Made by a program: the position numbers and the translations under genes | The notes under the pieces: model-generated | What the model was told of the DNA's origin: nothing | Database searches by the model: none | What the model saw: the letters and a program-made list of their open reading frames with translations, nothing else | Shown: positions 1 to 64,000 of the stretch, in pieces | How the letters are laid out: each line of letters starts with the position of its first letter | How positions within the stretch are numbered: the first letter of the stretch is position 1 | Sequence record: OR885871 | From: Escherichia phage vB_EcoM_JN03 | Strand: one strand, 5' to 3' | DNA: 64,000 nt

Positions 1-1655
1 CGGTCACCAATGATTACGCCTTTCATGATGTGAATCTAAAAGGCCAGCAAGCGCAGTTGGAACAGATCAATAATTCCAATGCGATGATCCAGCAACAATC
101 TGCGGATATTCTTGTCCAAGAGAAGGAACGTCTGAATAGCCTGAATTCAGATATCGGCGCAGTGCAGGAACAACTGACAGAGTCCCGTGCTCAAGACTCT
201 AAATTGGAATCAGAATTATCAGATGTTCGAAATAGACTGAATGCCGAAATGAAAGGGGATATCGATGCCATCAATGAAGAGTATGCGGCCAAAATCCAAG
301 CGGTTCAGGATGAGGCTGATACCAAGGCTGAAGACTATGAGCGTATCGAGGTGTCTGATGGCGAACGTTCATTACAAGAAATTCGGGAGAGAATGGCGGT
401 AGTCGCGGAACGTAAAAATGATCTGGTCAGCCAACGGAATGCTAACCTGGATGAACTGAACAAAGCATTAGCGCGGCGTCAGCAGGGTGAGAACTTCCGT
501 ATCAAATTCGTAACAGAAATGGAAGGACATGAATCTGCCATCAAACGTTTCCACGATATGGGCACTTGCCCTACGTGTACGCAATTAGTGTCGGACGATA
601 CCAAATCACGCATTGAAAGTCAATATTATCCACAAATCAGTGAACTGACTGACAAGATTCTTCAGGTTGATACAGCCCTAGAAGAAGTGAATTCCCTGAT
701 TGAGAATTACAATGTCAGAGATTCAGAATTATCTTCTCAGATTTCGGTTATTGACAAAGAACTGGATGCTTTGCGCAATGAAATCCGAGAAGCGGAATCA
801 GCGATCGCTACATTAAAACGCGACATCCAAGGATTCTATGATGTCGCTGCTGTTGAGAAAACATCTTTACAGCGGGAACAACAGTCCAAAATTAACGACG
901 TCCTCAAGGCCGTAGACACCCGTTACGAAGATATCACGACGTCAATCCGTCAAGCGCGTGAGCAGCTCTCTAAGAGTATCAACGACACGGCTGATAAACT
1001 CACCAGCCTGAAATCACGCCGTGCCCCTCTGGAGGCATCCATTGCCGATTTAGAGCGTAAATTGGCGGTTAAGCCGACACCAACTGACGCCCTGGAAGGA
1101 GAGATCGCTCGCATCACGGCATTAATGGAAGATCTGAATGCGCGGCGCGTAGAGTTGGATGAGAAATTGCAAGACCTGAACCATCTTCTGTTCTTCCTAA
1201 AAGATGATCAGACCAAGGCTCGAATTATCAGCCTGTATTTGCCTTTCCTCAATAGTAAAATAAACGAGTATCTTGAAGCACTCAATATGTTCTTGGATAT
1301 TGCTGTTGATGATACATTTGAAATCACCATGAGCGCTGCAGGTCGTAAAGGGCAAAGCATCTTCTCGTTATCTACTGGTCAGCGTAGTCGCCTGAACCTG
1401 GCTGTGACATTAGCTTTACGAGATGTTGCAAACCTCAAGGCGTCGGTGCAATGTAACCTGTTTGTGCTAGATGAAATCCTTGAGAACATGAGCGAGCGCG
1501 GCGTACAAGAATCGGTTGAGATGCTGAAGCATAAATTTGGCGGGAACAATCTGTTCGTTATCAGTCAACGCGAGCAGGAATTCCAAGAGTATTTCCAACA
1601 CAACATCCGTTATGGTCTGCGTAATGGCATGACTGAAGTGATTAAGAAGGATTGA
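1..1655 (+). CDS. SbcC/Rad50-like recombination ATPase (T4 gp46-like), 5' end outside window
   Basis: Frame open to window start; long coiled coil; C-terminal signature LSTGQRSRL and Walker B LFVLDE. Confidence 0.6.
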   Translation, partial: VTNDYAFHDVNLKGQQAQLEQINNSNAMIQQQSADILVQEKERLNSLNSDIGAVQEQLTESRAQDSKLESELSDVRNRLNAEMKGDIDAINEEYAAKIQAVQDEADTKAEDYERIEVSDGERSLQEIRERMAVVAERKNDLVSQRNANLDELNKALARRQQGENFRIKFVTEMEGHESAIKRFHDMGTCPTCTQLVSDDTKSRIESQYYPQISELTDKILQVDTALEEVNSLIENYNVRDSELSSQISVIDKELDALRNEIREAESAIATLKRDIQGFYDVAAVEKTSLQREQQSKINDVLKAVDTRYEDITTSIRQAREQLSKSINDTADKLTSLKSRRAPLEASIADLERKLAVKPTPTDALEGEIARITALMEDLNARRVELDEKLQDLNHLLFFLKDDQTKARIISLYLPFLNSKINEYLEALNMFLDIAVDDTFEITMSAAGRKGQSIFSLSTGQRSRLNLAVTLALRDVANLKASVQCNLFVLDEILENMSERGVQESVEMLKHKFGGNNLFVISQREQEFQEYFQHNIRYGLRNGMTEVIKKD

Positions 1656-1657
1656 AC

Positions 1658-1831
1658 ATGAACTGGGATCATCTGTGGTTGGCTATCAGTGTCTTTATGT
1701 TCTTTGATGCGTTGTTGGGAACGTACGAGATGAGTAGGGAGTCCAGAGTCGGGGTGATGGTTTGTTGTTCCCTTATCGGCGTGGTATCCCTTTATTTCGC
1801 TATTGGGTTTGCCGCAGAGATCTTCAAATGA
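1658..1831 (+). CDS. small membrane protein (57 aa, below ORF-track cutoff)
   Basis: ATG 3 nt after upstream stop, RBS AAGAAGGA; two hydrophobic segments; stop overlaps next ATG (ATGA). Confidence 0.4.
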   Translation: MNWDHLWLAISVFMFFDALLGTYEMSRESRVGVMVCCSLIGVVSLYFAIGFAAEIFK

Positions 1832-2157
1832 AAGTTGTCCACTTCAAGAAGGAACCATACGACGTCTACATTGGCCGTCCTGGCAAATGGGGAAACCCGT
1901 TCGAGGTCAAAGACCACGGGCGGGGAAACTGTATTGAGTTGTTTGAAGACGACTTGTATGTGCGCCTGATTGAAGGGGATATCACCGAAGATGAACTCCT
2001 TGAATTAGATGGAAAGACCTTGGGATGCTGGTGTAAGCCGCGCCCATGTCATGGAGATGTTTATGTCAAAGTGATCGGTCGTATTAAACTATTCCGTAAG
2101 TTGGGTAAATCTTTTACTGAATATTTGAGACAAACATATGTCAGAAGAGAAAGATGA
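1828..2157 (+). CDS. DUF4326-like protein
   Basis: YDVYIGRPGKWGNPF and LGCWCKPRPCHGDV motifs; start moved to ATG 1828 coupled to upstream stop. Confidence 0.45.
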   Translation: MKVVHFKKEPYDVYIGRPGKWGNPFEVKDHGRGNCIELFEDDLYVRLIEGDITEDELLELDGKTLGCWCKPRPCHGDVYVKVIGRIKLFRKLGKSFTEYLRQTYVRRER

Positions 2158-2422
2158 AATTCAGATTGCTTGTGATATCGCTGTCGAGTTATGGAATCAG
2201 CGAAACAAACATTATCAGGTGACGTTGACCCCAAAGCGTTATCTAGAGCAAGGTGGCTTAATAGTCGTTGATGCCGTGTTAGGTTTCAACAAATATACTG
2301 ACATGCAAATCTTGGACGGGGATTTCACTATTGCTTCCAATACAGCTTGGGATGATCCTATGGAATTTGTCTACGGTTGGTTGGAATGCATAGAGGAATC
2401 ATACCATCTGATCTACGAATAA
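2138..2422 (+). CDS. hypothetical protein
   Basis: ATG-initiated ORF followed by hairpin terminator. Confidence 0.4.
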   Translation: MSEEKDEIQIACDIAVELWNQRNKHYQVTLTPKRYLEQGGLIVVDAVLGFNKYTDMQILDGDFTIASNTAWDDPMEFVYGWLECIEESYHLIYE

Positions 2423-2427
2423 GGTGA

Positions 2428-2460
2428 AGGGCACTAAATATCACGTGCCCTTTATCTTTT
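2428..2460 (+). terminator. rho-independent terminator
   Basis: Stem AGGGCAC/GTGCCCT followed by TTTATCTTTT. Confidence 0.55.
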
Positions 2461-2519
2461 AACCCTGTCAGGAGGCTCCAGCGAGCTGCAAGTCGACAAA
2501 CCACATAAGGAACGCCATC

Positions 2520-3134
2520 ATGACGATGACAACGTTGAAGGCCATGGCCTTGTCCGTGACCTTTACCATTGCCAGCGGGAATGTGCACGCTTCCCAAAAT
2601 ACAAGTCAATGTGTTTATGATTTCTCTGAGCAACAACTTAATACGCTGGCAACTGCCTATCACATAGGCAAGACGCAAGACCTTGGTTATACTCTGGCCG
2701 CCATATCTTGGCGAGAGAGCCGCGCTGGTGAAGATGTAGTGTCAATGCGATACGGTCTCAAGGCGGCCAACATGGGAGCCTTTCAGAACAAGGTGAAGAC
2801 AGTTGGTGATCGCGAGGGTTGTAAGAATCGCAAGTGCTATGCCAATGTCGCCATCAAGTTGTTGACCGACCAAGAATATGCCGCGCAAGCCGCCCTCGAT
2901 GAGATGCAGTTCTGGCTGACCTATCACAAGCAGAATGTACGCAAGTCTCTTTCCTCTTACAATGCTGGCTTCGCCCGTAATCCCGCATCGAACGCCTATG
3001 CCGCCGACGTCGTGAAGAAAGCTAAATATCTTCAGAAATGTGTGTCCTTCAAAGGGCGTTCCATCTCTGAGGTGGATCCTCAGGTGATCGCCATGAACAA
3101 GCGCACGATAGAGAAACTGAAGAGGACAAGATAA
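2520..3134 (+). CDS. secreted lytic transglycosylase-like protein (SLT domain)
   Basis: N-terminal signal-peptide-like segment; WRESRAG, GAFQ and SYNAG resemble SLT motifs ES / GLMQ / AYNAG. Confidence 0.45.
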   Translation: MTMTTLKAMALSVTFTIASGNVHASQNTSQCVYDFSEQQLNTLATAYHIGKTQDLGYTLAAISWRESRAGEDVVSMRYGLKAANMGAFQNKVKTVGDREGCKNRKCYANVAIKLLTDQEYAAQAALDEMQFWLTYHKQNVRKSLSSYNAGFARNPASNAYAADVVKKAKYLQKCVSFKGRSISEVDPQVIAMNKRTIEKLKRTR

Positions 3135-3772
3135 TGAACATCACTCCATCCCAGACCGGATATGAACATATCTTGGTCTTCATTGCCCTACAGGGTGCGA
3201 AGGAAGGCATCATCGTATCCGAGTATTCAGGTACGGTTCGCCTTGCTGACTACGTCGCGCCGGAGGCATTCATTAAGAAGTGCATTGATGCATGGTGCCT
3301 CTATGCCCTCGGCACGTATCCTGCTCCTCCTGATGGCGAGCTGTTGTTTACCGTACCGACTCCGGCTGCTGGCGATACAGACGCGATCTTTGCCGATATG
3401 CTGGCCAAGGGGTATCTGGTGTATGACATAACTCACGATGTCTATTCCTTCACCTCCCTGAACACTGTGTTTGGGTTCACCATAACCTCTGAAGCCAACA
3501 TCCCTGACTGGGGTATCTTGGCCTGGGGTGTTGACGGCCTGGGCGCAACCTACGCAACGTCTGATGTTGGTCCTGTTCTGATTGATGAGGGTGTAACCAT
3601 GGAGCAGTACCTTGCTCAGTTCCCCCAACACAACATCACGGGTAGCGATATCATTTTGGTCCAGCCTGGCGCTGTTGCCCTCCCCCGCCTCGTGGACGGA
3701 TGGAAGCCTCAGCTGAAGGACATCATTGCAGGGATCAGGTCCCATATTCCTGTGGTGAACCCAACACCGTAA
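3134..3772 (+). CDS. hypothetical protein
   Basis: TAATG coupling to upstream gene; no recognisable motif. Confidence 0.45.
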   Translation: MNITPSQTGYEHILVFIALQGAKEGIIVSEYSGTVRLADYVAPEAFIKKCIDAWCLYALGTYPAPPDGELLFTVPTPAAGDTDAIFADMLAKGYLVYDITHDVYSFTSLNTVFGFTITSEANIPDWGILAWGVDGLGATYATSDVGPVLIDEGVTMEQYLAQFPQHNITGSDIILVQPGAVALPRLVDGWKPQLKDIIAGIRSHIPVVNPTP

Positions 3773-3786
3773 AATAATTCAATAAA

Positions 3787-3806
3787 AGGGGCTTTCGCCC
3801 CTTTAC
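3787..3806 (+). terminator. rho-independent terminator
   Basis: GGGGC-TTTC-GCCCC hairpin then T-run. Confidence 0.55.
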
Positions 3807-3878
3807 TTCTTCAATATCCTTCCCTATACTTCATTCCATAAGCAGTACGACACCAACTTGAAACGAAGGAACTATATT

Positions 3879-4238
3879 ATGGCTATCACCACAAAAACTG
3901 AATTGAACGCGATCCTGAAAGAAGCTGGCTTCGGTAGTATCAAACGCCAGGGCAAGGTTTTACGCGATGGCGGTAAAATCGTAAAGGGTATCATGTTGGG
4001 AAGTACTGGCCCGTTGAGCATCAGCTCCCCTCAGTATGACAATCTTCGTAAACTGGCGCGTGAACTTCTCCAAGAAGACCTCCATATCACGACGCAAGAA
4101 ACCAATTATGTGGTTTTGGAATGCAACAAATTCATCGTCAGCCTTTACATCTGCAGCACCCGCTCATATCCGGTGTCTGAAGGTTATGACCCAATGTATC
4201 TGACCCATTATGCTCAGGTTACTGTCAAAGTAAAATAA
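3879..4238 (+). CDS. hypothetical protein (N-terminus MAITTKTEL)
   Basis: RBS AAGGA 9 nt upstream of ATG 3879; ORF-track start 3858 is TTG. Confidence 0.5.
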   Translation: MAITTKTELNAILKEAGFGSIKRQGKVLRDGGKIVKGIMLGSTGPLSISSPQYDNLRKLARELLQEDLHITTQETNYVVLECNKFIVSLYICSTRSYPVSEGYDPMYLTHYAQVTVKVK

Positions 4239-4322
4239 TCAAATTCAACGGGGGGCTTCGGCTCCTCTTTTGTTTTCGCTAATTAAGGAAAACCGCACCG
4301 ATTTATTATCAGGAGAATTACA

Positions 4323-6710
4323 ATGGCCATCCCATCTTTCTTGAACTTTCTTGAAGAGTCTAAACAATTAGACGAAGCGTTTAACTCATCCCCGTATGAA
4401 TTGACATTCGGCAAGAAGAACGCTGGTGACATTTTCTTCACATTTGTTGATGAAGACGAAAAAGAATTCCGTATTCAATTCTATACCCCACAAGGTCTAG
4501 GCAAGAATGTTCGCCAAGTCTTTATCGGTCAGAAGCGTGGTTCCACATATCCCGATGCCATCGGTCGTTTCAAGAATCCAATGCGTGTTATCGCATCCAT
4601 GATTGAAGCAACAAAGCAATTCATGGCGACGCCTTTGGGGAAAACCATTGACGGCTTTGCAATTAACTTCTCCAAGAAAGCATTGGAGCGTGGTGTTACC
4701 CTCCTGCCGAAGATTATCCGTCAGTCCGGCCTGAAGCAAAAGCTCAATGTCATGGACCTGACGTATACCCCTATCCCTGATCGTGCATTCGTATGGGTTG
4801 TGCGTAAAGGCAAGGATCCTGCTCAGGTATTCGATGGTCCGAAAATGAAAGGTGTCACATGGGATGATCCGGACAAAGTCGGTGACGTCCCGGTTCAGAA
4901 CAATACTCCGGATGTGGGAGTTGTGGCTGGTTCTTCTGAAATCGAAGTCAACCGCGATGACAACGGTTGGAAACTCACCAAAGCTAGTCGTACTCAGCCT
5001 ATGCTGGTCTGGTCTGGTAAAGAACGTGGGCGGACTATTACCGCCAATATCGCACCTCACGCGGATATACCTGGGGTGTATGCTGGTAGTATCATGAACG
5101 AGAAACGGATCCGCGCTCAATCTCCAGACGCTATTGTACGCCAACTGGGATTACCGCAGATCCCTGTGAATATTCTGAATGATTTCACCAAGCAGTCGTC
5201 CATCTTCTGGAAAGAGATGACGGGGGATTCTGGAAAAATAGACATGCAGAATTTGCCAAAAACAGGATCTGTGGATGACTTACGAAATCAGGGTTATATT
5301 GCTCGCCTTCTGGGGATTGTAGACACATATGCTCCACAACAGGTCGGTATGTATGCAGGTGAAAAACTAACACGAATCGGCGCGGGCAAATATCGTACTT
5401 CGGGTGGTCTGGACATTCAGGTTTATTTCTGGGGAATTGTCAACGGAAAACTTTCTGTAGAAGTAGTATCAGATTTGTCTGGTCATGACCAACTTATGCT
5501 GGAAGGAGATGTGAAAAACGCCGCTTATGAAATAGTGGGCGCAATCTCCCGTGCAGCCGATTCTCAATTTGCTGGAGAAGTAGAATGCCGTGTGGTTCCG
5601 ATCAATGGTGCCCCATATCCGATTCAAAAAATTTCCCGTTCTCAGGGATATTCTTACGTTGATTGTGGTTCTTTCACATTGAAGATCGCTGACGCTCTGC
5701 TGAATCGGTTTACCTTGGGCAAGGCGGTCAAACTTGATCTGATGAAAGAGTTTCCTCGTACAACATTCAAAGTCCGCTATGATTGGCGTGGAAAAGATAC
5801 TCTGTTGGTTCAATCTTCCGACGAGCGTACTATCTTTGGTGAAATCAACACCAATTCCAGTGAAAATGCAGTGATCACTGCAAACATCAAAGTGCCAAGC
5901 AATGCTAAATTTTTTGGTGAAACCGTTCATGGCTTCTCTGTAGCGTGGGATTTCCAGTTCCCTGCTGGTAGCAAGTTGCAAGCCGCAAGATTCGTTACCA
6001 ACGTAACTTACGATTTTGATCGAAACAAAGCCAACATCACCACCATGTTGGCTGAAAATGGTCGAAATGTAGTAGACAGCAATGGATATGATATTTCGTT
6101 GTCTGTCAAATCAGTGCAAGATGCATTGGATGAGATTTCTCGACGCCTGAAAGACGCGGCTTCGCAACTGAGCCACCTCAGTTCATCAAACTATAACCCT
6201 AACAATCTATTCCTGAATGACATCACTGTCAGTAAATTTGGCGCAATTATGTTCCAAGACAAAGATTTGGCACAGTCCAGGAACCGCACGGCAGTCATTG
6301 ATGCTCTGGCTCGGGCTAAAGATCAGGCTGCTGGAGGTAAGAATGCAGGTGATCTGGCCACCTATGCCGAATCCATTCGTGACAGCGCTCCTAATGGACG
6401 AGATCTGGATTGGCAGGTATACACAGCCAGTAATGGTACAGTTCTGAATGTTGCTTGGGATATCACTTTCCGTCGCAATACGACCGAAGGAGCATATCGT
6501 GAATTCAAGGATCAGATCAACCGTGCCAACCAATACCTGCAAACGGTATACAACGACGCGAAATCTAAAGGCTATAATCCTACCGTGCCAAATCTCATGA
6601 CTCTTGAACGCGCTCGCCAATCCGACGAATGGGCTATGAGTAATGGCGATAGTGCATACAGTGAATATGAACAATCGCTGGGCGGTAATCTTCAGATTAG
6701 TCTGAAATAA
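4323..6710 (+). CDS. large hypothetical protein (795 aa)
   Basis: Long ORF with RBS AGGAGA; no catalytic motif recognised. Confidence 0.55.
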   Translation: MAIPSFLNFLEESKQLDEAFNSSPYELTFGKKNAGDIFFTFVDEDEKEFRIQFYTPQGLGKNVRQVFIGQKRGSTYPDAIGRFKNPMRVIASMIEATKQFMATPLGKTIDGFAINFSKKALERGVTLLPKIIRQSGLKQKLNVMDLTYTPIPDRAFVWVVRKGKDPAQVFDGPKMKGVTWDDPDKVGDVPVQNNTPDVGVVAGSSEIEVNRDDNGWKLTKASRTQPMLVWSGKERGRTITANIAPHADIPGVYAGSIMNEKRIRAQSPDAIVRQLGLPQIPVNILNDFTKQSSIFWKEMTGDSGKIDMQNLPKTGSVDDLRNQGYIARLLGIVDTYAPQQVGMYAGEKLTRIGAGKYRTSGGLDIQVYFWGIVNGKLSVEVVSDLSGHDQLMLEGDVKNAAYEIVGAISRAADSQFAGEVECRVVPINGAPYPIQKISRSQGYSYVDCGSFTLKIADALLNRFTLGKAVKLDLMKEFPRTTFKVRYDWRGKDTLLVQSSDERTIFGEINTNSSENAVITANIKVPSNAKFFGETVHGFSVAWDFQFPAGSKLQAARFVTNVTYDFDRNKANITTMLAENGRNVVDSNGYDISLSVKSVQDALDEISRRLKDAASQLSHLSSSNYNPNNLFLNDITVSKFGAIMFQDKDLAQSRNRTAVIDALARAKDQAAGGKNAGDLATYAESIRDSAPNGRDLDWQVYTASNGTVLNVAWDITFRRNTTEGAYREFKDQINRANQYLQTVYNDAKSKGYNPTVPNLMTLERARQSDEWAMSNGDSAYSEYEQSLGGNLQISLK

Positions 6711-6761
6711 GTCATAGCCCCTTCGGGGGCTAAATACATCAAAATCCTTAGGAGATCCACG

Positions 6762-7307
6762 ATGAAACCGTTTATCGAATATTTTAAAGAACAAGCTCAA
6801 CAACCGCAAACACATGGCGGCATACAAGGCAAAAGTGTAACCATCACCAAACAGGCCGACGGAACCCAATGGTGTACTGGTGCCACCGTAACCCAGATCA
6901 CTCCAGATAATCAGGCCGACATCTATAATCTGGAATTGACTAATGGCAACACCATCAAAGTGAAGCTAACTCCAGACCAGACCCACGGCATTACCCAAGG
7001 CCAAGAAGTCGTTGCCGTCCATGATGGGTTTGAATTCTTCTTCGGCAAGTCGGCTGACAAAGGTCAGGTTACTGAAACGGAAGGCTGGCGTTTCGTCGGT
7101 GACCGTGGCGCTCATATTCTGATGTATGACGCAAAAGTTGGCGGTGCCTCCACTATCCTTCGCAGTCCAACAGATCGAACCAAATTTGTTGGTGGTCTCA
7201 TCAACGGCAGAAAAATTTTGGGTAATTCCCCAGAAGAACTGGCGGCAAAATTAGGTCTTCCAAAAATTCCTGATAATTTATTAAAATCATTTTTTGGTAA
7301 AAAGTGA
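6762..7307 (+). CDS. hypothetical protein, C-terminal motif shared with upstream 795-aa protein
   Basis: RBS GGAGA; C-terminus SPEELAAKLGLPKIPDNLLKSF. Confidence 0.5.
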   Translation: MKPFIEYFKEQAQQPQTHGGIQGKSVTITKQADGTQWCTGATVTQITPDNQADIYNLELTNGNTIKVKLTPDQTHGITQGQEVVAVHDGFEFFFGKSADKGQVTETEGWRFVGDRGAHILMYDAKVGGASTILRSPTDRTKFVGGLINGRKILGNSPEELAAKLGLPKIPDNLLKSFFGKK

Positions 7308-7321
7308 TTACAAAATACAAT

Positions 7322-7349
7322 CCCCCTAAATACAGGGGGATTTTCTTTT
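7322..7349 (+). terminator. rho-independent terminator
   Basis: CCCCCT-loop-AGGGGG then ATTTTCTTTT. Confidence 0.6.
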
Positions 7350-7362
7350 AGGGGTAAATATC

Positions 7363-7716
7363 ATGGTCAATGCGAGTATATTCATCAACCGTGGACTGCT
7401 TGCTATAGCCCACTCTCATGCCCTCCACTTCGTTACAACGTCCTATGCCAAGCACAAGGCGCTCGGGGAGTTCTACGGGGAACTGGAGGACTTGCTGGAC
7501 ACCTTTACGGAAGCGTATATTGGTGCGGGAGGTATATACATTCCAGGATTCGAGAACATCAAATTGTACAATCCTGAACCGATATCGTATATCAACAGCG
7601 TGGTCATCGACGTTAATGGGATCTACAATCAGTGTGATAGTCATCTTCAAAATACGCTTGACGAAATCAAGACTCTGTGCTATCAAACGATTTACAAACT
7701 GAAGCAATTGTCTTAA
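7363..7716 (+). CDS. hypothetical protein
   Basis: ATG ORF after terminator; preferred over antisense ORF 7348-7707. Confidence 0.4.
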   Translation: MVNASIFINRGLLAIAHSHALHFVTTSYAKHKALGEFYGELEDLLDTFTEAYIGAGGIYIPGFENIKLYNPEPISYINSVVIDVNGIYNQCDSHLQNTLDEIKTLCYQTIYKLKQLS

Positions 7717-7779
7717 CTCAATAGAACATCCTTCAGGTTATAATTTTGCCCATTCGTCATCAATAGGATACAGATAACA

Positions 7780-8397
7780 ATGGGCAAAATATTCATACCT
7801 TCGCATTCAGAAGGTTGTCAAATCGCTGCAAAATTTCTACACAAACAAATGAATTGTGGTGCTGTGTTCGTAGAACCAAATTCATTCGATAATCGTGAAT
7901 CCCCTGACGCCATCGGGTTCAGACCTGGGGGTTGTTCTATATTAATGGAAGTTAAAGTCTCCCGCGCCGACTTCCTGACAGACAAAAAGAAACCTCATCG
8001 CATGAATCCTTCCATAGGCATGGGAGCATATCGTTTCTATGTTTGCCCAGCAGATGTTATTAAAATTGAAGACCTCCCTCCCAAATGGGGTTTGTTGTAC
8101 TTCACCCCTAGAAAATCTTTGAAGCCCGTTCACGTTCCGAATATGCAATATTCCTCTTTGTCTTCACCGGAACATTATGCATCATATTTGTCTAAATCTT
8201 TGGGCAAAAGAAGACATACAGATATCCCTCCTTATCTATTAGGGTACAAACAGATGCTGGAAGAATTCGCCCACTTTGAACGCAATCAGGTTGCGGAACA
8301 AAATATTCTGTATGGGGCTTGGCGACAGCTTTGCATAGCTCAAAGTCGCGGGGTGGATTATAATGTGACAGAAGTGTTCCAGAGGCCAAATATCTAA
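7780..8397 (+). CDS. PD-(D/E)xK-type nuclease-like protein
   Basis: Motif PDAIGF...ILMEVK (PD-x12-EVK); stop overlaps primase start. Confidence 0.4.
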   Translation: MGKIFIPSHSEGCQIAAKFLHKQMNCGAVFVEPNSFDNRESPDAIGFRPGGCSILMEVKVSRADFLTDKKKPHRMNPSIGMGAYRFYVCPADVIKIEDLPPKWGLLYFTPRKSLKPVHVPNMQYSSLSSPEHYASYLSKSLGKRRHTDIPPYLLGYKQMLEEFAHFERNQVAEQNILYGAWRQLCIAQSRGVDYNVTEVFQRPNI

Positions 8398-9461
8398 TGA
8401 AATTCTTGGACGAACAATACATCAATTTTCTCGCCCCCCGACTTGATAAATTCAGTTGGGAACGTGTTGGCGCTGTCGCCAAATTTCGTTGCCCATTATG
8501 TGGGGATTCTAAGAAGAGTGCCAACAAGCGTCGTGGTCACTTCTTTTATGATCGTGATGACGATGTGTTTCGTTTCAAGTGCCACAACTGTAATGAAATG
8601 AGCGGTTGGGCGTTTGAATTCTGGTTGAAGAAGTTTGACGAGCGTCTGTATAATGAATACAACCTTGAAAAATTCAGGATCATGGGGGATACCAGTTCCC
8701 GCCCGTTACAAAAACTCAAACCACTACAGCGCCTGACCCAGACAGCACGTATCGGTTCTCAGGTCGCCAAACGGGATGAAGAGCACCTTGGGAATATGAT
8801 ACGCCTTGATCTTCTTGACCGTGATCATATCGCCCGTCGTTATGTTGAAGGCAGGGGTATGCCGGAGAGCACGTTATCTTTGTTGTATTACAGCAGGAAT
8901 TTTCGTCAAGATCTTCTGAGTTTCGAAACGGATGTTGAGAAGCAGAAGAAGATACCCGAAGATGAGCGGCTGGTAATCCCATTCTGGACCCAAGACGGGC
9001 GCATGAAGATAGTTCAGGGGCGCGCATTCGGCGATAACCTTCCTGATGGGGTATTACGGTATGCCACTGTCAAGCCTAAGAACGAAGATACTAAGATCTA
9101 CGGGGAAGAGCGCATCATTTGGAACAAAACAAAGTTGGTAGTAGAAGGTCCAATTGATAGCTTGTTTCTACCCAATTGTCTTGCGACTGCCGATGCCGAC
9201 TTATTAAGTGCTAAGGGAGACATCTATATCCCCGATAACCAATACAGGAACAAACAAGTTTGTGACGGTATACAGAAGATGATAGACAGCGGAGTCAAAG
9301 TCGTTCTGTTTCCACCGGAAATACCGTGGAAGGATATCAATGATATGGTTCACCCCGATAAGGGAAATATCCCGATACGTGATCTGCTTCAGATCATAGC
9401 CAAGAACGTATATCAGGGACTGTCGGCGTCCTTACGATTTTCTGACTTGAGGAAGATATGA
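8397..9461 (+). CDS. DNA primase (T4 gp61-like)
   Basis: Zinc ribbon CPLCGDS...CHNCN and Toprim-like VVEGPIDSLF. Confidence 0.7.
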   Translation: MKFLDEQYINFLAPRLDKFSWERVGAVAKFRCPLCGDSKKSANKRRGHFFYDRDDDVFRFKCHNCNEMSGWAFEFWLKKFDERLYNEYNLEKFRIMGDTSSRPLQKLKPLQRLTQTARIGSQVAKRDEEHLGNMIRLDLLDRDHIARRYVEGRGMPESTLSLLYYSRNFRQDLLSFETDVEKQKKIPEDERLVIPFWTQDGRMKIVQGRAFGDNLPDGVLRYATVKPKNEDTKIYGEERIIWNKTKLVVEGPIDSLFLPNCLATADADLLSAKGDIYIPDNQYRNKQVCDGIQKMIDSGVKVVLFPPEIPWKDINDMVHPDKGNIPIRDLLQIIAKNVYQGLSASLRFSDLRKI

Positions 9462-9667
9462 TGGATTTGAAAGAACTGAATAGTATGGACGATGAAGAGA
9501 TTCTTCGCGGGTATATGCAAGCCCGTGAAGGATATGTCCTATCTGGCTTAGAATCTAAGAGTTTCATCCATGGTTGGAGGAATGGAATGGTGGACTTCGG
9601 CGGTTGTCCTATCACTGAAGAACAAATGGATTTGGCTCGCCAGTATTTGAAAAAGAAGCCGACCTAA
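9458..9667 (+). CDS. hypothetical protein
   Basis: ATGA-coupled to primase. Confidence 0.4.
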   Translation: MMDLKELNSMDDEEILRGYMQAREGYVLSGLESKSFIHGWRNGMVDFGGCPITEEQMDLARQYLKKKPT

Positions 9668-9695
9668 AACTTTTTAACTCAAAAACCTTCTCTCT

Positions 9696-9720
9696 AGGCC
9701 TCATTCTACGAGGCCTTTTA
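9696..9720 (+). terminator. rho-independent terminator
   Basis: AGGCCTC-loop-GAGGCCT then TTTTA. Confidence 0.6.
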
Positions 9721-9866
9721 AAATACTTCAAAAATAATTTAAAAATTTATTGAAAAAGACTTTACTCTTCAATAATCATGCACTATTATAGTTCACATAG
9801 GGCGGTACACAACACCCCGCCGAATGAAAAGTGAAACGACCCAACTACATTATGAGGAATTACATC

Positions 9867-10355
9867 ATGGCTACTACCAAAACTCTGATCACCAACGGCA
9901 CCATCTCTTTTGAACTGAACACCGAAGTTGCAAAAGTTGAAATGTTCCGCATCGCTCAGGCAGCTGGCTTCACTGGTGGCAAAACTTCCTTCATGAATCT
10001 GCTGAACGGCAAAGTGAAAGCGACCAACGGCTTCACCCTGGTAGAGCAGGTTGTCGTAGACAAAGCCGTGGTTGCCAAGACTGCTGACAAGGTTGGCATG
10101 CTGAAAGACCTGGGCCATGACATCCACGTTGTCGAAGCGAACACCGAAACTTACGGCACCATCGTAGTCGGTAAAGGTCGCATTCAGCTGAACCCGCTGA
10201 ACAACGGAACCTTCTCCGTGATGGTATTCCCGAAAAAGGGTTATGACAACAGCGATATCGTGAAAGCCGCTGGCGGTGAAGCGAAATCCCAGTATGTCAA
10301 AATGGGTAAACTGAGCGCCGACGCAGTAGAAACTCTGGTGAACAAACTGGCTTAA
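9867..10355 (+). CDS. hypothetical protein (N-terminus MATTKTL), likely abundant
   Basis: RBS GAGGA 7 nt upstream of ATG 9867; preceded by partial duplicate of its initiation region; ORF-track start 9831 is GTG. Confidence 0.5.
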   Translation: MATTKTLITNGTISFELNTEVAKVEMFRIAQAAGFTGGKTSFMNLLNGKVKATNGFTLVEQVVVDKAVVAKTADKVGMLKDLGHDIHVVEANTETYGTIVVGKGRIQLNPLNNGTFSVMVFPKKGYDNSDIVKAAGGEAKSQYVKMGKLSADAVETLVNKLA

Positions 10356-10361
10356 CCGCAA

Positions 10362-10385
10362 GGGGGAAACCTCCCCCTTTCAAAG
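10362..10385 (+). terminator. rho-independent terminator
   Basis: GGGGGA-AACC-TCCCCC then T-run. Confidence 0.6.
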
Positions 10386-10405
10386 TTTTGGTAGGAGAAT
10401 GAGAC

Positions 10406-10594
10406 ATGAGTAGAGCAATTATCCAAGCCTCTCCTGGCGCTCTATGGGTTGCCGACCGAATTCCCAACGCGCACTTTCCTCAGTTCCAAGAGGAACTGGA
10501 ACAAGCGATGTTGAAAATATTTGAAAAATATGGGTATGATTCCGAAGTTAGGACTTCCTTCAAAGAAATCATGCCTATCGTCGTAGTCAGATAA
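10406..10594 (+). CDS. hypothetical protein
   Basis: RBS AGGAG upstream of ATG. Confidence 0.35.
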   Translation: MSRAIIQASPGALWVADRIPNAHFPQFQEELEQAMLKIFEKYGYDSEVRTSFKEIMPIVVVR

Positions 10595-10663
10595 TCGACA
10601 CTAAATCCTCAAGTTCGACTTTCACTTTAAATACCTTCGCATACATTGCGGAGGTATTTTCTT

Positions 10664-11458
10664 ATGGCCATTCTAAAACTTGGCAACCGAGGTTCTGAAG
10701 TCAAAGCACTTCAACAAAGCCTCAACAAAATCGGTTTCTCCCTTACAGCCGATGGCATATTTGGTAAGGCAACAGAGAATGCTGTCAAATCCGTTCAGGC
10801 AGGTGCTGGATTGGTTATTGATGGTATTGCTGGGCCAAAGACCTTCTATGCTATCCGCAACGCTGGAGACGCTCATCAGGAACATCTGACCGAAGCGGAC
10901 TTGGTTGACGCAGCACGTGAACTTGGTGTTGAGCTGGCCAGTATGAAAGCTGTGAATCAGGTAGAATCCCGTGGCACAGGTTTTACCAAAACTGGCAAGA
11001 TCAAAACTCTGTTTGAGCGCCACATCATGTACAAAAAGGTGACGGCCAAATTCGGGCAAGCAAGAGCCAATGCTCTGTACCAACTCTACCCAACATTGGT
11101 TAACCCCAATTCTGGCGGGTATATCGGCGGAGACGCGGAGTTGGAACGCCTTCAGGGTGCAATCGCCCTTGACGAGGACTGCGCTTACGAGAGTGCTTCC
11201 TACGGCCTATTCCAGATCATGGGGTTCAACTGCCAAATCTGTGGCTATTCAAATGCCAAAGAGATGTTCACTGATTTCCTGACTGGTGAACGCGCTCATC
11301 TTCTGGCATTTGTGAAATTCATCAAAGCTGACGCCAATATGTGGAAAGCCCTGAAGAATAAGAATTGGGCCGAGTTTGCTCGTCGGTACAATGGTCCGGC
11401 ATATGCGAAAAACCAGTATGATACTAAACTGGCGGCAGCATACAAGAGTTTCTGCTAA
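10664..11458 (+). CDS. endolysin: peptidoglycan-binding domain plus muramidase-like (DUF3380-type) domain
   Basis: N-terminal LKLGNRGSEVKALQ...DGIFG...TENAVKSVQ; C-terminal ESRGTGF / YGLFQIMG; RBS GGAGG before ATG 10664. Confidence 0.7.
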   Translation: MAILKLGNRGSEVKALQQSLNKIGFSLTADGIFGKATENAVKSVQAGAGLVIDGIAGPKTFYAIRNAGDAHQEHLTEADLVDAARELGVELASMKAVNQVESRGTGFTKTGKIKTLFERHIMYKKVTAKFGQARANALYQLYPTLVNPNSGGYIGGDAELERLQGAIALDEDCAYESASYGLFQIMGFNCQICGYSNAKEMFTDFLTGERAHLLAFVKFIKADANMWKALKNKNWAEFARRYNGPAYAKNQYDTKLAAAYKSFC

Positions 11459-11463
11459 TTCTC

Positions 11464-11490
11464 AAGGCCGGAAACGGCCTTTTTCTTTAT
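11464..11490 (+). terminator. rho-independent terminator
   Basis: AAGGCCG-GAAA-CGGCCTT then TTTTCTTT. Confidence 0.65.
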
Positions 11491-11565
11491 CTGATATACA
11501 GGTATGCTGGGCGTGTCGCTTAATTAAAGGTGTCGACAACCCCTGTAGATATAGGAAGGTTCAAC

Positions 11566-12405
11566 ATGCAATCTGCGTCTAAAGTTGTATCCATGAAGCC
11601 AGCGAAGACAAAATCTGCTCGTAAGAAAGACACCATCCAGAAGGAAGAAGACTGGATGAAGTTTTCCAAAGGCGATTTCAAAATTGCTCCGTTCAATGGC
11701 CTCTCAGAAAATCAGAACCTCGCATATCAATCCGCACTCAATGAACATCTCACTATCGCTATCGGTCCGGCAGGTACAGGCAAATCCTATTGTGGTGCAT
11801 CTGCTGCAGCAAAACATCTGATTGACAAAACCATCAACAAGATTATCATCACGCGTTCTCCCCTTCCAACTGGCACCACAGCAGGGTTCCGGCCTGGTGA
11901 CACATATGAAAAGCTGATGCCTTATTTGATGCCGCTCATACAGACATTCAAAAAGGTTCTCAAAACAGATACGGGTTCCGACGGTTTCTTCAACTATCTG
12001 TGGGAGAAACGCATCATAGAAATTCAAGACCTTGAAACTGTAAAGGGGATGACTTTCGATGATTGTTTCCTGATTATCGAAGAAGCGCAGGAATGCGATA
12101 TGGAGCAGCTGAAAAACTTGTTGACTCGTGCTTCAGATTCTTCGTACATCTTCGTGAATGGAGATATCAAACAGTCTAACAAGCGATTGCGTGATAGTGC
12201 GTTACAGACGTATGTAGATTCCTTTAAAGACTTCAACAATAAGCTGGAAACAGGTTCCTTGCAAATTGACGGTGTAGAAATCGGAGATGAATATCCAGAG
12301 TGGGTTCAACCATTCAGCATCATCGAATTCGATAAGTCTGATCGTAATGGTCGCGGCAACTTCACCCGCCTGATGTTAGAAATTAACGACCTGTACAACA
12401 TTTAA
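11566..12405 (+). CDS. phoH: PhoH-like ATPase
   Basis: Walker A GPAGTGKSY; RBS AGGAAGG before ATG 11566. Confidence 0.7.
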   Translation: MQSASKVVSMKPAKTKSARKKDTIQKEEDWMKFSKGDFKIAPFNGLSENQNLAYQSALNEHLTIAIGPAGTGKSYCGASAAAKHLIDKTINKIIITRSPLPTGTTAGFRPGDTYEKLMPYLMPLIQTFKKVLKTDTGSDGFFNYLWEKRIIEIQDLETVKGMTFDDCFLIIEEAQECDMEQLKNLLTRASDSSYIFVNGDIKQSNKRLRDSALQTYVDSFKDFNNKLETGSLQIDGVEIGDEYPEWVQPFSIIEFDKSDRNGRGNFTRLMLEINDLYNI

Positions 12406-12487
12406 GTAACTCACCAACTTCCCCGCCGCCTTCAATCCACGAGGGCGGCGTATAATAAAACCTGCGTAAACAAACCCGAGGAACACC

Positions 12488-14764
12488 ATGATTAACGTTA
12501 TTAAACGTGACGGATCTTCTGTCCCCTTTGATATTGAAAGACCCCACACTGTTCTGGAACGCGCATGCGACGGATTGACGGGCGTCTCAATGTCAGAAGT
12601 GATTGCTGCATCGAAGATTCAGTTCACCGACAACATGAGAACAGATCGCATTCAGGATATCATTATCCAAGCTGCGGCCACCTTAATTTCTGTTGATAAA
12701 CCCAATTATCAATATGTTGCTGCCCGCCTGAAGTCGTATGACCTGCGAAAGGTTGTCTATGGTCAATACAAGCCACCTCATTTGCTGGATATCTTTGCAA
12801 AGAACACCAAGCTGGGTGTTTATGACCGCGAATTCCTCGAACTTTACTCTAAAGAAGAATTCGAAGAACTTAACACAGTCATCAACCACAAACGCGACAA
12901 GAATTTCACTTGGGCAGCAATGGGCCAGCTGACTCAAAAATATCTTTTGCGTGATCGTTCTTCTGACAGCAAAGTGTATTATGAAACCCCTCAAGTCATG
13001 TACATGGCAATCGCTATGGCATTATTCTCAGCGTGGGATAAAGAAAGCAGACTGACAATGGTGAAGAAGTTCTATGAATACGCCAGTACAGGCAAATTCA
13101 GTCTTCCAACACCTATTATGTCCGGCGTCCGCACCCCGACCCGACAGTTCAGCTCTTGTGTATTGATCAAAACTGGTGATACATTGGACTCAATTAATGC
13201 CACTGCGAAAAGCATCGTGGATTATGTTTCCAAACGTGCTGGCATCGGATTCGATGTTGGGGCAATTCGTGGCATCGGTAGCCCTATCCGTAAAGGGGAA
13301 ATGGTCCATACAGGTCTGGTTCCATTCATCAAGTATTTGACTGGTGCCCTGAAGTCTTGCTCTCAAGGCGGTATCCGTGGTGGATCGGCAACATGCTATG
13401 TTCCCATCTGGCATTATCAATTTGATGATGTCGTTGTTCTCAAAAACAACCGTGGATTGGAAGAGAACCGTGAACGCCGTATCGACTATGGGATTCAGAT
13501 TAACCGCGTCATGTTCGAGCGCCTGGTGAACAAACAGCCTCTATACCTGTTTGATCCAAAAGACAACCGCGAAATGTATGAAGCATTTTTCGCAGACGTC
13601 AATAAATTCCGCGAAATGTACGACAATATGATCAAGGCCGCCGACGCCGGATTATGTCGTTCCAAAAAGCTGCAAGCTGAAGAAGTGTTCCAAATGCTAC
13701 TAGACCAGCGTTCTGACACTGGACGGATCTACATCGCATTCGTTGATCACATGAACGAGTATAGTCCGTTCAATTTGGACACGATTTATAGCTCTAATCT
13801 GTGTTTAGAAATCGCGCTTCCGACTCGTGAGTTCCAACAGTATGATGATGAAGATGGTCGCATTGCCCTGTGTACACTCGCATCATTTAACCTGACGGCA
13901 TTTGAAGATCCAACAGAAATGGAAGATGTTGCTTTCGTTCTGGTTTCAGCTTTGGATATGTTGTTGGAATATCAGGACTATCCAGCTCGCCAAGCCCGTT
14001 TGGCCGTAGAAGAATATCGTCCTCTGGGTATCGGTATCGTCAACGTCGCACATTTCCTGGCCAAGAATTTCACGGGTTATGGATCGCCTATCGGATTAGA
14101 ACTTCTAGACAAGTGGATGGCGCATCTTCATTTCTACTTGGTCAAAGCGTCCAACCGTCTGGCCATGCGTTTCGGATCTTGTAAGAAATCAACTATCCAT
14201 GATTCCGGATTTGTAACAGCCGACCTTCAGCCTCTCCCGCTGGACATCCTACCCAATGGCAAAAAGCCTGTTGGGCAAGCCTATGGTCTTGACTGGGAAG
14301 GTCTTAAGCAGAACCTATCCGAGTATGGGATCCGTAACGCCACGTTGTTAGCCGTAGCACCAACTGAAAGCTCCTCTCAGGTGCTGAACGCAACGAACGG
14401 TATAGAGCCACCAAAAGGTCTCATCAGCATCAAAGGCAGCAAGGACGGCGTCTATAAACAGATCGTTCCGGATGTAGAAGCCCTTGGTCCTCTATATGAC
14501 CTGAAATGGAATCTGGATTGTATTGAATACCTGAAGACGGCTGCGGTCATACAACGTTGGGTAGATCAATCTATCAGTACCAACACATGGTATGACCCAG
14601 AGAAATATCCAGAAGGCAAGATCCCGCGCTCTCTTATGATGCAGGATATTCTGTCTTTCTACATGTGGGGTGGTAAAACTCTGTATTACAACACCAACAA
14701 AGACTCCAAGGAAGATGAAGAGTTGAAACAAGTTGAAGAAATTTGTGATACCTGTGTTGTTTGA
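12488..14764 (+). CDS. nrdA: ribonucleotide reductase large subunit (class I)
   Basis: 758 aa; active-site NLCLEIALP; directly upstream of small subunit. Confidence 0.85.
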   Translation: MINVIKRDGSSVPFDIERPHTVLERACDGLTGVSMSEVIAASKIQFTDNMRTDRIQDIIIQAAATLISVDKPNYQYVAARLKSYDLRKVVYGQYKPPHLLDIFAKNTKLGVYDREFLELYSKEEFEELNTVINHKRDKNFTWAAMGQLTQKYLLRDRSSDSKVYYETPQVMYMAIAMALFSAWDKESRLTMVKKFYEYASTGKFSLPTPIMSGVRTPTRQFSSCVLIKTGDTLDSINATAKSIVDYVSKRAGIGFDVGAIRGIGSPIRKGEMVHTGLVPFIKYLTGALKSCSQGGIRGGSATCYVPIWHYQFDDVVVLKNNRGLEENRERRIDYGIQINRVMFERLVNKQPLYLFDPKDNREMYEAFFADVNKFREMYDNMIKAADAGLCRSKKLQAEEVFQMLLDQRSDTGRIYIAFVDHMNEYSPFNLDTIYSSNLCLEIALPTREFQQYDDEDGRIALCTLASFNLTAFEDPTEMEDVAFVLVSALDMLLEYQDYPARQARLAVEEYRPLGIGIVNVAHFLAKNFTGYGSPIGLELLDKWMAHLHFYLVKASNRLAMRFGSCKKSTIHDSGFVTADLQPLPLDILPNGKKPVGQAYGLDWEGLKQNLSEYGIRNATLLAVAPTESSSQVLNATNGIEPPKGLISIKGSKDGVYKQIVPDVEALGPLYDLKWNLDCIEYLKTAAVIQRWVDQSISTNTWYDPEKYPEGKIPRSLMMQDILSFYMWGGKTLYYNTNKDSKEDEELKQVEEICDTCVV

Positions 14765-14834
14765 TTAGGTCTATACAACACAAACGTTTAATATCAGGGG
14801 TGATTCGTCACCCCTTATTCATCAGGAAAGAAAC

Positions 14835-15938
14835 ATGAACGAACAAAAGAAATTTTCAGTATTTGACCCATCTTCAGATAATACAGGTTTGCCGTTCTTT
14901 GGCGACCCTGTGAGCATTCAGCGCTATGACAAAGTCGCATGGCCTTTTGTACAGAAATGGTATGAAAAAGGTCTTAGTCAATTCTGGCGTCCGGAAGAAG
15001 TAGACGTGACCAAAGACAAAGCCGACTTCGCCACCCTGACTGAAGCCGAGAAGCACATCTACTTCTCCAACCTGAAACGTCAGGTCATGTTGGACTCTAT
15101 TCAGGGTGCCGCCCCCGACGAGGCGTTTAAGGTGTGGACTTCAACGCCTGAAATACAGTTCGCTGTACAGGAATGGTGTCGACAGGAATCTATTCACTCC
15201 CTGTCGTACACGCACATCCTGCGCAATACGGTGAACGACCCTGGTATCGTGTTTGACCACCTCTTGGACGTTGCCGAAATCGTAGACTGTGCCAAGCAGA
15301 TCAGCACCTACTACGACGACATGATCACGTACAGCGGCATGCGTATGGCTGGACGCGCGTTCACCCGTGAAGACATCATGAACGCCAAGCGTGCATTCTG
15401 GCGTGCTCTGTTTGCTGCTAACTCCCTCGAAGGCGTCCGTTTCTATGTTTCATTTGCGTGTTCTTGGGCTTTCATGCAATTCCTCAACAAAATGGAAGGC
15501 AACGCTAAAATCATTCGTCAGATTGCTCGTGATGAGCAAGATCACCTCATCCTGACCCAGACTTTCCTGAACCGTCTGCCACTGATGGACCCTGATTTTG
15601 CCATTATTAGAGAAGAACTGCGCGGCGAAATGACCCAGATGTATGTCGACGTTGTCAACCAAGAAAAAGAATGGGCGAATTATCTGTTCAAAGACGGCTC
15701 AATGCTGGGACTGAATGCCAATATCCTTCATCAAATGGTGGACTGGTTGGCAACACACCGTATGGGAGCCATTGGCCACCCATATCCAGGACAAGCCCGT
15801 AAAGACAATCCGGTGCCATGGATAAATGAGTGGCTAGATAATAAAACAATGCAATATGCATTACAGGAAGCGGAAGCCCCTGATTATCTGACTGGTGTCC
15901 TTACTGGATCAGTCTCCGACGGTCTGAAATTTGCCTAA
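14835..15938 (+). CDS. nrdB: ribonucleotide reductase small subunit
   Basis: 367 aa; di-iron ligand-type QESIHS motif; adjacent to nrdA. Confidence 0.8.
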   Translation: MNEQKKFSVFDPSSDNTGLPFFGDPVSIQRYDKVAWPFVQKWYEKGLSQFWRPEEVDVTKDKADFATLTEAEKHIYFSNLKRQVMLDSIQGAAPDEAFKVWTSTPEIQFAVQEWCRQESIHSLSYTHILRNTVNDPGIVFDHLLDVAEIVDCAKQISTYYDDMITYSGMRMAGRAFTREDIMNAKRAFWRALFAANSLEGVRFYVSFACSWAFMQFLNKMEGNAKIIRQIARDEQDHLILTQTFLNRLPLMDPDFAIIREELRGEMTQMYVDVVNQEKEWANYLFKDGSMLGLNANILHQMVDWLATHRMGAIGHPYPGQARKDNPVPWINEWLDNKTMQYALQEAEAPDYLTGVLTGSVSDGLKFA

Positions 15939-15947
15939 AGGTGAGAA

Positions 15948-16172
15948 ATGATTACGATTTATTCCAAACAAGGTTGTGCGCAATGTTTACAAGCTGAAAA
16001 CATCTGTCGCATTCGCGGTATTGAACACCAAATTCTGAAGCTAGACAAAGACTACAAGCTGGAAGAATTACAGAAAATCACTGGTAAGCAACGCATGTCT
16101 ATGCCCGTGATTGTTCTGGCTGACCAAACCGTGACCGACGTTACTGGACTCGCCGCAAGTTTGAAACGCTGA
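15948..16172 (+). CDS. glutaredoxin/NrdH-like redoxin
   Basis: 74 aa with CAQC redox motif immediately after nrdB. Confidence 0.6.
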   Translation: MITIYSKQGCAQCLQAENICRIRGIEHQILKLDKDYKLEELQKITGKQRMSMPVIVLADQTVTDVTGLAASLKR

Positions 16173-16179
16173 TCTTTCA

Positions 16180-16207
16180 AAGCCCCTAACCCAGGGGCTT
16201 TACTTTT
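16180..16207 (+). terminator. rho-independent terminator
   Basis: AAGCCCCT-loop-AGGGGCTT then T-rich. Confidence 0.55.
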
Positions 16208-16274
16208 CAAAAACCTGGTTTATAGTATTCTAGGTCACGGCAACAACGCCACATTTGACCAGAAGGACTATATC

Positions 16275-16661
16275 ATGTATCTGAACACACCAGCCGTATT
16301 AGAAGCCACCATCTCTTTCCCTATCCAAGGCCTGGCGAAGTCCAGAGCGTTCCTTAAACAAGTCCCCTTTGCGTTTAACGTCCACGGGGAGAGATACCCG
16401 CGCTCTATCCTGCGTGCCCTGCGTGATGCCCTGCGTAACGGGGCGGCGCTGACCAAGGAAGAGTTGCGATCTAAAGAAGTGCACATGATCGACCCGGAAC
16501 TGTTATCTGAAGAACCAGAACTGTACCAAGATTTCCAAAACGACGCCCGTAAAGCTCAGCTGATGTACGAGAACGACCAGCTGATGTTCAAGAAGGGCGA
16601 TGACGCTCTGTACGTGGTAGACAAGGGCACAAACCTGCCTCTGGTACTCTTCATCAAGTAA
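16275..16661 (+). CDS. hypothetical protein
   Basis: ATG ORF followed by terminator. Confidence 0.4.
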   Translation: MYLNTPAVLEATISFPIQGLAKSRAFLKQVPFAFNVHGERYPRSILRALRDALRNGAALTKEELRSKEVHMIDPELLSEEPELYQDFQNDARKAQLMYENDQLMFKKGDDALYVVDKGTNLPLVLFIK

Positions 16662-16668
16662 CCCGACC

Positions 16669-16695
16669 AGCCCCTCATCGAGGGGCTTTACTTCT
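16669..16695 (+). terminator. rho-independent terminator
   Basis: AGCCCCTC-ATCG-GAGGGGCT then T-rich. Confidence 0.55.
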
Positions 16696-16765
16696 ATAAA
16701 TCCTGCGCTTATACTTCCCAGTAATTCATTGGCCAACGCCACAAATTGAAAGCGGGTACTACATC

Positions 16766-17008
16766 ATGACCAACTCTGAAATATATCATGCTTCTATGCA
16801 TTATCACGACCTACGCGCCCGTCCAGGACACGCCAAACAAAAAGCATTCTGGGTGGCAGAACTCAGATTACGCCGTGCTGTCGTTAACCACCAAATAATC
16901 ATGAACCGAAGCAATGAAAAATCTCCTCTGTTAGCCGATTCTTATCTTGAACTCCGTACAGCTTATGAACAAGCCTCGGAGCACGTAATAGGGGCACAAA
17001 ATGTCTAA
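16766..17008 (+). CDS. hypothetical protein
   Basis: Small ORF in tightly coupled run. Confidence 0.35.
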   Translation: MTNSEIYHASMHYHDLRARPGHAKQKAFWVAELRLRRAVVNHQIIMNRSNEKSPLLADSYLELRTAYEQASEHVIGAQNV

Positions 17009-17462
17009 CAAATTACTGACCAACCCTCGTCACAACTTCGGTTACATCCAATTGCCTGAAGTGATCGATACGTTATTCCCAGAAGACAAGGAAGAAGTTT
17101 GTTGGGCACCAGCGACTCTTATTGAACGCGAAATTTTCAAATCTGAAGTAGACGTGATGTTCCGCATCGGTTCATCCGGAGACCTCCATTATTTGGGGAA
17201 AGTGACCGAGTTAAAGACCTGCCATGCTCAAAGATTTTTGCGCATTGACACCACTCAATGTGAAGACTTTTCATTCAGCATTCTGCGTGAATATGTTCAG
17301 GTCAACCGTCCTGTGTATCAACACCGTCCTTATTTGACGTCGATGCATATAGACAATTATATTTCTGACATTCATTTACGTGCATCAACTATCCATGAAG
17401 AAGATTCTGGTGTCGCGGTTGATACAGTACTCAACATGATTGTGATTACGTTGGTGCCATGA
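17001..17462 (+). CDS. hypothetical protein
   Basis: Overlaps upstream stop. Confidence 0.35.
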   Translation: MSNKLLTNPRHNFGYIQLPEVIDTLFPEDKEEVCWAPATLIEREIFKSEVDVMFRIGSSGDLHYLGKVTELKTCHAQRFLRIDTTQCEDFSFSILREYVQVNRPVYQHRPYLTSMHIDNYISDIHLRASTIHEEDSGVAVDTVLNMIVITLVP

Positions 17463-17463
17463 T

Positions 17464-17802
17464 ATGTATAAATTCCCGATATTAGAGACGGTGTATTCCG
17501 TCAATAACAAAGAAGAACCTTTATTTGAAAATTTAGATATCCTGTTAAAGGAAAGCGCACATATTCCTCTTGTCCTCAAAGGGAAAGAAATAGGGTACAG
17601 CCATGACTGTCAAATAATGCGTTCTGAAGGCAGTGATGTCCTGCGCATTCGTTTAACATTTGTGTTGACGGGGAGACTAGATGGTATGGTGGTTAACCTA
17701 AAGCCAACCACCATAGTCCATAGAATAGGTGGGAAATTACTGTACCGTTTACTGACGCATTTTGAAATAATTACCAACCGCTCCAATACCAACGCACCTT
17801 AA
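17464..17802 (+). CDS. hypothetical protein
   Basis: Start 1 nt after upstream stop. Confidence 0.35.
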   Translation: MYKFPILETVYSVNNKEEPLFENLDILLKESAHIPLVLKGKEIGYSHDCQIMRSEGSDVLRIRLTFVLTGRLDGMVVNLKPTTIVHRIGGKLLYRLLTHFEIITNRSNTNAP

Positions 17803-18183
17803 TCAGTTTGTGCGTTTTAACCATATGGTGTCTGTTATCGGCTCTGGGTTGTTGACCACATAGAACGTGATGGTTACGCCCAGAGAATGATAATCGTCCG
17901 ACAATGATACATCAACAGATTGCAATTCAGCTCTTGGCTCAAAAAGAGCAATGGCATCTTCAACTTTGTTCTTCACGTCGACCTGTATCGTGGGATTTGT
18001 GTTTTCTCCCAGCATGGTATACAACCCCGCCCCAATACTCGGATACGTCGGCCAATCACCTACCGTCGCCATCACTATATTACGCACAGATTGTAGTACA
18101 GCATAAATGCCTGTTTTCTTAGTGACATCTTTGGTGACCGGATGCATGCCAAACTTCAGGTCAATGTCCTTGTACTCTTTCAT
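17803..18183 (-). CDS. baseplate wedge protein (gp25/GPW-like), tentative
   Basis: About 126 aa, adjacent to hub protein; RBS AGGGG before ATG 18183. Confidence 0.4.
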   Translation of the reverse strand: MKEYKDIDLKFGMHPVTKDVTKKTGIYAVLQSVRNIVMATVGDWPTYPSIGAGLYTMLGENTNPTIQVDVKNKVEDAIALFEPRAELQSVDVSLSDDYHSLGVTITFYVVNNPEPITDTIWLKRTN

Positions 18184-18247
18184 GTTAAACCCCTTTGGAT
18201 ATTGCCTCTCCAGCACGAGAGGGCATTATCTGCCCTCACCAGTGTAA

Positions 18248-19873
18248 TCATGCGCCTTTACCACCAAAATTGCCGCCGTTATCCTCTAACTCCGGTTTTA
18301 TATCAATTGGACCTGGGCCTGTAGTTGTTACAGGAGTTGCCCCCGCACGTGAGGCGGCGCGGCCAGCGCCTTCAGCATATTTGATGTTGCCTTCAATAGT
18401 CTGCGCAACCGATAATTTATCGCAAATTATTTCAGTTGCCAGTATCTTAGGAACCTTCAAAGTGTTAGACACTTCAAACATTTCACAGATGAGACGCAAC
18501 ACGTTCTGTGCCTGTATCTCAGCCAATTGGGAAAATTTCATCAACGCCGTGCCAGCGACCACATTGGAGTAGTTAGAAGAGTGCAAGTGGTAAACTTCTC
18601 CTGTCTTACGCTGTACTTCAGTCCCGCCGATAGTCAGGTTATGATCGCGCCCCACATAATAACGTTTGTCAAACATCGTCAGATCATAATGATCTTTGAC
18701 TGATTTATTGACCACGTCCCCGTCAGGAAGCATCTGCTTATAAGACCCCGAGGAGTGCATCCAATGGAGACGTTCCCCGCCTGGAGTGTCATCGACCTCC
18801 ATAATATGCCCAGCTCGAGAAGCCATAACATTGTTGTATGGATAACGAGACCCTCCAGCCGAAGGAACCGATACCTCTCCTGTGTTGTCAATATCCTGAA
18901 CACGACCAGAAGGAGGCGGTGTTTCTTGGACTTTCGGGGTACGATCTGGAATAGGTTCAGACCATTTACCGTTTTGTTGTGCCGGAGCTGCTGAAGCTGT
19001 AGTTTCTGGACCTGGCCAACGATAACCCAACACGGATGAGCGGCTAAAACGGCTCACCTTCACCGAATCGGATTGGTTTCCCCCGATACACCAAACGTAG
19101 TTGGCGTCAAATTTCTGAACGAATGCAACGTGACCGAATGTCGGGTTGTTCCCGCGCCGGAACACTACAACAGCGCCGTAACGTGGTTCTGACAGAGGAG
19201 ATCCCCATTGTAGATATGAGCGAGCCAAAGCAGAACGTGTTGATGTATATCCGGCCTGTATCAGAACCCATCCAACAAACGACGCACACCAACTAACTTC
19301 ATCTTCTGAAGCCCCCAGGGAAGTTGTCTTATGATATTCCAATATCCTTGGGTTGTTATTGAACTTACCAGAATATTCTTTGACGCCCAATTCCCCACGA
19401 GCCACGGTCATCCACTTCTCAGGATCATATCCGCCTACTGGTGGTTGTGGATCCGGTTGCGGTTCATCCTCAATCTTAACAGGAACATTCTCGACGGCAT
19501 TATACTTCTGCCTTTCTATAGATTGAACGACCTGACCCAGCGCCAATGGGTTTGTATCTGACCCATCTGTTGGTGTTGCTGCTGGCCATACCCATGCAAT
19601 ACGGATGTTCTGATATGCTTCATCCAAAGCAAACCCCATGACGTCAGAGCCGACAGTGATACCCGTCGGAGACCAGCCTAAACCTGCCGAGGAGGCGTTA
19701 GATGCTGGCATAAGCATTTTACCCCAAGGCAATAATTCTGTAGGCAGGAGAGTGGTATCCTCCGTGTGTACCCCATAGATGCGTACTGCGACGCGCCCGT
19801 TTTGATCGGGATCATTCACGTCTTCAACGCGCCCGTAAAACCAACGCAAGTTGTCTAACATATTGAAACCCAT
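18248..19873 (-). CDS. baseplate hub/central spike protein with CHAP peptidoglycan hydrolase domain (gp5-like)
   Basis: N-terminal gp5-like OB-fold region; central CHAP-type Cys (WCASFVGW) and His (GHVAFV). Confidence 0.55.
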   Translation of the reverse strand: MGFNMLDNLRWFYGRVEDVNDPDQNGRVAVRIYGVHTEDTTLLPTELLPWGKMLMPASNASSAGLGWSPTGITVGSDVMGFALDEAYQNIRIAWVWPAATPTDGSDTNPLALGQVVQSIERQKYNAVENVPVKIEDEPQPDPQPPVGGYDPEKWMTVARGELGVKEYSGKFNNNPRILEYHKTTSLGASEDEVSWCASFVGWVLIQAGYTSTRSALARSYLQWGSPLSEPRYGAVVVFRRGNNPTFGHVAFVQKFDANYVWCIGGNQSDSVKVSRFSRSSVLGYRWPGPETTASAAPAQQNGKWSEPIPDRTPKVQETPPPSGRVQDIDNTGEVSVPSAGGSRYPYNNVMASRAGHIMEVDDTPGGERLHWMHSSGSYKQMLPDGDVVNKSVKDHYDLTMFDKRYYVGRDHNLTIGGTEVQRKTGEVYHLHSSNYSNVVAGTALMKFSQLAEIQAQNVLRLICEMFEVSNTLKVPKILATEIICDKLSVAQTIEGNIKYAEGAGRAASRAGATPVTTTGPGPIDIKPELEDNGGNFGGKGA

Positions 19874-20204
19874 TAGTCAATTAGAATCATGTGATATTTA
19901 TGGCGGGGATTTGAAATCTGTCGAATAATATATTATAGGAAGCTCTGCTTCCGTTCAACCTTTATTCTTTTCGTTCCTACTCGCTGAAGCTCGTAACACC
20001 GCCTTGACAGGCAGTCCCATTCCAATGCCATGGAGGCATAAAGGCGAGGAAAATACTGTACACCTCAGAACATGCGTAGAAAAGGATTATTTTTGCTTCA
20101 AAACAAATTCAAACCCCAATTGCACAACACTTACTTCAGCAACAACGGTGTTATAGCAATTTAAGGTTAAACGTTCCTGTCTTAACCTATAAAACAGGTA
20201 AGCA

Positions 20205-20232
20205 AAGAAAACCCCACATTACGTGGGGTTGG
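20205..20232 (-). terminator. rho-independent terminator
   Basis: CCCCAC/GTGGGG hairpin followed on minus strand by TTTTCTTT. Confidence 0.5.
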
Positions 20233-20379
20233 AAGATTTCTTAGACAATCTAATTTTCAGTGTCTCGGTAAGCAAATCAAGATGCCACGGCATCGATTCA
20301 CTAATTTCAAATATGCTATAGCCGTGTGCCTTTAATTCGTCACACATCACAAAATAGGAGAGTAAATCAATTTCAAAAA

Positions 20380-21183
20380 TTAAATGAAAATCTCAGTGAC
20401 ACTGTTAAATTTGACTTCGTGTTCTTTCCCACACGAAGGGCATTTAATTTTTGTCGCGTAACGAATACGCGGAATCTTTTTAAAGAAATCATTCGAAATG
20501 TCCTGAACAATCTCAGATTCAATATTGTCCCCAACCCATTTGACAAATTCATCCTTAATGCGTTGGCGTTCTTTAGCAACTTCTGGATCGATACCAGGTT
20601 CAGCCGGATTTTCCACTTTCCAAACCTGACCATCGTCGTCATACAGGCAATCGATAAAGGTGGCAATCATTTGTTCAACAGAGGATGCTTCATTAAGCAC
20701 TGAGGCATCCGAGAAGGACGGCTGGCGCATCTTTATATGATAACCACCTGGTAGATCAAACGTCTCCCTGAAGCCTTCTGGAGACACGCATTTTACCTGA
20801 TTGAGCGGGATCGGTAACACAAGCTCTTGACCACAATCTTTAACACCAGAAACTGGTTCTTCACCTTCATTTGTGTCGGCTTGAACTTTATTGTTACATT
20901 TGTAACGTATCTTCATGACCTCGCCGATAGATATACAGCGCATCTTTAAAAATACTTCTTCAGTAACACCGATTGGCAGTTTACTAAAGGGAACGCCAGC
21001 ATCAACACAACTGTCAAATAGTTGCTCCAATGTTGCCACGCGCTCACTCATAGGAGTGTTCGGATCAGCAACCTGAAGTAACATGGTCTGTTGCCCTGCT
21101 GTAAAGGCGCGGTATTTGATCACAGTCGGCCAGAAATCACTTTTATGTGTTCTCTCAGTTTTGGGCAATGATGGTAAATTCAT
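20380..21183 (-). CDS. zinc-ribbon protein, probable late/structural gene
   Basis: C-terminal KCPSCGKEH; RBS GGAGA; TATAAATA box upstream. Confidence 0.4.
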   Translation of the reverse strand: MNLPSLPKTERTHKSDFWPTVIKYRAFTAGQQTMLLQVADPNTPMSERVATLEQLFDSCVDAGVPFSKLPIGVTEEVFLKMRCISIGEVMKIRYKCNNKVQADTNEGEEPVSGVKDCGQELVLPIPLNQVKCVSPEGFRETFDLPGGYHIKMRQPSFSDASVLNEASSVEQMIATFIDCLYDDDGQVWKVENPAEPGIDPEVAKERQRIKDEFVKWVGDNIESEIVQDISNDFFKKIPRIRYATKIKCPSCGKEHEVKFNSVTEIFI

Positions 21184-21212
21184 AATGTATCTCCACGGTA
21201 TATTGTAATTGT

Positions 21213-21220
21213 ATTTATAA
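21213..21220 (-). promoter_or_regulatory. T4-type late promoter-like box TATAAATA
   Basis: Exact TATAAATA on minus strand about 30 nt upstream of ATG at 21183. Confidence 0.4.
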
Positions 21221-21232
21221 CGAGGACTGAAA

Positions 21233-21757
21233 ATGCACGCGTTCTGTTTCAGTAAAGTGGGGGAGCAACTCGCAATTAATTATCCGGATGCAAACACGGA
21301 CTTTTTTGTATTACTCACAGATTTTGCAAATAAATTGGGGATAAAGAATGTCGCCATGACCGTGTCCGATATGAAATTCGGGTGGCTGGGAGTTAAAGAT
21401 TTATTGAATTATGGATTCAATGTGATTATCGTTGATCCAACGTACAGCCCAATTGAAGAGGATGATGTTATTCCGGTTTGGGTGCAACGAGATATTAACA
21501 CCCTGGACAAACACTATCCGGATTGTATCATCATCGGTGAATTAATACCGTATTTTCATAAACGTCGTCGTCTTGAAACAATTAAAAGTTATTTTCAAGA
21601 TAATGATTGTGGATATAAAATGGTTGTCCTTACGAGCGGTTGGGTTGTGAAGAATACCACAGGCAATGCCGACCGAATTACTTCTCGTCTTTATGAATAT
21701 GTTAAAGAACGGGATTATGAACTGGAGAACAATAATGCCAAACGTAGAACGCGCTGA
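21233..21757 (+). CDS. hypothetical protein
   Basis: ATG ORF; no motif. Confidence 0.4.
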   Translation: MHAFCFSKVGEQLAINYPDANTDFFVLLTDFANKLGIKNVAMTVSDMKFGWLGVKDLLNYGFNVIIVDPTYSPIEEDDVIPVWVQRDINTLDKHYPDCIIIGELIPYFHKRRRLETIKSYFQDNDCGYKMVVLTSGWVVKNTTGNADRITSRLYEYVKERDYELENNNAKRRTR

Positions 21758-22220
21758 TATTCAGCAGGTACAAGACGTCATCCTTCAACGCCTTCGCGCT
21801 GTGATCACAAATGAAAGGGGAGAAATTGCGCCAGGGTTTGAAGGCGCATTCGACGGTTTCGTTGCTGATGATCAGGGGAACCCCGTTGTACAAACGATCG
21901 CTGGCATGATTATGCTGAATAGCGAATTTATGGCTGATGGTAAAATCCATTATTCACCCAATCTCAGTGTTGACGGAGAATCTTTGGCTTCCGAAGTGGT
22001 TGATTTAACGGTTGCCGTTGGTGAGTTGGGTTATGTTTTGATGGTTTGCACCGCGCATTATGTGGACGCCAACGGCCATGTGTCATATGGTGATGAGGCG
22101 CGAGGGGTCAAACGTCATGTGGACACTTCTGCATTACTGCAACAGATACGTCAGATGCAAGAAGAAATGGACTCCAAACCTCGCCTGATTTTACCGGAAA
22201 GCAAAATCGTCACCAGATAA
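21735..22220 (+). CDS. hypothetical protein
   Basis: Start moved to in-frame ATG 21735; ORF-track start is upstream. Confidence 0.4.
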   Translation: MPNVERADIQQVQDVILQRLRAVITNERGEIAPGFEGAFDGFVADDQGNPVVQTIAGMIMLNSEFMADGKIHYSPNLSVDGESLASEVVDLTVAVGELGYVLMVCTAHYVDANGHVSYGDEARGVKRHVDTSALLQQIRQMQEEMDSKPRLILPESKIVTR

Positions 22221-22269
22221 TCCGGTCTAAATACCCATAACACAATGAAACTTCGTTATGGGTATTTTT

Positions 22270-22869
22270 ATGAAATTTTGCGGAATCGACTATTCTTACG
22301 GCTGTCCAGCCATGTGCTTCTGGGACGACAAAGATCCTCTGGATTTTGATCATCTTCATTTCTATGCACACCATACCGTTGAGAAGCACTGTCGTCAAGT
22401 GCGACACAATATTCTTATTTTACGTCAACCCAAATATGAATCCCCCGAAGAACGGTTTTATAACATTTCCAAATGGGCTGAAGCCGTACTTCTTACGGAG
22501 AAGCCGGATTTCATCACCCTAGAAGGCTATGCTATGGGGAATTCAAAAAACTCCAATAACATATGCCAAACCGCCGAGAACACATCTCTATTGAAACAAG
22601 CGATGCGCCGGAACAATATGGAATTTCAGATTGTTACCCCGTCTTTTGTTAAGAAACATTTTTGTGGTAAAGGAAATGCCGACAAATTGGTCATGATAGA
22701 TCACTTTGAGAAGCTGTTCAACGTTAAGATGCGCGGTATAATGGACATGTTGGACGTGAAGGATCCAAAGCCAATCGATGACCTCGTGGATTCGTTCGCA
22801 AATATGGTTTCTGGTCCTTACTTCATAGAAAATTATCCTGATTTCAATAGAGGTGTAAGAAATGATTAA
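22270..22869 (+). CDS. hypothetical protein
   Basis: Starts MKFCGIDYS; ATG 22258 lies in a hairpin arm, so ATG 22270 preferred. Confidence 0.35.
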   Translation: MKFCGIDYSYGCPAMCFWDDKDPLDFDHLHFYAHHTVEKHCRQVRHNILILRQPKYESPEERFYNISKWAEAVLLTEKPDFITLEGYAMGNSKNSNNICQTAENTSLLKQAMRRNNMEFQIVTPSFVKKHFCGKGNADKLVMIDHFEKLFNVKMRGIMDMLDVKDPKPIDDLVDSFANMVSGPYFIENYPDFNRGVRND

Positions 22870-23158
22870 CTACTGGCTGCTGGCAGATATACTGCTTTTC
22901 GCCTTGCTGTTGATGACGGCGTTTGTTTGGATTAAGGGATTCTTGACATTCCTTCATTCATTAAGTGCCATGGTATCTTTCTATGCGGTTTCGCCACATA
23001 GTGACGTCAATGTAAGAGCTGCAAATCAATCTGATATGTTGGCCGAATATGTTTTGCTGCGTGACAAAGCAATCAGGATTGTCCTGTTTTCTACGCTGGT
23101 GGGAGCAGTTATTATATTTCTACGACACGTATTGGAGGCGATTCATGCCGTTTTATGA
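22862..23158 (+). CDS. small membrane protein (two predicted TM segments)
   Basis: Hydrophobic segments LLADILLFALLLMTAFVWI and IVLFSTLVGAVIIFL. Confidence 0.4.
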   Translation: MINYWLLADILLFALLLMTAFVWIKGFLTFLHSLSAMVSFYAVSPHSDVNVRAANQSDMLAEYVLLRDKAIRIVLFSTLVGAVIIFLRHVLEAIHAVL

Positions 23159-23390
23159 TTATGCCTGTACAGGTTGTGGAAATTCGTTTAGTGCTCGAAA
23201 ATCTTGTGCTGAACGTCATACACCTGAATTAGAGCCATGTTCTGAATGTGGCGGTGAAATAAAAATGATTATTGGAGCACCAAAGATCGTATCTGGTGTT
23301 CGTGGTCCTCAGTCCGCGCCTGATGGCTTCAAAGACGTTTTGCGTCATATTAAGAAGCAATCAGGGAAGGGGAATACAATCGATGTCTGA
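23145..23390 (+). CDS. FmdB-type zinc-ribbon protein
   Basis: MPFYDYACTGCGN...CSECGG; RBS GGAGG before ATG 23145. Confidence 0.45.
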   Translation: MPFYDYACTGCGNSFSARKSCAERHTPELEPCSECGGEIKMIIGAPKIVSGVRGPQSAPDGFKDVLRHIKKQSGKGNTIDV

Positions 23391-23625
23391 TCAACAAATA
23401 GCACAAGTGCTCACACCAGATTCTTTTTCCGAATTGGTGTTGATGAGAGCAAGCCAACGCAAGGAATCAATCCTTGAAACGATGGCCAGTGTTTGTGAAG
23501 AGTATGACATCGAAGAAGCAAAGGTCAAAAAATTGATCACGCCTCCTCTTCTGTCAAGGCTAACAGCTGAATGTTCTGATGCTCGGTTGTTGAAGGGTGA
23601 ATTGAAATCTAAAAAACTCATTTAA
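23383..23625 (+). CDS. hypothetical protein
   Basis: ATG overlapping upstream stop. Confidence 0.35.
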   Translation: MSDQQIAQVLTPDSFSELVLMRASQRKESILETMASVCEEYDIEEAKVKKLITPPLLSRLTAECSDARLLKGELKSKKLI

Positions 23626-23634
23626 GGTTGTAAC

Positions 23635-23874
23635 ATGAGCAAAGAGCAAATCTATAAAATGTTGAAGGCGCAAGAGTATCTGCCAGGTTCTATCCGCTGG
23701 CGGCACGGTAGCCTCAATGAACATGCTGATGATATGGATCGTGTACGTTACACGACGCCGGAAGGTAAATCCTATGTCATCGAATACCATACATTCTTGG
23801 AAGGACACAAAACCTTCTCAGATGTGTACGACATTATTGAAATAGACCCAGCAAAACAAATGATTGCGGGTTAA
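23635..23874 (+). CDS. hypothetical protein
   Basis: Small ATG ORF. Confidence 0.35.
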   Translation: MSKEQIYKMLKAQEYLPGSIRWRHGSLNEHADDMDRVRYTTPEGKSYVIEYHTFLEGHKTFSDVYDIIEIDPAKQMIAG

Positions 23875-23898
23875 CTCAATAGCAAAACGCAGTATAAT
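23871..23898 (+). promoter_or_regulatory. sigma70-like promoter (TTAACT-16 nt-TATAAT)
   Basis: Hexamers with 16-nt spacer upstream of the SSB gene. Confidence 0.35.
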
Positions 23899-23970
23899 TA
23901 CACCGTCGGAATAATTGACAAATACATTTACAGAATAGCCCGAAGGGGCGGATTATAGAGGAATATTAAA

Positions 23971-25002
23971 ATGGGTAATTTATTTGATCGTCTTAAACAA
24001 TCTCGTGGCCAACAAGCCGAAGCTATGCAACAGCGACTCGCTCAGCAAGGCCAGCGTGTTGGTGGCGGTCGTGACCCGCGCATCTGGAAGTGGACCTGGA
24101 ATGACAAGGGTACTTCTGAAAACATCATTCGTTTCCTGCCGATCCCTTTGGTGGACATGAAGGCTCAAGAAGAAGGCACCATCCCTGAAGATGCTGTGTT
24201 AACTCCGTGTGCCATGATCATGAAACACGCATTCCAGGGCGCTGGTGGTTGGTATATCGAAAACTCTCCTCAGACTTTCGGTAACGATGATCCTGTTCGT
24301 GACCATGACCGTCCTCTGTGGGCACAACAGAAAGAAACGAATGATGAAAAGCTGAAAACAGTTCTCAAAAAACGTCTGCCGGACACCAAATACTACGCCA
24401 ACATCCTGGTGATCAAAGATGGTAACAATCCGGAAAACAACGGCAAGGTCTTCTTGCTTGAGTTCGGTAATGCCGTCAAGAAAATCCTGGATTCGGCTCA
24501 GAATCCTAAGTTCTCAACTGACCCTAAATTCGACCCGTTCGATATGTGGGAAGGCGCGAACCTGATTCTGAACCTCTTTGGTGAAGAGAAAGAGTTCGGA
24601 AACTGGAAAGGTCTGGTGGCTAACTTCACCAATGTGAAGTGGGATACTCCGGCACCTTTGGGGACAGACGAATACATTGAAGAGATCTGGGAAAAAGAAC
24701 ACAGTCTGTTTGAGTTCTTTAATCCGGCCAACTTCAAATCGTACGAAGATCTGGAAAAACGTTTGCGCAAAGTTCTGGCCATCCCTGACAATCAGCCTCT
24801 GGTTGAAGGTGGTGCTTCTACTATGGCACATGCGCCTACCCAGTCTCAGGAACCACAGCGCCCAACAGCGCAGGAAAGTCTGAACCAACAACAATCTCAG
24901 CCTTCTAATGCACAGCAATCTGTTCCAGCCAATAATGGTGGTGCCGATGCGAAACAGACGGCTACCATTGATGAGTTCGAGCAGTTCCTGAAGCAAGACT
25001 AA
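23971..25002 (+). CDS. single-stranded DNA-binding protein (T4 gp32-like)
   Basis: N-terminal region with IRFLP motif; acidic Q/S-rich C-terminal tail. Confidence 0.65.
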   Translation: MGNLFDRLKQSRGQQAEAMQQRLAQQGQRVGGGRDPRIWKWTWNDKGTSENIIRFLPIPLVDMKAQEEGTIPEDAVLTPCAMIMKHAFQGAGGWYIENSPQTFGNDDPVRDHDRPLWAQQKETNDEKLKTVLKKRLPDTKYYANILVIKDGNNPENNGKVFLLEFGNAVKKILDSAQNPKFSTDPKFDPFDMWEGANLILNLFGEEKEFGNWKGLVANFTNVKWDTPAPLGTDEYIEEIWEKEHSLFEFFNPANFKSYEDLEKRLRKVLAIPDNQPLVEGGASTMAHAPTQSQEPQRPTAQESLNQQQSQPSNAQQSVPANNGGADAKQTATIDEFEQFLKQD

Positions 25003-25011
25003 TTTCGCTAA

Positions 25012-25031
25012 AGCCCCTTCGGGGGCTTTTT
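25012..25031 (+). terminator. rho-independent terminator, probably bidirectional
   Basis: AGCCCC-TTCG-GGGGCT then TTTTT; sits between convergent genes. Confidence 0.6.
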
Positions 25032-26166
25032 AGTTTTTGACAACATCCTGTAACAATCCGAGTAAACTACTCTTCTCAGACGCCGTCAGGTTATCATTGC
25101 CTAAGATATCCCTCTGGATGCCGATAGAGATCCTTTCGAAATCAGCCAAGCTGATACCAGCCAGATTGTTTACAAGCTGATCGAGTTGCTTATAAGCCAG
25201 CAGGGCTTCACCTGTGAAGTTTCCTTCTTTGATCTTTTTATACAGCTGTCCGGCTTTTGACGCAGCGGTTTCCCAGTCTCCGGAAGCAAGAGCATCAGTA
25301 ATACCCAAAGGAAGAAAATCGCTGGCGAGGCTGCGCGTTTCATATTCAGTCTCCGATAATACTTTGTTATAAGAAAAGGAAATGTTGTACTGATTAAATT
25401 GATCGGCGGCGCTTTTATCCAGATCTATAGAACTGAAGTTGATGGGGTGAGCCTCAGTCACATAAACGCGATGAACAACCTGATCTTCTGTATCCATTTG
25501 CTCTATACAAATATCGGTCACGAAGTCTTCATAATAACCCATCTTGGTTGTGTATGGGTCGAATATCAGATTCTTCCATTTGTCCATGACCGACTTTTCA
25601 TAATAATCGTTGGCGAGGAGGAACGACAACTCCAGATCAATGTTCGTCTTGTTGTTCGGCATTTTAATGTGGTTGCCGTTGTTGGTCATGGGAGTAGTGT
25701 CAATCCCTGTACCAGGTAAAGATGCGACCATACACATCATTTGCAGGGAACGAGATGTTTGGTTTGTCCCTCCAAAGAATGCGTTTACAATACGGGCGCT
25801 TTGTTTGAATAAATCGCCGAATGAAGATGAAGGATATGCGTTCCCATCATTTGCTAGTGTTGCATTGGAATCAAATATTCCAGGCGGCAATGGAATTGTA
25901 ACACGAAATCTGTTCTTGCGGGAAATACCCCGTTGAAGCAGTTGCGTTAGAAAATTGCGATAGTCTTCCACGATGAGGACTCCATTTAAATAATATATCT
26001 GTTGATATTTATAAGGAGTTGACAAATGGCTAAGAACGCTATGGGTGAAGAAGACCCGTTGTTGCTTCCCGCCGAGATGGACGCCCCAGAACTGGTCAAG
26101 CGTTACATCCGCAAATATCGTCAACATTTTGGGCCGGAAGCGAAGCGTAATATCCGTCGTTCTCAT
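25030..26166 (-). CDS. hypothetical protein (start uncertain)
   Basis: Long minus ORF converging on the SSB terminator; in-frame GTG at 25971 with GGAG upstream is an alternative start. Confidence 0.4.
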   Translation of the reverse strand: MRTTDITLRFRPKMLTIFADVTLDQFWGVHLGGKQQRVFFTHSVLSHLSTPYKYQQIYYLNGVLIVEDYRNFLTQLLQRGISRKNRFRVTIPLPPGIFDSNATLANDGNAYPSSSFGDLFKQSARIVNAFFGGTNQTSRSLQMMCMVASLPGTGIDTTPMTNNGNHIKMPNNKTNIDLELSFLLANDYYEKSVMDKWKNLIFDPYTTKMGYYEDFVTDICIEQMDTEDQVVHRVYVTEAHPINFSSIDLDKSAADQFNQYNISFSYNKVLSETEYETRSLASDFLPLGITDALASGDWETAASKAGQLYKKIKEGNFTGEALLAYKQLDQLVNNLAGISLADFERISIGIQRDILGNDNLTASEKSSLLGLLQDVVKN

Positions 26167-26730
26167 GTGTGGTTTATGGAGCGCGTATCGAAAGATGCGA
26201 ACTTATCTCCGAATCACATGATGAAAGCATTCGCTGAAAATAAACGTCCTGTTCAGGGTGTGCGTTATATTGTTGGTCGCATGTATTATTTCAAATATGA
26301 TGCGCTGACTAAAGATGAACTCCCGTATTGGGATATGTATCCTCTGGTGTTCTTCTTCAATTTTGTGAAGGGGGATGGGGTGAAATTCGGTGAACGTGGT
26401 GTAACCTATCTTTATGGCCTAAACCTCCATTATTTACCGCCTAAACTCAGATTGTTGGTATTTGAAGATCTCATTAAATTGAGAAATGAACGGGCATATC
26501 GTTCTAAAACACGTTTGAGACTTACCTGGGATGCGCTAAAGCGGTTTGCGAATCACCCTTTGTACAATCATTGTGTGAAATTATACCGTGCAGATCAATT
26601 TCGTTCACAACTTTATGAAATTGAACCGCAATATTGGGAGGTCGTTTTGTTTATGCGTACTGCTCGATTCCAGAAACAGAGTCAGATGTCTGTTTGGAAG
26701 GACGCACGTCGTAAACACAAAAATGGTTAG
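26026..26730 (+). CDS. hypothetical protein
   Basis: RBS AAGGAG 9 nt upstream of ATG. Confidence 0.45.
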   Translation: MAKNAMGEEDPLLLPAEMDAPELVKRYIRKYRQHFGPEAKRNIRRSHVWFMERVSKDANLSPNHMMKAFAENKRPVQGVRYIVGRMYYFKYDALTKDELPYWDMYPLVFFFNFVKGDGVKFGERGVTYLYGLNLHYLPPKLRLLVFEDLIKLRNERAYRSKTRLRLTWDALKRFANHPLYNHCVKLYRADQFRSQLYEIEPQYWEVVLFMRTARFQKQSQMSVWKDARRKHKNG

Positions 26731-26791
26731 TTCTAAAAGCCGTTCTACGTGATAATTCGCGAACGGCTTTCTATAAACATGAGGTTATGAT

Positions 26792-27538
26792 ATGTCACAG
26801 CTACATCGTATTTTTGGTATTGAATTCAGTTCTAATTGCGTTCGCTATGATCGCACCCATAAAGATTCGGGTGGTAAAACCGGATATGAACTCGGTAGCC
26901 AGTTGGGATATTCCAAGGAACAATTGTTTAATCAGCACAGGCTGAATGAAACGGATCTTCTTAAGGTTATGGGTATTGAACTTGATTCCGAAGCCAGCTT
27001 GGATCTGGGCGACGAAATTCGTTTTGGCAAACCAGAAGCATTGGAATTCATTGAAGACTTCGTTTCTGGTTATACCCAGGCCGCTACGAACCGCCGCGCT
27101 GCTAATGATGCAGTGGGTAAATTCTACTTTGCGGCGAAATATCTTGCCGACAAACGTATACAGATGGAAGCGGAATTCAGTAAAGAAAATCTGAAAGCGG
27201 TTTTCGGCGAAGAAGGCGATTTCCGTTTAATGCCAGAATCTGGCACTGATTCAGCTCGTGATTTCTTTGAAAAACCATTTGTGGTCAAAGGCTGTAAAAT
27301 TCTTACCGACGAAGACCACGCTTTCGCAATCCATACTGAAGTCGTTTACAATGAAGAGAATTGCCTTGTTATTTCCAGATTGTTCAACAGTCTGTCATAT
27401 ACAGCGTATTCTTTGATTGAACGTTGTATGGAAGAAGAGCATCGTCAGGTAGTGGTGAACAAAATTCGCTTACATGTTGAGCAGAATTTTAACGGGTTTG
27501 GTTGTGAATCCGGCGAAATTCCTAATTTCTATCTGTAG
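26792..27538 (+). CDS. hypothetical protein
   Basis: ATG ORF with RBS. Confidence 0.45.
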   Translation: MSQLHRIFGIEFSSNCVRYDRTHKDSGGKTGYELGSQLGYSKEQLFNQHRLNETDLLKVMGIELDSEASLDLGDEIRFGKPEALEFIEDFVSGYTQAATNRRAANDAVGKFYFAAKYLADKRIQMEAEFSKENLKAVFGEEGDFRLMPESGTDSARDFFEKPFVVKGCKILTDEDHAFAIHTEVVYNEENCLVISRLFNSLSYTAYSLIERCMEEEHRQVVVNKIRLHVEQNFNGFGCESGEIPNFYL

Positions 27539-27555
27539 CACAAGCAGGGGGCTGT

Positions 27556-27843
27556 ATGAAGAAATATGTTCGCCTGAACACGGTACTGGAATCTGTAATC
27601 GAATATTTCATAATGCAGCACCTGAGAGCAGAAAATGATCATGTGAGCGATGCTTTGACTTATGACCACCGGATAGTGGTTCATTCCGTCGAAATAGTGG
27701 ACGACGAATTGTTGATTGCTAACATAGAACATGCTCTCTGGGATGAAGTGTTAGATCAGTATGTTCAACCGAAGTTCACACAGATCGAGTTGTCTGCCAT
27801 GTGGCCACCTGAAACAGTTTTCAATATTGATATACAAAGTTAA
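27556..27843 (+). CDS. hypothetical protein
   Basis: ATG ORF. Confidence 0.4.
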   Translation: MKKYVRLNTVLESVIEYFIMQHLRAENDHVSDALTYDHRIVVHSVEIVDDELLIANIEHALWDEVLDQYVQPKFTQIELSAMWPPETVFNIDIQS

Positions 27844-28016
27844 TATTCACGCCAGTCCGCGCTGATACAGCGTTCCGTTGTCTAACACAGAAGTGTTAAC
27901 CAACTTTTCAATAAAAAGTGGTTTACATCTTCTAAAAAGGCAGTATATTAATGTTCCAGACGCACAGTTGAACATTAGACTGCCAAAGAAGGTTACTACA
28001 CAAAAGGGTTTTTATT

Positions 28017-28976
28017 ATGTCCTATATTCTTCATATCGAGTCCGGCCTGAAATTTGAAATTGATGGTAAAACCGCTGCTGATCTTCAAGCAGAAATCAAA
28101 GGTGCAGACCTTATCATTGGCAATGTAACATTACGCCGTATGATGGAAGGCGTCCTCCAGTCAGCCAACGGCTTTGAACTCATTGAAGGTCTGAGCCAGG
28201 AAGAGAAAGAAGAAACTCTCGAAGCTCTTGACCGCGCTGAAGCCGAAAAAGTTAAACCGACCGAAGATGCGGGGGTTAAACAGGGCGACGGTGAATCAAA
28301 TCCGGTGATTGACGCCGAAGAAACGGTTGGGCAACCTGTCGGTGATCAAAATTCCCAGACCGTCGAAGACGGTTCTCTTGAAGTCAACAAAGACGGTTCC
28401 ATTTCCCTGGTAGTTGAAGGCGAAGAAGTTCTTGACGAAGAAGCGCAAGCCCGTGCTGAAGAAGTTCGCCGTCGCATGCTGGGCACAACCGTTGCTGAAG
28501 CAATCGCCGACGTTGAAAATCCGAAGGATGATCAGGCTTTAGCGAACGCGAAGGCGGTTCTGGCCAAGAAATCTTCTGAAATGCGCCCTGCATCTTCTAC
28601 CGAAGAACGCAAGCGTCGTCATAACAAGCGTGAAGAAATGGTTGAAGCGGCTCGCGCATCCAATTATGGTCCTATCCTGGCTGCGGTTGAATCGGGGGTT
28701 GTGCCTGGGGTTTATTTGAGCTATGTGAATCCGGATATGCGCTGGTTCCAGTTCCCTGTTACCGAATTGGCAGATGAAGCCAATCCACACGCCCGCACCA
28801 ATACTTATGTTGATCTGGCGCCGATCGTTTCCGGCGGCTGGGGGTTCAGTCTGTATGTGAATGGTAAATCATTCACCAAACGCCAGAAAATCAAAGAAAC
28901 TGATGCCGAATCTCTGGTGAAAGCAATCAATGAATGGTTACCACAGGCGTTGGCCGAAGCGAAAGCTGCTGCGTAA
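28017..28976 (+). CDS. acidic hypothetical protein
   Basis: 319 aa, D/E-rich; followed by terminator. Confidence 0.45.
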   Translation: MSYILHIESGLKFEIDGKTAADLQAEIKGADLIIGNVTLRRMMEGVLQSANGFELIEGLSQEEKEETLEALDRAEAEKVKPTEDAGVKQGDGESNPVIDAEETVGQPVGDQNSQTVEDGSLEVNKDGSISLVVEGEEVLDEEAQARAEEVRRRMLGTTVAEAIADVENPKDDQALANAKAVLAKKSSEMRPASSTEERKRRHNKREEMVEAARASNYGPILAAVESGVVPGVYLSYVNPDMRWFQFPVTELADEANPHARTNTYVDLAPIVSGGWGFSLYVNGKSFTKRQKIKETDAESLVKAINEWLPQALAEAKAAA

Positions 28977-29004
28977 TTTAATTCAGAAGCGTTCAATAGA
29001 TAAA

Positions 29005-29037
29005 GGGGCTGCTATAATAGCAGCTCCTTTTGTTTAT
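29005..29037 (+). terminator. rho-independent terminator
   Basis: GCTGCT-ATAAT-AGCAGC hairpin then TTTTGTTT. Confidence 0.5.
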
Positions 29038-29048
29038 TGGAGCATGTC

Positions 29049-29711
29049 ATGTCTTATTCGCTCAAAGGGCTGTTGAAGCGCCCTGTGCATTTGTTTGTCA
29101 AACCACCTGCTGTAGAAGGGGAATATTCGGCACGAGGAGAGTTGTATTACATTAAAGGCTCCAATGGTAGTGGTAAGTCTACTGTGCCTTCTTATTTGGC
29201 GGAGAATGATCCTCAGGCGTATGTCGTAACCCATAACAGTAAGATCATGCTCACGGTTTGTCCATCTTACAATATTGTCTGTGTCGGTAAATATGACAAG
29301 TCTAAGTCCAAAGGGGTTGATTCTCTGAAGGATACTGAGCAGATGTTGTTCGCGTTGTCTATTGCTGACCAACCAGAATACCTGAAATATGATGTGATTT
29401 TTGAAGGCATCATTCCGTCTACATTATTGAGTTCTTGGATTCCCCGCCTGACACGCCCACCACGTGAATTGGTCGTCCTCTTTATGGATACCCCTCTTGA
29501 AACCTGTATTGCCCGTGTTAAATCGCGTAACGGTGGCGCAGACTTCAATGAAAGTCTGGTGGTCGAGAAGTGGGAGAGAGTTCATGATCACCGTCAACGG
29601 CATAAAGGCTTGTTCCCTACCGTTCCCGCAGGTATGATGAAGTCCGATGGCCTGACTGTAGAGCAGGCTGTTTTTGCGTTTCTCAATCGTGATTTTGGGA
29701 GTATTGATTGA
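29049..29711 (+). CDS. P-loop kinase-like protein
   Basis: Walker A GSNGSGKST and Walker B-like VIFEG; RBS GGAG before ATG 29049; stop overlaps next start. Confidence 0.5.
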   Translation: MSYSLKGLLKRPVHLFVKPPAVEGEYSARGELYYIKGSNGSGKSTVPSYLAENDPQAYVVTHNSKIMLTVCPSYNIVCVGKYDKSKSKGVDSLKDTEQMLFALSIADQPEYLKYDVIFEGIIPSTLLSSWIPRLTRPPRELVVLFMDTPLETCIARVKSRNGGADFNESLVVEKWERVHDHRQRHKGLFPTVPAGMMKSDGLTVEQAVFAFLNRDFGSID

Positions 29712-30751
29712 TGGAAATTTTTGCTCTAAATAATAATGACATGCTTAAGAAAGCTGTGTTGGCTATCCGTGAACACGGGATTGAGTCAGATCCTGGCAAC
29801 GCAGAGATTAACACTGACGGCACTCGTTTTATTGATGGCGTGACGATTACGGTGGCTGACCCTCGAGATCGTTGGTTATCTGTTGAAGGTCGTAATTCAT
29901 CTGCGCTTGCTGCGATTGGTGAAACATTCTGGGTTCTGTCAGGCCGCAATGACATCCGTTTCCTTTCCCGAGTCCTCCCTCGTGCGGTCAACTTCTCGGA
30001 TGATGGCGTAACGTGGCGTGGTGCTTACGGACCACGTCTGTACAACTATGGCCAGCTGGATAGTGTCATCAACCGTTTGCGCAATAACCCCAACACCCGT
30101 CAGGCGTATCTCACCATCTATGATCCAGCTCTGGACTCAGATGAAAGTTTGGCCGCGCATAGTGAAACAGGAGAAGCCAAGACTAAAGACATGATCTGTA
30201 ATCTGGCTTTATTGTTCAGTATAACAGAAGGGCGGTTGAACATCACGGTCATCAATCGAAGTCAGGATGTCCTCTGGGGTATGAGTTCAATCAACTTCAT
30301 TGAATTCTCCATTTTGCAGGAAGTATTGGCGAAGGTGCTGAACGTGGAAGTCGGGAATTATAAACTGTTCTCGAATAACCTTCACTATTATAACAACGAA
30401 GTCAGTCGGAAGCAACTCGGGAACATAACCAACAAGACCCGAACTTCTATTGGTATGTACAATTCTTTGTTGGAATTCTCTTCGGAAAAGGTGAAATGTC
30501 AAGAAAACATCCAAAATCTGTTCCTCGGTGTACTTCATCGCTGTGACATTGGCAGTGAATTTGGTAAAATCAGAGAGCATTTGAAGGAATATAACGCAGA
30601 TACAGGTTTGATGATGGATATGTCATATTGTCTGTGGTGTCGCCTTAATGATACTAAAATTGATAAACGTCGGATTGCTGATGATGGTCTTCGTAATGCG
30701 TTGTTGCAATCACCCGTTGACCGTAAACACATGTGGGGGTATGGGGAATGA
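29711..30751 (+). CDS. thymidylate synthase-family enzyme, divergent (possible pyrimidine hydroxymethylase)
   Basis: ThyA-like blocks GAYGPRLYNYGQ, NPNTRQAYLTIYDP, candidate nucleophile DMICNLALLF, RSQDVLWG. Confidence 0.6.
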   Translation: MEIFALNNNDMLKKAVLAIREHGIESDPGNAEINTDGTRFIDGVTITVADPRDRWLSVEGRNSSALAAIGETFWVLSGRNDIRFLSRVLPRAVNFSDDGVTWRGAYGPRLYNYGQLDSVINRLRNNPNTRQAYLTIYDPALDSDESLAAHSETGEAKTKDMICNLALLFSITEGRLNITVINRSQDVLWGMSSINFIEFSILQEVLAKVLNVEVGNYKLFSNNLHYYNNEVSRKQLGNITNKTRTSIGMYNSLLEFSSEKVKCQENIQNLFLGVLHRCDIGSEFGKIREHLKEYNADTGLMMDMSYCLWCRLNDTKIDKRRIADDGLRNALLQSPVDRKHMWGYGE

Positions 30752-31317
30752 AATACCCTAATCTAGAATTTTTTACGGGGCGCAAGCGCTCCGGCAAGGA
30801 CTTCTGTTTGGAGTCCCTCATCAGCTTTCACCATTTACAGGGTGATATGGACATCCAGCGCTTATCTTTCTCAGACGAGTTGCGTCGGGTGGCTCATTAC
30901 ATCTATCCTTGGTTGCCAGAGGAAGTAGAGGACGACATCAAGGACTTGCCATATGTTCACCCAGATAACCCCAAGGGATTAACCCCAAGGCAGATCTGGC
31001 TTCATCTCGGCAGCGATACGGGCTTGCGTTACGTACAACCAGACCTGTTTCTGTCATTCTTTAAACGATATCAACTTCCTTTGGTGGAACAGAACCCACA
31101 CGTTCATTATATCGTGAGTGATTTGCGCACCCCTCAGGAATATGAATGGGCGCTGAGCACTAAATGTCCCATCACCCGCATTTCAAAGGCGGATCGCGGT
31201 GGTATCATAGAGGATGACATTGAGGCTTTCATTGATAAGATGGAAGTTGATTATGAATTTGTCAATCCGTTTGAAGGTTGGCAACCGTTCGTCAAATTTT
31301 ATAGGGATCGGAAATGA
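30748..31317 (+). CDS. deoxynucleoside monophosphate kinase (T4 gp1-like)
   Basis: P-loop GRKRSGKD at N-terminus; ATGA-coupled to upstream gene. Confidence 0.55.
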   Translation: MKYPNLEFFTGRKRSGKDFCLESLISFHHLQGDMDIQRLSFSDELRRVAHYIYPWLPEEVEDDIKDLPYVHPDNPKGLTPRQIWLHLGSDTGLRYVQPDLFLSFFKRYQLPLVEQNPHVHYIVSDLRTPQEYEWALSTKCPITRISKADRGGIIEDDIEAFIDKMEVDYEFVNPFEGWQPFVKFYRDRK

Positions 31318-31859
31318 TCACAGCAGAGCATATTAAAAGTCTGCTCGAACTTCAAAAGGCCACCAACGTGGCCTATTTTGGGGAAGAGTGGAAGAAGCGC
31401 TGGACCGAAGTGGCGATAGCAAACTCCATCTATCGTGAGTGGGCAGAGTTTCTAGACGAAACAACCATAGACTGGAAGATCTATGGGGGTGGTAAGCATT
31501 GGCGACAAGTGGATGCCATATACGAGTTGGTGGACGTTGTTCACTTCATGCTCTGTGCTGTCCTGCAGGAGGAAGACAAACCACACGATATTCCAGAAAT
31601 GGTGAGATTCGTTCAGGCGCAGCCAATTCAAACCCCTCACGACCTCAGGAAAGTGACTGAACTGTTCACGTATTTCATGTCACACCCTCTTCGGAATGTT
31701 TTGGCTACCTTCTTGGCAGCGGCTTGCGGATATTTGGGGCTGGATGCTGAGACCTACATGCTGGCCCACAAGCGCAAGAACGATCGCAATCGTCTACGTG
31801 CTGCTGGCGGTGCGAACTATGATAAGTCCGCGGAAACCCCTTTGACTCTGGAGTTCTAA
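31314..31859 (+). CDS. all-alpha NTP pyrophosphatase, dimeric dUTPase/dCTPase family (T4 gp56-like)
   Basis: EWAEFLDET...DAIYELVDVVHFM and C-terminal K-x2-N-x2-R-type region; ATGA-coupled. Confidence 0.45.
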   Translation: MITAEHIKSLLELQKATNVAYFGEEWKKRWTEVAIANSIYREWAEFLDETTIDWKIYGGGKHWRQVDAIYELVDVVHFMLCAVLQEEDKPHDIPEMVRFVQAQPIQTPHDLRKVTELFTYFMSHPLRNVLATFLAAACGYLGLDAETYMLAHKRKNDRNRLRAAGGANYDKSAETPLTLEF

Positions 31860-32389
31860 TGTTTACAGTCGTCGTATCATATTACGCGGAACACGCCCCG
31901 CAAATGGCACAGAACTTTGCTGAGTTTATTAAACCTGGCAGACATGTCGTTATCGCGACCAAATTCAACAAAGAACCAGATGGTGCGGCTACTGTAACGC
32001 AACATATTACAACACCAGAGCCGGAAACACTTTTTAAACGCATTGAAGATTTTGCTTTTGGCGGGGAAGAAATTCCAGAGTCATTACAGCATATCTATTT
32101 TGAAGATGCGATATATTATGTTCATGCTATTCCAAAGGATGTTACAACTGAACAAATGATGTATATCCTGAATATCGCATTGAATGTTTCTTGTGTCAAC
32201 AGGGCACAGCACAATCGTCTGCGTAATATGTATTTAACAGAACGCGGGGGTTCCGAAATTAACGATGAAAAACTCCCGTCAATAATGGCGATTCATGAAG
32301 CAATCAATATATTGTCCAAGAAAGTCTTGGGCACCGATTTATTAATTACGATCAACAAGCAAGAGGAAACGAAATGGCCGATTCATTGA
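31859..32389 (+). CDS. hypothetical protein
   Basis: TAATG-coupled ORF. Confidence 0.4.
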   Translation: MFTVVVSYYAEHAPQMAQNFAEFIKPGRHVVIATKFNKEPDGAATVTQHITTPEPETLFKRIEDFAFGGEEIPESLQHIYFEDAIYYVHAIPKDVTTEQMMYILNIALNVSCVNRAQHNRLRNMYLTERGGSEINDEKLPSIMAIHEAINILSKKVLGTDLLITINKQEETKWPIH

Positions 32390-33459
32390 TGGCTCGCATG
32401 CTCAAGACAGCAAAGAAACTGGACCCGAATGCCGAAGTGCTGTCAAAGACCGATGCGCTGAAGCCTGACATTATTTGCAGTACGGGTATTCCTATTCTGA
32501 ATTTGGCCTGGTCCGGTCGTATTGATGGTGGTCTGATATCAGGCATCAAACAGTTGGTGGGGGATTCTCGTACATTCAAAACCATGTTTGGGCTGGTGGA
32601 TGTTAAGGCTTACATGGATAAGTTTCCTGATGCAATTTGTATCTTCGCGGATTCAGAAGGCGGTGCGAATGAAAACTACTGGACATCTATGGGTATTGAC
32701 ATGGACCGTGTCTTGTATCTGCCGATTGAAAACGTTGAAAAGACGAAGATCAAGCTGACACAGCTTCTGAACGATGCACAGAAAGGTGACAAGATCATCG
32801 TATTCATTGACTCAATCAGCCAGTTGCCGTCTACCAAAGAAGTTGATGATGCCATCGCGGGCAAAGACACGCAAGATATGACCCGCGCTCGCGCTCTCAA
32901 TAGTTTTTGGCGTGTTATCACCCCGTTGGTCACTGAAAAGAAATTCGTTTTGGTATGGATCAACTCGTACTATGATGAAATCGGGAACCAATACGCCGAG
33001 CCGAACATCAAAGGCGGTAAACAGGGGTTCCTGTCTTCTAACCAATTGTGGTTCATCACGCGTTCTCAAGTTAAAGAAGACAAAGACCTTTTGGGATGGC
33101 AGTTTACAGTCAACATTATGAAAGGCCGCTTTGTCCGTGAAAAAGCCAAGTTCCCTGTCACTGTGTTGTATGAAGGCGGTATTGACCGTTGGTCCGGTAT
33201 GTTAGAAATTGCGCGCATGCTGGGGTATGTGGATTTGGTGAGTGGTTCTTGGTATCAACGCACTGCCAAAGGCGGGTTTGATCCAGAAAAAGAAAAGAAA
33301 TATCGTAAGGCAGAGCTGGGGGATGACTTCTGGTATCCGCTGCTGGAAAACCCAGACTTTGTTGACGATGTGAACAACATGTTCGGTATCTCTCAGAGTT
33401 CGGTTATGCCTGCAGATATGCTGGAGCGCCTCGATAATGTCATCAAAACAACCGAGTAA
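32374..33459 (+). CDS. uvsX: recombinase UvsX (RecA-like)
   Basis: RecA-fold layout with Walker A GDSRTFKT; RBS AGAGGAAA. Confidence 0.8.
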   Translation: MADSLMARMLKTAKKLDPNAEVLSKTDALKPDIICSTGIPILNLAWSGRIDGGLISGIKQLVGDSRTFKTMFGLVDVKAYMDKFPDAICIFADSEGGANENYWTSMGIDMDRVLYLPIENVEKTKIKLTQLLNDAQKGDKIIVFIDSISQLPSTKEVDDAIAGKDTQDMTRARALNSFWRVITPLVTEKKFVLVWINSYYDEIGNQYAEPNIKGGKQGFLSSNQLWFITRSQVKEDKDLLGWQFTVNIMKGRFVREKAKFPVTVLYEGGIDRWSGMLEIARMLGYVDLVSGSWYQRTAKGGFDPEKEKKYRKAELGDDFWYPLLENPDFVDDVNNMFGISQSSVMPADMLERLDNVIKTTE

Positions 33460-33766
33460 TATTGCAGGGGGAGGAGACTCCCCCGTTAATTACAAAATCA
33501 TCGACCCTGGTTCTGATCAGTTAGCAATAATCGAAATAACGGAAGGCAAATTCCGTGGCGTTCAATTTCGTATAGGGAAAGTGGGTGTCCATTTAGATAA
33601 TGGAGAGCCTCGGTTATCCTTTACAACAGATATATTGAAGAAACCATGGCGTTTGTTATTTGTTAATTTGAAAGAAAATGACTTGTTCACTGTGGTGTCT
33701 GGGGATATCTTAGTTGATCTGATACAGCAAAATGCTCAGGATTACAACAAAATTTTGGTGGGGTAG
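33437..33766 (+). CDS. hypothetical protein
   Basis: Small ORF between uvsX and helicase. Confidence 0.35.
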   Translation: MSSKQPSNIAGGGDSPVNYKIIDPGSDQLAIIEITEGKFRGVQFRIGKVGVHLDNGEPRLSFTTDILKKPWRLLFVNLKENDLFTVVSGDILVDLIQQNAQDYNKILVG

Positions 33767-33772
33767 TTGCCA

Positions 33773-35197
33773 ATGTTACTCGAATCTGTCGTGCTTTCCC
33801 AATTAATCTATAACGAAGAATATCAAAGAAAGATCCAGCCGTATTTGAAAGCCGATTATTTCGATAACGAAGGCGAGAAAATTATATTCGGTCTCATTGA
33901 CCATTACACTTGCGAATATAATGCTCGTCCTTCGGTTGAAGCGTTGTCTATTATGCTGGAAAAGACTTCGCTCAACGAACACGTATTTGAACAAGCTATT
34001 TCTGCTCTTGAGAATATCAATGACAACACATTCCATCAGGAATGGCTTGTAAAAGAAACAGAAAGTTGGGCGCGGCAGAAAGCTGTTCATAATGCGATCA
34101 AACACGCCGTCAACATCTATGGTGATGAGAAACGTAAAGATGAGATGAACACGATTCCAACTCTCCTACAAGAGGCGTTGGCGATAAGTTTTGATTCTTA
34201 TCTTGGCCATATCTATTGGGAAATGGCTGAACAACAATACGACCACATGAACTCTAATGAAGCGAAGATTCCTTTCGCTGTAGAGATATTCAACAAAGCG
34301 ACTCGTGGTGGTGTTGGTAAGAAAACGCTGAACATCGTGACGGGTGCAATTAATGCGGGTAAGACAACAACTCTGATTGATTTGGCTGCTGGTTACTCCG
34401 AGCAAGGGTTGAACGTATTCGTATTCACCCTAGAAGTGGCTGAGAACGTCTGGCGTCACCGCCTTGATGCCCGTATGATGCGCAGGGACTTCGAGTCCTT
34501 AGAGAAGCTCTCACGACATGAATATGTCGCCACGATACAAAAGTTGCGAACTCGTCAAGACGGTTCCATGAAGGGTGATATTGTTATCAAGGAATATCCT
34601 TCAGGCGCTGGGCATACAGGACTATATCGCCGCGATATCCTTGATTATGCGACATCCACGGGAATTACGCCGGACGTCATTATTATAGACTACTTGGGTG
34701 AATCAGCGTCTTCTCGCCTTCCTGCCCATTTAATGCAGAACACCAACGTGTATTATACGTCGGTGGCGCGTGAATTCCGTGCGCTTGGATTTGAATTTGA
34801 TTGCCCTGTATGGACAGGTATGCAATTTAACCGTGAAAAACAATCGGCGACTGATGGTGATATTAGCGACCTGGCAGATGCTATCGGTATTCCGAAGGTT
34901 GCAGACTTCATCATGGCGTTCTATGCCCCTGATGAACTGGCGGCTGTTAAGAAAGCCCGAGCGTCTATCTTGAAAAACCGTTATGCCAATAAACAGAAAC
35001 TCAAATCGTTCTTGTTCGGTATGGATCAAGATAAACAGATATTGTTTGACTTGGATTGGAATGAAGTCAAGCGAGACCTGACAGAAGAGGAAGCCCGTTA
35101 TGTTGAGAATGTTCATATCAAACATGACTTAAACAAAACAGGCGACGTAAATGATGTCAAGAAAGCCGAGACCGTGAATAATTGGAATTTCGGTTAA
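33773..35197 (+). CDS. replicative DnaB-like helicase (T4 gp41-like)
   Basis: Walker A GAINAGKTT; ORF-track start 33767 is TTG. Confidence 0.75.
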   Translation: MLLESVVLSQLIYNEEYQRKIQPYLKADYFDNEGEKIIFGLIDHYTCEYNARPSVEALSIMLEKTSLNEHVFEQAISALENINDNTFHQEWLVKETESWARQKAVHNAIKHAVNIYGDEKRKDEMNTIPTLLQEALAISFDSYLGHIYWEMAEQQYDHMNSNEAKIPFAVEIFNKATRGGVGKKTLNIVTGAINAGKTTTLIDLAAGYSEQGLNVFVFTLEVAENVWRHRLDARMMRRDFESLEKLSRHEYVATIQKLRTRQDGSMKGDIVIKEYPSGAGHTGLYRRDILDYATSTGITPDVIIIDYLGESASSRLPAHLMQNTNVYYTSVAREFRALGFEFDCPVWTGMQFNREKQSATDGDISDLADAIGIPKVADFIMAFYAPDELAAVKKARASILKNRYANKQKLKSFLFGMDQDKQILFDLDWNEVKRDLTEEEARYVENVHIKHDLNKTGDVNDVKKAETVNNWNFG

Positions 35198-35198
35198 C

Positions 35199-35226
35199 TT
35201 CAATAATGGTGATCATAGGGTATAAT
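35199..35226 (+). promoter_or_regulatory. sigma70-like promoter (TTCAAT-16 nt-TATAAT)
   Basis: Hexamers with 16-nt spacer, about 35 nt upstream of ATG 35261. Confidence 0.4.
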
Positions 35227-35260
35227 CTCTATGATCTGAATATTAACCCAGGAGCACATC

Positions 35261-35593
35261 ATGTCGGATGTTGCATTTATAGCTGACCTGATTCGGGCGG
35301 CACAACAGGTGTGCCAGTCTGGAGAAACCAGTCTCAAACTCACTACAGAGCAGACTCTAGAATTTTATAAGAATCGTCGGCATTGGGGTAAGAATGTCAA
35401 GATACATTGCGAACCAGGTGAATTGGTTCAGCTTGATCTTCCGTCTTTTCCATTGCCAGTACAGACCAACACTCAGGAATATTACAATGTTGAAGGCGTT
35501 GATATTATTCCTAAGTTTGGTTTTCACAGTATCGTTTATTTCTTCCTGCGCCGTTTGGGAACTAGTATCGGTCCACTCGGTTCTCGTCATTAA
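35261..35593 (+). CDS. hypothetical protein
   Basis: RBS AGGAG before ATG. Confidence 0.35.
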   Translation: MSDVAFIADLIRAAQQVCQSGETSLKLTTEQTLEFYKNRRHWGKNVKIHCEPGELVQLDLPSFPLPVQTNTQEYYNVEGVDIIPKFGFHSIVYFFLRRLGTSIGPLGSRH

Positions 35594-35605
35594 TGAGGAT
35601 ATATT

Positions 35606-35908
35606 ATGTCAGTTGAACAAATTGGTTTTTATCAACTCCCTTCTGATCCAAAACTGCGTCAAAAGATGATGCAGACTTTAGAAAATTGTCGTGCCGCCCA
35701 GATCCGTATCAAGTCTGAACAGACCTTTGTTACCGAAGCCCTGGCTGAATTGGCAAAAGAAACAGGCATCAAAGCCGTTGATCTGCGCAAAGTCGTTACC
35801 GATCGCGCTGGTGGAACTTATACCAAGACCATCGAGACTAGCGCCAAATACCAGGATCTTTATGAGTCACTGTATCCTAACGCCGCACCTGATCGCACTG
35901 CTGAATAA
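35606..35908 (+). CDS. hypothetical protein
   Basis: RBS GAGGA before ATG. Confidence 0.4.
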   Translation: MSVEQIGFYQLPSDPKLRQKMMQTLENCRAAQIRIKSEQTFVTEALAELAKETGIKAVDLRKVVTDRAGGTYTKTIETSAKYQDLYESLYPNAAPDRTAE

Positions 35909-35918
35909 TATCGGTAAA

Positions 35919-35945
35919 AGCCCAACATTTGTTGGGCTTTAATTC
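35919..35945 (+). terminator. rho-independent terminator
   Basis: AGCCCAAC-ATTT-GTTGGGCT then T-rich. Confidence 0.55.
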
Positions 35946-36025
35946 AATAAAACTTTACTTCAATAAAACTTGCGGCTATCATTTATCCTACATTGAAAAG
36001 TTTCACTACATCATGAGAGGCAAAA

Positions 36026-37219
36026 ATGAAAGCCAAGACCTTCAGCATCCCAATTGATAATATTGGTCGTGTCAAGGAACGTCTTGCCAAACTTGAAAGA
36101 ACGGCAAACCGCCTGAAACTCGAGTTCCCTCTTGTTGAGTTCAGTGAACCATACAAAACACAACATCGCGATTCTATCACTGGCGAAAAATTTTTTCGTT
36201 GGTGGCAAGATTGTACTCTAACTGGTGAAGGCATCGACCGCCCCGTTTCCTACGGCGGGTGGAGCATTATTGGACAATTCAATCACCAATATCCAAAAGT
36301 CATCTTGAATAAATTAGCAGATGACATCCACCCAAATTTCGTTCAAAGATTCGAAGCCGAAAACGTGTCTTGGTGTGAGCATTGTAATAAATCTGTGCGT
36401 CGTCATAACACATATGTTGTTCGTAACGAACAATCTGGCGCACAGATGCTCGTGGGTAGCAGCTGCATGCATCATTATGTTCCGCATCAGAAATCGCTTG
36501 ATGCAGTTATGTCTTATTACATGTCTATTCACGAAATGTTTACTCCCGATGAAGATGACCCAGAAGGGATTTATCGGGTTAATGAACCAGATTATGTTGA
36601 CACAGAAGGATATTTGCGTAAATGCTTTCAGGTTTTGCTGTCCGGCCTGAGCATTAAAAGTGATGATTTTGGTCGAGTTCTTGGTCATATCTCTAGCGGC
36701 ACTCGTCCGGAGAAAGGTTCTGACATTGATATATTCTATAACAAGGCTGTTAAAGCCCGTGAAGATGCTCAATCAGAGATGTATCATATGATGCTTTTCA
36801 TCGCATCGTTGTCTGAAAATAACGATTTCAACGTCCGGCTGAAACGTATGTGCGAACCTGGTTATCACCTTGTTAAAGACTCAACAACAGTTCGTTGGGG
36901 AGCAGCAAAGTATTATGATTATATCCACACCCCCCGCCAAACGCGCACTGTATCAAATTGGGTTGGTGAAGTTGGTGAAATGTTAGAAGCACAGGTCAAA
37001 TTTGAAGCAAGGATTTTCCTGTATTCATCTGATTATGGTGACACGTATCTGTATACTTTCAAAACCAAGGAAGGCAATACCATTACATGGAAGACTTCCT
37101 ATATGGAAACCGAGTTTTTAGAAGGCGATATGATCATTCGAGGTCGTGTCAAAGAATTGACCGAATTCAAAGGTATTAAACAAACTCAGATTACAAGGGC
37201 AAAACTGAGGAAATTATGA
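36026..37219 (+). CDS. hypothetical protein with Cys/His cluster
   Basis: 397 aa; WCEHCNKS...GSSCMHHY. Confidence 0.45.
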   Translation: MKAKTFSIPIDNIGRVKERLAKLERTANRLKLEFPLVEFSEPYKTQHRDSITGEKFFRWWQDCTLTGEGIDRPVSYGGWSIIGQFNHQYPKVILNKLADDIHPNFVQRFEAENVSWCEHCNKSVRRHNTYVVRNEQSGAQMLVGSSCMHHYVPHQKSLDAVMSYYMSIHEMFTPDEDDPEGIYRVNEPDYVDTEGYLRKCFQVLLSGLSIKSDDFGRVLGHISSGTRPEKGSDIDIFYNKAVKAREDAQSEMYHMMLFIASLSENNDFNVRLKRMCEPGYHLVKDSTTVRWGAAKYYDYIHTPRQTRTVSNWVGEVGEMLEAQVKFEARIFLYSSDYGDTYLYTFKTKEGNTITWKTSYMETEFLEGDMIIRGRVKELTEFKGIKQTQITRAKLRKL

Positions 37220-37332
37220 TTCTTTTACAATTTGTTTTGAAAGCATTTGCATTCGGTCTTATCGCATGCGGAGTGATCACAGCTATGCTGTTAATCATAG
37301 CCCTGATCATCCCATTTAAGAGGAAACGTTAA
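37216..37332 (+). CDS. small hydrophobic peptide (38 aa, below ORF-track cutoff)
   Basis: MILLQFVLKAFAFGLIACGVITAMLLIIALIIPFKRKR; ATGA-coupled upstream, stop 1 nt before next ATG. Confidence 0.35.
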   Translation: MILLQFVLKAFAFGLIACGVITAMLLIIALIIPFKRKR

Positions 37333-37532
37333 TGAAACGGGAAATCTTGGATGTTTACTACCCTGGATCTTGTTGTCCAGGCCATGACAAGTACCCAGCG
37401 GACACATACAAAAATCGCCGCTCTAAATCAAAACGTTCAGACGGTATTAAAAAGGAGCATCGACATGTCCGCCGTGTCAAGCGCCAAAATCTGAAATCTG
37501 ATTTGCTCTTCATTACCAAGGAGGATTTCTAA
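37332..37532 (+). CDS. hypothetical basic protein
   Basis: Small ORF, Lys/Arg-rich. Confidence 0.35.
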   Translation: MKREILDVYYPGSCCPGHDKYPADTYKNRRSKSKRSDGIKKEHRHVRRVKRQNLKSDLLFITKEDF

Positions 37533-37744
37533 TGGAATGTTCATGCGGAGGGCAAGGCACAAGTGCATACTTGCCATTTAACACCGTGAAGGAAGCCGAA
37601 GAAGCCGGATATGCCGTGGATAAGGCTCCCTGTGTAATTGCCACCAAGGATTGTCCGTGCTGTAAGAGGCACTCTCAGGACGTGCATTACTCACCAAACG
37701 CACGTTCAGATAAAGTCAATCTTCTTTCACTGATGAGTAAATGA
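37532..37744 (+). CDS. Cys-rich small protein
   Basis: RBS AGGAGGA; CSCGG...CPCC. Confidence 0.35.
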   Translation: MECSCGGQGTSAYLPFNTVKEAEEAGYAVDKAPCVIATKDCPCCKRHSQDVHYSPNARSDKVNLLSLMSK

Positions 37745-37745
37745 C

Positions 37746-38093
37746 ATGCGCAAATATTTTAACTGGTTGTTGGGGAAACCCCTAAGCGTCGAAATCCGTT
37801 GTCTTATTGATGCCATCGACGCTGATGACGTTGAATGGAATGGTGAACGCTTTGTCGGTATCGATACTGTCATCTATAACGGCGTAAGGGTATGTGCATA
37901 TACAGTCAATAGCAGCGCAGGGTATAGAGTCGATATCGGTTTTTGTTTCGATTGTCTGCCATACCATGAGGCCAAGGCCGTGTATAAAGCGCTCACCCGA
38001 CATCACAGGCGTCGGATTAATCGTGAAGCAATTCAGGTCGATACATATGACCGTGAAAAAGTCCGCAAAGCTCTTGGCTATCACAACAAATAA
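37746..38093 (+). CDS. hypothetical protein
   Basis: ATG ORF. Confidence 0.35.
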   Translation: MRKYFNWLLGKPLSVEIRCLIDAIDADDVEWNGERFVGIDTVIYNGVRVCAYTVNSSAGYRVDIGFCFDCLPYHEAKAVYKALTRHHRRRINREAIQVDTYDREKVRKALGYHNK

Positions 38094-38147
38094 TTCAATA
38101 AACGTTTACCCATATAATACATGGGAATTAAACAGAAGGAATAAACA

Positions 38148-38489
38148 ATGCCCACACTCGTAGAAACATTATTCCCAGGTTGTACGCTTGGGCGCGGCGG
38201 CTCTGAGGCCAATGGGTTAGCGATTGATGTTGAGCCTAAAAACTGCACCATCATCGACAAGTTTCACGACAATCATTATGCTCTGAATGATCGTCGCGAT
38301 CATTATTTGGTTTCTGTGGGAGAATCTTTGGTTCACCTTCGAATCTGTTCTGCTTTACCAGGATATGGGTATGACGCATTTGCTTATATCCATGATGTTT
38401 CCAACGGTGAGATGGGGAAAGAATCCCTGATTGAAAAATTCAAGAGTTGGAAGGAATCCTTCACCTCTGTCACACCACCTAAGAAATAA
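38148..38489 (+). CDS. hypothetical protein
   Basis: ATG ORF. Confidence 0.35.
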   Translation: MPTLVETLFPGCTLGRGGSEANGLAIDVEPKNCTIIDKFHDNHYALNDRRDHYLVSVGESLVHLRICSALPGYGYDAFAYIHDVSNGEMGKESLIEKFKSWKESFTSVTPPKK

Positions 38490-38504
38490 TTGAGGAATAT
38501 ATTA

Positions 38505-39113
38505 ATGTCACTGAAAACCTTTTTAAACCGCCTGTTCAGCACTGTCGAGGCCAATTTAACTGCAGGTTTGGATAAACTCACAGATACTGAGAAGCGTTTG
38601 AATCTGGCTGCACGGAAACTATCTGATGAAATCCGGCGTTTAGAAGAAGCCCGTGTAACCAATGTCCACCATGGCGTTAAGATGAAGAAGACCGCTGATG
38701 AAAATCTGGCTGAAGCCATCAAGCGAGAAACCATTTTGAAAGATGCGATCGCTCGTGGAGTAACTCCTACCCGCGCCGAAGCTTTAATCATACTCCACCG
38801 CCGTCGTATTGGTGAAGCCTTGCTGGATAAAGTCAAAGAGATCGAATCTGGCAGCGTGAAATTGAATTCGGCAATTGTTGAATTAGGTGACAAACTGGAC
38901 GCTGTTAAGTCTAATCTCGAATTGGTCCGAATTCAGAAAGAATCAAATGATCTTGGGTTAACTTTACCGGAAGACATCGATTACGCGGCTGGAATGATTA
39001 ATGTCGACGTTGATGCTATCCTTCGGGAAGCCGAAATCGCAGATTCCAATTATTCTACCAATAGCCCTTCAGCAACAGAAGCGGACAATTATCTGGCAAG
39101 TTTATCAAAATAA
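38505..39113 (+). CDS. PspA/IM30-like coiled-coil protein, tentative
   Basis: N-terminus FLNRLFSTVEANLTAGLDKL resembles PspA FSRFADIVNANINALLEKA; all-helical about 200 aa. Confidence 0.4.
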   Translation: MSLKTFLNRLFSTVEANLTAGLDKLTDTEKRLNLAARKLSDEIRRLEEARVTNVHHGVKMKKTADENLAEAIKRETILKDAIARGVTPTRAEALIILHRRRIGEALLDKVKEIESGSVKLNSAIVELGDKLDAVKSNLELVRIQKESNDLGLTLPEDIDYAAGMINVDVDAILREAEIADSNYSTNSPSATEADNYLASLSK

Positions 39114-39150
39114 TATAGAAGGGGCATATGCCCCTTCATTTGGGGGATTT

Positions 39151-39723
39151 ATGGTCATTATTGACTCAACAGATATTTTGATTGCTGTTCTTAGTATGGT
39201 TGGGGTCTGTATTCTCGTTATGGGAATCAAAAAATCTTTGGGAAAACGGGTTGTTGAGGCCGTCTCCTCAGATTTACAACCAGAAAATACCACGAAAAAT
39301 GTTAAAGACATAAAACTTATTCTGAGTAGTCGTGTGTCCAAAAGTTTGGTTCCTAGCATAGAGGATTTCAACTTAGACCACAAAGACCCAGACACTACTC
39401 CTGAAGAATATTTTCAATATTTCATGGGAGGTTTGGGTTGGCCGTTCATAGAATCGTGTGTATCAAAATCAAATTGTTTCTATTTGAAAATAGCATGTAA
39501 AGATGGATATCAGGCTGTATGGTTTTGGAATTACAACGACACTTGCGATAAACAATTTTTGATATATCTTCACAGGTTGTTTAAAGAGTATATGAACAAC
39601 GGAAATGCCCCTATTCACAAGGCAGAAACTGTAGAATCTATCGTGGATCGTGCTCGAACTCGTAATGGAACGAAACCAGATTATCTTTCCAAGTATGGAT
39701 TTGTTTGGAAGGAAGACATATGA
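39151..39723 (+). CDS. membrane-anchored protein
   Basis: N-terminal TM ILIAVLSMVGVCILVMGI; RBS GGGGGA; preceded by hairpin. Confidence 0.4.
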   Translation: MVIIDSTDILIAVLSMVGVCILVMGIKKSLGKRVVEAVSSDLQPENTTKNVKDIKLILSSRVSKSLVPSIEDFNLDHKDPDTTPEEYFQYFMGGLGWPFIESCVSKSNCFYLKIACKDGYQAVWFWNYNDTCDKQFLIYLHRLFKEYMNNGNAPIHKAETVESIVDRARTRNGTKPDYLSKYGFVWKEDI

Positions 39724-39887
39724 AAGATATTTCATTTTATATTTGGTCTGCAATATTATTTTTCGGGATCTTGATTATTCTTTTTCAACCGTTTTGGGCC
39801 GAATGGATCAATAATAGAAGAATGCGCAAATATGGAGTGGATGTTCTTCAGATTGTAGATAAGGCCAGAAAAAGACGCAGCAAATAA
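39720..39887 (+). CDS. small membrane protein
   Basis: ATGA-coupled; TM segment FYIWSAILFFGILIILF. Confidence 0.35.
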   Translation: MKDISFYIWSAILFFGILIILFQPFWAEWINNRRMRKYGVDVLQIVDKARKRRSK

Positions 39888-39940
39888 ATCTATTGAAGTC
39901 TCTAGGGTTATAATAGCATGACGAATAACCCTGGAGACAC

Positions 39941-41368
39941 ATGATGCTTCCTCTTTTAGAAATAATTCAAAATCTTCGCGATACCAAAGGCACCAACGCC
40001 AAGAAAGCTGTGCTGACCGAGGCGTTTAGAAACAATCCAGAATTGGTTGATTTCCTTCAATATGTCTACGACCCAATGCGTTCTTATTACCGCACTCAAT
40101 TCAATCTAAACGCATTCCCTCGCATGCTCTCGCGCGGCGTTGTTGGTAGCTGGGATCAGGTTTATGACGTTCTCGATATGATGGCCGAACGCAAGATCGG
40201 TGGGATGAAGGCAGATCAAGAACTGGCGAAGGCTGCAACCAACATCCATCCGGATTACCATACCCTGATACAAATTATACTCGACAGAGACATCAAAGCG
40301 GGAATTGCCGAAAAAGGTATAAACGCAGCATTCAACGCAGCAGGTGGTACAGGGCGTCTGATTAATATCCTTCCATATCACCGTTATGATAACATGACGA
40401 TTGACTTGCTGAAGAAGATGGACTTCAAGCGCGGCGTCTTCAGCCAGCTGAAGTCAGATGGCATGTTCGCCAACATCATCTGTCGTTATGGAAGAGACCC
40501 AGAGATTCGTTCTCGTTCCGGTTCTCTTATTGCGGGTGGTTCCGTTGATAACCTGTCATTGGTTTTCAAAGACCTGATCTACGATGCGGGGATCGGTGAA
40601 AGCGTCTTCCATGGTGAACTGCTCGTCATTGATCTGAAAACGTATACAGTGTTGCCTCGGGCTATCGGCAATGGTAAGCTCAACAGTGTCATCCAAACGG
40701 GTGAACCTCTGGAAGATCGTTACAAGGTGATCTACCGAGTGTGGGATGTTGTGCCGTATGATAATTGGTTCAATGCTCAGCGTGTGGACACCCCATATGA
40801 TCGCCGTTTTGATATCATACAACAGTTGTTCGAAGGGGATGACGGCCTGGTTCAGGTTCAAGAAACCCGTGTTGTTCATTCATTTGAAGAAGCTGTCGAA
40901 CACTTCAAAGATGCTTTGGCTCGTCGGGAAGAAGGCACGATTTGTAAGGCTGCAGATATGCCTTGGGAAGATGGAACATCATCTGAAGGGTTAAAGCTGA
41001 AAATGGAAGTAGAATGTGACCTTGAAATCGTTGGCTTCAATGAGGCCGATAAGAAAGGGAAGCACGCCAAGACATTTGGATCTCTCCTCTGCAAGACCTC
41101 TGATGGCCTCTTAGTTGTTGGCGTATCGGGGATCTCAGATGAGTTGAGACTACGAATGTGGGAAAACCAAGAGGACTTCATTGGTAAGATTGCCGCCGTG
41201 CTCTCTAATGGCGTACAGGATAAAACCGATGACGCCATGAAGTCTCTATTCCTTCCACGTCTCGTTGAAGTACGCACAGACAAGAAAGTCGCTAATACAC
41301 TGGCTGAAGTCTATGCTATCCAGAAAGCATATATCGAAAATATTTTGGTGTTGTTGGAAGCGGCATGA
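39941..41368 (+). CDS. ATP-dependent DNA ligase
   Basis: Adenylation motif LKSDGMF (KxDG); 475 aa. Confidence 0.8.
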   Translation: MMLPLLEIIQNLRDTKGTNAKKAVLTEAFRNNPELVDFLQYVYDPMRSYYRTQFNLNAFPRMLSRGVVGSWDQVYDVLDMMAERKIGGMKADQELAKAATNIHPDYHTLIQIILDRDIKAGIAEKGINAAFNAAGGTGRLINILPYHRYDNMTIDLLKKMDFKRGVFSQLKSDGMFANIICRYGRDPEIRSRSGSLIAGGSVDNLSLVFKDLIYDAGIGESVFHGELLVIDLKTYTVLPRAIGNGKLNSVIQTGEPLEDRYKVIYRVWDVVPYDNWFNAQRVDTPYDRRFDIIQQLFEGDDGLVQVQETRVVHSFEEAVEHFKDALARREEGTICKAADMPWEDGTSSEGLKLKMEVECDLEIVGFNEADKKGKHAKTFGSLLCKTSDGLLVVGVSGISDELRLRMWENQEDFIGKIAAVLSNGVQDKTDDAMKSLFLPRLVEVRTDKKVANTLAEVYAIQKAYIENILVLLEAA

Positions 41369-41445
41369 AAATTGGGGTTCTTCGGAACCCCATTCAATAA
41401 AGACAGTAGCAGTATAATTCCAAGAAATCATTACCAGGTGTTATT

Positions 41446-41709
41446 ATGAAACTTATTGATAAGAAACCAAGGAAAGACAATGATTCTCTTAATCTCATAA
41501 ACATTATGAGGGAATTGGGAGTTTCTGAATTACAGATGATGAAGATGATGAATTGTTCTGATGTCGTTTATAATTGGACCAACGGCTATCGTCTCATACC
41601 AAAATCTTTTCGGCGTTTTATTCTGGCGTTGGTTTTTATTCACCGACAAGGGAAGACAGAAGAGTTTCAACGTTTCGTTCGCACAGAGGAGAGATCACGT
41701 GGTTGGTAA
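41446..41709 (+). CDS. hypothetical protein
   Basis: ATG ORF. Confidence 0.35.
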   Translation: MKLIDKKPRKDNDSLNLINIMRELGVSELQMMKMMNCSDVVYNWTNGYRLIPKSFRRFILALVFIHRQGKTEEFQRFVRTEERSRGW

Positions 41710-41852
41710 AAATCCGCCGTCATATACCAAGATTGGAATTGCTTTTCGAAACGCCATTCTCTTTATAAAGGAGAAAGGATTGCTGTCTGAGTACTACCAG
41801 TTTTGTTCAGAACGCCGCCGACTTCAAAGACAGAAAAGCAAGGAGAAACTCC

Positions 41853-42515
41853 ATGATAACTGAGTGGGAGAAAATGCAATATGAAAGGGCATTCAACGTT
41901 TATTGCATCTATATGGCGATCAAATTGCATTTCACCACAAAAGACTTTGATTATGGCCTGTATGGACCGATGAACAATTACAAGTTTGAAACGTTCTATT
42001 CTAAACAGGGCGTGGCCAAACAATTTGCTAAACTTGCTCGTCGGTTCGAATCGTCCCAAGGTGAAGTGGTGGAAAATTATATTATTGCCAACTTTGTTAA
42101 ATCACCAAAGACGTGGGTGACAACATTACTTACAAGGCAGGCCCAAGAAAATTATAATGAATATCGCCGCCTGTATGACAACTTCTCATATAATTTTCTT
42201 GAACATTTTGAGAGATATATGATCCCTGAGATAAAAGAAAGAGGCGTGAATTTTATCCAATATATCAAAGGAAATGGTAATGGGCATCCACCTTTACTGA
42301 CAGATATTATTGTTAAACGCTATCCAATTTGGTTTCTCGTTGGATTGAATAAAGTAGTGGGTTTCATCCATTTATATGATACAATACTCAAGGATGACAT
42401 CTATTGGAACTCTGAGTCTTTTTTATTAAAGAAAACCAATTCAGTTGTTCCTGATGAAAACACAGAATACACAAAAGGAAAACTCCGTGAGCTAATCCTT
42501 GCCCACGGAATTTAA
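41853..42515 (+). CDS. hypothetical protein, possibly helicase loader (gp59-like)
   Basis: Size and sequence style only. Confidence 0.3.
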   Translation: MITEWEKMQYERAFNVYCIYMAIKLHFTTKDFDYGLYGPMNNYKFETFYSKQGVAKQFAKLARRFESSQGEVVENYIIANFVKSPKTWVTTLLTRQAQENYNEYRRLYDNFSYNFLEHFERYMIPEIKERGVNFIQYIKGNGNGHPPLLTDIIVKRYPIWFLVGLNKVVGFIHLYDTILKDDIYWNSESFLLKKTNSVVPDENTEYTKGKLRELILAHGI

Positions 42516-44456
42516 TTACCAATCCCAGAGAATGCGCCCTGTATCAGTACGGTTGGACGGCTCCAACTGTGAACTATTGAAGTTGTTCGTCGTACTGACT
42601 TTCTTCGAGTTGTCCACATTTTGTTGTACTGGAACCACAACACTGGCTGGCGGGTTAGCATAGGCGGATTTAACTTCTTCGATGTTATTGGCTGCTCTTC
42701 CTTGAACCGGATAAGCCCCGCCCAGAGTACCTCCCCCAATCCCTGCGTATGCGTCTTTCAATTGTGAAGTTCTATCCGTAACGTTGACAGCGTCTGAGGA
42801 CACCCCAGAAGGCATCGGAGTTAACGTGCTGATATTGGCATTGGGTTGTGCTGGTGATTGACTGCTTGGCGGCGTAGACGCATTCTCGGGAGCCTTATCG
42901 TCTTGGCTGATTAGCATAGACTGTCTTGCTTCCGCCATTTTGTTCCTGGCTGCTTCACCACCCAGAGCATCAGGTATGATACTCACGAATTTATCCACGA
43001 TATCAAACATGGCATTGGTTATGGCATTCAACATATTAAAGAATGGTTTCTTCACGTTTTCCGCAAATCCTTTCTTCATATCTTCAACGACTTTATTTGC
43101 AGCCGCCATGCCATCATCAATCAATCCTGATATTCCGCCCGTTACCCAATCAACCAATTTTATCAATTGGCCTTGTAGGTTGTCTGCAAGTTTACCAGGG
43201 ATTTCAGTCAGCGCTGTCCCTTTACCGATCCCAGCAAACAGATCGTTGGATACCCAATCAACGATAGAATTGAGCCAGCGCACTGGTGCTTCGGTCATCT
43301 TCAATACTTGTTCACGGAACGCCTTTCCAAATCCTGCGTTATCCCAACCAAATATTTCAGCCACCCAATCAGCCAGATCTCCGAAACTGCCAACAAGTTC
43401 TGTTATGCCCGCCTGAACTCTGTCTACTATTGAAACTTGGGCTTTGCCAAGGATTTCTTTAGCATTAAAGAAACCTTTACCGAATTCAAATACAGATGTT
43501 ATTAACGCCAGAGGTCCAACTCGAAGCATCTTGGTTGCTGCTTTCAGAGGCGCAAGCAACCCGCCGATCCCAGCACCAAACCCCATGAATAATTTAATGA
43601 AGCCACCAACAAGTTTTAATGGGGACATCAGGAGTTTTAACGCACCCAGTCCAAGGAGTGCCCCCAGCGCCGCGCCTAACCCAGAAGATTGACCATCTTG
43701 TTTAGGCTCAGACGGAGGGATAGAACCAGCCTCTGGGTTGTTCTTGTTTTCCTTACCTTCTTCGCCACGACGGAATTTCTCTTCTTCTCTATATTTTTGA
43801 TCACTTTCATAGATACGTGTCAGAGTATCATTAAGATCTTCGTTCATGTATCCCAATTTGTCATCAATGCTGTCGAGGCGGGTAACAGTTTCGTTACTGG
43901 CATCTTTATTGAAATCCAGCGTGTCCTTATGCGTTTGAAGCATTATGTCAGTCAGGTTTACGATCTCCCCTCCGACCAACGCCAGCTTATCCTTTAATCC
44001 ATCAAGGCGTTCAAGACTATCTTCGTTGGCCGCGCCCAATTGATCTGATATCATGTCAAGATATTCAACTGACATGTCGTCAACCGGACCATTCGCCGCT
44101 TCGCCAAATTTTTCTATTTTGGTTGCGATTCGCATCAGTTCTTCATTTCCGTCCTTGGAAAGACTGACGGTGTCTTTCATCCAAGTGCTGTAATCCCTTG
44201 TGAAAATAGGACTGACGCGGACAAACCCACCAACAATATCATTCACCGATGGGAATTTAATTGGCGGGACTTTCTGCTCCTGATTAGACGCCTGGCGTGT
44301 CTTCAGAGATTGCAGTTGTTTGTTGACATCTGCGAGCTGTTTATTCGTCTCGGATTGGGCGCGCAATTGCTTGCGCTCCATCATTTCTTTTTTGATTTTA
44401 TCCAAAACCTTGACGATGTCTTGCTGCCCTGGTGTCGGTTGATTGTTATCTGCCAT
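42516..44456 (-). CDS. tail tape-measure/ruler-like protein (gp29-like)
   Basis: N-terminal coiled coil, central Gly/Ala-rich hydrophobic stretch LGAALGALLGLGALKLL. Confidence 0.45.
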   Translation of the reverse strand: MADNNQPTPGQQDIVKVLDKIKKEMMERKQLRAQSETNKQLADVNKQLQSLKTRQASNQEQKVPPIKFPSVNDIVGGFVRVSPIFTRDYSTWMKDTVSLSKDGNEELMRIATKIEKFGEAANGPVDDMSVEYLDMISDQLGAANEDSLERLDGLKDKLALVGGEIVNLTDIMLQTHKDTLDFNKDASNETVTRLDSIDDKLGYMNEDLNDTLTRIYESDQKYREEEKFRRGEEGKENKNNPEAGSIPPSEPKQDGQSSGLGAALGALLGLGALKLLMSPLKLVGGFIKLFMGFGAGIGGLLAPLKAATKMLRVGPLALITSVFEFGKGFFNAKEILGKAQVSIVDRVQAGITELVGSFGDLADWVAEIFGWDNAGFGKAFREQVLKMTEAPVRWLNSIVDWVSNDLFAGIGKGTALTEIPGKLADNLQGQLIKLVDWVTGGISGLIDDGMAAANKVVEDMKKGFAENVKKPFFNMLNAITNAMFDIVDKFVSIIPDALGGEAARNKMAEARQSMLISQDDKAPENASTPPSSQSPAQPNANISTLTPMPSGVSSDAVNVTDRTSQLKDAYAGIGGGTLGGAYPVQGRAANNIEEVKSAYANPPASVVVPVQQNVDNSKKVSTTNNFNSSQLEPSNRTDTGRILWDW

Positions 44457-44466
44457 TTGTCACCTC

Positions 44467-45855
44467 TCAGACCTTCTGGGCTTGTCCTTTCTCTATTGGC
44501 GTCGGAGTTGGTGTAGAAGCCACAGTTTGACCAGTCTGAGGCGGTAAGACCTTCTGGATCATACTATCTTTGGCAATCTCGGCGACGCATTGATAATCAT
44601 TTGTCAGGCGTGAAATCTTATGGCGTATCTTTGTGACGATATAATGGCCTGTTGATAACTTACTTAACTCGGCAATGTTTTCATTAGATTTCGGGCGGTT
44701 CGACAAATCTTCAATATAATAAACCTGCCCAACATTCAGACGGTTATCCCCCACGACCAGCAAACGCATAACCGTTGACGCGAGGCTGAATTCTATAACG
44801 CGTCGTGCGTAATCTATTTGTTCGGCACCATCCGGTTGCGCTTCAATGTACCTAACGTTCTCGCGGTCGAATTGATCAGAGAACAAAGGGAAAGGATCAA
44901 GGTGAGCAGTGCTGTCAAACCATTCTGAATAAATGCGTTGGGTCGCTGTCGTGGATTTTGTACTAAAGTCATACACGCGCTCGTTCACTGCCAAGATATC
45001 CCGATAATTCGCCATGTATTGATCACGCGCCAGTTTCTTTTCAGCCTTGATTATAGTCCGCATGAAACGTTCTGAGTTGAAATTGTTATCCTGCATCAAC
45101 GGCGCGTCTTGAGGGTCTCGGAAGAATTTCTTTTCAATAGAAGCCTCTTGCTTCTCTTCAGCAGTCATAGACTGGTTGCCCTGGTTGAACAACGTCGTCA
45201 TGCTTTTGAAGTGATAACCCGTAAAGTCTTCATAGAAAACGAATGGCATGAATAATTCGTCATATGCACGGCTGGCCATATAATCTATGGAGCGGAGTAC
45301 AGGCCAAAGAGGGGTAGCGAACCTTTCTTGTATCCCATATGAAGGATCTATGTCTTCAAATTTGGTGCGTGAATTCAGTTGCTCAAAGATCTTAGCTGCC
45401 ATCTCAGAATAAGAACCGCTTAATCCAAGAGATTTACGCAACATGCTATCTCGATACGCGTCTGTTGTCACCAAGTGTAACCAGAATGCCTTTTTCGAAG
45501 AAGAGTTCGATTCATCAGCAACTCTCCCTACCCGACTGACTCGCAATGAAAGCGTAGTGTAATCAGAAGCTGCAGGCGATTTGAACGATACCACTACTTC
45601 CTCACCTCCGAGGATTGGCATTGTATCCAATATATCCCAGCCTTCTTTGATCAGAATATTAGCTGTCAACGACGGTGATGCATTCCCTTCCAGACCAAGA
45701 TCCTGATATACGTTGAATTCTTGAAACAACGATGAAAGGTCATAAGGCTTGGGAGTACCGCCTTCAGGCGTGTGTGGTAATATCGCCATATATTTCAAAT
45801 CAAATGTTGTGGACGGAGTTAAAATTCCGTCCTGGGATTCTTTATTTTCGATCAT
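44467..45855 (-). CDS. baseplate/tail structural protein (unassigned)
   Basis: In coupled minus-strand structural block. Confidence 0.3.
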   Translation of the reverse strand: MIENKESQDGILTPSTTFDLKYMAILPHTPEGGTPKPYDLSSLFQEFNVYQDLGLEGNASPSLTANILIKEGWDILDTMPILGGEEVVVSFKSPAASDYTTLSLRVSRVGRVADESNSSSKKAFWLHLVTTDAYRDSMLRKSLGLSGSYSEMAAKIFEQLNSRTKFEDIDPSYGIQERFATPLWPVLRSIDYMASRAYDELFMPFVFYEDFTGYHFKSMTTLFNQGNQSMTAEEKQEASIEKKFFRDPQDAPLMQDNNFNSERFMRTIIKAEKKLARDQYMANYRDILAVNERVYDFSTKSTTATQRIYSEWFDSTAHLDPFPLFSDQFDRENVRYIEAQPDGAEQIDYARRVIEFSLASTVMRLLVVGDNRLNVGQVYYIEDLSNRPKSNENIAELSKLSTGHYIVTKIRHKISRLTNDYQCVAEIAKDSMIQKVLPPQTGQTVASTPTPTPIEKGQAQKV

Positions 45856-46409
45856 TTGGTCAGCTCCTGTTCTAGCTGATTAACAAAGGAAGAAACATAA
45901 TCTGGGTCTAGAACCTGAATATTCCGTTTGGCTTCGTTTTTGTTTATAGCATCATCATGATATGTAATACCTGTCAGACCATAGTTGGCGATAATCGTGG
46001 AATCATCCATAGAACCAAGGCCATATGCTAAACGTATTGCTCTAGGATCTGTTTCATGACCGAATTCGTCAACGTAGTATTTCACATCCCACATTCCGTC
46101 AAGGCCGTATCGAGCCGTCAGTTCTTCAATGATACGGCGCTCCGGTTTCGGCCAGTCCTCTACGATGTCCATGATACCATTGATAAGACATGGGATCCAA
46201 AACAGCTCGAAGGAACCGTAGACGCGTTCGGCAAAAGACCTTGGGGTTTCCCCATCAAAAACAGTATACGGCAGGAGAAGCCCTTCTATGTCCCTAATTT
46301 TCTTAACAACCATAACCCGTCGTGTTAAGTTCTGCAACAGGACTTGGTCATCCTCTTTGACACCAATTAGTTGATGCCACACGAGTGGAAATTTCTCAAA
46401 ATATTTCAT
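45852..46409 (-). CDS. baseplate/tail structural protein (unassigned)
   Basis: ATGA-coupled in structural block. Confidence 0.3.
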   Translation of the reverse strand: MKYFEKFPLVWHQLIGVKEDDQVLLQNLTRRVMVVKKIRDIEGLLLPYTVFDGETPRSFAERVYGSFELFWIPCLINGIMDIVEDWPKPERRIIEELTARYGLDGMWDVKYYVDEFGHETDPRAIRLAYGLGSMDDSTIIANYGLTGITYHDDAINKNEAKRNIQVLDPDYVSSFVNQLEQELTK

Positions 46410-46421
46410 GGCATCTTCTCC

Positions 46422-47390
46422 TTAAAAGCTGTCGCCTTCGGTATCAAAGCGGCCTTTGTGCAACGGTTCTAGTTCTATAAACGTCATGTCGATTTGTGTC
46501 GACACGATGCTGTCATCTTTGTGTACAGCATATGAAGAGTCAGGCGTCTCGTTGACAAACATATTTGATAGGACGCAAGTCGATATCCGATGCAACCATT
46601 TGTTGCGTTCTCCCTGGACCATGAACGTGATATCAAACGTGGATGGATGAAGATAGAATGCGCTGGAATTCTTGTTGTATTTGTATTCTGGATACATGTG
46701 CATCTTGAATAAACGGATAATCTCCCGCACCATTTTCGCCTCTTTTTGCGATCTTGGAGTGAATTTGAATGTGAACGGGATTTCTCGGTTGCGCACCCCT
46801 TGGAAAATCATTTCCACATACGGGTTGGTCATCGTACCTGTAAACAATTCTAATGTATCATGAGCATTAATTGTCGGCAAGAAAGGAATTGCTTCCGAAG
46901 CAGATTGAATGGCCTTTGTTGCCGCAAATCTCCCCATTTCTTTCCCAACATTCAAAGCATCCCCAAGTTTGAATTGACTCATATCTTGGGCGGCGCGTGA
47001 TAAGAATTGGGCACCCATACCTGCTAATCCCAACTCGGAGCCGTTCCAACCAACGCCATAGTTGGTTGTAATGGATTCGGGCATACACAACACAATTGAC
47101 TCGTTAGAGCGGACATGACGCGCCCAAGCATATTTGCTAATAGACCCCGATTTAGAACCATAAACCACAGGAGTCTTACCCAATGGATTTTGTATCGGAT
47201 TTTCGACGGTTTGGGTTGTGGTGTCCCCATATGAAGAACCAGATATTCGGTTGATGTTGAATAGAACATAATGGCCCAGGGTTTTACCCCCTGTTATGTC
47301 TAATGGATAGACCAATTGCTTCTGAGACTTGGCCAAGCCTTTTGTGTTCAGAACTTTGATCTTATCGATGGTCGACTTGAAATTCGCCAT
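46422..47390 (-). CDS. tail tube/baseplate-tube junction-like protein
   Basis: Position and size only. Confidence 0.3.
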   Translation of the reverse strand: MANFKSTIDKIKVLNTKGLAKSQKQLVYPLDITGGKTLGHYVLFNINRISGSSYGDTTTQTVENPIQNPLGKTPVVYGSKSGSISKYAWARHVRSNESIVLCMPESITTNYGVGWNGSELGLAGMGAQFLSRAAQDMSQFKLGDALNVGKEMGRFAATKAIQSASEAIPFLPTINAHDTLELFTGTMTNPYVEMIFQGVRNREIPFTFKFTPRSQKEAKMVREIIRLFKMHMYPEYKYNKNSSAFYLHPSTFDITFMVQGERNKWLHRISTCVLSNMFVNETPDSSYAVHKDDSIVSTQIDMTFIELEPLHKGRFDTEGDSF

Positions 47391-47443
47391 GGTCTGAAGC
47401 CCTTTAATTAGAATAGAGTGATGACACTATTTAGGACTAGAAT

Positions 47444-48064
47444 ATGGCTATGTATTTGCAGGGGAAGTATGTTCCCGTAAATCCCAAGAAATATAAAGGC
47501 GACGTGAACAAAATAGTATTTCGTTCTTCGCTAGAACTTGTCGCCTTTAAATTTTGTGATATGAATCCTGCTATCGTCTATTGGTCTTCAGAAGAAACTG
47601 TAATCCCTTACATATCTCCGGTTGATGGCCGCGCCCATCGTTATTTCATGGATTTGAAGGTTTGGACTCGTCGGCAGGATTCCGATGAATTACAAATTAC
47701 TCTTATTGAAATAAAACCCAAAGACCAGATTAAAGAACCTCGCAAAACTAAAACGATGAAGGAATCAACATTCAATAATTCAATGCGCACTTGGTTGGTA
47801 AATCAGGCAAAGTGGACAGCAACTAAAGAACATTGTGCAAAGGTGGGTTGGAAATTCATTATCTGGACAGAAGAACATTTGGTGCCAGGTGAAGACCCAG
47901 AAGTTAAAAAACAATTTGCTCTTCGTTCTAAGAAAAAGCGCGAAGTCGAAATGGAAGATCGACGCCGCGCTCAAAGGATTAATGCGTTGAAAGAGCAAAT
48001 GAAGAAGGAAACTGCTAATAAACAACCAACGCAATCGGAAGATGATGGTTTGTTATTACCCTGA
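47444..48064 (+). CDS. head completion protein (gp4-like)
   Basis: N-terminal GKYVPVNPKKYKGDVNKIVFRSSLE...IPYISP pattern. Confidence 0.45.
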   Translation: MAMYLQGKYVPVNPKKYKGDVNKIVFRSSLELVAFKFCDMNPAIVYWSSEETVIPYISPVDGRAHRYFMDLKVWTRRQDSDELQITLIEIKPKDQIKEPRKTKTMKESTFNNSMRTWLVNQAKWTATKEHCAKVGWKFIIWTEEHLVPGEDPEVKKQFALRSKKKREVEMEDRRRAQRINALKEQMKKETANKQPTQSEDDGLLLP

Positions 48065-48274
48065 TTTCCTTGGATGTCTAGGGGCAAAGCAAGTTTGTTT
48101 GTCCCTGCATATCATCCACCCATCAGCACGGGCTTGTCTAGCACAGTCTCCCCAAGATTCACCAGCATAAGACTTCATCCCACATCTGGGGTGATGTTCT
48201 TGCCAAGCCCAATTACAAGATTTGCATTCAACACACTCACAATACAAATCGACGGTGTATCCTGCAGTAATCAT
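48056..48274 (-). CDS. Cys-rich small protein
   Basis: CECVECKSC plus further Cys/His. Confidence 0.35.
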   Translation of the reverse strand: MITAGYTVDLYCECVECKSCNWAWQEHHPRCGMKSYAGESWGDCARQARADGWMICRDKQTCFAPRHPRKSG

Positions 48275-48682
48275 TTAGTCACCCAGATGATCATAAATTT
48301 TTTGACGGAATTCGTTCCCTTTAGCACAACCTGTAGCCAACAGGCGAGTACCGCCCGTACCAATAACACTGATGGTCGAAAACTTCAGGATACGGCCTGT
48401 AATAGACTGGTCCACCTTAATGGTTTCTACTTTACCAAGACGGAGTTCATCAGCATCACGACGAATAAATCCCCGTTTGACAATAACACGCTTGTTGGTG
48501 ACTGCGAATTCAGTTGTCAATACATTTAAAATTGTTGGTATCAGAAATAACAAGCTGAATCCAAATGTTGGGATAATCGTTAAAATAACCAGAACATAAA
48601 TCCAAAAACCGCTCCACCAAGTCGGGCGGGTGAAAGCGATGACATGTTCATTTTCACCGAGCATGCGGTCTACATAACGCAT
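48275..48682 (-). CDS. membrane protein with bacterial PH-like domain, tentative
   Basis: Two TM segments then TEFAVTNKRVIVKRG-type region. Confidence 0.3.
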   Translation of the reverse strand: MRYVDRMLGENEHVIAFTRPTWWSGFWIYVLVILTIIPTFGFSLLFLIPTILNVLTTEFAVTNKRVIVKRGFIRRDADELRLGKVETIKVDQSITGRILKFSTISVIGTGGTRLLATGCAKGNEFRQKIYDHLGD

Positions 48683-48683
48683 T

Positions 48684-49205
48684 TTAATTCCTTACTTTGT
48701 CTGGGTTGGATAAGATTTGTTCGTATCCGACTTCGCCTTGATCGTCGAAAACATGCTGAAGAATCGCCATATCGTCTACCATCCGATAAACTTCAATTCC
48801 AGCGTTCATCAATTTTTTGATTCCATCCATGATACGATATGGCTCTTGATAATATACTTTATCGATCTTGCCGTTGTCGATGATCTTCTGAGTGCAATCA
48901 GGGCATGGGCTATGTGTCACAAACATAACCAACCCTGTGAAATCATCTGCATTTTCGGGGATACGCATTAGAGCATTTTCCTCCGCATGAATGACACACG
49001 GGTTTGTAACAATTTGCCCGTGTTGTTCCATCTCACAAACATTCGGCATGCCAGGAGGCGTTCCGTTCCATCCGATAGCCACAGGCTGATCAGTTTCAGG
49101 GTTTACGATAACACAACCGACTTGCAGACGCCGTGCATAACTGGTTACACCATATGCTGCAGCTGATCGCATATGGGCGAACATCATACGTGGTTTGATA
49201 GCCAT
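48684..49205 (-). CDS. dCMP deaminase
   Basis: Zinc motifs HAEENA and PCPDC. Confidence 0.75.
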   Translation of the reverse strand: MAIKPRMMFAHMRSAAAYGVTSYARRLQVGCVIVNPETDQPVAIGWNGTPPGMPNVCEMEQHGQIVTNPCVIHAEENALMRIPENADDFTGLVMFVTHSPCPDCTQKIIDNGKIDKVYYQEPYRIMDGIKKLMNAGIEVYRMVDDMAILQHVFDDQGEVGYEQILSNPDKVRN

Positions 49206-49522
49206 TATTTTATCAGAGCCTTTTCAAGTAAAAAGATCATGTCATCCTGGTCGGCGCGGCCAAAGATCTGACCGAGGGACACCATGGAATGAACCTCTTT
49301 GACAATCAGGTCTTTGCCTGTTACACCGCTGTTGTCCAATTCGAGAATTGTAGACATGCGCTCAACCATATGAGGTGGATGATTGATATAACGTTGAAGA
49401 TACTTTTCACGCAACGCAATTTTTTCGATAAGATCTGACATTTCTGCATTCTCTTCTGAATACAGACGTTCTTTAGATTTCAGTTCTTCGAGGCGTTCGT
49501 ACATTTCTTTTAATGAAATCAT
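49205..49522 (-). CDS. hypothetical protein
   Basis: RBS GGGAGAGA before ATG 49522. Confidence 0.35.
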   Translation of the reverse strand: MISLKEMYERLEELKSKERLYSEENAEMSDLIEKIALREKYLQRYINHPPHMVERMSTILELDNSGVTGKDLIVKEVHSMVSLGQIFGRADQDDMIFLLEKALIK

Positions 49523-49543
49523 GTTTGTCTCTCCCAATAAATT

Positions 49544-49566
49544 AAGGGGAAGTATACCTTCCCCTT
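49544..49566 (-). terminator. rho-independent terminator
   Basis: AAGGGGAAGG-loop-CTTCCCCTT then T-rich on minus strand. Confidence 0.5.
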
Positions 49567-49585
49567 TCTTCAATAACCTAAAATA

Positions 49586-49936
49586 TTATTCAGTACATGC
49601 TTTACCGAGGTCTGTAAGCCTATAGAATGTTACTTCAGACTTCGGCCAATGCTTATACTCTTCAGAGTTGTCATGAACCATTGTAAACGCAGGTTCTATC
49701 AGACCTTTAGACAACAAGGATTGACCTGAACGCGTATCCCATGGATCACCCTTTACAGAACGAAACCCGCCAGATATCGGTGGCGCATGAAAAGTCCAAA
49801 CCGTTTTCCCTTTATCGTTCGTCCAAGATTTGGGATTGAAATACCAATGACAAAGGCGTCTGGCTTCACCTTTTTCAAAATTCAACATTCCTAAAAGGAC
49901 GCAGAGTTGATGTCCTGTGATGCGTGGCTTTTTCAT
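49586..49936 (-). CDS. hypothetical protein
   Basis: ATG 49936 overlaps upstream stop (ATGA). Confidence 0.35.
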   Translation of the reverse strand: MKKPRITGHQLCVLLGMLNFEKGEARRLCHWYFNPKSWTNDKGKTVWTFHAPPISGGFRSVKGDPWDTRSGQSLLSKGLIEPAFTMVHDNSEEYKHWPKSEVTFYRLTDLGKACTE

Positions 49937-50265
49937 AAGATCCCCAAGTCGGTAAGGTAACGATAAAACAAGATTATAGACAGAAATCCAATTAACACCC
50001 AAGACGACAGGATGGGCTTGCAATTTAGCGTAGTCTTTCCATTGGGTATGTTGGGACTTCCAGTAATAACAACCGAATCCGTTTTAGCTCTCAGCGTCAT
50101 GACAGAACCCATGAGGATGATTGGGCGCACATAATGCCCTTCATGATTGCGCTTCACGATACATGGTGAAGAAAATCGCAGAAACGGATCACCGCTTTTA
50201 TAACCAAATAACTCGACCTTTTGTATTTCTTCGGGTACTTTCTGACCAGGAAAGAATATTCTCAT
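49933..50265 (-). CDS. hypothetical protein
   Basis: ATGA-coupled to metallophosphatase gene. Confidence 0.35.
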
Positions 50266-50822
50266 AACACAATTCCTAAATTTGTGTATAATAACTCAGC
50301 CAGGGTTACAGGACGCTTGAATTGTTCCCAACTGCAGTTCAGGTATTCGCGCTCTTCGCGAATATTGTCGTGAAGATGACCATGGATATTATACGCCCAA
50401 CGGTCTAATTGATAAGGAACATGTGTTGTCAACACACGGCCAACAGGCGTGTCACGTTCATACATAGCGCCGAAGGAGCTAATCCAGCCGTCCAGATACA
50501 GAGACAACAACATCTTAAAGCTGTCATGGTTGCCTTGTGCCACCTTGATGATAAAGTTCGGACGCCAGTCATCGGGAACGGGGCGTCGCTTAAACTCATC
50601 AATGTTTCGCTTGGCACCCTCCCGCATCAGGCGAATGAACCCTTCAGCCCCGATGAAGCATATATCACCAGCCAGTTCAAGAACGTCCCGAGACTTCAAC
50701 CCCTGAAAGATACTGTCAATGACCGCAGCGTCATGGGCTTCCTGTGTATCAAATCCACGCGGTTTAAAGACCTTCTTATGCCCAAGATGAGTGTCACCAA
50801 GGTGCTTTACAATTCCCGCCAT
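50262..50822 (-). CDS. calcineurin-like metallophosphoesterase
   Basis: GDTHLG, GNHD and GHLH motifs; RBS GAGGAA before ATG 50822. Confidence 0.55.
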
Positions 50823-51163
50823 TATGGTTTCCTCAGCCATTCTAAAATCGGCACGTCCACAAACCCTTTATGCCAACGATGCGGTTTGTGACCTCTATTA
50901 TGTTCGAGCAAACACGTGTCTGGTGGGACACTGAAGTGGATGCCTTCGATGTCGTAGTAATGTCCGTCAATCAGAGTATACACATGACCTTCGATCTGAC
51001 TGTAATGGATCTCTGCTTGAGGATACACATGCTTCAGAACCAGAGCAACCTGATAGCACTTTCCGTTCTTCCCAACATACTCAACATCCACCTGTTGTGG
51101 GAAGACGTCTTTGATAAGATTTATCAATCTCGTGATGTCATTTACAACAACCGAACATTTCAT
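50822..51163 (-). CDS. hypothetical protein
   Basis: Coupled ORF, His-rich. Confidence 0.35.
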
Positions 51164-51165
51164 CT

Positions 51166-51828
51166 CTATGATAACTCATGGCGATGTCGAACACACGCAG
51201 GGCAATCACAATTCTTTTTCAAAATTGGCAATTCACACCATGTCATTAAGTCATGTATTGGGGACATGTGATGATAGAACCAAGATTTCTTGAGACTAAT
51301 CAATGGATATAAAATTTCAATAGGTCTTTCCCCGTCTCTGGTCATCATGTTGTACCCTTCAATGACTTTATTAAAGGCGGGTATCCAGTGTATTGCGTCA
51401 TCGCCGTTAACATATGCCAAGATATACGTGGAAGGCAAGCCGCTGCCTTTAAATTGCGTGTTTAATAACCATATCGGGGCTTGTGCTAAACAAGCGCGAA
51501 AACCACCGTTCGGGACGTTGATGCTACTGATAGGTTCTTGATGATGTGTCCAACGATACATGAGAAGTGGGGCATTTTTATTAATCCAGTTGTGTATTTT
51601 ATTCCTCGCCCAATTTTCGCGCTTAGATTTAAATTTATTATTTTCGAGGTGGCAATACACAGTATGAACTGAATATCCTTTCGATAACAACCAAATCAAC
51701 ATGTATGTGCTATCCACCCCACCAGACCAGAACAACGTCACTTCTTGATTATTCTGCGGCAATGGAGCATCCCCTTGAAGAACACGGTATACAAAATCAC
51801 AATCAGATACTGAGACAACAATTTCCAT
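51166..51828 (-). CDS. PP-loop ATPase, QueC-like
   Basis: PP-loop SGGVDST; C-terminal Cys cluster C-x9-CDCPAC. Confidence 0.4.
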   Translation of the reverse strand: MEIVVSVSDCDFVYRVLQGDAPLPQNNQEVTLFWSGGVDSTYMLIWLLSKGYSVHTVYCHLENNKFKSKRENWARNKIHNWINKNAPLLMYRWTHHQEPISSINVPNGGFRACLAQAPIWLLNTQFKGSGLPSTYILAYVNGDDAIHWIPAFNKVIEGYNMMTRDGERPIEILYPLISLKKSWFYHHMSPIHDLMTWCELPILKKNCDCPACVRHRHELS

Positions 51829-52124
51829 TAAAATATTCCTCTTAAAGAATCATTTATCCTGCGCAATTCGTTTTCCACTTTTATCTTCATATTTTTATCG
51901 TCGTTCACGAAAATCATTTTATCTAAATCTTCGCCATTAATCTTTGTATAAAAATAAATGTCATGCTCAAAGAAAATCGTTTTTCCAACAGAACGCATGG
52001 CAAAGAACGTTGCAATAGTTCTTGGTAAAGGTTTGAATTTAATGGCATTGAAACGCAAAGCCTGATAGAGAGGTTTTAATGTTCCTAAGCGAATACAATG
52101 CTGGATAATTTCTTGCTCTTTCAT
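51828..52124 (-). CDS. hypothetical protein
   Basis: TAATG-coupled. Confidence 0.35.
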   Translation of the reverse strand: MKEQEIIQHCIRLGTLKPLYQALRFNAIKFKPLPRTIATFFAMRSVGKTIFFEHDIYFYTKINGEDLDKMIFVNDDKNMKIKVENELRRINDSLRGIF

Positions 52125-52180
52125 TTGTTGTGCGCCATAAAGATATGATGGTACAATGATAATACATTATACAAATAGAA

Positions 52181-52198
52181 AAGCCCCTTTCGGGGCTT
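52181..52198 (-). terminator. rho-independent terminator
   Basis: AAGCCCC-TTT-CGGGGCTT then TTTTCTATTT on minus strand. Confidence 0.5.
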
Positions 52199-52487
52199 AT
52201 TTGTCTTCAGATTCGTACAAACGCCAATTGCCGATGCTAAACCATTCCCCCACATTATTTGAATATCTGGTTGTTCGGACTCCTCCGACTTCATACGCCC
52301 ATTTGAAGAATTTCCATTTGGACGATAAAGAAGGACATTCGCTTCCGGATTTCAAAGAACACGCTGTGAGCCAACGCGTAATACTGAGAGCCTGAAAAAT
52401 CGGATGGATAAATGAAGAATACAATATCCAAAGCGTTATGGCAACAAAAACAATGGTCGTGATCACCCCGACAATTTGAAAGAACAT
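52197..52487 (-). CDS. small membrane protein
   Basis: RBS GGAGG 7 nt before ATG; N-terminal TM. Confidence 0.35.
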   Translation of the reverse strand: MFFQIVGVITTIVFVAITLWILYSSFIHPIFQALSITRWLTACSLKSGSECPSLSSKWKFFKWAYEVGGVRTTRYSNNVGEWFSIGNWRLYESEDK

Positions 52488-52563
52488 TTAAGAACCTCCA
52501 AAATATTGAACACAGACTATGAAGAAAACTATGATTGTAAACAACCATGAAACAAGGAAAGAT

Positions 52564-53196
52564 TCATCCTTCCACCTTCAGCCCCATCAGGTCTTCCATG
52601 GTTTTCTGAATGCGTAGCCAGTCAAGCGCCGCATCATAACGAGGGTCATGATAGATCATACCTTCCAGTTCCCACGCCTTGATACCAGCATATCGATCCT
52701 GCTGCCCAATACCCTTCAGCCAGCTTACGATGTCAAATGTGTGGTGATAGTCCCAAGGTTCGTTGGAATCTTGCTTACACGTCACCTCAATGATGTGCTG
52801 AGCCTTGCGTAGGTCAAACAGATTCCTATCACACCAGTCAACCGATCGCGGGTCGATCCCAAGGCGATGGCATCCCTTGCGAATTTCATCGGCCAATTTG
52901 AAAATAGAAATATCCTTGTCGGTCGGATATAGACTGATAGCTCGGGCGGCGTCGCACGGGTTGCGTTTACCTGTACCCAGCCACCATTCCACAGTGCCCT
53001 GGTCTTTCACACGGCCAAGTTCAATCTGTTCTTTGACATTCAGTTTGATAAATGTCGTGCGCTCTACAACAAGCTGCTGAAGAGTATAACGCTTGGTCAG
53101 GTCGGCGATAGTCTGTGCCCAAGACAACATGACAGCATCATCCCAACGACCGAGAGTTTCGCTATCAGCGACGGCCAAGAAATTAGATTTATACAT
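52564..53196 (-). CDS. DnaQ/DEDD-type 3'-5' exonuclease-like protein
   Basis: AVADSETLG (DxE-type) and YHHTFD (H-x4-D-type). Confidence 0.4.
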   Translation of the reverse strand: MYKSNFLAVADSETLGRWDDAVMLSWAQTIADLTKRYTLQQLVVERTTFIKLNVKEQIELGRVKDQGTVEWWLGTGKRNPCDAARAISLYPTDKDISIFKLADEIRKGCHRLGIDPRSVDWCDRNLFDLRKAQHIIEVTCKQDSNEPWDYHHTFDIVSWLKGIGQQDRYAGIKAWELEGMIYHDPRYDAALDWLRIQKTMEDLMGLKVEG

Positions 53197-53533
53197 CAGT
53201 TTCCCCTGCTTTCTCTAAAAGGAGTTTCAAAGGATATGTCCCACAAGCGGTGGCATACTCGACTTTGAAATATGAATTATCGTTCATGGCGAAATTGCGA
53301 TGTGGGAAATATTCCCCGTCATCCAACCCGCCTAATCCCCCGCCGACGCGATATTGTTTTAACTCGACTTCGCCGCCATAACGGAGTTGGGCATATAGGC
53401 CGATAGGAGCGCGAACATAATGCTCCAGCCATACCCAATTTCCATCGTGTAAACGTGTAGGGATAAATGCAAAACGCACCTTGGGATGAAGAACGGCTTT
53501 GGCGAGCATCTCTTCTGTTATTTCACGCTTCAT
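53189..53533 (-). CDS. hypothetical protein
   Basis: Coupled ORF. Confidence 0.35.
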   Translation of the reverse strand: MKREITEEMLAKAVLHPKVRFAFIPTRLHDGNWVWLEHYVRAPIGLYAQLRYGGEVELKQYRVGGGLGGLDDGEYFPHRNFAMNDNSYFKVEYATACGTYPLKLLLEKAGETDV

Positions 53534-54150
53534 CCAATACCTTCCTCTTCGATGATATCTTCTTCACTAGCGACGACAGAGATTCCGTGGTCTACCATCT
53601 GGGAAAGTTCTTGTAAATCTTGTTCAAACCCGTCACCCTGTCGGATATAAAAGACGGGTACGACACGACGCCTGGTATCTTCGAAGATAGTCTCCGCGAT
53701 TTTATTAATCTGACTCACCACGTGAAACAGTTTTAATCCACCGATGCCACAGCCGATGGCGGGTAAACCAACATAGACTGTTTCGTCAGTTTTTGCCTCA
53801 ATGATATCGTGAACTTGTTCAAACATAATCTGAACTGAACTGATAATGGAAGGCATGCGTGCGTTAGGACCAGGGTAGAACTGAGTATACAAATTGAATC
53901 CCCAGACACCAGTGTCATGATCAAACGCATAGGACATGTTCCCCAAACGTTGTTCCGGACCACGTTCATCTAATTGGTCGGCTCGGTAAATTTCTGGGAA
54001 ATCTAATCGAACATGGTTGGCGATACCTGCGCCCATCACAGACCAACAATTTGCGCCATGAGCGAAAGCATTGATGAGATTAAAACTCGTAGCGGCTTTC
54101 AGTAAATCGCCGTTTGTGATAACATATGTGGTCATGCGTAACGTCTCCAT
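53530..54150 (-). CDS. macro-domain (ADP-ribose binding/hydrolase)-like protein
   Basis: INAFAHGANCWSVMGAGIA and GLPAIGCGIGGL resemble macro NAAN...GGGV and P-x-I-G-x-G motifs. Confidence 0.4.
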   Translation of the reverse strand: METLRMTTYVITNGDLLKAATSFNLINAFAHGANCWSVMGAGIANHVRLDFPEIYRADQLDERGPEQRLGNMSYAFDHDTGVWGFNLYTQFYPGPNARMPSIISSVQIMFEQVHDIIEAKTDETVYVGLPAIGCGIGGLKLFHVVSQINKIAETIFEDTRRRVVPVFYIRQGDGFEQDLQELSQMVDHGISVVASEEDIIEEEGIG

Positions 54151-54368
54151 TGTATAATTTCGTTGTTGACACAGCTAACCTGGATGATACACATATTCTG
54201 GCGATGGTCAGTGAGTGTCATAATAAAACTGTCTGTCTGTGCCATAACACAATTGACAGATATTCCTCGCATTATCAAACGAACACAGATTTCTTGATAT
54301 AATCGTTTCATGTATCCTGAAACTGAAGCGGACTCATACACGCGTTCAAATTCATATAACTCGTTCAT
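54132..54368 (-). CDS. hypothetical protein
   Basis: Small coupled ORF. Confidence 0.3.
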   Translation of the reverse strand: MNELYEFERVYESASVSGYMKRLYQEICVRLIMRGISVNCVMAQTDSFIMTLTDHRQNMCIIQVSCVNNEIIQWRRYA

Positions 54369-54589
54369 TTATTCAGACCATCAATAGCGTGTTCAGAAAT
54401 ATATTCAACGAATTGGTTATCAGCTGCCATCTTTAAAAGTTCAAATAATTCCGTTCCAACGGTACTCCCAAACATCCCTTCCAATACACTCTGAACATCT
54501 TCATCTATTTCTTCGATGACGAGTCCATACGATTTCAGGCGGCGTGAAATAGCACGGAACTGGGCAATATCACCAATTTCATTTGCCAT
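54365..54589 (-). CDS. hypothetical protein
   Basis: Small coupled ORF. Confidence 0.3.
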   Translation of the reverse strand: MANEIGDIAQFRAISRRLKSYGLVIEEIDEDVQSVLEGMFGSTVGTELFELLKMAADNQFVEYISEHAIDGLNK

Positions 54590-54638
54590 GTTATTTGTCT
54601 CATTATGGGGTTAGGCGGCAATTATACCGCCAATTTAT

Positions 54639-55052
54639 TCAATAGAGGTCTTCGGAAAAGAGTTCTTTGAAAGGAGTGTTCTTCAAACGGACCTGATTAG
54701 TTTGTCCGGCTTCACGAGCGACCACAGCGGCCTCTTCACGGGACATCCATTGCCCATAGTTATCAATAAACCCTTGTTCACGAGTGTGGGTGGTTTCGAT
54801 AATACCTGCTTCCTTCAATCGTTTGAGTTGCGTGTTCATCAATTTGTCGTGATGTCGGGCGCTTACAACGATCACATCACCATATTTGTTGGCAGCAGCC
54901 ACAACACGCCGATCAAACTTGGTTGGGTCAGGTATATCACGAGTATACAATGCGATGTGAGTGTCGTCCACGTCCCCTTTCACCTCAGAATATAACCGAC
55001 ACCCATTAGGAGATCCAGTAGGTAAAGAACGAAAATATCCAAGTAATTTCAT
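54639..55052 (-). CDS. hypothetical protein
   Basis: 137-aa ORF. Confidence 0.35.
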   Translation of the reverse strand: MKLLGYFRSLPTGSPNGCRLYSEVKGDVDDTHIALYTRDIPDPTKFDRRVVAAANKYGDVIVVSARHHDKLMNTQLKRLKEAGIIETTHTREQGFIDNYGQWMSREEAAVVAREAGQTNQVRLKNTPFKELFSEDLY

Positions 55053-55055
55053 AAT

Positions 55056-55415
55056 CTAATCTATCCATATTTCAGGTTCGGGGATATCAACCATCTCCAC
55101 CGTTTGATTCTTTAATTCGTGGAAACAGTCACCAAGGAATTGTAATTTACCATCAGTCAAGAACAAATGACAACGACTCGCCGGATCAGAATGATTCACC
55201 AACAGACTAGGAGTGAAAGTCGGTGATTCGAGATCGTGATTCCATTGCCATATTGGGCCAGGCATTTGCCCTGAAATGCGATAAGGATGAAGCATATTAC
55301 ATCCAGGACAATGAAAATATATGGAACCACCCATTGATAATAATTTTGGAGTCAATAATTTTGACATATCACGCCTCCACTTCTTCATCAGGATTGTATG
55401 GGCGTAATTCTCCAA
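55056..55415 (-). CDS. zinc-binding hypothetical protein
   Basis: CPGC...H...C..H pattern. Confidence 0.35.
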   Translation of the reverse strand: MENYAHTILMKKWRRDMSKLLTPKLLSMGGSIYFHCPGCNMLHPYRISGQMPGPIWQWNHDLESPTFTPSLLVNHSDPASRCHLFLTDGKLQFLGDCFHELKNQTVEMVDIPEPEIWID

Positions 55416-55647
55416 TTAACTTAGGGAATAATGCGAATCCAAATAAATTAAATGAACGCATGGTGCCAACCATACCCACTTCATCCGATTCGGTTACATC
55501 AGAAAGAGCGCAAAGAGGTATCCATAAATCTTGTTGACCTTCATGATTGACAAAAGCAACTTCCTCTTTAATAAAACGAGGGCATAAGATATCGAACAAC
55601 CAATAGAAGAAAGCCGGCAATGAGAGACTGCGGAAATATACAAACAT
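55369..55647 (-). CDS. small membrane protein
   Basis: RBS GAGGAG before ATG 55647; hydrophobic N-terminus. Confidence 0.3.
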   Translation of the reverse strand: MFVYFRSLSLPAFFYWLFDILCPRFIKEEVAFVNHEGQQDLWIPLCALSDVTESDEVGMVGTMRSFNLFGFALFPKLIGELRPYNPDEEVEA

Positions 55648-55689
55648 GGTGAACTCCTCGCTTGTTTGGAGGGAATTCACCCTCCAGAT

Positions 55690-57030
55690 TTATAGGCCCA
55701 ATGCCTTTTCAAGATCATCTAAATCTTCAATATAAAGATCGATGTCTTGCTTATTATTTAATTCTTCTCGTTGAACTTCTAAATTCTTTATCTGGTTCAA
55801 CAAACGTTCACGGGCATCTAGTGTAATTGATGATAAAGACATCTTGAATAAATCATCGAGATCGCCATCAAAATCAGGATAGTCTGTCTGGAATAACGCT
55901 TTCAGTTCCGTGAGGCTCCGGCGCATATCTGTAACGACAGCCCACCCAATGAATATGGCACGATTGTTCAAACGGTGTATTTTGTCGGTCAATTCCTTGA
56001 TAAGATACTGACGTCTATCTTCATAGCGACTCAGGCGATAATTGAAAAATGGAAGCAACATGTCTTTCCAACCATCGTAACGGTGAATAACACCATCTTC
56101 ATCCCAAGCTGTCCACACGGGCTTATTAGCTGAGTAGAGGCGGAACATTTGTTCAACCTGTTCGTCATTCAACTTAGACAATTCACCCCGCTTGAATACA
56201 ACAGTGATATCCCAACCATCTTCGGTCGTATCGTTGGCGTACTCAGTGAGGACTCCCGCCTTGTACAGGGGCAACAGCACTTTGGTCTCATAGGTTTTAG
56301 AGAACCAACCAATAGGAACCTCGGTGATGTTCAAAGTGGTTGCATTAACGCGGGTGAACAATCCACGACTGTATGCTCTTCCTTCCTCAGTATAGCCTGT
56401 CTCTCCTTTGAAACCATTCCAGTACGGTTTTAAGTCCTTCGGGTCTTCGCCACGGAGAAGTGCTCTCAGGGCACTGAGCACGGACTTAACGCAGTGACAT
56501 GGGGTGTCGGTGGCATAACCCGAGCCGATACCATTTATACCATTCACGAGAAACATGGGCAGGATGGGTAAAAAGAATTTCGGCTCCAGTTTCTCTTCCC
56601 CAAGATAATTGTATTCCAATATCCCATCGTCCTCCTTTCGGAAGATTTTACGGATAACTTCAGACACTGCCACTGAAATATAACGAGCGGAAGACGCTTC
56701 GCGCCCCATGATTGAACCAAACTGTCCGTCGCGGTCAAAGTATGGGATGTTATTCGTACCTGGGAACCCCTGAGCCATGTTCACGATCGTACCGCTCATG
56801 TTCTCACCACCGGATTTGTAATTCGTGCGAGCGGCGGCGTACATGCCAAGGCGGTCAACAATCTCCTCCTTGTTGTATTCAAGAGCAGCGAAGAGGATCT
56901 TGCGCTGACTTGGCTTCAGGCTGTCAATCAGCTGAGGGATTTGACGGATGCTGTTAACCACGGAAAACTCTTTATGATCCCCGTTGATAAATTCTGTTAC
57001 GGTAATACTTTTAGCAACCATCTTATTCAT
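55690..57030 (-). CDS. DNA topoisomerase II cleavage subunit (gp52/GyrA-like)
   Basis: Active-site region ASSARYISVA; start near 57030 or 57021. Confidence 0.7.
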   Translation of the reverse strand: MNKMVAKSITVTEFINGDHKEFSVVNSIRQIPQLIDSLKPSQRKILFAALEYNKEEIVDRLGMYAAARTNYKSGGENMSGTIVNMAQGFPGTNNIPYFDRDGQFGSIMGREASSARYISVAVSEVIRKIFRKEDDGILEYNYLGEEKLEPKFFLPILPMFLVNGINGIGSGYATDTPCHCVKSVLSALRALLRGEDPKDLKPYWNGFKGETGYTEEGRAYSRGLFTRVNATTLNITEVPIGWFSKTYETKVLLPLYKAGVLTEYANDTTEDGWDITVVFKRGELSKLNDEQVEQMFRLYSANKPVWTAWDEDGVIHRYDGWKDMLLPFFNYRLSRYEDRRQYLIKELTDKIHRLNNRAIFIGWAVVTDMRRSLTELKALFQTDYPDFDGDLDDLFKMSLSSITLDARERLLNQIKNLEVQREELNNKQDIDLYIEDLDDLEKALGL

Positions 57031-58936
57031 CCTCGGTTTCAAATAGGCAAACATCGCTAAACCAGGTTTTGCGGTAATCAGCAGCCTCATCACCGAAACC
57101 ATTCTTCAGTGACTGCTTGTATCCATCGTCCAGCGTGACCGTCGTAGTATACGCATCCAGGTTGTTTAGAATACGCTTGAAGTCTTCAGTGCTGTTACCG
57201 CCAAGACCTTTCAGATATTTCTTCTTCGTTATCTTCTTGGCGTCAGGTGTCTTCAGGAACTCCTCATATTCGGCATTGTTCATGAATTCATGCATTATAT
57301 TACCACACCACACGCGCATGTATGGAGTACGAAGGAGCTTCAGCCTACCCTGACGAACGTATTCAGGCCAGAACGTACAATACAGAGTTATTAACAACCC
57401 ACGGATGTGAATGCCGTCGTCATCCGCGTCTGTTGCCACGACGGTCTGTGGATAGCGACTGATATCAAGCGGCTGGCCTGGCACAGCACCGCCGTGAATG
57501 GTGCATAAATTCTTGAATTCTTCGTTCGCCATCACCTTTGAGCGCGGGGCGTTCAGGCAGTTGATGAACTTACCACGAAGCGGGAACAAACCAATTTTCT
57601 TGGTATCACGAGCGTTCAGGATAGGGTTGGATGCGCTATCACCTTCTGTCAGTAGCAGAGAACACCCACTGCGGTCGCCTCTGGCGGTCGCCGGATAATA
57701 CTTCTCAATCTCACGATAATCCCGTTTGCTGATATCCTTCTTCGCCTTTTCAAATTCGGCATCTTCTTGTTCATTGCGTAATGAAGCCAGTTCTTTACTC
57801 AGCCCTGCTGTCACGAACTCAAGCGCCTTGCGAATCAGTTTATCGCTGGGCTTGTAGGACGTACCAAACTGGCTCACAGGAGTCGTCATGCGCTCCTTGG
57901 TCTGGCTGTCAAAGCGAGGGTTGTTGATGTCGGCGGCGATGAACAATGACATGTGGTTCTTGATCATCGCTGGCTTCAGTTCGGTCTTGAACTTCTTAAC
58001 CAGCTGAGGGCGTATCGCCGCCACGATCTGGTCAGCAACATAATCAACGTGAGGTCCACCGATGTGCGTGGCGATTGAGTTCACGTATGATGCATGCATG
58101 AACGCACCAGATGAGGGAGTGATAGCAACAGACCAATCATCCGTTTCATCAACAGCCGAGCCAGCGTAGAAGTAATCAACGAAATGACCAAATCGATCAA
58201 TGCGGATTTGCTTGCCGTTGAGAACAACCTTCAGGCGCGGGTTGCATGCCGCCACTTCGAATGCACGACGGTAAATCATGAGCAGGTTGTTCTGGTCAAG
58301 CCCCTTAACACCCAGGCGCGCATAATCAGGGATCCAGGCAATAGTGGTGCCGAACTCTTTCGGTGTATTGCCGATGACCGGATTGGACTTCTTGCTCATG
58401 TTGTCTTCAAACAGCTGAGTATAAGACTTCTTGCCGTCACTGGTAGCAACGCGGAACCACTTTGAGAACACGTTGACGAGCGAAGCCCCTTCACCGTTCT
58501 GGCCGCCGGACTTCTGGTTGTTGTACTCCTCGTCCTCATCGTTGAAGTTGCTGCCCGCATAGAGCGAGCCAAACAACATCTCAGGGAGCCACTCATTGGT
58601 GACGCCATGCTTGACCACAGGGATACCCCCGTTGTCGGAAACGATGATTTGACCGTTCATAGGGGAGACCGTGACGGTGATTTCCGTCAAGCCTTTACCC
58701 TCAGGGGTCTTGCTGTGGTCAACACAGTTGGTGATGATTTCATCAAACTGTTTGATCAGCGCAGGGGAGTACTCAAAGTTGTCACGGAAGATGACTTTGT
58801 CTTTGGTTGGGTCATACACCCACACCGTCCCCACAGACGAACGGATACTGCCCAGATGACGCTCTGGGCGAAGTAGGATATGCTCTATGTGAGTGAGCTT
58901 TTTGTATTTGCGTTCAATATCAATTTTGTTGGACAT
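57023..58936 (-). CDS. DNA topoisomerase II ATPase/Toprim subunit (gp39+gp60 equivalent, single ORF)
   Basis: GyrB-like N-terminus, Toprim LLTEGDSA; 637 aa uninterrupted. Confidence 0.8.
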   Translation of the reverse strand: MSNKIDIERKYKKLTHIEHILLRPERHLGSIRSSVGTVWVYDPTKDKVIFRDNFEYSPALIKQFDEIITNCVDHSKTPEGKGLTEITVTVSPMNGQIIVSDNGGIPVVKHGVTNEWLPEMLFGSLYAGSNFNDEDEEYNNQKSGGQNGEGASLVNVFSKWFRVATSDGKKSYTQLFEDNMSKKSNPVIGNTPKEFGTTIAWIPDYARLGVKGLDQNNLLMIYRRAFEVAACNPRLKVVLNGKQIRIDRFGHFVDYFYAGSAVDETDDWSVAITPSSGAFMHASYVNSIATHIGGPHVDYVADQIVAAIRPQLVKKFKTELKPAMIKNHMSLFIAADINNPRFDSQTKERMTTPVSQFGTSYKPSDKLIRKALEFVTAGLSKELASLRNEQEDAEFEKAKKDISKRDYREIEKYYPATARGDRSGCSLLLTEGDSASNPILNARDTKKIGLFPLRGKFINCLNAPRSKVMANEEFKNLCTIHGGAVPGQPLDISRYPQTVVATDADDDGIHIRGLLITLYCTFWPEYVRQGRLKLLRTPYMRVWCGNIMHEFMNNAEYEEFLKTPDAKKITKKKYLKGLGGNSTEDFKRILNNLDAYTTTVTLDDGYKQSLKNGFGDEAADYRKTWFSDVCLFETEDE

Positions 58937-58985
58937 CGGCCTATCCCGTCAATGGTAAACACACAAGATTATGTATGGGGTTGGC

Positions 58986-59564
58986 TTATAGACCAAATTT
59001 ACCACGCCACTTTTCAACTTTGTGTTCTATGGCATGTTCTACTTTAACGATCGTGTTGATATGGTTTTGATTATACCCACACGCCAATTTGGCAGTATTG
59101 CGTATCAGATTTGAAACCAGGTCCACCATATTATCTTCTGAACGTTGAGGTTGGTTCAGTAAACGAGTGATGCGGCCTTTGTAATGATTAACCATCGCAA
59201 GATATTTGTCTATAGTTTCAACACCACTACAGAACCAATAATCTTCCAACGTATGTTGGCTGAGATCAGTTGTGTGATTGGCCGTAGCCAAAGCAAACAC
59301 CATGGAGTCAAAGATTTCTTCTTTGGTCATAGACCCATGTTGTTGAACTTGTTGATAATCCACAACATATAATAGATCCAGAGCCGAGATGATAACGTCC
59401 GCCACTTCACCGTTCAGGGGTTCGGATGCAGCGATTCCATAAAGCACATCTGATAGTTCACAAGACTCTTCCACGAGTTTGCAATATACAAACACAGGAG
59501 AACGATTAGGATCGCGCTGGCTGAGTTCATATGATGTGTTGAAGATAGTTTTTAGAAAATTCAT
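58986..59564 (-). CDS. MazG-like all-alpha nucleotide pyrophosphohydrolase, tentative
   Basis: LVEESCELSD...EVADVIISALD resembles EExxE...ExxD metal-binding pattern. Confidence 0.3.
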   Translation of the reverse strand: MNFLKTIFNTSYELSQRDPNRSPVFVYCKLVEESCELSDVLYGIAASEPLNGEVADVIISALDLLYVVDYQQVQQHGSMTKEEIFDSMVFALATANHTTDLSQHTLEDYWFCSGVETIDKYLAMVNHYKGRITRLLNQPQRSEDNMVDLVSNLIRNTAKLACGYNQNHINTIVKVEHAIEHKVEKWRGKFGL

Positions 59565-60061
59565 TTCAAATATCCTTCTAGACGGAAGCGGTTAATATGC
59601 TGTATGATAAAATCCATAGAGTTTTGAAAACTGTATTTCCCCTGATGTTCATAAGCGTGAATCAGGGGAAGACGGCTGTGGGCCAATTGGAATCTCAACT
59701 TGGATGGCATTGTCAGCAATTTTTGACTCGTCGCTGCGATAATGTCTCGTTTAAATTTGGGATCATCAGGGGACAATACAACGATGCGTGACTTGGCCAG
59801 GGTTTGTCCAAATTGCTTGGCGTCGTTCCCGTAAAGACTACGCAAGTCGTCGTGGCGATATTTTAGCCAATACCAGTAGCCTTCTAACGAATTGAAATTA
59901 CCATCAACAGTATCCATGGGATGGTATGCAAAATGGGAAAGGAATCTGCCTAGTTCTGTGCGGCTTCGACTGTATATGTTGTAATGGGTCTTGCCTTCAC
60001 TATCCGGCGTCATACGTTCTTTTGGAACATTGAGTAATGGGAGCATGATATAGGGTCTCAA
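59561..60061 (-). CDS. NADAR (YbiA-like) domain protein
   Basis: GRFLSHFAYHPMDTVDGNFNSLEGYWYWLKY matches YbiA-type G-F-SNF...DG...SEHYFQA-KF pattern; C-terminal LIHAYEH. Confidence 0.5.
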   Translation of the reverse strand: MRPYIMLPLLNVPKERMTPDSEGKTHYNIYSRSRTELGRFLSHFAYHPMDTVDGNFNSLEGYWYWLKYRHDDLRSLYGNDAKQFGQTLAKSRIVVLSPDDPKFKRDIIAATSQKLLTMPSKLRFQLAHSRLPLIHAYEHQGKYSFQNSMDFIIQHINRFRLEGYLK

Positions 60062-60085
60062 ATCAAAATTGCTGTGTGTGTTAAA

Positions 60086-60277
60086 TCAGATCTTTTTGTA
60101 CGCTTTCAAAGCACTAATAACCGAGACGCCGCCAAATAGAACTAACAATATGAATCGTTCCATCCTGAAATCAGGAAGGGAAAGCAGTCCCACAAGGCTG
60201 TCTAAAGCAATCATGAACGTTACTCCAGTCAGCATGCCCAACTTAAAGGAGTTGGAACCTCTCTTGCAACGTAACAT
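60086..60277 (-). CDS. small membrane protein
   Basis: 63 aa, hydrophobic; same strand as neighbours. Confidence 0.3.
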   Translation of the reverse strand: MLRCKRGSNSFKLGMLTGVTFMIALDSLVGLLSLPDFRMERFILLVLFGGVSVISALKAYKKI

Positions 60278-60323
60278 AAATCACCTCCGATTCAAATGGG
60301 GAGTTCTCTCCCCACACAGATAT

Positions 60324-60833
60324 CTAGCCCAGAAACACTACTAAAGTCAAATTTGTGAGACTGGTCCGAGCATCCTGCAACATTTCACGGGCAGCGGCTA
60401 AACGTTTTACATCATGTAGAGTGTCAGAGAACACGATTATGTTAGCCTTATCGATCCTGGTCCCCATGAAATGGGTGATTGTCGTCGTGCTCTCTTTCTT
60501 GTCGACATCAGGGATAAGTAATTCTTCGCCCGTCTGAGGGTTGCGGGAAGGATAGAAGAATGCATCACGTTCACGAGAAGTATGGAAGACGCCAAACACA
60601 TATGCGTCGTTTTCGACCTGAAACTTTTTAGAAAGTAGTTTCTTCAGAGCGGCTGTATGTCCGGTCTGGCGGAGCATTCTGTAGTAGAGCATGTTGCCGG
60701 AGCAAATAGGGTCTATCACTCCCCTAATTTGACGTTCCTTTTGTATCTCATACGCATCTGCCACAAGCTGCTGGATCATATCGACATGGGCATTCATGGA
60801 GATTTCTATTTTACGTTTGATCATAGATTGCAT
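60324..60833 (-). CDS. hypothetical protein
   Basis: 169-aa ORF. Confidence 0.35.
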   Translation of the reverse strand: MQSMIKRKIEISMNAHVDMIQQLVADAYEIQKERQIRGVIDPICSGNMLYYRMLRQTGHTAALKKLLSKKFQVENDAYVFGVFHTSRERDAFFYPSRNPQTGEELLIPDVDKKESTTTITHFMGTRIDKANIIVFSDTLHDVKRLAAAREMLQDARTSLTNLTLVVFLG

Positions 60834-60903
60834 TTGGTATATCCTCAGTTAGGTTCCGCTCATGGGGAACGGGTCCATTATACACCCAATGCTGGAAATG
60901 AAA

Positions 60904-60919
60904 AAGAGGCCGAAGCCTC
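60904..60919 (-). terminator. rho-independent terminator
   Basis: AGAGGC-TTCG-GCCTCT then TTTTTCATTT on minus strand. Confidence 0.5.
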
Positions 60920-60920
60920 T

Positions 60921-61142
60921 TTAATCGTCGTATTGGCCTGTCCTGAAATTCCATTTTCGCGCCTTGGATAAATCCAAATCTTTGAAAATGTTGCCAAAGA
61001 TCTTTTTAAAATCAGACTCTTCTTCAAGATCTTTTGGTTTTTTGACAGGCTCCTTGACCATACCGCCTTCGGGTTTCCCCACATCGGCGGTCGTGGTTGC
61101 CGGAGCAGAAGAGTCTTCAAGGAAATCCTGGAAGCTCTTCAT
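60921..61142 (-). CDS. hypothetical protein
   Basis: Small ORF downstream of Ig-like gene. Confidence 0.3.
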   Translation of the reverse strand: MKSFQDFLEDSSAPATTTADVGKPEGGMVKEPVKKPKDLEEESDFKKIFGNIFKDLDLSKARKWNFRTGQYDD

Positions 61143-61145
61143 AAA

Positions 61146-61967
61146 TTACACCACAGCCATTTCACAACGAGTAGACGTGACAGAATGGCCATCTGCATCA
61201 GAAACCACACACCAATATTCGCCTTCATTTGCGGCTTCAACTGCTGTGATAACCAGGTTAGCAGTGGCGGCGGTGGCATTAGTGCCAGCATCGATAACTG
61301 ACCCCGCACCCCCAGGAGTATCAGAGAAATGCCACACATAAGTGTATGGAGTTGTACCGCCCGCAGCAACAACACTAAAGGTTCCGTCTTGTCCAGAAGT
61401 CACGTCTTTGGTGGCAGGTAAATCAGTCGACAGCGATAGAGCGCCTGCAACTGTAATAACCGTAGAATCTGTGTGATTCCCTTCAACCGTGACACCATAA
61501 ACCGTTACAGTTCCTGAAGCCAGCAATTTGAATTTACCACCACCGACATGTACAGCTTTCGTAATATCACCAGAATACCAATTAACGCCTTGATATGTGG
61601 CATTGGCAGGGGATACCTTCGCTAGCAATTCAACAAATTGTCCGATCTCTCCGCTGGCTGTAGCTGGAGTAATCACAAGTCCGGTGGTTAAAATAGCATT
61701 CGGATCGTGGATTTCATAAGATACTTGAAAGCCGATAGGCTTGGTGGGATCCACTTTGGTGACACCGTCCGCTTGTAAATTGCTCTTGGTGAGCAGAGCG
61801 TCAAGACCTTTACATTCGGTCAGGATCTCATCAGGATCTTGGTTGAGGCTGGTCTTTTGCCAACCCTTTGCAACACCCGTCACGACATGATTGCGTTCGG
61901 TTTCGGGTTTGTTGCGGACAACTTCCGGTGCGACTAATACTGTGATTGTTGGCATGGTTTCCTCCAC
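61146..61967 (-). CDS. Ig-like domain protein (possible Hoc-like capsid decoration)
   Basis: Ig signatures YTYVWHF and GEYWCVVSD. Confidence 0.4.
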   Translation of the reverse strand: MEETMPTITVLVAPEVVRNKPETERNHVVTGVAKGWQKTSLNQDPDEILTECKGLDALLTKSNLQADGVTKVDPTKPIGFQVSYEIHDPNAILTTGLVITPATASGEIGQFVELLAKVSPANATYQGVNWYSGDITKAVHVGGGKFKLLASGTVTVYGVTVEGNHTDSTVITVAGALSLSTDLPATKDVTSGQDGTFSVVAAGGTTPYTYVWHFSDTPGGAGSVIDAGTNATAATANLVITAVEAANEGEYWCVVSDADGHSVTSTRCEMAVV

Positions 61968-62326
61968 TCATCCAAATCGTTGTTCAGAGCCATCATCAGC
62001 TCATTATCTGGTTCGTATGAACCGGAACATAAATCATCTCGCCAAACTCCTAACGTCAACAGCGCTGCTTTAAGACGAGGATGTTGGTTCTTATCCGTTT
62101 TCAACACCAACATTCGGCACACGGCTTCGGTTTCAAAGGTATTGAAAAGAATAATCAATTGATTGATAAGTACTCGAGGACTTTTCCCTGGCACAAATCT
62201 TTTCAATGATTGATTAATTAGCGAAATTCGCTGAATGTCTACCATCAAATCATCTCTTGAGACACCAGGGGTGATATAATGTCTTAGAGCGTACTCCATC
62301 AAATTGCTTTCGTCAACGATAGCCAT
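61934..62326 (-). CDS. hypothetical protein
   Basis: 130-aa ORF. Confidence 0.3.
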   Translation of the reverse strand: MAIVDESNLMEYALRHYITPGVSRDDLMVDIQRISLINQSLKRFVPGKSPRVLINQLIILFNTFETEAVCRMLVLKTDKNQHPRLKAALLTLGVWRDDLCSGSYEPDNELMMALNNDLDEWRKPCQQSQY

Positions 62327-62358
62327 ATTGAATTATAATCAGCAGTTATACACTGGGA

Positions 62359-62772
62359 TTATTTAATCTGCAGTTTTTCAGCCAATTGCGAGATTATTTC
62401 ATTACGGTCAGTCGCGTCGATACCCAGGGGTTCCGCAAGTGTTTTAAGATCATTGATATCGAGCAAAAGAAGAACTTCAACTGTAATATCGGTTGATACC
62501 ACAGTACCTGGTTTCATCGGCTTACCGAATTTATCTAACCCATAACGGCGCAAAGTTCCGGCAAGTCCGGTGAGTTCCTCTAGAAGCTCCTTAGAGCCGT
62601 CTTTATATTCACACACCCAACCGTAGTCACCAGCGTAGACAATACCGCCGTCGCCGCCCTGAGGCACGTTATCCACCACGCGTTGCAGATAACTGGGAAG
62701 TTTATTTTCTTCCTGTGTAGTGATTTCTTGAATGGTTTGAGTGTTTTCAATTTTCTTTTGTGTCTTCGCCAT
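62359..62772 (-). CDS. hypothetical protein
   Basis: RBS AGGAGAA 6 nt before ATG 62772. Confidence 0.35.
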   Translation of the reverse strand: MAKTQKKIENTQTIQEITTQEENKLPSYLQRVVDNVPQGGDGGIVYAGDYGWVCEYKDGSKELLEELTGLAGTLRRYGLDKFGKPMKPGTVVSTDITVEVLLLLDINDLKTLAEPLGIDATDRNEIISQLAEKLQIK

Positions 62773-63046
62773 GATCAGTTCTCCTATAGACTGTAATATA
62801 TTTACCACAACAATTGCAGCAATAAACATGCATGGAATATCCGTCGTCGTTAAAGTCACAGCCGCCACAACGACAAAATAATTTCACGAACTGGTCGCCT
62901 ATGACTTCTCTCGGAGGAAAATTCCTGAACGAGTATTCCTTGAGTTCTCCATCAAATTGGAATGAATCAACAAGGAACTTTGTTTTTCGGCGCAGTGATC
63001 CAAATGCCTGTTGCTCATACACGAAGTAAACATCTCTGGTTTCCAT
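62747..63046 (-). CDS. zinc-finger hypothetical protein
   Basis: CRCGGC...CCNCCGK. Confidence 0.35.
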   Translation of the reverse strand: METRDVYFVYEQQAFGSLRRKTKFLVDSFQFDGELKEYSFRNFPPREVIGDQFVKLFCRCGGCDFNDDGYSMHVYCCNCCGKYITVYRRTDHGEDTKEN

Positions 63047-63099
63047 ATCGACCTCAAAGAAAAGGAGGCCGAAGCCCCCTCTTTTATGTCAGTTCGCGG

Positions 63100-63969
63100 T
63101 TACTTGTATAGACCTTCAACATCAATGGATTTATGTTGGCGGTTGTATTCCGTGGTGTAATCGTCTAATACCAGATATTCACAGCAGCGGATTTTACTGG
63201 AGCCATAATCATCAGTGATAGACACGATATCTTTCGGGTTCAGTTTGCAACGGACAACGCGTTGTCCCAGGCTACCAAAACATTGTTTCAGATAAGCCAG
63301 AGAACAAACGTGAAGACCGTAAGAGCACAGATCTTTGTTGTTATCGTTCACGAATGAGCGAGCCATCCGAACAATGGTGCCAGGAGCATTACTAACTTTT
63401 CCTGTGCGCTTGTCCATGTAGTTACCGCGAACGGATTTATACAGGATGATATCACCGTCTTCATGAATTTCGATATCCGAATATGCCATGAATTCATAGA
63501 TTCGACCGGACTGAACCAGCGCGGCGCTCGGGTTTTGGAACATTTTGTCCAGGAAACGACCCAAGCGTTCCAAGTTCGGATAATCGCCTTTTAATGCCAA
63601 AGCCAAAATGCGTTTGGCAACGGAAGTTCCGGTGATATCATAGCCACCCCAGCGAACACGATTGTCTGAAAGGTCAACCATGCCTGTGGTGAATTGTTTG
63701 ATGGCTTCACGCGGTTTCATCAGAGTGTACGCTGTTTTGACGTCACGATTTTTAATCGCTTCAACAATACGGTCATACGCCTGGTGGCTCGTTGTGATCG
63801 TTTCCGGTTTACCATCAACCACGATCACGATACTTTCCGGCAAAATCATGATCTGGTGTTCGTTCAGGAACACAGACAGATCTTTTTCATTAAATGAATT
63901 CTGAGTTTGCTTGTCGCCTGTTTCTCCAACAACTGCAACAGTCTTGACCACGAATAATACGGATGACAA
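63100..63969 (-). CDS. hypothetical protein, possibly rIIB-like; 5' end may lie beyond window
   Basis: Frame stays open to window end; rIIB resemblance is from memory only. Confidence 0.3.
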   Translation of the reverse strand: MSSVLFVVKTVAVVGETGDKQTQNSFNEKDLSVFLNEHQIMILPESIVIVVDGKPETITTSHQAYDRIVEAIKNRDVKTAYTLMKPREAIKQFTTGMVDLSDNRVRWGGYDITGTSVAKRILALALKGDYPNLERLGRFLDKMFQNPSAALVQSGRIYEFMAYSDIEIHEDGDIILYKSVRGNYMDKRTGKVSNAPGTIVRMARSFVNDNNKDLCSYGLHVCSLAYLKQCFGSLGQRVVRCKLNPKDIVSITDDYGSSKIRCCEYLVLDDYTTEYNRQHKSIDVEGLYK

Positions 63970-64000
63970 TGCCAGACGAAGTGTACGGCCTAAAATTACA

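What the first reader, a model, noticed from the sequence alone, without database searches (positions are those of the whole stretch)
38505..39887. PspA/IM30-like protein followed by two membrane proteins
The 38505-39113 product is an all-helical protein of about 200 aa whose N-terminus (FLNRLFSTVEANLTAGLDKL) parallels PspA (FSRFADIVNANINALLEKA). It is followed by a 190-aa N-terminally anchored membrane protein and a 55-aa single-TM protein (ATGA-coupled), which recalls a pspA-B-C-like layout. A phage-encoded membrane-stress or ESCRT-III-like module could stabilise the membrane or time lysis. Such a module is unusual in T4-like genomes.
Basis: inference. Interest (0 to 1): 0.5.

Follow-up and report, generated by a model that had tools for sequence, protein, structure and literature searches.

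The report
Phage PspA-like protein with membrane partners
A Salmonella phage of the Kuttervirus group carries an optional three-gene cassette: a diverged relative of the bacterial membrane-repair protein PspA (the same family as phage T4 gene e.6) followed by two small inner-membrane proteins; the PspA resemblance is real but already published, and nobody has tested what the cassette does.

Summary
The three ORFs exist as described (38505-39113, 39151-39723, 39720-39887, with the ATGA overlap). The window is a Kuttervirus (Ackermannviridae, 99% identical to Salmonella phage moki), not a T4-type phage.

ORF A is a genuine but diverged PspA/Vipp1 (ESCRT-III superfamily) homologue over helices a0-a3:
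- Pfam scores 33.7 bits against a cut-off of 33.9.
- With the family profile, the top nine PDB hits are all Vipp1/PspA.
- hhalign gives 94% probability, E 9e-8.

Its C-terminal quarter is family-specific. It belongs to the T4 e.6 family (PHROG 1203), found in about 390 Straboviridae and Ackermannviridae genomes, so it is not unusual. Both the Kuttervirus-PspA link and the e.6-PspA link are already published, in silico only.

ORF B and ORF C are not PspB/PspC homologues. They are predicted N-out/C-in inner-membrane proteins that share a cytoplasmic 'IVxxARxRR' motif. They accompany ORF A in every Ackermannviridae genome examined. About three quarters of Kutterviruses lack all three genes, in at least one lineage through a single 1.38-kb deletion.

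Best reading: an accessory, probably early/middle-expressed membrane-maintenance module, possibly anti-abortive-infection, in which membrane anchors recruit a PspA-like effector. The function is untested, and a lysis-timing role has no support.

The parts
38505..39113 (+). ORF A, 202 aa: PspA/Vipp1-like protein of the phage T4 e.6 family (PHROG 1203).
   Evidence: ORF list. phrog_1203 E 1e-66. PF04012 at 33.7 bits. An Ackermannviridae-only HMM scores T4 e.6 at 68.4 bits.
38505..38570 (+). aa 1-22: putative amphipathic N-terminal helix a0. The hydrophobic face is L3, F6, L7, L10, F11, V14, L18; K4 and R9 lie on the polar side.
   Evidence: Aligns to a0 of Vipp1/PspA. Hydrophobic moment 0.40, against 0.47 for E. 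coli PspA and 0.57-0.61 for Vipp1. Predicted helical but with low pLDDT.
38523..38942 (+). aa 7-146: the a1-a2/a3 helical hairpin. This is the region homologous to PspA/Vipp1.
   Evidence: Pfam alignment aa 7-146 to profile 3-143. PDB profile hits cover 1-145. hhalign covers columns 4-147. AlphaFold2 gives helices 3-83 and 90-149 at pLDDT 86-97.
38952..39110 (+). aa 150-202: family-specific C-terminal region. It holds the conserved linker LGLxLPEDI(D/E)Y, a short helix DVDAILRE and a terminal helix E(A/I)DNYLASL. It has no detectable similarity to PspA a4/a5.
   Evidence: Conserved across the family; G151 and Y196 are nearly invariant in 41 sequences. All profile alignments to PspA stop at about residue 147. 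Predicted helices 169-176 and 190-201.
39118..39137 (+). GC-rich stem-loop GAAGGGGCATATGCCCCTTC, 5 nt after the ORF A stop codon. The ORF B ribosome-binding site (GGGGGA) follows it. It may be a partial terminator or an mRNA stabiliser.
   Evidence: Terminator-like scan, sequence, RNA fold -16.1 kcal/mol with z -1.9. Its function was not tested.
39151..39723 (+). ORF B, 190 aa: bitopic inner-membrane protein (PHROG 11433). The N-terminal TM segment is aa 8-26 (39172-39228). The alpha/beta C-terminal domain is predicted to be cytoplasmic.
   Evidence: Topology is inferred from the positive-inside rule: an acidic N-terminus and KKSLGKR after the TM segment. Homologues lie immediately downstream of the e.6-like gene in Taipeivirus, Agtrevirus and Miltonvirus. 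88 phage records carry it.
39625..39666 (+). ORF B motif ETVESIVDRARTRN: the 'IVxxARxR' helix that ORF B shares with the small TM proteins.
   Evidence: Motif HMM built from the ORF B family. Lies in the region of a predicted helix (aa 161-171) in a low-confidence model.
39720..39887 (+). ORF C, 55 aa: single-pass membrane protein (PHROG 37830). The TM segment is aa 4-22 (39729-39785). The basic C-terminal tail is predicted to be cytoplasmic. Translationally coupled to ORF B through the ATGA overlap.
   Evidence: Analogous small TM proteins follow ORF B in the other Ackermannviridae: one in Taipeivirus, three in Agtrevirus.
39843..39884 (+). ORF C C-terminal motif VLQIVDKARKRRSK, the same 'IVxxARxRR' motif as in ORF B.
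   Evidence: With an HMM trained only on ORF B proteins, 6 of the top 7 non-training hits among 1,734 six-frame ORF segments are the cassette's small TM proteins. Each hit lies 2-5 residues from the C-terminus.
38486..39865 (.). The 1,380-bp block holding ORF A, ORF B and most of ORF C. It is absent from PhaxI-type Kutterviruses. The deletion fuses the upstream 113-aa gene in frame to the last codons of ORF C.
   Evidence: Megablast: only 40 of 176 records cover the block. BLASTN break-points and the PhaxI gp010 C-terminus ...TPPNNRKRRSK*. Phage maane has a second junction type, 38472|39883.
35918..35982 (+). Likely start of the transcription unit that contains the cassette. It comprises a terminator-like hairpin (AAAGCCCAAC...GTTGGGCTTTT), two exact copies of TTCAATAAAACTT (35943-35955, 35959-35971) and a weak sigma-70-like site (TTTACT-17-TATCAT).
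   Evidence: Sequence, promoter scan 9/12 match, repeat search. Annotated as repeat_region in phage moki. These are consensus matches only and do not show function.

Best explanation
The region is an accessory three-gene membrane module of Ackermannviridae phages.

ORF A is a phage branch (T4 e.6 family) of the PspA/Vipp1/ESCRT-III superfamily. It keeps the amphipathic N-terminal helix and the long a1-a2/a3 hairpin, but it has its own short C-terminal helices. ORF B and ORF C are inner-membrane proteins with N-out/C-in topology. Each displays the same basic 'IVxxARxRR' helix on the cytoplasmic face.

The proposed mechanism has three steps:
1. The module is made early or in mid-infection from the replication-gene operon.
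2. The membrane anchors recruit or nucleate the PspA-like protein at the inner membrane.
3. There it coats or repairs stressed membrane and preserves the proton-motive force.

This would protect the infected cell against damage from genome injection or superinfection, and above all against membrane-depolarising abortive-infection effectors or premature permeabilisation.

Shown: the homology, the anatomy, the co-inheritance and the shared motif. Inferred: the topology, the A-B/C interaction, the timing in this phage and the biological role.
For: Homology of ORF A to PspA/Vipp1 over a0-a3:
- Pfam E 3.6e-8.
- 11 of 41 relatives hit PF04012.
- The nine best PDB hits of the family profile are all Vipp1/PspA, in register.
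- hhalign 94.4%, E 9e-8, with a reversed-template control at 0.2%.
- Foldseek PDB top hits are VIPP1.
- The BFVD search finds e.6 relatives first, then a phage 'PspA/IM30 family protein'.

Module behaviour:
- In Kuttervirus, A, B and C are present or absent together (40 of 176 records). One deletion allele retains the tail of ORF C, so the cassette is ancestral there.
- ORF B occurs in 88 phage records, about the same number as the Ackermannviridae-type ORF A records: 84 at 60% identity or more.
- The order A, then a B homologue, then one or more small TM proteins recurs in Taipeivirus, Agtrevirus and Miltonvirus, although B is only 24-37% identical.
- ORF B and the small TM proteins share a C-terminal motif, recovered by an HMM trained on B alone.

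Timing: the cassette sits between the primase-helicase and ligase genes. T4 e.6 is early RNA / middle protein, and e.5 and e.4 are early (PMC9697503 supplement).

Precedent: cellular PspA homologues work with lineage-specific, mutually non-homologous membrane partners such as PspBC, PspMN, LiaI/LiaF and YdjGH (PMC11237479). An anti-Abi role for this PHROG was proposed independently (PMC9409062).
Against: - There are no experimental data for any member of the family.
- ORF A scores 0.2 bits below the Pfam gathering threshold. No cellular PspA reaches E 1e-3 in the 1.8-billion-protein search.
- No similarity to PspA helices a4/a5 is detectable. Helix a5 is essential for Vipp1 polymerisation (PMC8281802), so polymer formation is uncertain.
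- Most Kutterviruses lack the cassette, so it is dispensable.
- In T4-like phages the gene after e.6 is a soluble e.5-type protein with no detectable relation to ORF B. Some of these phages have no membrane protein nearby. A membrane anchor is therefore not a universal requirement of the family.
- An interaction between A and B/C is inferred only from linkage.
Confidence: 0.5

Rival explanations
1. ORF A is a modulator or decoy of the host Psp response, not an effector. It would mimic the regulatory fragment PspA(1-144), bind the host activator PspF or cap host PspA polymers, and so switch off or poison the host's own membrane-stress response.
For: Similarity to PspA is confined to profile positions 3-143, the part present in the E. 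coli PspA(1-144) crystal fragment 4WHE. The polymerisation helices a4/a5 are not recognisable. That PspA(1-144) carries the PspF-binding activity comes from my own knowledge of the E. coli literature and was not checked here.
Against: The family profile matches cyanobacterial Vipp1 better (E 7e-6) than E. coli PspA (E 1.3e-3). A host-specific mimic would be expected to match the host protein better. The conserved N-terminal amphipathic helix and the linked membrane proteins fit a protein that acts at the membrane. The family occurs in phages of many genera, with 20-30% identity between branches.
Confidence: 0.15
2. The cassette is a lysis-timing, lysis-inhibition or superinfection-exclusion device. 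The membrane proteins would act as holin, antiholin or Imm/Sp-like factors, and ORF A would stabilise the membrane until lysis.
For: ORF B and ORF C are small inner-membrane proteins with cytoplasmic basic tails. In T4 and close relatives the e.6-e.2 block lies a few genes upstream of the lysozyme gene e. Stabilising the membrane would delay holin triggering; this is inference.
Against: Here the cassette lies in the replication operon, not next to any lysis gene. T4 e.6, e.5 and e.4 are early or middle, not late. There is no Pfam or PHROG holin, spanin or exclusion annotation. About three quarters of Kutterviruses lack the cassette.
Confidence: 0.12
3. ORF A is a PspA-derived coiled coil that has been recruited to a non-membrane role, such as a scaffold or chaperone in replication or assembly. 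ORF B and ORF C would then be unrelated neighbours in a variable region.
Against: The sequence-profile evidence points specifically to PspA/Vipp1. A, B and C are co-inherited and co-deleted across genera, and B and C share a motif. The 'tail completion' label has no support in Pfam or PHROGs.
Confidence: 0.13

Closest known systems
Phage T4 gene e.6 family (PHROG 1203)
   Same: True homologues. They have the same length (195-204 aa) and the same N-terminal helix, hairpin and C-terminal (D/E)xYLxSL end. An Ackermannviridae-only HMM scores T4 e.6 at 68.4 bits; see also the alignment. Records annotate relatives as 'e.6' or 'T4 gp e.6 like'. The link to PspA was reported by HHpred for Klebsiella phage Metamorpho (PMC7862958).
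   Different: Identity to T4 e.6 is only about 23%. In T4-like phages the next gene is a soluble e.5-type protein, followed by 2-TM proteins or by none. In Ackermannviridae it is a TM-anchored ORF B plus small 1-TM proteins. T4 e.6 alone does not hit PF04012, whereas the Ackermannviridae members do.
PspA / Vipp1 (IM30), Pfam PF04012, the bacterial branch of the ESCRT-III superfamily
   Same: The amphipathic a0 and the a1-a2/a3 hairpin align in register from residue 1 to about 145. The size is similar (202 aa against 222 aa). Both occur in operons with membrane proteins.
   Different: Identity is about 16-18%, and the Pfam score is just under the gathering threshold. The C-terminal 50 residues are unrelated in sequence, so a4/a5 are not recognisable. 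There is no PspF/sigma-54 control, and the partners are not PspB/PspC. The protein is encoded by a lytic phage and expressed from a replication operon.
PspBC (E. coli), LiaI-LiaH and YdjGH-PspA (B. subtilis): membrane partners that sense stress or anchor the PspA homologue
   Same: One or more small membrane proteins are encoded next to the PspA homologue. Partner families are lineage-specific and non-homologous (PMC11237479; PMC8581546 title). ORF B and ORF C would fill that role.
   Different: There is no sequence relationship. ORF B and ORF C share their own 'IVxxARxRR' motif. An anchoring function is inferred, not shown.
Kuttervirus SeF3a Gp_125, a 'phage-encoded PspA' proposed as an anti-Abi factor (Int J Mol Sci 2022, PMC9409062)
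   Same: Same PHROG (1203), same genus and same conclusion of PspA homology (HHsearch against pdb70). The authors also note that only some Kutterviruses carry it.
   Different: That paper treats the gene alone. It does not link it to T4 e.6 or to the co-inherited membrane proteins, and it regards the gene as peculiar to a few phages. Here the family is found in 392 phage records.
Full-length PspA/IM30 and Snf7 proteins of other viruses (Acinetobacter phage vB_AbaM_ME3; Megaviridae Snf7)
   Same: They are viral members of the same superfamily. They rank as structural neighbours just after the e.6 family in BFVD (ranks 6 and 9).
   Different: They are longer (229-268 aa) and annotated directly as PspA or Snf7. 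They are not part of the e.6 family (Foldseek E 5e-3 and 0.12).

Membership tests
PspA/IM30 (Pfam PF04012) | Score at or above the curated Pfam gathering threshold | tested here: inconclusive
   33.7 bits against a cut-off of 33.9, E 3.6e-8. Most close relatives carry a precomputed PF04012 hit. 11 of 41 diverse members hit individually. NCBI names one cluster 'PspA/IM30 family protein'.
PspA/Vipp1/ESCRT-III superfamily | Long a1-a2/a3 helical hairpin, homologous in sequence to PspA/Vipp1 | tested here: met
PspA/Vipp1/ESCRT-III superfamily | N-terminal amphipathic helix a0 used for membrane binding | tested here: inconclusive
   Aligns with a0 of Vipp1/PspA and has a clear hydrophobic face. The hydrophobic moment is 0.40, lower than PspA (0.47) and Vipp1 (about 0.6). 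Model confidence is low for aa 2-19. Membrane binding cannot be tested here.
PspA/Vipp1/ESCRT-III superfamily | Helices a4 and a5, with a5 packing on a neighbour's hairpin to build the polymer (essential in Vipp1; PMC8281802) | tested here: inconclusive
   No sequence similarity beyond about residue 147. Two short conserved helices are predicted (169-176, and 190-201 at pLDDT about 89). They could be equivalents of a4 and a5, but that was not demonstrated.
PspA/Vipp1/ESCRT-III superfamily | Self-assembly into rings or rods, and membrane remodelling or protection | not testable with these tools
   Needs purified protein, electron microscopy and liposome assays.
Enterobacterial psp operon (pspF-pspABCDE) | PspB and PspC membrane partners | tested here: not met
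   ORF B and ORF C have no Pfam or NCBIfam match. BLASTP against E. coli PspB, PspC and PspD gives nothing significant; the best E is 0.53.
Enterobacterial psp operon (pspF-pspABCDE) | Sigma-54 promoter with PspF control | tested here: not met
   No TGGCAC-N5-TTGC-like site on the + strand between 35900 and 38505. Window-wide matches equal chance expectation (57 found, 55.9 expected).
Phage T4 e.6 family (PHROG 1203) | Full-length homology to T4 e.6 and its relatives | tested here: met
   phrog_1203 E 1e-66 over 199 of 200 positions. The A1 HMM scores T4 e.6 at 68.4 bits and other T4-like e.6 proteins at 70-120 bits. tblastn finds 392 phage records.
T4 e.5 family (the gene after e.6 in T4-like phages) | ORF B homologous to e.5 | tested here: not met
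   BLASTP gives E 0.24 or higher. hhalign of the two family alignments gives probability 0.1%. The ORF B/C motif HMM does not rank the e.5 C-termini.
Known anti-phage defence or counter-defence families (PADLOC) | Match to a PADLOC model | tested here: not met
   No hit for ORF A, ORF B, ORF C, T4 e.6 or T4 e.5.

The most novel reading that the evidence does not exclude
[quoted passage not shown] In Ackermannviridae they would be docked through the cytoplasmic 'IVxxARxRR' helices of dedicated phage membrane anchors (ORF B and ORF C). In T4-like phages a different partner (e.5) would do this. They would act as a portable membrane-repair and counter-defence system that keeps the infected cell energised against pore-forming or depolarising abortive-infection effectors. 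This would be the first virus-encoded ESCRT-III-type membrane-repair machine in bacteria. It could be studied directly in T4.
Probability: 0.3. Interest if true: 0.7.

Novelty: already known. Interest (0 to 1): 0.35.

Why it matters
PspA, Vipp1 and ESCRT-III proteins are the universal membrane-repair and membrane-remodelling polymers. A diverged version of them is conserved in hundreds of large lytic phages, including the model phage T4 (gene e.6), and no function has been assigned to it.

If it preserves the host membrane during infection or neutralises membrane-targeting abortive-infection systems, it would be a new class of counter-defence. It would also explain why related therapeutic Kutterviruses differ in host range or efficiency.

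This analysis adds three things to the published in-silico notes:
- The Kuttervirus 'PspA' and T4 e.6 are unified as one family.
- In Ackermannviridae the gene is part of a co-inherited three-gene cassette with membrane anchors that share a motif.
- The cassette is an ancestral block that many Kutterviruses lack, which provides natural plus/minus pairs for experiments.

As a genome-scan finding it is nevertheless a rediscovery.

Tried and rejected
1. ORF B as a homologue of T4 e.5. By eye the two families share features: an N-terminal 'xxYFxxxMxxLGxP'-like stretch and a C-terminal '[DE]x[IF][VI]xx[AC]R'. Neither hhalign (probability 0.1%), nor BLASTP, nor a motif HMM scan of 667 Straboviridae ORF segments supports this. 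Rejected as unsupported.
2. Structure of ORF B. AlphaFold2 with a 6-sequence alignment gave pLDDT 41. That is unusable, so no fold search was run on it.
4. A single-sequence search of PDB found nothing. NCBIfam found nothing. PADLOC found nothing.
5. The profile search of 1.84 billion representatives returned only phage-type proteins, nearly all of about 200 aa plus a few shorter ones, and no cellular PspA at E 1e-3 or better.
6. The search for related loci with the broad alignment failed because there was no conserved stretch. The afdb50 library was unavailable.
7. No sigma-54 promoter was found. The sigma-70 and terminator scans do not exceed chance for promoters.
8. Literature. No experimental paper on T4 e.6 or a phage PspA was found. 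Only two in-silico mentions turned up, plus the T4 omics classification.
9. The record labels 'tail completion protein' (ORF A in UPM 2146 and PWKp5), 'DNA ligase' (the upstream 113-aa gene) and '1-acyl-sn-glycerol-3-phosphate acyltransferase' (ORF C in STP55) have no support in Pfam or PHROGs.
Full report
**Identity of the window.** The 6.5 kb around the finding is 99.2% identical to Salmonella phage moki and 97-98% identical to SFP10, kage, SP1 and other Kutterviruses. The moki record places the region in the family Ackermannviridae, genus Kuttervirus.
- The genes lie on the + strand, in a block of nucleotide-metabolism and replication genes: thymidylate synthase, dNMP kinase, a RecA-like protein, primase-helicase, then the cassette, then DNA ligase and a gp59-like helicase loader. 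Tail genes follow on the opposite strand.
- The genome is therefore not a T4-type phage in the strict sense, although it shares T4-like replication genes.

**The observation.** The ORF list and the sequence confirm all three ORFs.
- ORF A is 38505-39113, 202 aa.
- ORF B is 39151-39723, 190 aa.
- ORF C is 39720-39887, 55 aa, with an ATGA stop/start overlap with ORF B.
- ORF B and ORF C each have one strongly hydrophobic N-terminal segment (mean Kyte-Doolittle 2.59 and 2.48 over 19 residues). ORF A has none.
- In both membrane proteins the few residues before the TM segment are acidic or neutral, and the stretch after it is rich in Lys and Arg. By the positive-inside rule, both should be N-out/C-in with their bulk in the cytoplasm. 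This is inference.
- The PHROG assignments are 1203 (unknown function), 11433 ('membrane protein') and 37830 (unknown function).

**Is ORF A PspA-like?** Sequence profiles say yes.
- Pfam PspA_IM30 matches aa 7-146 to profile positions 3-143 of 220, with E 3.6e-8 and 33.7 bits. That is 0.2 bits under the curated cut-off.
- Relatives in the 5.8-billion-protein collection number only 47 clusters. Nearly all are 200-204 aa, most carry a precomputed PF04012 hit, and NCBI names one 'PspA/IM30 family protein'.
- A profile of 29 Ackermannviridae-type sequences puts Nostoc Vipp1 at the top of PDB, but only at E 0.03.
- A broader profile of 41 sequences includes T4 e.6 and the 50%-identity representatives from the exhaustive search. 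Its nine best PDB hits are all Vipp1/PspA, including E. coli PspA 4WHE. Their E-values run from 6.9e-6 to 1.3e-3, and all align in register from residue 1 to about 145. The first unrelated coiled coil follows at E 0.02.
- hhalign of that family alignment against a three-sequence PspA/Vipp1 alignment gives probability 94.4% and E 9e-8 over 141 columns. The same template reversed gives 0.2%.
- 11 of the 41 members hit PF04012 on their own. T4 e.6 itself does not.

**Structure evidence for ORF A.** Structure agrees with the profiles but adds little.
- AlphaFold2 (pLDDT 79.8) predicts a long hairpin (helices 3-83 and 90-149) plus two short C-terminal helices.
- Foldseek against PDB ranks VIPP1 structures first, but at E about 0.02 and interleaved with ciliary coiled coils.

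**Limits of the similarity.** Every alignment to PspA stops near residue 147.
- The last 50 residues are conserved within the phage family: the linker LGLxLPEDI(D/E)Y, the helix DVDAILRE and the terminal helix ExDNYLASL. G151 and Y196 are nearly invariant across 41 diverse sequences.
- These residues show no similarity to PspA helices a4/a5. Liu et al. showed that helix a5 is essential for Vipp1 polymerisation and that its contact with a neighbour's hairpin defines the superfamily (PMC8281802).
- The terminal helix of ORF A is predicted with high confidence (block mean pLDDT 89). It might play that role, but this is untested.
- The N-terminal helix has a clear hydrophobic face and aligns with a0. 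Its hydrophobic moment (0.40) is lower than that of PspA (0.47) or Vipp1 (0.57-0.61).

**The family is T4 e.6.** tblastn with ORF A finds 392 phage records.
- About 84 are at 60% identity or more: Kuttervirus, Agtrevirus and Taipeivirus.
- 308 are more distant. These are mostly Straboviridae infecting Klebsiella, Enterobacter, Cronobacter, Citrobacter, Aeromonas, Serratia, Erwinia, Proteus and Yersinia.
- Several records label the gene 'e.6' or 'T4 gp e.6 like'.
- An HMM built only from the Ackermannviridae sequences scores T4 e.6 at 68.4 bits and other T4-like e.6 proteins at 70-120 bits.
- BFVD structural neighbours are, in order, e.6-family proteins, then a 'PspA/IM30 family protein' of Acinetobacter phage ME3, with a Megaviridae Snf7 protein at rank 9.
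- The statement that such a protein is unusual in T4-like genomes is therefore incorrect. It is a conserved feature of them.

**Prior knowledge.** Two papers already make the link, both purely in silico.
- The genome announcement of Klebsiella phage Metamorpho reports that its e.6 homologue aligns with E. coli PspA 4WHE at 99.9% HHpred probability (PMC7862958).
- A salmophage study reports that phrog_1203 (Gp_125 of Kuttervirus SeF3a) is a PspA homologue found in only 4 of 15 Kutterviruses. It proposes that the protein counteracts abortive-infection systems that dissipate the proton-motive force (PMC9409062).
- No experimental work on e.6 or a phage PspA turned up.
- The T4 multi-omics study classifies e.6 as early RNA / middle protein, and e.5, e.4, e.7 and e.8 as early/early. 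The T4 protein is therefore made, and well before lysis (PMC9697503 supplement).

**The two membrane proteins.** ORF B and ORF C are not PspB/PspC.
- There is no Pfam or NCBIfam hit and no BLAST similarity to E. coli PspB, PspC or PspD. No sigma-54 promoter lies upstream.
- They are nevertheless tied to ORF A. In Kuttervirus the three genes are present or absent together: only 40 of 176 records that match the region cover the block.
- In PhaxI-type genomes exactly 38486-39865 is missing. The upstream 113-aa gene then ends ...TPPNNRKRRSK*, an in-frame fusion to the last codons of ORF C. In that lineage the cassette-bearing state is ancestral and the short form is a deletion.
- Phage maane has a different junction, 38472|39883. 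The cassette-free state therefore exists with at least two distinct junctions.
- ORF B occurs in 88 phage records (Salmonella 43, Klebsiella 30, Escherichia 5, Shigella 5, Serratia 3, Enterobacter 2). This is about the number of Ackermannviridae-type ORF A records.

**Gene order in other Ackermannviridae genera.**
- Taipeivirus (PWKp5, IME250): e.6-like gene, then a TM-anchored ORF B homologue (24-35% identical), then one small TM protein, then ligase.
- Agtrevirus (SKML-39, pSal-SNUABM-02): e.6-like gene, ORF B homologue, then three tandem small TM proteins.
- Miltonvirus 3M: e.6-like gene, then two candidate TM-less relatives of the ORF B soluble domain (only weak, motif-level similarity), then two genes further on a 93-aa TM protein.

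**A shared motif.** ORF B carries a conserved helix ...E(S/T)IVxRAR(G/T)...
- Each small TM protein ends in ...(I/L)VxxAR(G/K/S)RR(K/R/Q).
- To test this without circularity, I built an HMM from the seven ORF B-family motifs only. I then scanned all 1,734 six-frame ORF segments of 30 aa or more in the 64-kb window and five other Ackermannviridae loci.
- After the training proteins, 6 of the next 7 hits are the cassette's small TM proteins, each 2-5 residues from its C-terminus.
- Individually these hits are weak (E 0.26-2.4). Collectively, chance is an implausible explanation.
- All membrane proteins of the cassette therefore present the same basic helix, by prediction on the cytoplasmic side. 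The simplest reading is a common docking site for one partner, for which ORF A is the obvious candidate. This is inference. A lipid-binding juxtamembrane helix is an alternative.

**Comparison with T4-like phages.** In nine Straboviridae loci the gene after e.6 is always a soluble e.5-type protein.
- These proteins have mutual BLAST links and a C-terminal F(I/V)xxC(R/K) motif.
- In Tevenvirinae and Bragavirus, one to three small two-TM proteins follow (e.4, e.3, e.2 in T4). In Pseudotevenvirus and Tulanevirus none follows.
- I suspected that e.5 and ORF B were distant homologues, but hhalign (probability 0.1%) and the motif HMM do not support it.
- The recurring theme is 'e.6 plus an adjacent partner of about 160-330 aa, often with small membrane proteins'. 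The partners are family-specific, as is also true of cellular PspA systems: PspBC, PspMN, LiaI/LiaF, YdjGH (PMC11237479).

**Expression context.**
- Upstream of the 397-aa gene at 36026 there is a terminator-like hairpin, two exact copies of TTCAATAAAACTT and a weak sigma-70-like site. Phage moki annotates a repeat_region there.
- Promoter-like matches in the region do not exceed chance, so this is only suggestive.
- A GC-rich stem-loop (39118-39137, -16 kcal/mol, z -1.9) separates ORF A from ORF B. It could lower read-through into the membrane-protein genes or stabilise the ORF A message. This is untested.

**Mechanism and confidence.**
- I am about 0.9 confident that ORF A is a PspA/Vipp1-superfamily homologue of the T4 e.6 family.
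- I am about 0.75 confident that A, B and C form one functional cassette.
- I am about 0.5 confident that the cassette maintains or repairs the inner membrane of the infected cell. In that model the anchors recruit the PspA-like protein, and counter-defence against depolarising abortive-infection systems is the most attractive selective reason.
- Three rivals remain open: a decoy of the host Psp regulator or polymer, a lysis or exclusion device, or a re-purposed coiled coil with unrelated neighbours. They fit the linkage, the timing and the sequence pattern less well.

**Verdict.**
- The exact protein is in public databases at 100% identity.
- The PHROG has been called a PspA homologue in print, and so has T4 e.6.
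- Three things are new here: the two literatures are unified, the three-gene cassette with its shared anchor motif is defined, and a deletion scar is found in cassette-free Kutterviruses.
- Interest is moderate. There is nothing a specialist would find very surprising, but the family is a cleanly testable, uncharacterised phage ESCRT-III-type protein that also exists in T4.

Noticed in passing
window 38148-38489 (+): The 113-aa gene just upstream of the cassette is annotated 'DNA ligase' in moki, maane, STP55 and other records. It has no Pfam match and falls in PHROG 5022 (unknown function). The label looks like a propagated annotation error; the real ligase is at 39941-41368.
   Followed up: partly
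L006 (Escherichia phage PhaxI) 2550-2909; corresponds to window 38148-38485 + 39866-39887: PhaxI gp010 is a chimera. It is the upstream 113-aa gene fused in frame to the last codons of ORF C (...TPPNNRKRRSK*). This is a scar of the 1,380-bp deletion that removed the PspA-like cassette.
   Followed up: yes
L019 (Salmonella phage STP55) 3727-3894 and 1217-1333: The 55-aa ORF C homologue is annotated '1-acyl-sn-glycerol-3-phosphate acyltransferase', and a 38-aa membrane peptide is annotated 'putative homing endonuclease'. Both labels are implausible for proteins of this size. ORF A is called 'tail completion protein' in Klebsiella phages UPM 2146 and PWKp5.
   Followed up: partly
window 39118-39137: A perfect 8-bp GC-rich stem-loop (GAAGGGGCATATGCCCCTTC) lies between ORF A and ORF B, immediately before the ORF B ribosome-binding site. 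It is flagged as terminator-like on both strands. The fold is -16.1 kcal/mol, z -1.9.
   Followed up: partly
window 35918-35982: A terminator-like hairpin is followed by two exact tandem copies of TTCAATAAAACTT and a weak sigma-70-like site, upstream of the 397-aa gene. It is annotated as repeat_region in phage moki. The 13-mer is not enriched elsewhere in the window.
   Followed up: partly
window 37216-37332 (+): A 38-aa ORF (MILLQFVLKAFAFGLIACGVITAMLLIIALIIPFKRKR) is almost entirely hydrophobic with a basic tail. It is another tiny membrane peptide in the same transcription unit. It lacks the IVxxARxRR motif.
   Followed up: no
L016 3703-4228 and L017 3684-4182 (Agtrevirus): Agtreviruses carry three tandem small single-TM proteins after the ORF B homologue, where Kuttervirus has one. 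All end in the same IVxxAR(G/K/S)RR motif, which suggests duplication of the anchor gene.
   Followed up: partly
L009 3679-4604 (Serratia phage 3M, Miltonvirus): Two consecutive TM-less genes follow the e.6-like gene. They look like relatives of the ORF B soluble domain (motif xxWxxxMxxLG(F/Y)P), but the similarity is weak and motif-level only. A 93-aa TM protein comes two genes later, so the membrane anchor can be separate from the soluble domain.
   Followed up: partly
L008 3646-4179 (Serratia phage IME250): The ORF B homologue (177 aa, N-terminal TM segment) is not annotated in the record. Only a 49-aa fragment at 4030-4179 is called.
   Followed up: yes
window 36026-37219 (+): A 397-aa protein of unknown function (PHROG 2319). 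Its C-terminal 100 residues or so also match four other PHROGs (30451, 3628, 27218, 4095), which suggests a shared mobile domain. The protein is missing from phage maane, which has a homing-endonuclease gene in that interval.
   Followed up: no
window 39941-39946: The ligase ORF begins with ATGATG. The ORF list starts it at 39941, whereas the moki record starts it at the second ATG (39944). A conserved TTATAAT element lies about 35 nt upstream and is retained in cassette-free genomes.
   Followed up: no
BFVD hits: Other viruses encode more canonical members of the same superfamily: a 229-aa 'PspA/IM30 family protein' in Acinetobacter phage vB_AbaM_ME3 and an Snf7-family protein in a Megaviridae sample. 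Viral ESCRT-III/PspA genes therefore appear in several distinct virus lineages.
   Followed up: no
protein P0007: An e.6-family protein is deposited as 'PspA/IM30 family protein [Salmonella enterica]' on contigs of about 160 kb. These are complete Kuttervirus-size genomes inside bacterial assemblies, so they reflect contamination or a carrier state rather than a bacterial gene.
   Followed up: no

Follow-up and report, generated by a model that had tools for sequence, protein, structure and literature searches.

The QueC-like gene of Kuttervirus phages is predicted to encode a divergent, virus-specific PP-loop enzyme outside the preQ0-synthase family

Introduction

A 64,000-nucleotide stretch of the Escherichia phage vB_EcoM_JN03 sequence record OR885871 (hereafter the window) encodes a protein that resembles QueC, the preQ0 synthase, and this raises the question of what such a protein does in a phage. 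An earlier note, made from the sequence alone, had offered three answers: that the gene belongs to a deazaguanine pathway encoded elsewhere, that it draws on precursors made by the host, or that its product acts as an amidotransferase in some other modification pathway.

The question has practical consequences. Automated pipelines have put the label "QueC-like queuosine biosynthesis" on the gene in more than 100 Ackermannviridae genomes, several of which belong to candidate biocontrol or therapy phages, and it wrongly suggests that the DNA of these phages is modified with deazaguanine. The orphan status of the gene has been known since Hutinet et al. 2019, and the analysis presented here refines this existing knowledge and corrects the annotation. 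What is new is a residue-level comparison with QueC, the size of the family and its restriction to viruses, and the replication-module context in which some of its members are found.

Results

The QueC-like ORF is a real gene under strong purifying selection

The QueC-like ORF (Table 1) is real, far beyond chance, and is subject to strong purifying selection. This follows from a full-length match of its 220-residue product to the phrog_1550 profile (E = 4e-82), from the presence of an orthologue in 195 phage records, and from a dN/dS of 0.03 relative to a 91%-identical orthologue, a comparison in which synonymous sites are nearly saturated (pS = 0.61). The gene is tightly packed between its neighbors: the stop codon of the upstream 98-residue ORF and the ATG of the QueC-like gene overlap in a TAATG sequence, and the stop codon of the QueC-like gene is separated by 2 nt from the next gene, which encodes a 113-residue YunG-like protein. 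From its sequence, we classify the product as a divergent QueC-family PP-loop ATP pyrophosphatase.

Table 1. Coordinates of the QueC-like gene, its sequence motifs and its surroundings in the window.
Feature	Position	Strand	Remarks
QueC-like ORF, 220 aa	51166..51828	minus	ATG start; orthologue of moki HYQ36_gp156; phrog_1550
Shine-Dalgarno AAGAGGA	51837..51843	minus	8 nt 5' of the ATG; read from sequence
PP-loop S35-G-G-V-D-S-T41	51706..51726	minus	SGGxDS, pyrophosphate-binding; aligns with E. coli QueC S9-S14; 96-99% conserved
N63-N64-x2-K67-x3-E71	51616..51642	minus	replaces QueC YxQxHxxE; only the final Glu is kept
Q116-A-P118-I-W120	51469..51483	minus	replaces QueC VPxRN; Gln in place of the base-stacking Arg
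Y139-V-N-G-D143-D144, then W148-I-P150	51376..51414	minus	Asp motif, followed by replacement of QueC Y-P-D
Zinc-ribbon cluster C198-E199-x7-C207-x-C209-x2-C212	51193..51237	minus	starts with CE, like Cap9; QueC has CY
Upstream ORF, 98 aa	51828..52124	minus	translationally coupled; no Pfam match; Kuttervirus and closest relatives only
Downstream "Phage YunG-like" gene, 113 aa	50822..51163	minus	Pfam PF24591, 1.2e-43
Terminator-like hairpin	52181..52198	minus	putative upstream block boundary; inferred from consensus scan
Terminator-like hairpin	49544..49566	minus	putative downstream boundary of a six-gene minus-strand block; inferred from consensus scan

The 5 kb around the ORF (positions 49000-54000) are 99.4% identical to Salmonella phage moki, and on sequence grounds the window is assigned to Kuttervirus within the Ackermannviridae, the group of ViI-like phages. 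Orthologues are found throughout this family. Their identity exceeds 90% within Kuttervirus (97.7% in Salmonella phage SFP10; 91-98% in ViI, CBA120 and CBA6, all three of which carry the gene), is 55-62% in phages of Klebsiella, Enterobacter, Serratia and Shigella, falls to 37% in Erwinia phage phiEa2809 and is still lower in Vibrio phage YC. Escherichia phage ECML-4 also has an orthologue, annotated as QueC-like, which is matched by a distant member of the wider family described below. Annotations of the gene vary considerably. The RefSeq name of moki gp156, "QueC-like queuosine biosynthesis", is derived from PHROG 1550, while other records name the product a hypothetical protein, an alpha hydrolase, an argininosuccinate synthase or an adenine nucleotide alpha hydrolase.

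Profile searches place the protein in the QueC clade

Comparison with curated models gave a match that is confined to the P-loop. The Pfam QueC model (Pfam accession PF06508) scores 23.9 bits against a cut-off of 22 and aligns with residues 33-64 only, and the ThiI and MnmA models of Pfam (22.3 and 17.2 bits, respectively) likewise cover nothing beyond the P-loop. The protein also falls well short of TIGR00364, the NCBIfam equivalog model for QueC, scoring 18.5 bits where 150.3 are required (a deficit of more than 130 bits), and a search of the PDB with the single sequence returned no significant match.

Family profiles were far more informative. Using alignments built from homologues, we exhaustively searched 1.84 billion cluster representatives and recovered 2,693 at E <= 0.001, including 1,354 at E <= 1e-10, which gives a family of at least 2,693 clusters; the members listed from this search are mostly 200-300 residues long. 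When a profile of 56 spread-out family members was compared with the PDB, it aligned over its full length with QueC (3bl5, 4.8e-13; 2pg3, 9e-11) and with Cap9 (9nto, 4e-9), and the remaining PP-loop enzymes aligned at the P-loop alone. Because full-length alignment is confined to QueC and Cap9, we place the protein, by profile comparison, in a divergent, virus-specific branch of the QueC clade that lies outside the preQ0-synthase family. The earlier note's description of a PP-loop protein resembling QueC, with a cysteine cluster of the QueC type, agrees with both the profile and the alignment, and its caution about the family assignment was well placed, given a protein that falls within the QueC clade yet outside the family of preQ0 synthases.

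The signature of the viral family ([WF]SGGxDST, NNxxKxxxE, QxPxW, YVxxDD, P-x5-K and CE-x8-C-x(1,2)-C-x2-C) is fully present, and a distant member at locus L064 also matches phrog_1550. We additionally scanned the extensions of ten long members (302-462 residues) with Pfam and, apart from one weak HTH, found no domain in them, so that this route yielded no informative domain fusion.

These searches also bear on the idea that the protein is a base modifier of the TilS/ThiI/MnmA type. Such an enzyme would first adenylate a base at an exocyclic oxygen, acting on tRNA of the phage or the host or on replicating phage DNA, and would then transfer an amine or sulfur to the base. We consider this unlikely, as profile matches beyond the P-loop are restricted to QueC and Cap9, the protein is devoid of RNA-binding domains such as THUMP or TilS-C, and there are no cysteines suited to an Fe-S cluster or persulfide besides the four of the zinc site. 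The C-terminal extensions present in other clades match no known domain, and LC-MS of ViI-like DNA (discussed below) reveals no extra abundant base.

ATP- and zinc-site residues of QueC are kept and most substrate-recognition residues are replaced

The canonical QueC signature has been defined by Libby et al. 2026 (PMC13329287), whose mutagenesis of the E. coli enzyme established that Y35, R99, Y131 and Y189 are each required for queuosine formation, the R99A variant being inactive. Their survey of PF06508 does not have the viral QueC-like group among the groups analysed. We aligned the E. coli and B. subtilis QueC proteins to the model of the viral family and measured conservation at each position in 203 diverse members.

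Much of the QueC architecture is shared. Both proteins are about 220 residues long and have a Rossmann-type PP-loop fold with the SGGxDS motif and a C-terminal zinc ribbon of four cysteines. The earlier note correctly recognized the SGGVDST motif but placed it about 45 residues into the protein, a position that the alignment corrects to residues 35-41; relative to QueC, the phage protein has an N-terminal extension of 28 residues. The final glutamate of the QueC YxQxHxxE motif (E42) is kept as E71 (98% conserved), QueC K165 is kept as K181 (99%), and D143 (99%) aligns with the conserved aspartate of the QueC ETD motif, close to a well-conserved tyrosine (Y139, 97%). The zinc ligands C198, C207, C209 and C212 align with QueC C188, C197, C200 and C203, and each is conserved in 97-99% of members. 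Their spacing, C-x8-C-x-C-x2-C, is one residue shorter than in QueC, reflecting a CxC where QueC has CxxC, though most of the wider family has CxxCxxC; the earlier note had thus identified the C-terminal cysteine cluster and misjudged only its first spacer, which is x8 and not x9.

Against this conserved background, three of the four QueC residues that are essential by experiment are replaced (Y35 by Leu, R99 by Gln and Y189 by Glu). The replacement of R99 by Q116, together with that of N100 by A117, falls in an ungapped segment of the alignment in which Gln is found in 95% of members at position 116 (P118, 69%; W120, 84%). Similarly, the equivalent of Y189 is E199, a glutamate in 96% of the family, in a segment anchored by cysteines. 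The fourth essential residue, Y131, corresponds to W148, and the position is aromatic in about 85% of members.

The PDC portion of the QueC YPDC motif is replaced by I149-P150-A151. An aspartate occupies position 150 in 30% of the family, and since about this proportion retains Asp at the base-recognizing position, some branches may still bind a deazapurine-like base.

The region around Y35 is harder to interpret. QueC Y35, Q37 and H39 align with L61, N63 and S68 across a three-residue insertion that makes this part of the alignment less certain. Position 61 is Ile or Leu in about 80% of the family, and the motif that follows is well conserved in its own right (N63, 85%; N64, 91%; K67, 84%). 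A conserved tyrosine, Y58 (82%), lies close to the Y35-equivalent position, and because of this residue and the insertion, it is not certain from the alignment that the function of Y35 has been lost.

Membership in a deazaguanine DNA-modification pathway is not supported

We searched for the partners that a deazaguanine pathway would require by tblastn, with DpdA, FolE, QueD and QueE of phage 9g and Tgt, QueA, QueD, QueE and FolE of E. coli as queries. With a threshold as permissive as E <= 1, DpdA, Tgt, FolE, QueD, QueE and QueA all lacked a match in each of three targets: the window, the complete moki genome and 80 viral loci consisting of family members with 6-kb flanks. The annotation of the moki reference genome likewise contains no DpdA/TGT, QueD, QueE or FolE. 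The statement in the earlier note that DpdA/TGT-like, QueD, QueE and FolE genes are missing from the window accordingly extends to the reference genome and to these loci, and the suggestion of a deazaguanine pathway encoded elsewhere finds no support in a reference genome that as a whole lacks DpdA/Tgt, FolE, QueD and QueE.

Published work points the same way. All phages known to have deazaguanine in their DNA encode DpdA (Cui et al. 2023; PMC10516641). LC-MS of DNA from ViI, CBA120 and CBA6 detected the four canonical nucleosides and 5-NeOmdU only, with trace levels of others possible (Lee et al. 2018; PMC5889632). In the similarity networks of Hutinet et al. [quoted passage not shown] The exclusion of DpdA draws on tblastn with DpdA1 and Tgt, on record annotation, on this singleton class and on LC-MS. 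In light of the annotation, the tblastn results, the DpdA rule of Cui et al. 2023 and the LC-MS data of Lee et al. 2018, we conclude that the phage gene in all likelihood does not serve deazaguanine modification of DNA.

A role in the thymidine hypermodification that yields 5-NeOmdU was also considered and set aside as unnecessary. Five enzymes cover this pathway (a hydroxymethyltransferase, a kinase, two aGPT-PPlases and a PLP decarboxylase), and the list of its genes includes none for a PP-loop enzyme; the primary 5-NeOmdU papers mention neither a PP-loop enzyme nor QueC.

Could the protein nevertheless be a functional QueC that converts CDG made by the host to ADG or preQ0, boosting queuosine in host or phage tRNAs or feeding a DNA transglycosylase that escaped recognition? 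The queuosine pathway of Salmonella and E. coli makes CDG, which would supply the substrate, and the moki reference genome has a tRNA-Asn gene with a GUN anticodon. By sequence profile QueC is the closest family of solved structure, and the PP-loop, the zinc cluster, the E42 and K165 equivalents and an aromatic residue at the Y131 position are all kept. On the other side, the host already has its own QueC, the TIGR00364 equivalog is missed by a wide margin, the essential R99 and Y189 have given way to Gln and Glu, respectively, in 95-96% of members, and the phage protein has a proline in place of the base-binding Asp. The phage gene, unlike QueC, shows no linkage to queD or queE; neither DpdA nor Tgt was found, ViI-like DNA is without deazaguanine, and the singletons lie apart from QueC in similarity networks. 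We therefore see little likelihood of a functional QueC, and the second proposal of the earlier note, use of host-made CDG, becomes unlikely with the replacement of the CDG-recognition residues. Its third, an amidotransferase or ligase engaged in another reaction, emerges as the best supported of the three.

The family is essentially virus-restricted and occupies distinct genomic contexts

A scan of 185,579 cellular genomes (one per species) found no match to the Kuttervirus-type pattern. A broader pattern matched 10 weak loci in the same genomes, namely nine MAG contigs and one 4.2-Mb metagenome-assembled chromosome. The family is thus essentially restricted to viruses. Within IMG/VR, we identified 80 loci that fall into 42 groups at 60% identity. 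The gene is also present in jumbo phages of Ralstonia, Burkholderia and Pseudomonas, where it lies among hypothetical genes.

Clustering of the neighboring genes at these loci revealed an unexpected arrangement, a fixed module shared by 14 to 23 independent groups among the uncultivated viruses, in which the QueC-like gene is situated between genes for an SNF2 helicase and a family B DNA polymerase (PolB). The order within this module is SNF2 helicase, a 120-residue ORF, the QueC-like gene, PolB (about 1,230 residues), a 211-residue ORF, a Nudix hydrolase and a 79-residue ORF. No close cultured relative of this polymerase-linked clade was found, the best being a Salinibacter phage whose PolB is 23% identical. 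With that as the best PolB match and an empty literature search, an assignment of the clade to the crAss-like phages was not retained.

In Kuttervirus, the gene belongs to a compact minus-strand block that also includes the YunG-like gene and a metallophosphoesterase gene. Terminator-like hairpins may delimit this block (Table 1); the consensus scan that detected them found 13 sites where 5.5 were expected. The wider region in Ackermannviridae contains genes for the DexA exonuclease, a dCMP deaminase, a phosphoesterase and a topoisomerase. From these gene neighbors and the consensus terminators, we infer that the gene is expressed early.

Immediate neighbors differ by clade, and no neighbor conserved across clades was found. 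The YunG-like gene accompanies the QueC-like gene in Kuttervirus and one other locus (L014) only, and the 98-residue upstream ORF is unrelated to the ORF that precedes the gene in the polymerase-linked clade (hhalign probability 0.1%). A conserved partner protein, comparable to CdnD for Cap9 or QatB for QatC, was sought and not retained, since the three small Kuttervirus neighbors are not homologous to the conserved 120-residue ORF of the polymerase-linked clade (hhalign 0.1%). A candidate for an ammonia-generating partner was likewise rejected. The "amidase" encoded upstream of the orthologue in Vibrio phage YC is a peptidoglycan amidase (Pfam accession PF01510) unrelated to the 137-residue "C-N hydrolase" of Kuttervirus, which itself has no Pfam match.

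Parallels with QueC-family immunity proteins are partial

Two members of the QueC clade that function in bacterial immunity, Cap9 and QatC, provide a useful comparison. The zinc motif of Cap9 is CE(x)6CxxCxxC (PMC13329287), and the initial CE is a feature that Cap9 shares with the phage protein and that sets both apart from the CY of QueC. The deazaguanine seen in the crystal structure of Cap9 is kept in place by two residues of the YxDC motif, Tyr and Asp, and by the arginine of the RN motif; R86, the counterpart of QueC R99, stacks on the base and D117 forms a hydrogen bond with it. The corresponding positions of the phage protein are Pro150 for D117 and Q116 for the RN arginine. Cap9 (type IV CBASS; PDB 9nto) keeps the CDG-binding F/YxQ, RN and YxDC motifs that the phage protein lacks. 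Cap9 genes moreover adjoin those of the CD-NTase substrate and of Cap10, a TGT-like protein, whereas the phage gene is viral and has no such neighbors.

QatC (of the QatABCD system; PDB 9vlk) resembles the phage protein in a different respect, in that its ATP and zinc sites are kept and its nucleobase-recognition residues are remodelled. The canonical residues are missing from QatC, although some authors propose that it still uses CDG. It differs from the 220-residue phage protein in being bacterial, in its size of about 400-465 residues with N- and C-terminal extensions and motifs of its own, and in its need for QatB. Sequence similarity to the viral family is slight (E = 0.36 with the family profile against the PDB; 14.5 bits with the PADLOC QatC model for a relative), the PADLOC model does not match the 220-residue protein itself at E <= 1, and qatA, qatB and qatD are absent from the neighbors of the phage gene.

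These parallels raise the possibility of a counter-defence function directed at QueC-family immunity. The protein might consume or divert CDG, or might miscap the N-terminal glycine of the CD-NTase or of QatB. Alternatively, it might act in the manner of Cap9 and attach a small molecule to one of the proteins of the phage or its host. We judge these roles improbable. The Arg and Asp that bind CDG are absent, there is no partner ORF conserved across clades, the PADLOC models are weak (26 bits, over residues 25-82, for the Cap9 type and 14.5 bits or less for QatC), and the fixed position that the gene occupies within the replication module of another clade is more suggestive of housekeeping.

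Discussion

Which activity, then, is most compatible with these observations? We favor, with moderate confidence, a stand-alone adenylate-forming ligase or amidotransferase that acts on a substrate other than CDG and is not a preQ0 synthase. Two observations suggest that the protein is an active adenylate-forming enzyme: the ATP and zinc sites and the Asp motif are retained, and purifying selection on the gene is strong. A substrate other than CDG is suggested by the fixed replacement of CDG-recognition residues and the lack of a pathway partner.

The chemistry that we propose is modelled entirely on homologous enzymes. ATP would adenylate a carboxylate or ring-oxo group of a planar substrate other than 7-carboxy-7-deazaguanine (CDG), and an amine or ammonia would then attack the adenylated intermediate to give an amide or amidine, with release of AMP and PPi. 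The reaction would probably end at this stage, with no onward step to a nitrile. The analogy with characterized relatives suggests two of these details: a planar substrate, because the base-stacking position (Y131 in QueC, Y115 in Cap9) is so often aromatic, and an amide-forming step, because a Glu like that of Cap9, an amide-forming ligase, replaces the Tyr of QueC. A role in nucleotide, nucleic-acid or infection-stage metabolism would fit the early and DNA-metabolism neighbors of the gene and its position in a replication module in another viral clade.

The protein might instead be a relic without activity, or might have kept the fold for a purely structural or regulatory role. Either would account for the fact that over a decade of Kuttervirus genomics has passed with no function assigned and with many records reading "hypothetical". 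Such a protein is very hard to reconcile with a PP-loop, Asp motif, K181 and zinc ligands that are 96-99% conserved down to about 25% identity, or with the low dN/dS reported above, and we give this explanation almost no weight.

The ligase or amidotransferase reading allows a more specific, and distinctly more tentative, extension. The viral QueC-like family may catalyze a reaction that has yet to be described, either the ATP-dependent attachment, in the style of Cap9, of planar small molecules to proteins or nucleic acids, or the formation of a new nucleotide-related metabolite. The interest of the family lies partly in its scaffold, as a large, virus-only group of enzymes stands isolated on a fold that was recently found to carry out nucleobase-protein conjugation in bacterial immunity, and its reaction, if identified, might bring to light a viral metabolite, modification or counter-defence of a new kind. 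Were the extended proposal true, the position of the gene between the SNF2 helicase and PolB would imply that viral DNA replication, or its shielding from host immunity, depends on the product or is coupled to it.

Divergence of the QueC-like gene within Kuttervirus

A comparison with the orthologue of the ViI/STML-13-1 type (L015:6001-6663, a viral locus holding a family member) revealed that the QueC-like proteins are 91% identical, while 61% of synonymous sites differ between the two genes. This combination implies a deep split inside the genus, with the QueC-like orthologue remaining under very strong constraint across it.

Genomic neighbourhood of the QueC-like gene

Two strong terminator-like hairpins bracket a minus-strand block of six genes (52124 down to 49586), which overlap or nearly abut one another. 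Terminator-like sites are enriched in the region (13 observed versus 5.5 expected from shuffles). The YunG-like gene lies directly downstream of the QueC-like gene; outside Kuttervirus, the two occur together in a single related contig only.

Several closely related Kutterviruses (aagejoakim, rabagast, EP75, S115 and ST-W77) align to window positions 49000-54000 in 2-3 pieces spanning 5,369-5,494 bp, versus 5,001 bp for that segment itself. These phages carry an insertion of ~370-490 bp that is absent from vB_EcoM_JN03 and Salmonella phage moki; the RefSeq annotation at this site is "phosphoheptose isomerase".

Two further nearby ORFs lack a Pfam match at E≤0.01. The 206-aa ORF contains a GANCxxVMGAGIA stretch that, by eye, resembles a macro-domain motif. 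For the 137-aa protein, the name used in reference records looks unsupported because of the missing match.

Features near the QueC-like gene and loci of the polymerase-linked module (L numbers, viral loci holding QueC-like family members)
Feature	Location	Strand	Remarks
Terminator-like hairpin, strong	49544-49566		
"Phage YunG-like protein" gene	50822-51163	-	PF24591, 1e-43
Terminator-like hairpin, strong	52181-52198	both	AAGCCCCGAAAGGGGCTT
206-aa ORF	53530-54150	-	T4 Tk.4-like per reference record
137-aa protein	54639-55052	-	"C-N hydrolase superfamily" in reference records
Module	L028:757-9400		IMG/VR
Module	L064:3900-12500		IMG/VR
Module	~25 further loci, including L033, L040, L045, L050, L082		IMG/VR

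A polymerase-linked module in uncultivated viruses

In a large AT-rich clade of uncultivated viruses (IMG/VR contigs of 7-365 kb), the QueC-like gene resides within a rigidly conserved module. Its gene order is SNF2 helicase, a 120-aa unknown ORF, the QueC-like gene, a family-B DNA polymerase (PolB, ~1,230 aa), a 211-aa unknown ORF, a Nudix hydrolase and a 79-aa unknown ORF. The PolB of this clade is only 23% identical to that of the nearest cultured phages, which infect Salinibacter.

Follow-up and report, generated by a model that had tools for sequence, protein, structure and literature searches.

A highly divergent NADAR-superfamily protein with a predicted AdfN-type active site in a Kuttervirus phage

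Introduction

Bacteriophage NADAR proteins, and their role in counteracting the DarTG1 defense system, are already established. T4 AdfN (gp30.3), AdfN-Bas32, and AdfN-Bas60 have been reported to remove guanine-linked ADP-ribose (ADPr) or to let phages grow again on hosts with DarTG1 (PMC11257639, PMC11825919, PMC11125620), and NADARs have been reported in 27% of myoviruses (Iyer et al., PMC9503650). The active site of these enzymes has been described in homologues from P. nicotianae and E. coli C7 (Schuller et al., PMC11543638). It comprises a key Glu (E43 in P. nicotianae, E88 in E. coli C7) and a Lys seven residues further on (K50 and K95, respectively), which contacts phosphate and adenine and is essential in E. 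coli C7 NADAR. The third catalytic residue is a Glu in P. nicotianae (E125) and in proteins of the YbiA type, and an Asp (D171) in the DarT1-linked NADARs, while phage NADARs such as gp30.3 carry a His at this position (PMC11543638, PMC11125620). In addition, a second Lys (K75 in P. nicotianae, K115 in E. coli C7) is required in vivo against DarT1, and R79 of P. nicotianae contacts the pyrophosphate (PMC11543638). Consistent with this layout, the substitutions E36A and K43A each inactivate T4 AdfN (PMC11257639).

Phages of the family Ackermannviridae (ViI/CBA120-like) have found wide application in the biocontrol and therapy of Salmonella, E. coli O157, and Klebsiella. Neither ADP-ribosylation nor anti-defense comes up in a 2024 review of these phages, and our literature search found no paper that connects Ackermannviridae, Kuttervirus, CBA120, or Vi01 with NADAR or DarTG. 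In this study, we analyzed a gene from such a phage. Most of the records inspected, including those of Kuttervirus, label its product as hypothetical, and the RefSeq record of phage FEC14 gives it a truncated start (118 aa). The main-text passages searched in a proteomics paper on Vi01-like virions do not mention the gene. Of note, the label "virion structural protein" given to its counterpart in Klebsiella phage FKP14 is apparently a pipeline category, and we did not adopt it.

Results

Gene boundaries and conservation

The window, that is, the whole stretch of 64,000 nucleotides analyzed here, contains at 59561..60061 on the minus strand a frame of 166 aa opening with TTG, in which the peptide GRFLSHFAYHPMDTVDGNFNSLEGYWYWLKY lies. 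This frame comes from a mechanical list that takes the first possible start of each ORF. The true coding sequence more likely begins at the ATG at 60046 (MLPLLN...) and encodes 161 aa (Table 1), because nearly all homologues measure 160-162 aa and because the annotated starts in LIMEstone1, maane, and Matapan, the three genomes inspected for this feature, are equivalent to this ATG. Residues are numbered on the 161-aa protein counted from it.

The gene is real and conserved, far above chance. It is present in 529 phage records by tblastn, with at least 80% query coverage in 392 of them. Pairwise comparison of five Ackermannviridae alleles gave dN/dS values of 0.04-0.15 where dS was unsaturated, and the gene is under strong purifying selection. 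In the deposited sequence of CBA120, a 1-nt deletion, which may be a homopolymer error, truncates the C-terminal helix of the protein.

Table 1. Features of the NADAR-superfamily gene, its predicted active site, and related genes in the window
Feature	Position	Strand	Basis
NADAR-superfamily CDS, 161 aa	59561..60046	-	ATG at 60046 to TGA at 59561-59563
Upstream extension of the mechanical ORF to the TTG (five codons), probably untranslated	60047..60061	-	Homologue lengths fit the ATG
ATGA overlap, NADAR stop / MazG-like start	59561..59564	-	TGA 59561-59563, ATG 59562-59564
E55 (GAA), predicted catalytic Glu of the S-x-E-G-Y-W-Y-W motif	59882..59884	-	Aligns with T4 AdfN E36 and YbiA E48
K62 (AAA), Lys at Glu+7	59861..59863	-	Aligns with T4 AdfN K43 and YbiA K55
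K77 (AAG), G-x-x-A-K-x-x-G motif	59816..59818	-	Motif and hhalign mapping
H130 (CAC), L-P-L-I-H-A-Y motif, predicted third catalytic position	59657..59659	-	Aligns with T4 AdfN H123 and the Glu of YbiA "KLVEH"
MazG-like pyrophosphatase gene, 192 aa, downstream, translationally coupled	58986..59564	-	PHROG 1247, E 1.2e-40
Stand-alone macro-domain protein, candidate functional partner	53530..54150	-	PDB phmmer matches; PHROG 335, E 1.5e-73
Stand-alone DUF4326 protein, candidate functional partner	1828..2157	+	Pfam PF14216, E 3.2e-24

Assignment to the NADAR superfamily

The initial annotation had proposed a NADAR or YbiA-like protein from a FLSxF...S.E motif, with an HMM search for NADAR/DUF1768 as a check. 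This search was negative: neither Pfam NADAR (PF08719), nor Pfam Phage_30_3 (PF08010), nor NCBIfam gave a match, even at E ≤ 1. The PHROGs scan led to phrog_652, a family of "unknown function". Sequence searches of the PDB, with the protein alone (phmmer) or with a 20-sequence profile (hmmsearch), returned no NADAR and only noise at E 0.3-0.6. In a search of this kind, even the gp30.3 profile reaches YbiA weakly (E 0.0024).

The proposal was nevertheless borne out by more sensitive comparisons. T4 gp30.3/AdfN and YbiA were the top two Foldseek matches. Using hhalign, a 20-sequence alignment of the target matched a 31-sequence gp30.3/AdfN alignment at 96.4% (E 1.1e-9, 135 columns). When the target family was extended to 188 sequences, the match to the AdfN family rose to 97.7% (E 2e-12, full-length, 135 columns), and the YbiA family was matched over the full length at 96.2% (E 2e-9). 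As a positive control, the AdfN and YbiA profiles matched each other at 97.4% (E 1.6e-11). On these scores, the target clade would be about as far from the AdfN and YbiA families as these two are from each other.

Since the profile-profile match to YbiA is significant, the missing PF08719 match appears to be a limit of HMM sensitivity in the presence of homology. Distant relatives of the target do give sub-threshold Pfam matches to Phage_30_3 (E 5e-4) and NADAR (E 6e-4). For PF08719, one of 20 relatives reaches E 6e-4, with 20.5 bits against a cut-off of 35.1; for PF08010, scores of 18-27 bits were obtained with relatives, below the cut-off of 36, while T4 gp30.3 reaches 237.5 bits. Hence, the lack of a significant NADAR profile hit, which the initial annotation had set down as evidence against this identity, is misleading for this protein. 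A YbiA-like assignment has also been made for homologues: one relative bears the JGI name "YbiA (DUF1768 family)", and the homologue of phage Moabite (36% identical) was independently annotated as an N-glycosidase through an HHpred match to 2B3W. Altogether, the protein is a highly divergent member of the NADAR superfamily, with a NADAR fold and homology to both AdfN and YbiA. Its place is in a divergent phage clade (PHROG 652), and T4 gp30.3/AdfN is the closest relative of this clade to have been characterized.

Active site

The catalytic residues, whose loss from an alignment had been named beforehand as a second argument against a NADAR, are kept: E55, K62, and, as the His variant of the third position, H130 (Table 1). 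We counted conservation on the 188-sequence family alignment. E55 is present in 185 of 185 members and K109 in 186 of 186, and the position of H130 is His in 184 of 185; the equivalent H123 of T4 AdfN is itself invariant in the AdfN-family alignment. The position of K77 is occupied by Lys in 180 of 185 members and by Arg in three. By motif and hhalign mapping, the K77-x-x-G80 segment matches K75-x-x-G78-R79 of P. nicotianae and K115 of E. coli C7. Invariant EGYWYW, K109, and H21/N23/Y25 form a signature of the clade. By alignment, the target therefore carries the complete AdfN-type set of Glu, Lys, and His.

Other positions are more variable. Lys at the position of K62 is found in only 30 of 185 members, essentially Ackermannviridae, and is replaced elsewhere by G, S, or L. 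The wider clade, in which this Lys is mostly missing, may bind its substrate differently, while the target retains it. In addition, Q81 of the target sits where P. nicotianae has R79, a position held by R or K in most family members. In the target, K62, R69, K77, and K109 are candidates for the pyrophosphate contact.

Genomic context

The 5 kb around the gene are 99.3-99.5% identical to the Kuttervirus genomes compared, namely Salmonella phage S8, Escherichia phage FEC14, BSP101, and SFP10, and the source phage is, on this sequence evidence, assigned to Kuttervirus (ViI-like) within the Ackermannviridae. On the minus strand, the gene lies in a block that runs from rIIA and rIIB through an Ig-domain structural protein, a histone-like protein (with nothing found in the Pfam or NCBIfam scans), and a small membrane protein to the target and the MazG-like gene. 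The block continues with the large and medium subunits of topoisomerase II, and beyond them lie several small ORFs, the macro-domain protein, one further ORF, and a dexA-like exonuclease. In its gene content, this rIIA-rIIB-topoisomerase block resembles the early region of T4, and we infer that the target gene is expressed early. A scan for promoters and terminators between 58.8 and 60.9 kb gave results no better than shuffled sequences.

The ATGA coupling to a MazG-like gene, as initially described, can be read directly in the sequence, and the PHROG match agrees with the MazG-like assignment; Pfam and NCBIfam gave no match for this ORF. The AAATGAA junction between the two genes is identical in all five Ackermannviridae examined (LIMEstone1, maane, Matapan, FKP14, and the source phage), and their synteny is kept across the family. 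In the homologue neighborhoods outside Ackermannviridae, no NADAR-MazG pairing was seen. No DarT1 or other ADP-ribosyltransferase (ART) gene adjoins the target, whose neighbors are the MazG-like, small membrane, histone-like, and topoisomerase II genes.

Clade size, domain fusions, and ADP-ribose-related partners

When 1.84 billion cluster representatives were searched with the family profile, 1858 matched at E ≤ 1e-3, of which 448 reached E ≤ 1e-30. The lineage thus amounts to about 1,800 clusters at 50% identity that are missed by current Pfam and NCBIfam models. Many members are multidomain. In a Pfam scan of 71 long members, the fused domains were DUF4326 (12 members), Macro (9), DprA-like SLOG (6), YAcAr SLOG (5), DUF488-N3a (5), YpsA SLOG (3), and an Rv2179c-like exonuclease (2); SLOG-type domains (DprA-like, YAcAr, and YpsA) together occurred in 14. 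One protein carries NADAR, macro, and DUF4326 in a triple fusion (P0164), and another, P0222, joins a canonical NADAR and the domain of the target clade in one polypeptide, the only such case among the 71. Two genes away from a further member (P0028) lies a CTP_transf_like (NadD/NadM-type) gene.

Two of these fusion partners are encoded as separate genes in the window, and here the earlier assignments held. Against the PDB, phmmer matched ORF 53530-54150 to three macrodomain chains, 5m3i (E 1e-4), 7omu (E 5e-4), and 5m31 (E 3e-3), in addition to the PHROG 335 match; the Pfam scan gave no Macro match for it. We take 5M3I, 5M31, and 7OMU to be DarG macrodomains. The ORF is also homologous to macro domains fused to the NADAR clade (P0213, E 3e-11; P0176, E 1e-7; phmmer). 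The DUF4326 assignment of ORF 1828-2157 is likewise confirmed by Pfam, and phmmer relates this ORF to DUF4326 domains fused to the clade, in P0220 (E 1e-19) and eight others. By these matches, three ADP-ribose-related folds are encoded in the window, and the same folds are joined by domain fusion in other phage proteins.

Discussion

Proposed function

The function that we favor, and consider moderately probable by analogy with characterized NADARs, is that of an orphan "antitoxin-like" enzyme that removes guanine-linked ADP-ribose from DNA and so counteracts DarTG1. According to this proposal, the protein would be a free-standing, single-domain ADP-ribosyl N-glycohydrolase of the NADAR superfamily. 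A DarT1-type ADP-ribosyltransferase of the host would place ADP-ribose on the N2 of guanine in phage DNA, and the phage protein would bind that ADP-ribose. E55, K62, and H130 would then cut the N-glycosidic bond between ribose and base, with K77 assisting in phosphate or DNA binding. Release of the ADP-ribose would make the phage DNA replicable again, and the protein, acting as an orphan "antitoxin", would neutralize abortive infection by DarTG1.

We infer the guanine-ADPr substrate and the anti-defense role, and regard them as the most likely because the Glu/Lys/His set is intact, K77 is conserved, and the gene is an orphan positioned in an rII-topoisomerase block. The absence of an ART neighbor is shared with T4 AdfN, AdfN-Bas32, and AdfN-Bas60. 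That each of the three phage NADAR lineages tested so far acts in this way adds to the candidacy. On the other hand, some observations count against a DNA-guanine substrate. They include the scarcity of Lys at Glu+7 in the family (30 of 185 members, the target being one that retains it), the presence of Q81 in place of the pyrophosphate-contacting Arg, and the frequent Macro, SLOG, DUF4326, and DUF488 fusions of the clade, which Iyer et al. take as processing of soluble ADPr derivatives (PMC9503650).

Alternative readings

The main rival to DNA de-ADP-ribosylation is that soluble ADP-ribose derivatives are the substrate, and that the protein shares one pathway with the macro and DUF4326 (rhodanese-phosphatase-like) proteins of the phage. 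Cyclic ADPr isomers, ADPr-1''-phosphate, and ADPr>P would be among the candidate substrates, as immune signals or as toxic by-products. This idea, put forward for phage NADARs by Iyer, Burroughs, Anantharaman, and Aravind (PMC9503650), draws on the fusions of the 71 long members with DUF4326, Macro, SLOG-type, and DUF488-N3a domains, on the homology of the macro and DUF4326 proteins of the window to such fused domains together with the triple fusion, and on the NadD/NadM-type gene near P0028. Most of the clade also lacks the canonical Lys at +7, and the pairing of a canonical NADAR with the clade domain in P0222 suggests that the two have non-redundant substrates. However, the proposal is older than NADAR biochemistry, and each NADAR tested since, including three phage lineages, cleaves base-linked ADPr on nucleic acid (PMC11543638, PMC11125620, PMC11825919, PMC12945103). 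A Macro fusion would be equally expected of a dual enzyme against DarT1 and DarT2, and K77 is nearly invariant, its equivalent K115 in E. coli C7 being needed only in vivo against DarT1. Altogether, we hold a soluble substrate to be rather unlikely. Somewhat more doubtful still is a related view, in which the clade is no redundant copy of AdfN but a NADAR for a different substrate. It would then be one module of a phage pathway of three enzymes, NADAR, macro, and the phosphatase-like DUF4326 protein, and the adduct or immune signal erased would derive from ADP-ribose but differ from plain guanine-ADPr. Three pointers in this direction are that the +7 Lys has been lost by most members, that P0222 pairs the clade domain with a canonical NADAR, and that Macro, SLOG, and DUF4326 fusions recur, with stand-alone homologues of all these domains in the phage. 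A variant of it would be an enzyme specialized for adducts on 5-NeOmdU-hypermodified DNA.

A different nucleic-acid target is quite improbable in our judgment. Such a target could be cytidine- or adenine-linked ADPr, RNA, or marks set by a phage transferase; alternatively, the enzyme could be tuned to the 5-(2-aminoethoxy)methyl-dU DNA of Kutterviruses, and DarT1 would not be the main opponent. Some NADARs also remove cytidine-ADPr (PMC12945103), T4 AdfN performs best within its own group of modified-DNA phages (PMC11257639), Kuttervirus DNA is hypermodified (PMC11721090), and the clade has an invariant signature of its own (EGYWYW, K109, and H21/N23/Y25); yet activity on guanine-ADPr is universal among the NADARs tested. 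We give even less credit to the view that the protein is a small-molecule N-glycosidase like YbiA and takes part in nucleotide metabolism together with the MazG-like pyrophosphatase encoded by the coupled gene. Its task might then be to remove aberrant ribosyl or nucleotide intermediates, or it might serve a thymidine hypermodification pathway. E. coli YbiA is cited as cleaving N-glycosides of the riboflavin pathway (reference given within PMC11543638), the ATGA coupling is kept in five Ackermannviridae, and the Moabite homologue adjoins a gene annotated as dUTPase. Nonetheless, the NADAR-MazG pairing is restricted to Ackermannviridae among the neighborhoods seen, a His stands for the YbiA-defining Glu, the fusion partners are ADPr-related rather than nucleotide-biosynthetic, and YbiA too removes guanine-ADPr in vitro (PMC11125620). 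Finally, the replacement of the phosphate-binding Arg by Q81 and the strong divergence from the canonical family, with no Pfam match, would fit a catalytically dead fold serving as a binding protein or decoy. This is hardly credible when the protein retains E55, K62, K77, K109, and H130, when the first and last of these do not vary across about 185 diverse sequences, and when dN/dS is as low as 0.04-0.15.

Returning to an anti-DarTG1 role, the identification of the protein as a NADAR whose AdfN-like active site is intact leads to a concrete prediction, namely that Ackermannviridae phages resist DarTG1. If true, orphan NADAR counter-defense would be known from a fourth phage lineage, and a very divergent one. 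Moreover, the fusion links between NADAR, macro, and DUF4326 offer a tractable system to address whether the targets of phage ADP-ribose enzymes are DNA adducts, soluble signals, or both.

Comparison with known systems

E. coli YbiA (2B3W) and the canonical NADARs (PF08719) carry a Glu where the target has a His, and the "D-x-x-W-G" segment that follows this strand in them is absent from the target, leaving a six-residue gap in the alignment. The phage NADARs of canonical type tested so far are AdfN-Bas32, from a T5-like phage, and AdfN-Bas60, from the Vequintavirinae. The primer sequences published for these two led to homologues in phages slur09 and phi92, which matched the YbiA profile at 99.4% and 92.9%, respectively, and the target family at only 58% and 8%. 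We rejected on these grounds a common lineage of the target with AdfN-Bas32 and AdfN-Bas60. Because the slur09 and phi92 homologues are canonical and distinct from it, the target clade would be a fourth phage NADAR lineage beside T4 AdfN, AdfN-Bas32, and AdfN-Bas60.

DarG1 (E. coli C7; G. lovleyi 8BAT) differs from the target in adjoining DarT1, in its long N-terminal extension, where the target has only about 17 residues before the first conserved strand, and in its catalytic Asp D171 at the place of the His. Fusions exactly like those of the target clade characterize the viral SLOG-Macro-NADAR-DUF4326 network (Iyer et al. 2022, PMC9503650), in whose main text no Ackermannviridae protein is named. 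Unlike in that network, NADAR, macro, and DUF4326 are here unlinked stand-alone genes, at 59.6, 53.5, and 1.8 kb of the window.

The closest parallel is T4 gp30.3/AdfN (PF08010), which gives the best profile-profile match of the target family (97.7%, E 2e-12, full length). The identity between the two is only about 23-24% in the hhalign alignments, and the target lacks a PF08010 match and has its own signature (DGxTHxNxYS, EGYWYW, and PLxHxY). The neighbors also differ, with MazG-like and topoisomerase II genes at the target and ligase and gene 30.2 in T4. Despite these differences, both are single-domain orphan phage NADARs of about 150-160 aa without an N-terminal extension of the DarG1 type, and both share the same Glu/Lys(+7)/His layout (E55/K62/H130 in the target, E36/K43/H123 in T4). 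Moreover, both are encoded among replication-type genes in a large myovirus with modified DNA.

Alleles and gene neighbourhood of NADAR

The NADAR alleles of related phages are mosaic. The allele of the Kuttervirus maane (L013) shares 88% identity with that of the Limestonevirus LIMEstone1 and only 64% with that of vB_EcoM_JN03; the allele of Matapan (L014) is almost identical to the latter over roughly its C-terminal third and has diverged from it in the N-terminal half. This pattern suggests that recombination has occurred at the NADAR locus both within and between genera. Of note, the RefSeq entry of FEC14 (L002:8562-8918) calls the gene from an internal methionine, and the resulting 118-aa product has lost the strand conserved at the N-terminus as well as the FLSHF motif.

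Annotation of the small ORF that precedes NADAR is also uneven. Its equivalent is annotated as a (two-TM) membrane protein in LIMEstone1 and maane; a small ORF is annotated at this position in Matapan and FKP14, and in FEC14 and CBA120 only a 42-aa version is annotated. On the other side of the locus, an inserted homing endonuclease separates the MazG-like gene from topoisomerase II in LIMEstone1 (L012:4136-4909) and maane (L013:1782-1901), and is absent from this interval in the window.

Features of the window discussed in this section
Feature	Position	Strand	Remarks
DUF4326 protein	1828-2157	+	Pfam E 3.2e-24; directly after a 541-aa ORF
YunG-like protein	50822-51163	-	PF24591, E 1e-43
PP-loop ATPase	51166-51828	-	Short QueC/ThiI-like N-terminal match only; 'QueC-like' in the FEC14 annotation
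dexA-like exonuclease	52564-53196	-	PHROG 255; two genes from the macro-domain protein
Macro-domain protein	53530-54150	-	
DUF6527 protein	55056-55415	-	E 2e-13
NADAR	59561-60046	-	
63-aa ORF	60086-60277	-	Directly upstream of NADAR; strong Shine-Dalgarno sequence (GGAGGTGA)

Domain fusions and the macro-domain protein

At least nine metagenomic proteins carry a homologue of the DUF4326 protein fused N-terminally to the phage NADAR clade. In one metagenomic relative, P0222 (1415 aa), a canonical Pfam NADAR domain (residues 10-143), a domain of the clade (549-697) and DUF4326 (1185-1274) occur together. The presence of both NADAR types in this single polypeptide implies that they would be non-redundant. 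A Rv2179c-like 3'-5' exoribonuclease domain is likewise joined to the clade in two of the 71 long members, and the dexA-like exonuclease has a weak Pfam match to this family (E 0.026); phmmer found no link between this exonuclease and the fusions.

The macro-domain protein gave no match to Pfam Macro. Among PDB sequences it best matches 5m3i, 7omu and 5m31, which we take to be macrodomains of DarG, the DarT2 antitoxin. The catalytic lysine of DarG presumably lies within the segment PTKKHW, which is placed opposite YPGPNAR in the 5m3i alignment, so this lysine appears to be absent from the phage protein. In Vi01, the protein is annotated as 'putative ADP-ribose binding protein' (PMC10892097).

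A C-terminal frameshift in the deposited CBA120 sequence

In the deposited genome of CBA120 (L006:1120-1183), one nucleotide is missing from a G-run of the NADAR gene (window 59639-59642; CCCC on the plus strand, GGGG in the gene). The reading frame is lost past EHQ, the C-terminal helix is replaced, and orf012 ends 14 nt short of the MazG-like start, without overlap. A sequencing error in the homopolymer is just as possible as a genuine deletion. The latter would parallel the case of RB69, in which a natural frameshift in adfN removes the terminal helix and leaves the phage sensitive to DarTG1.
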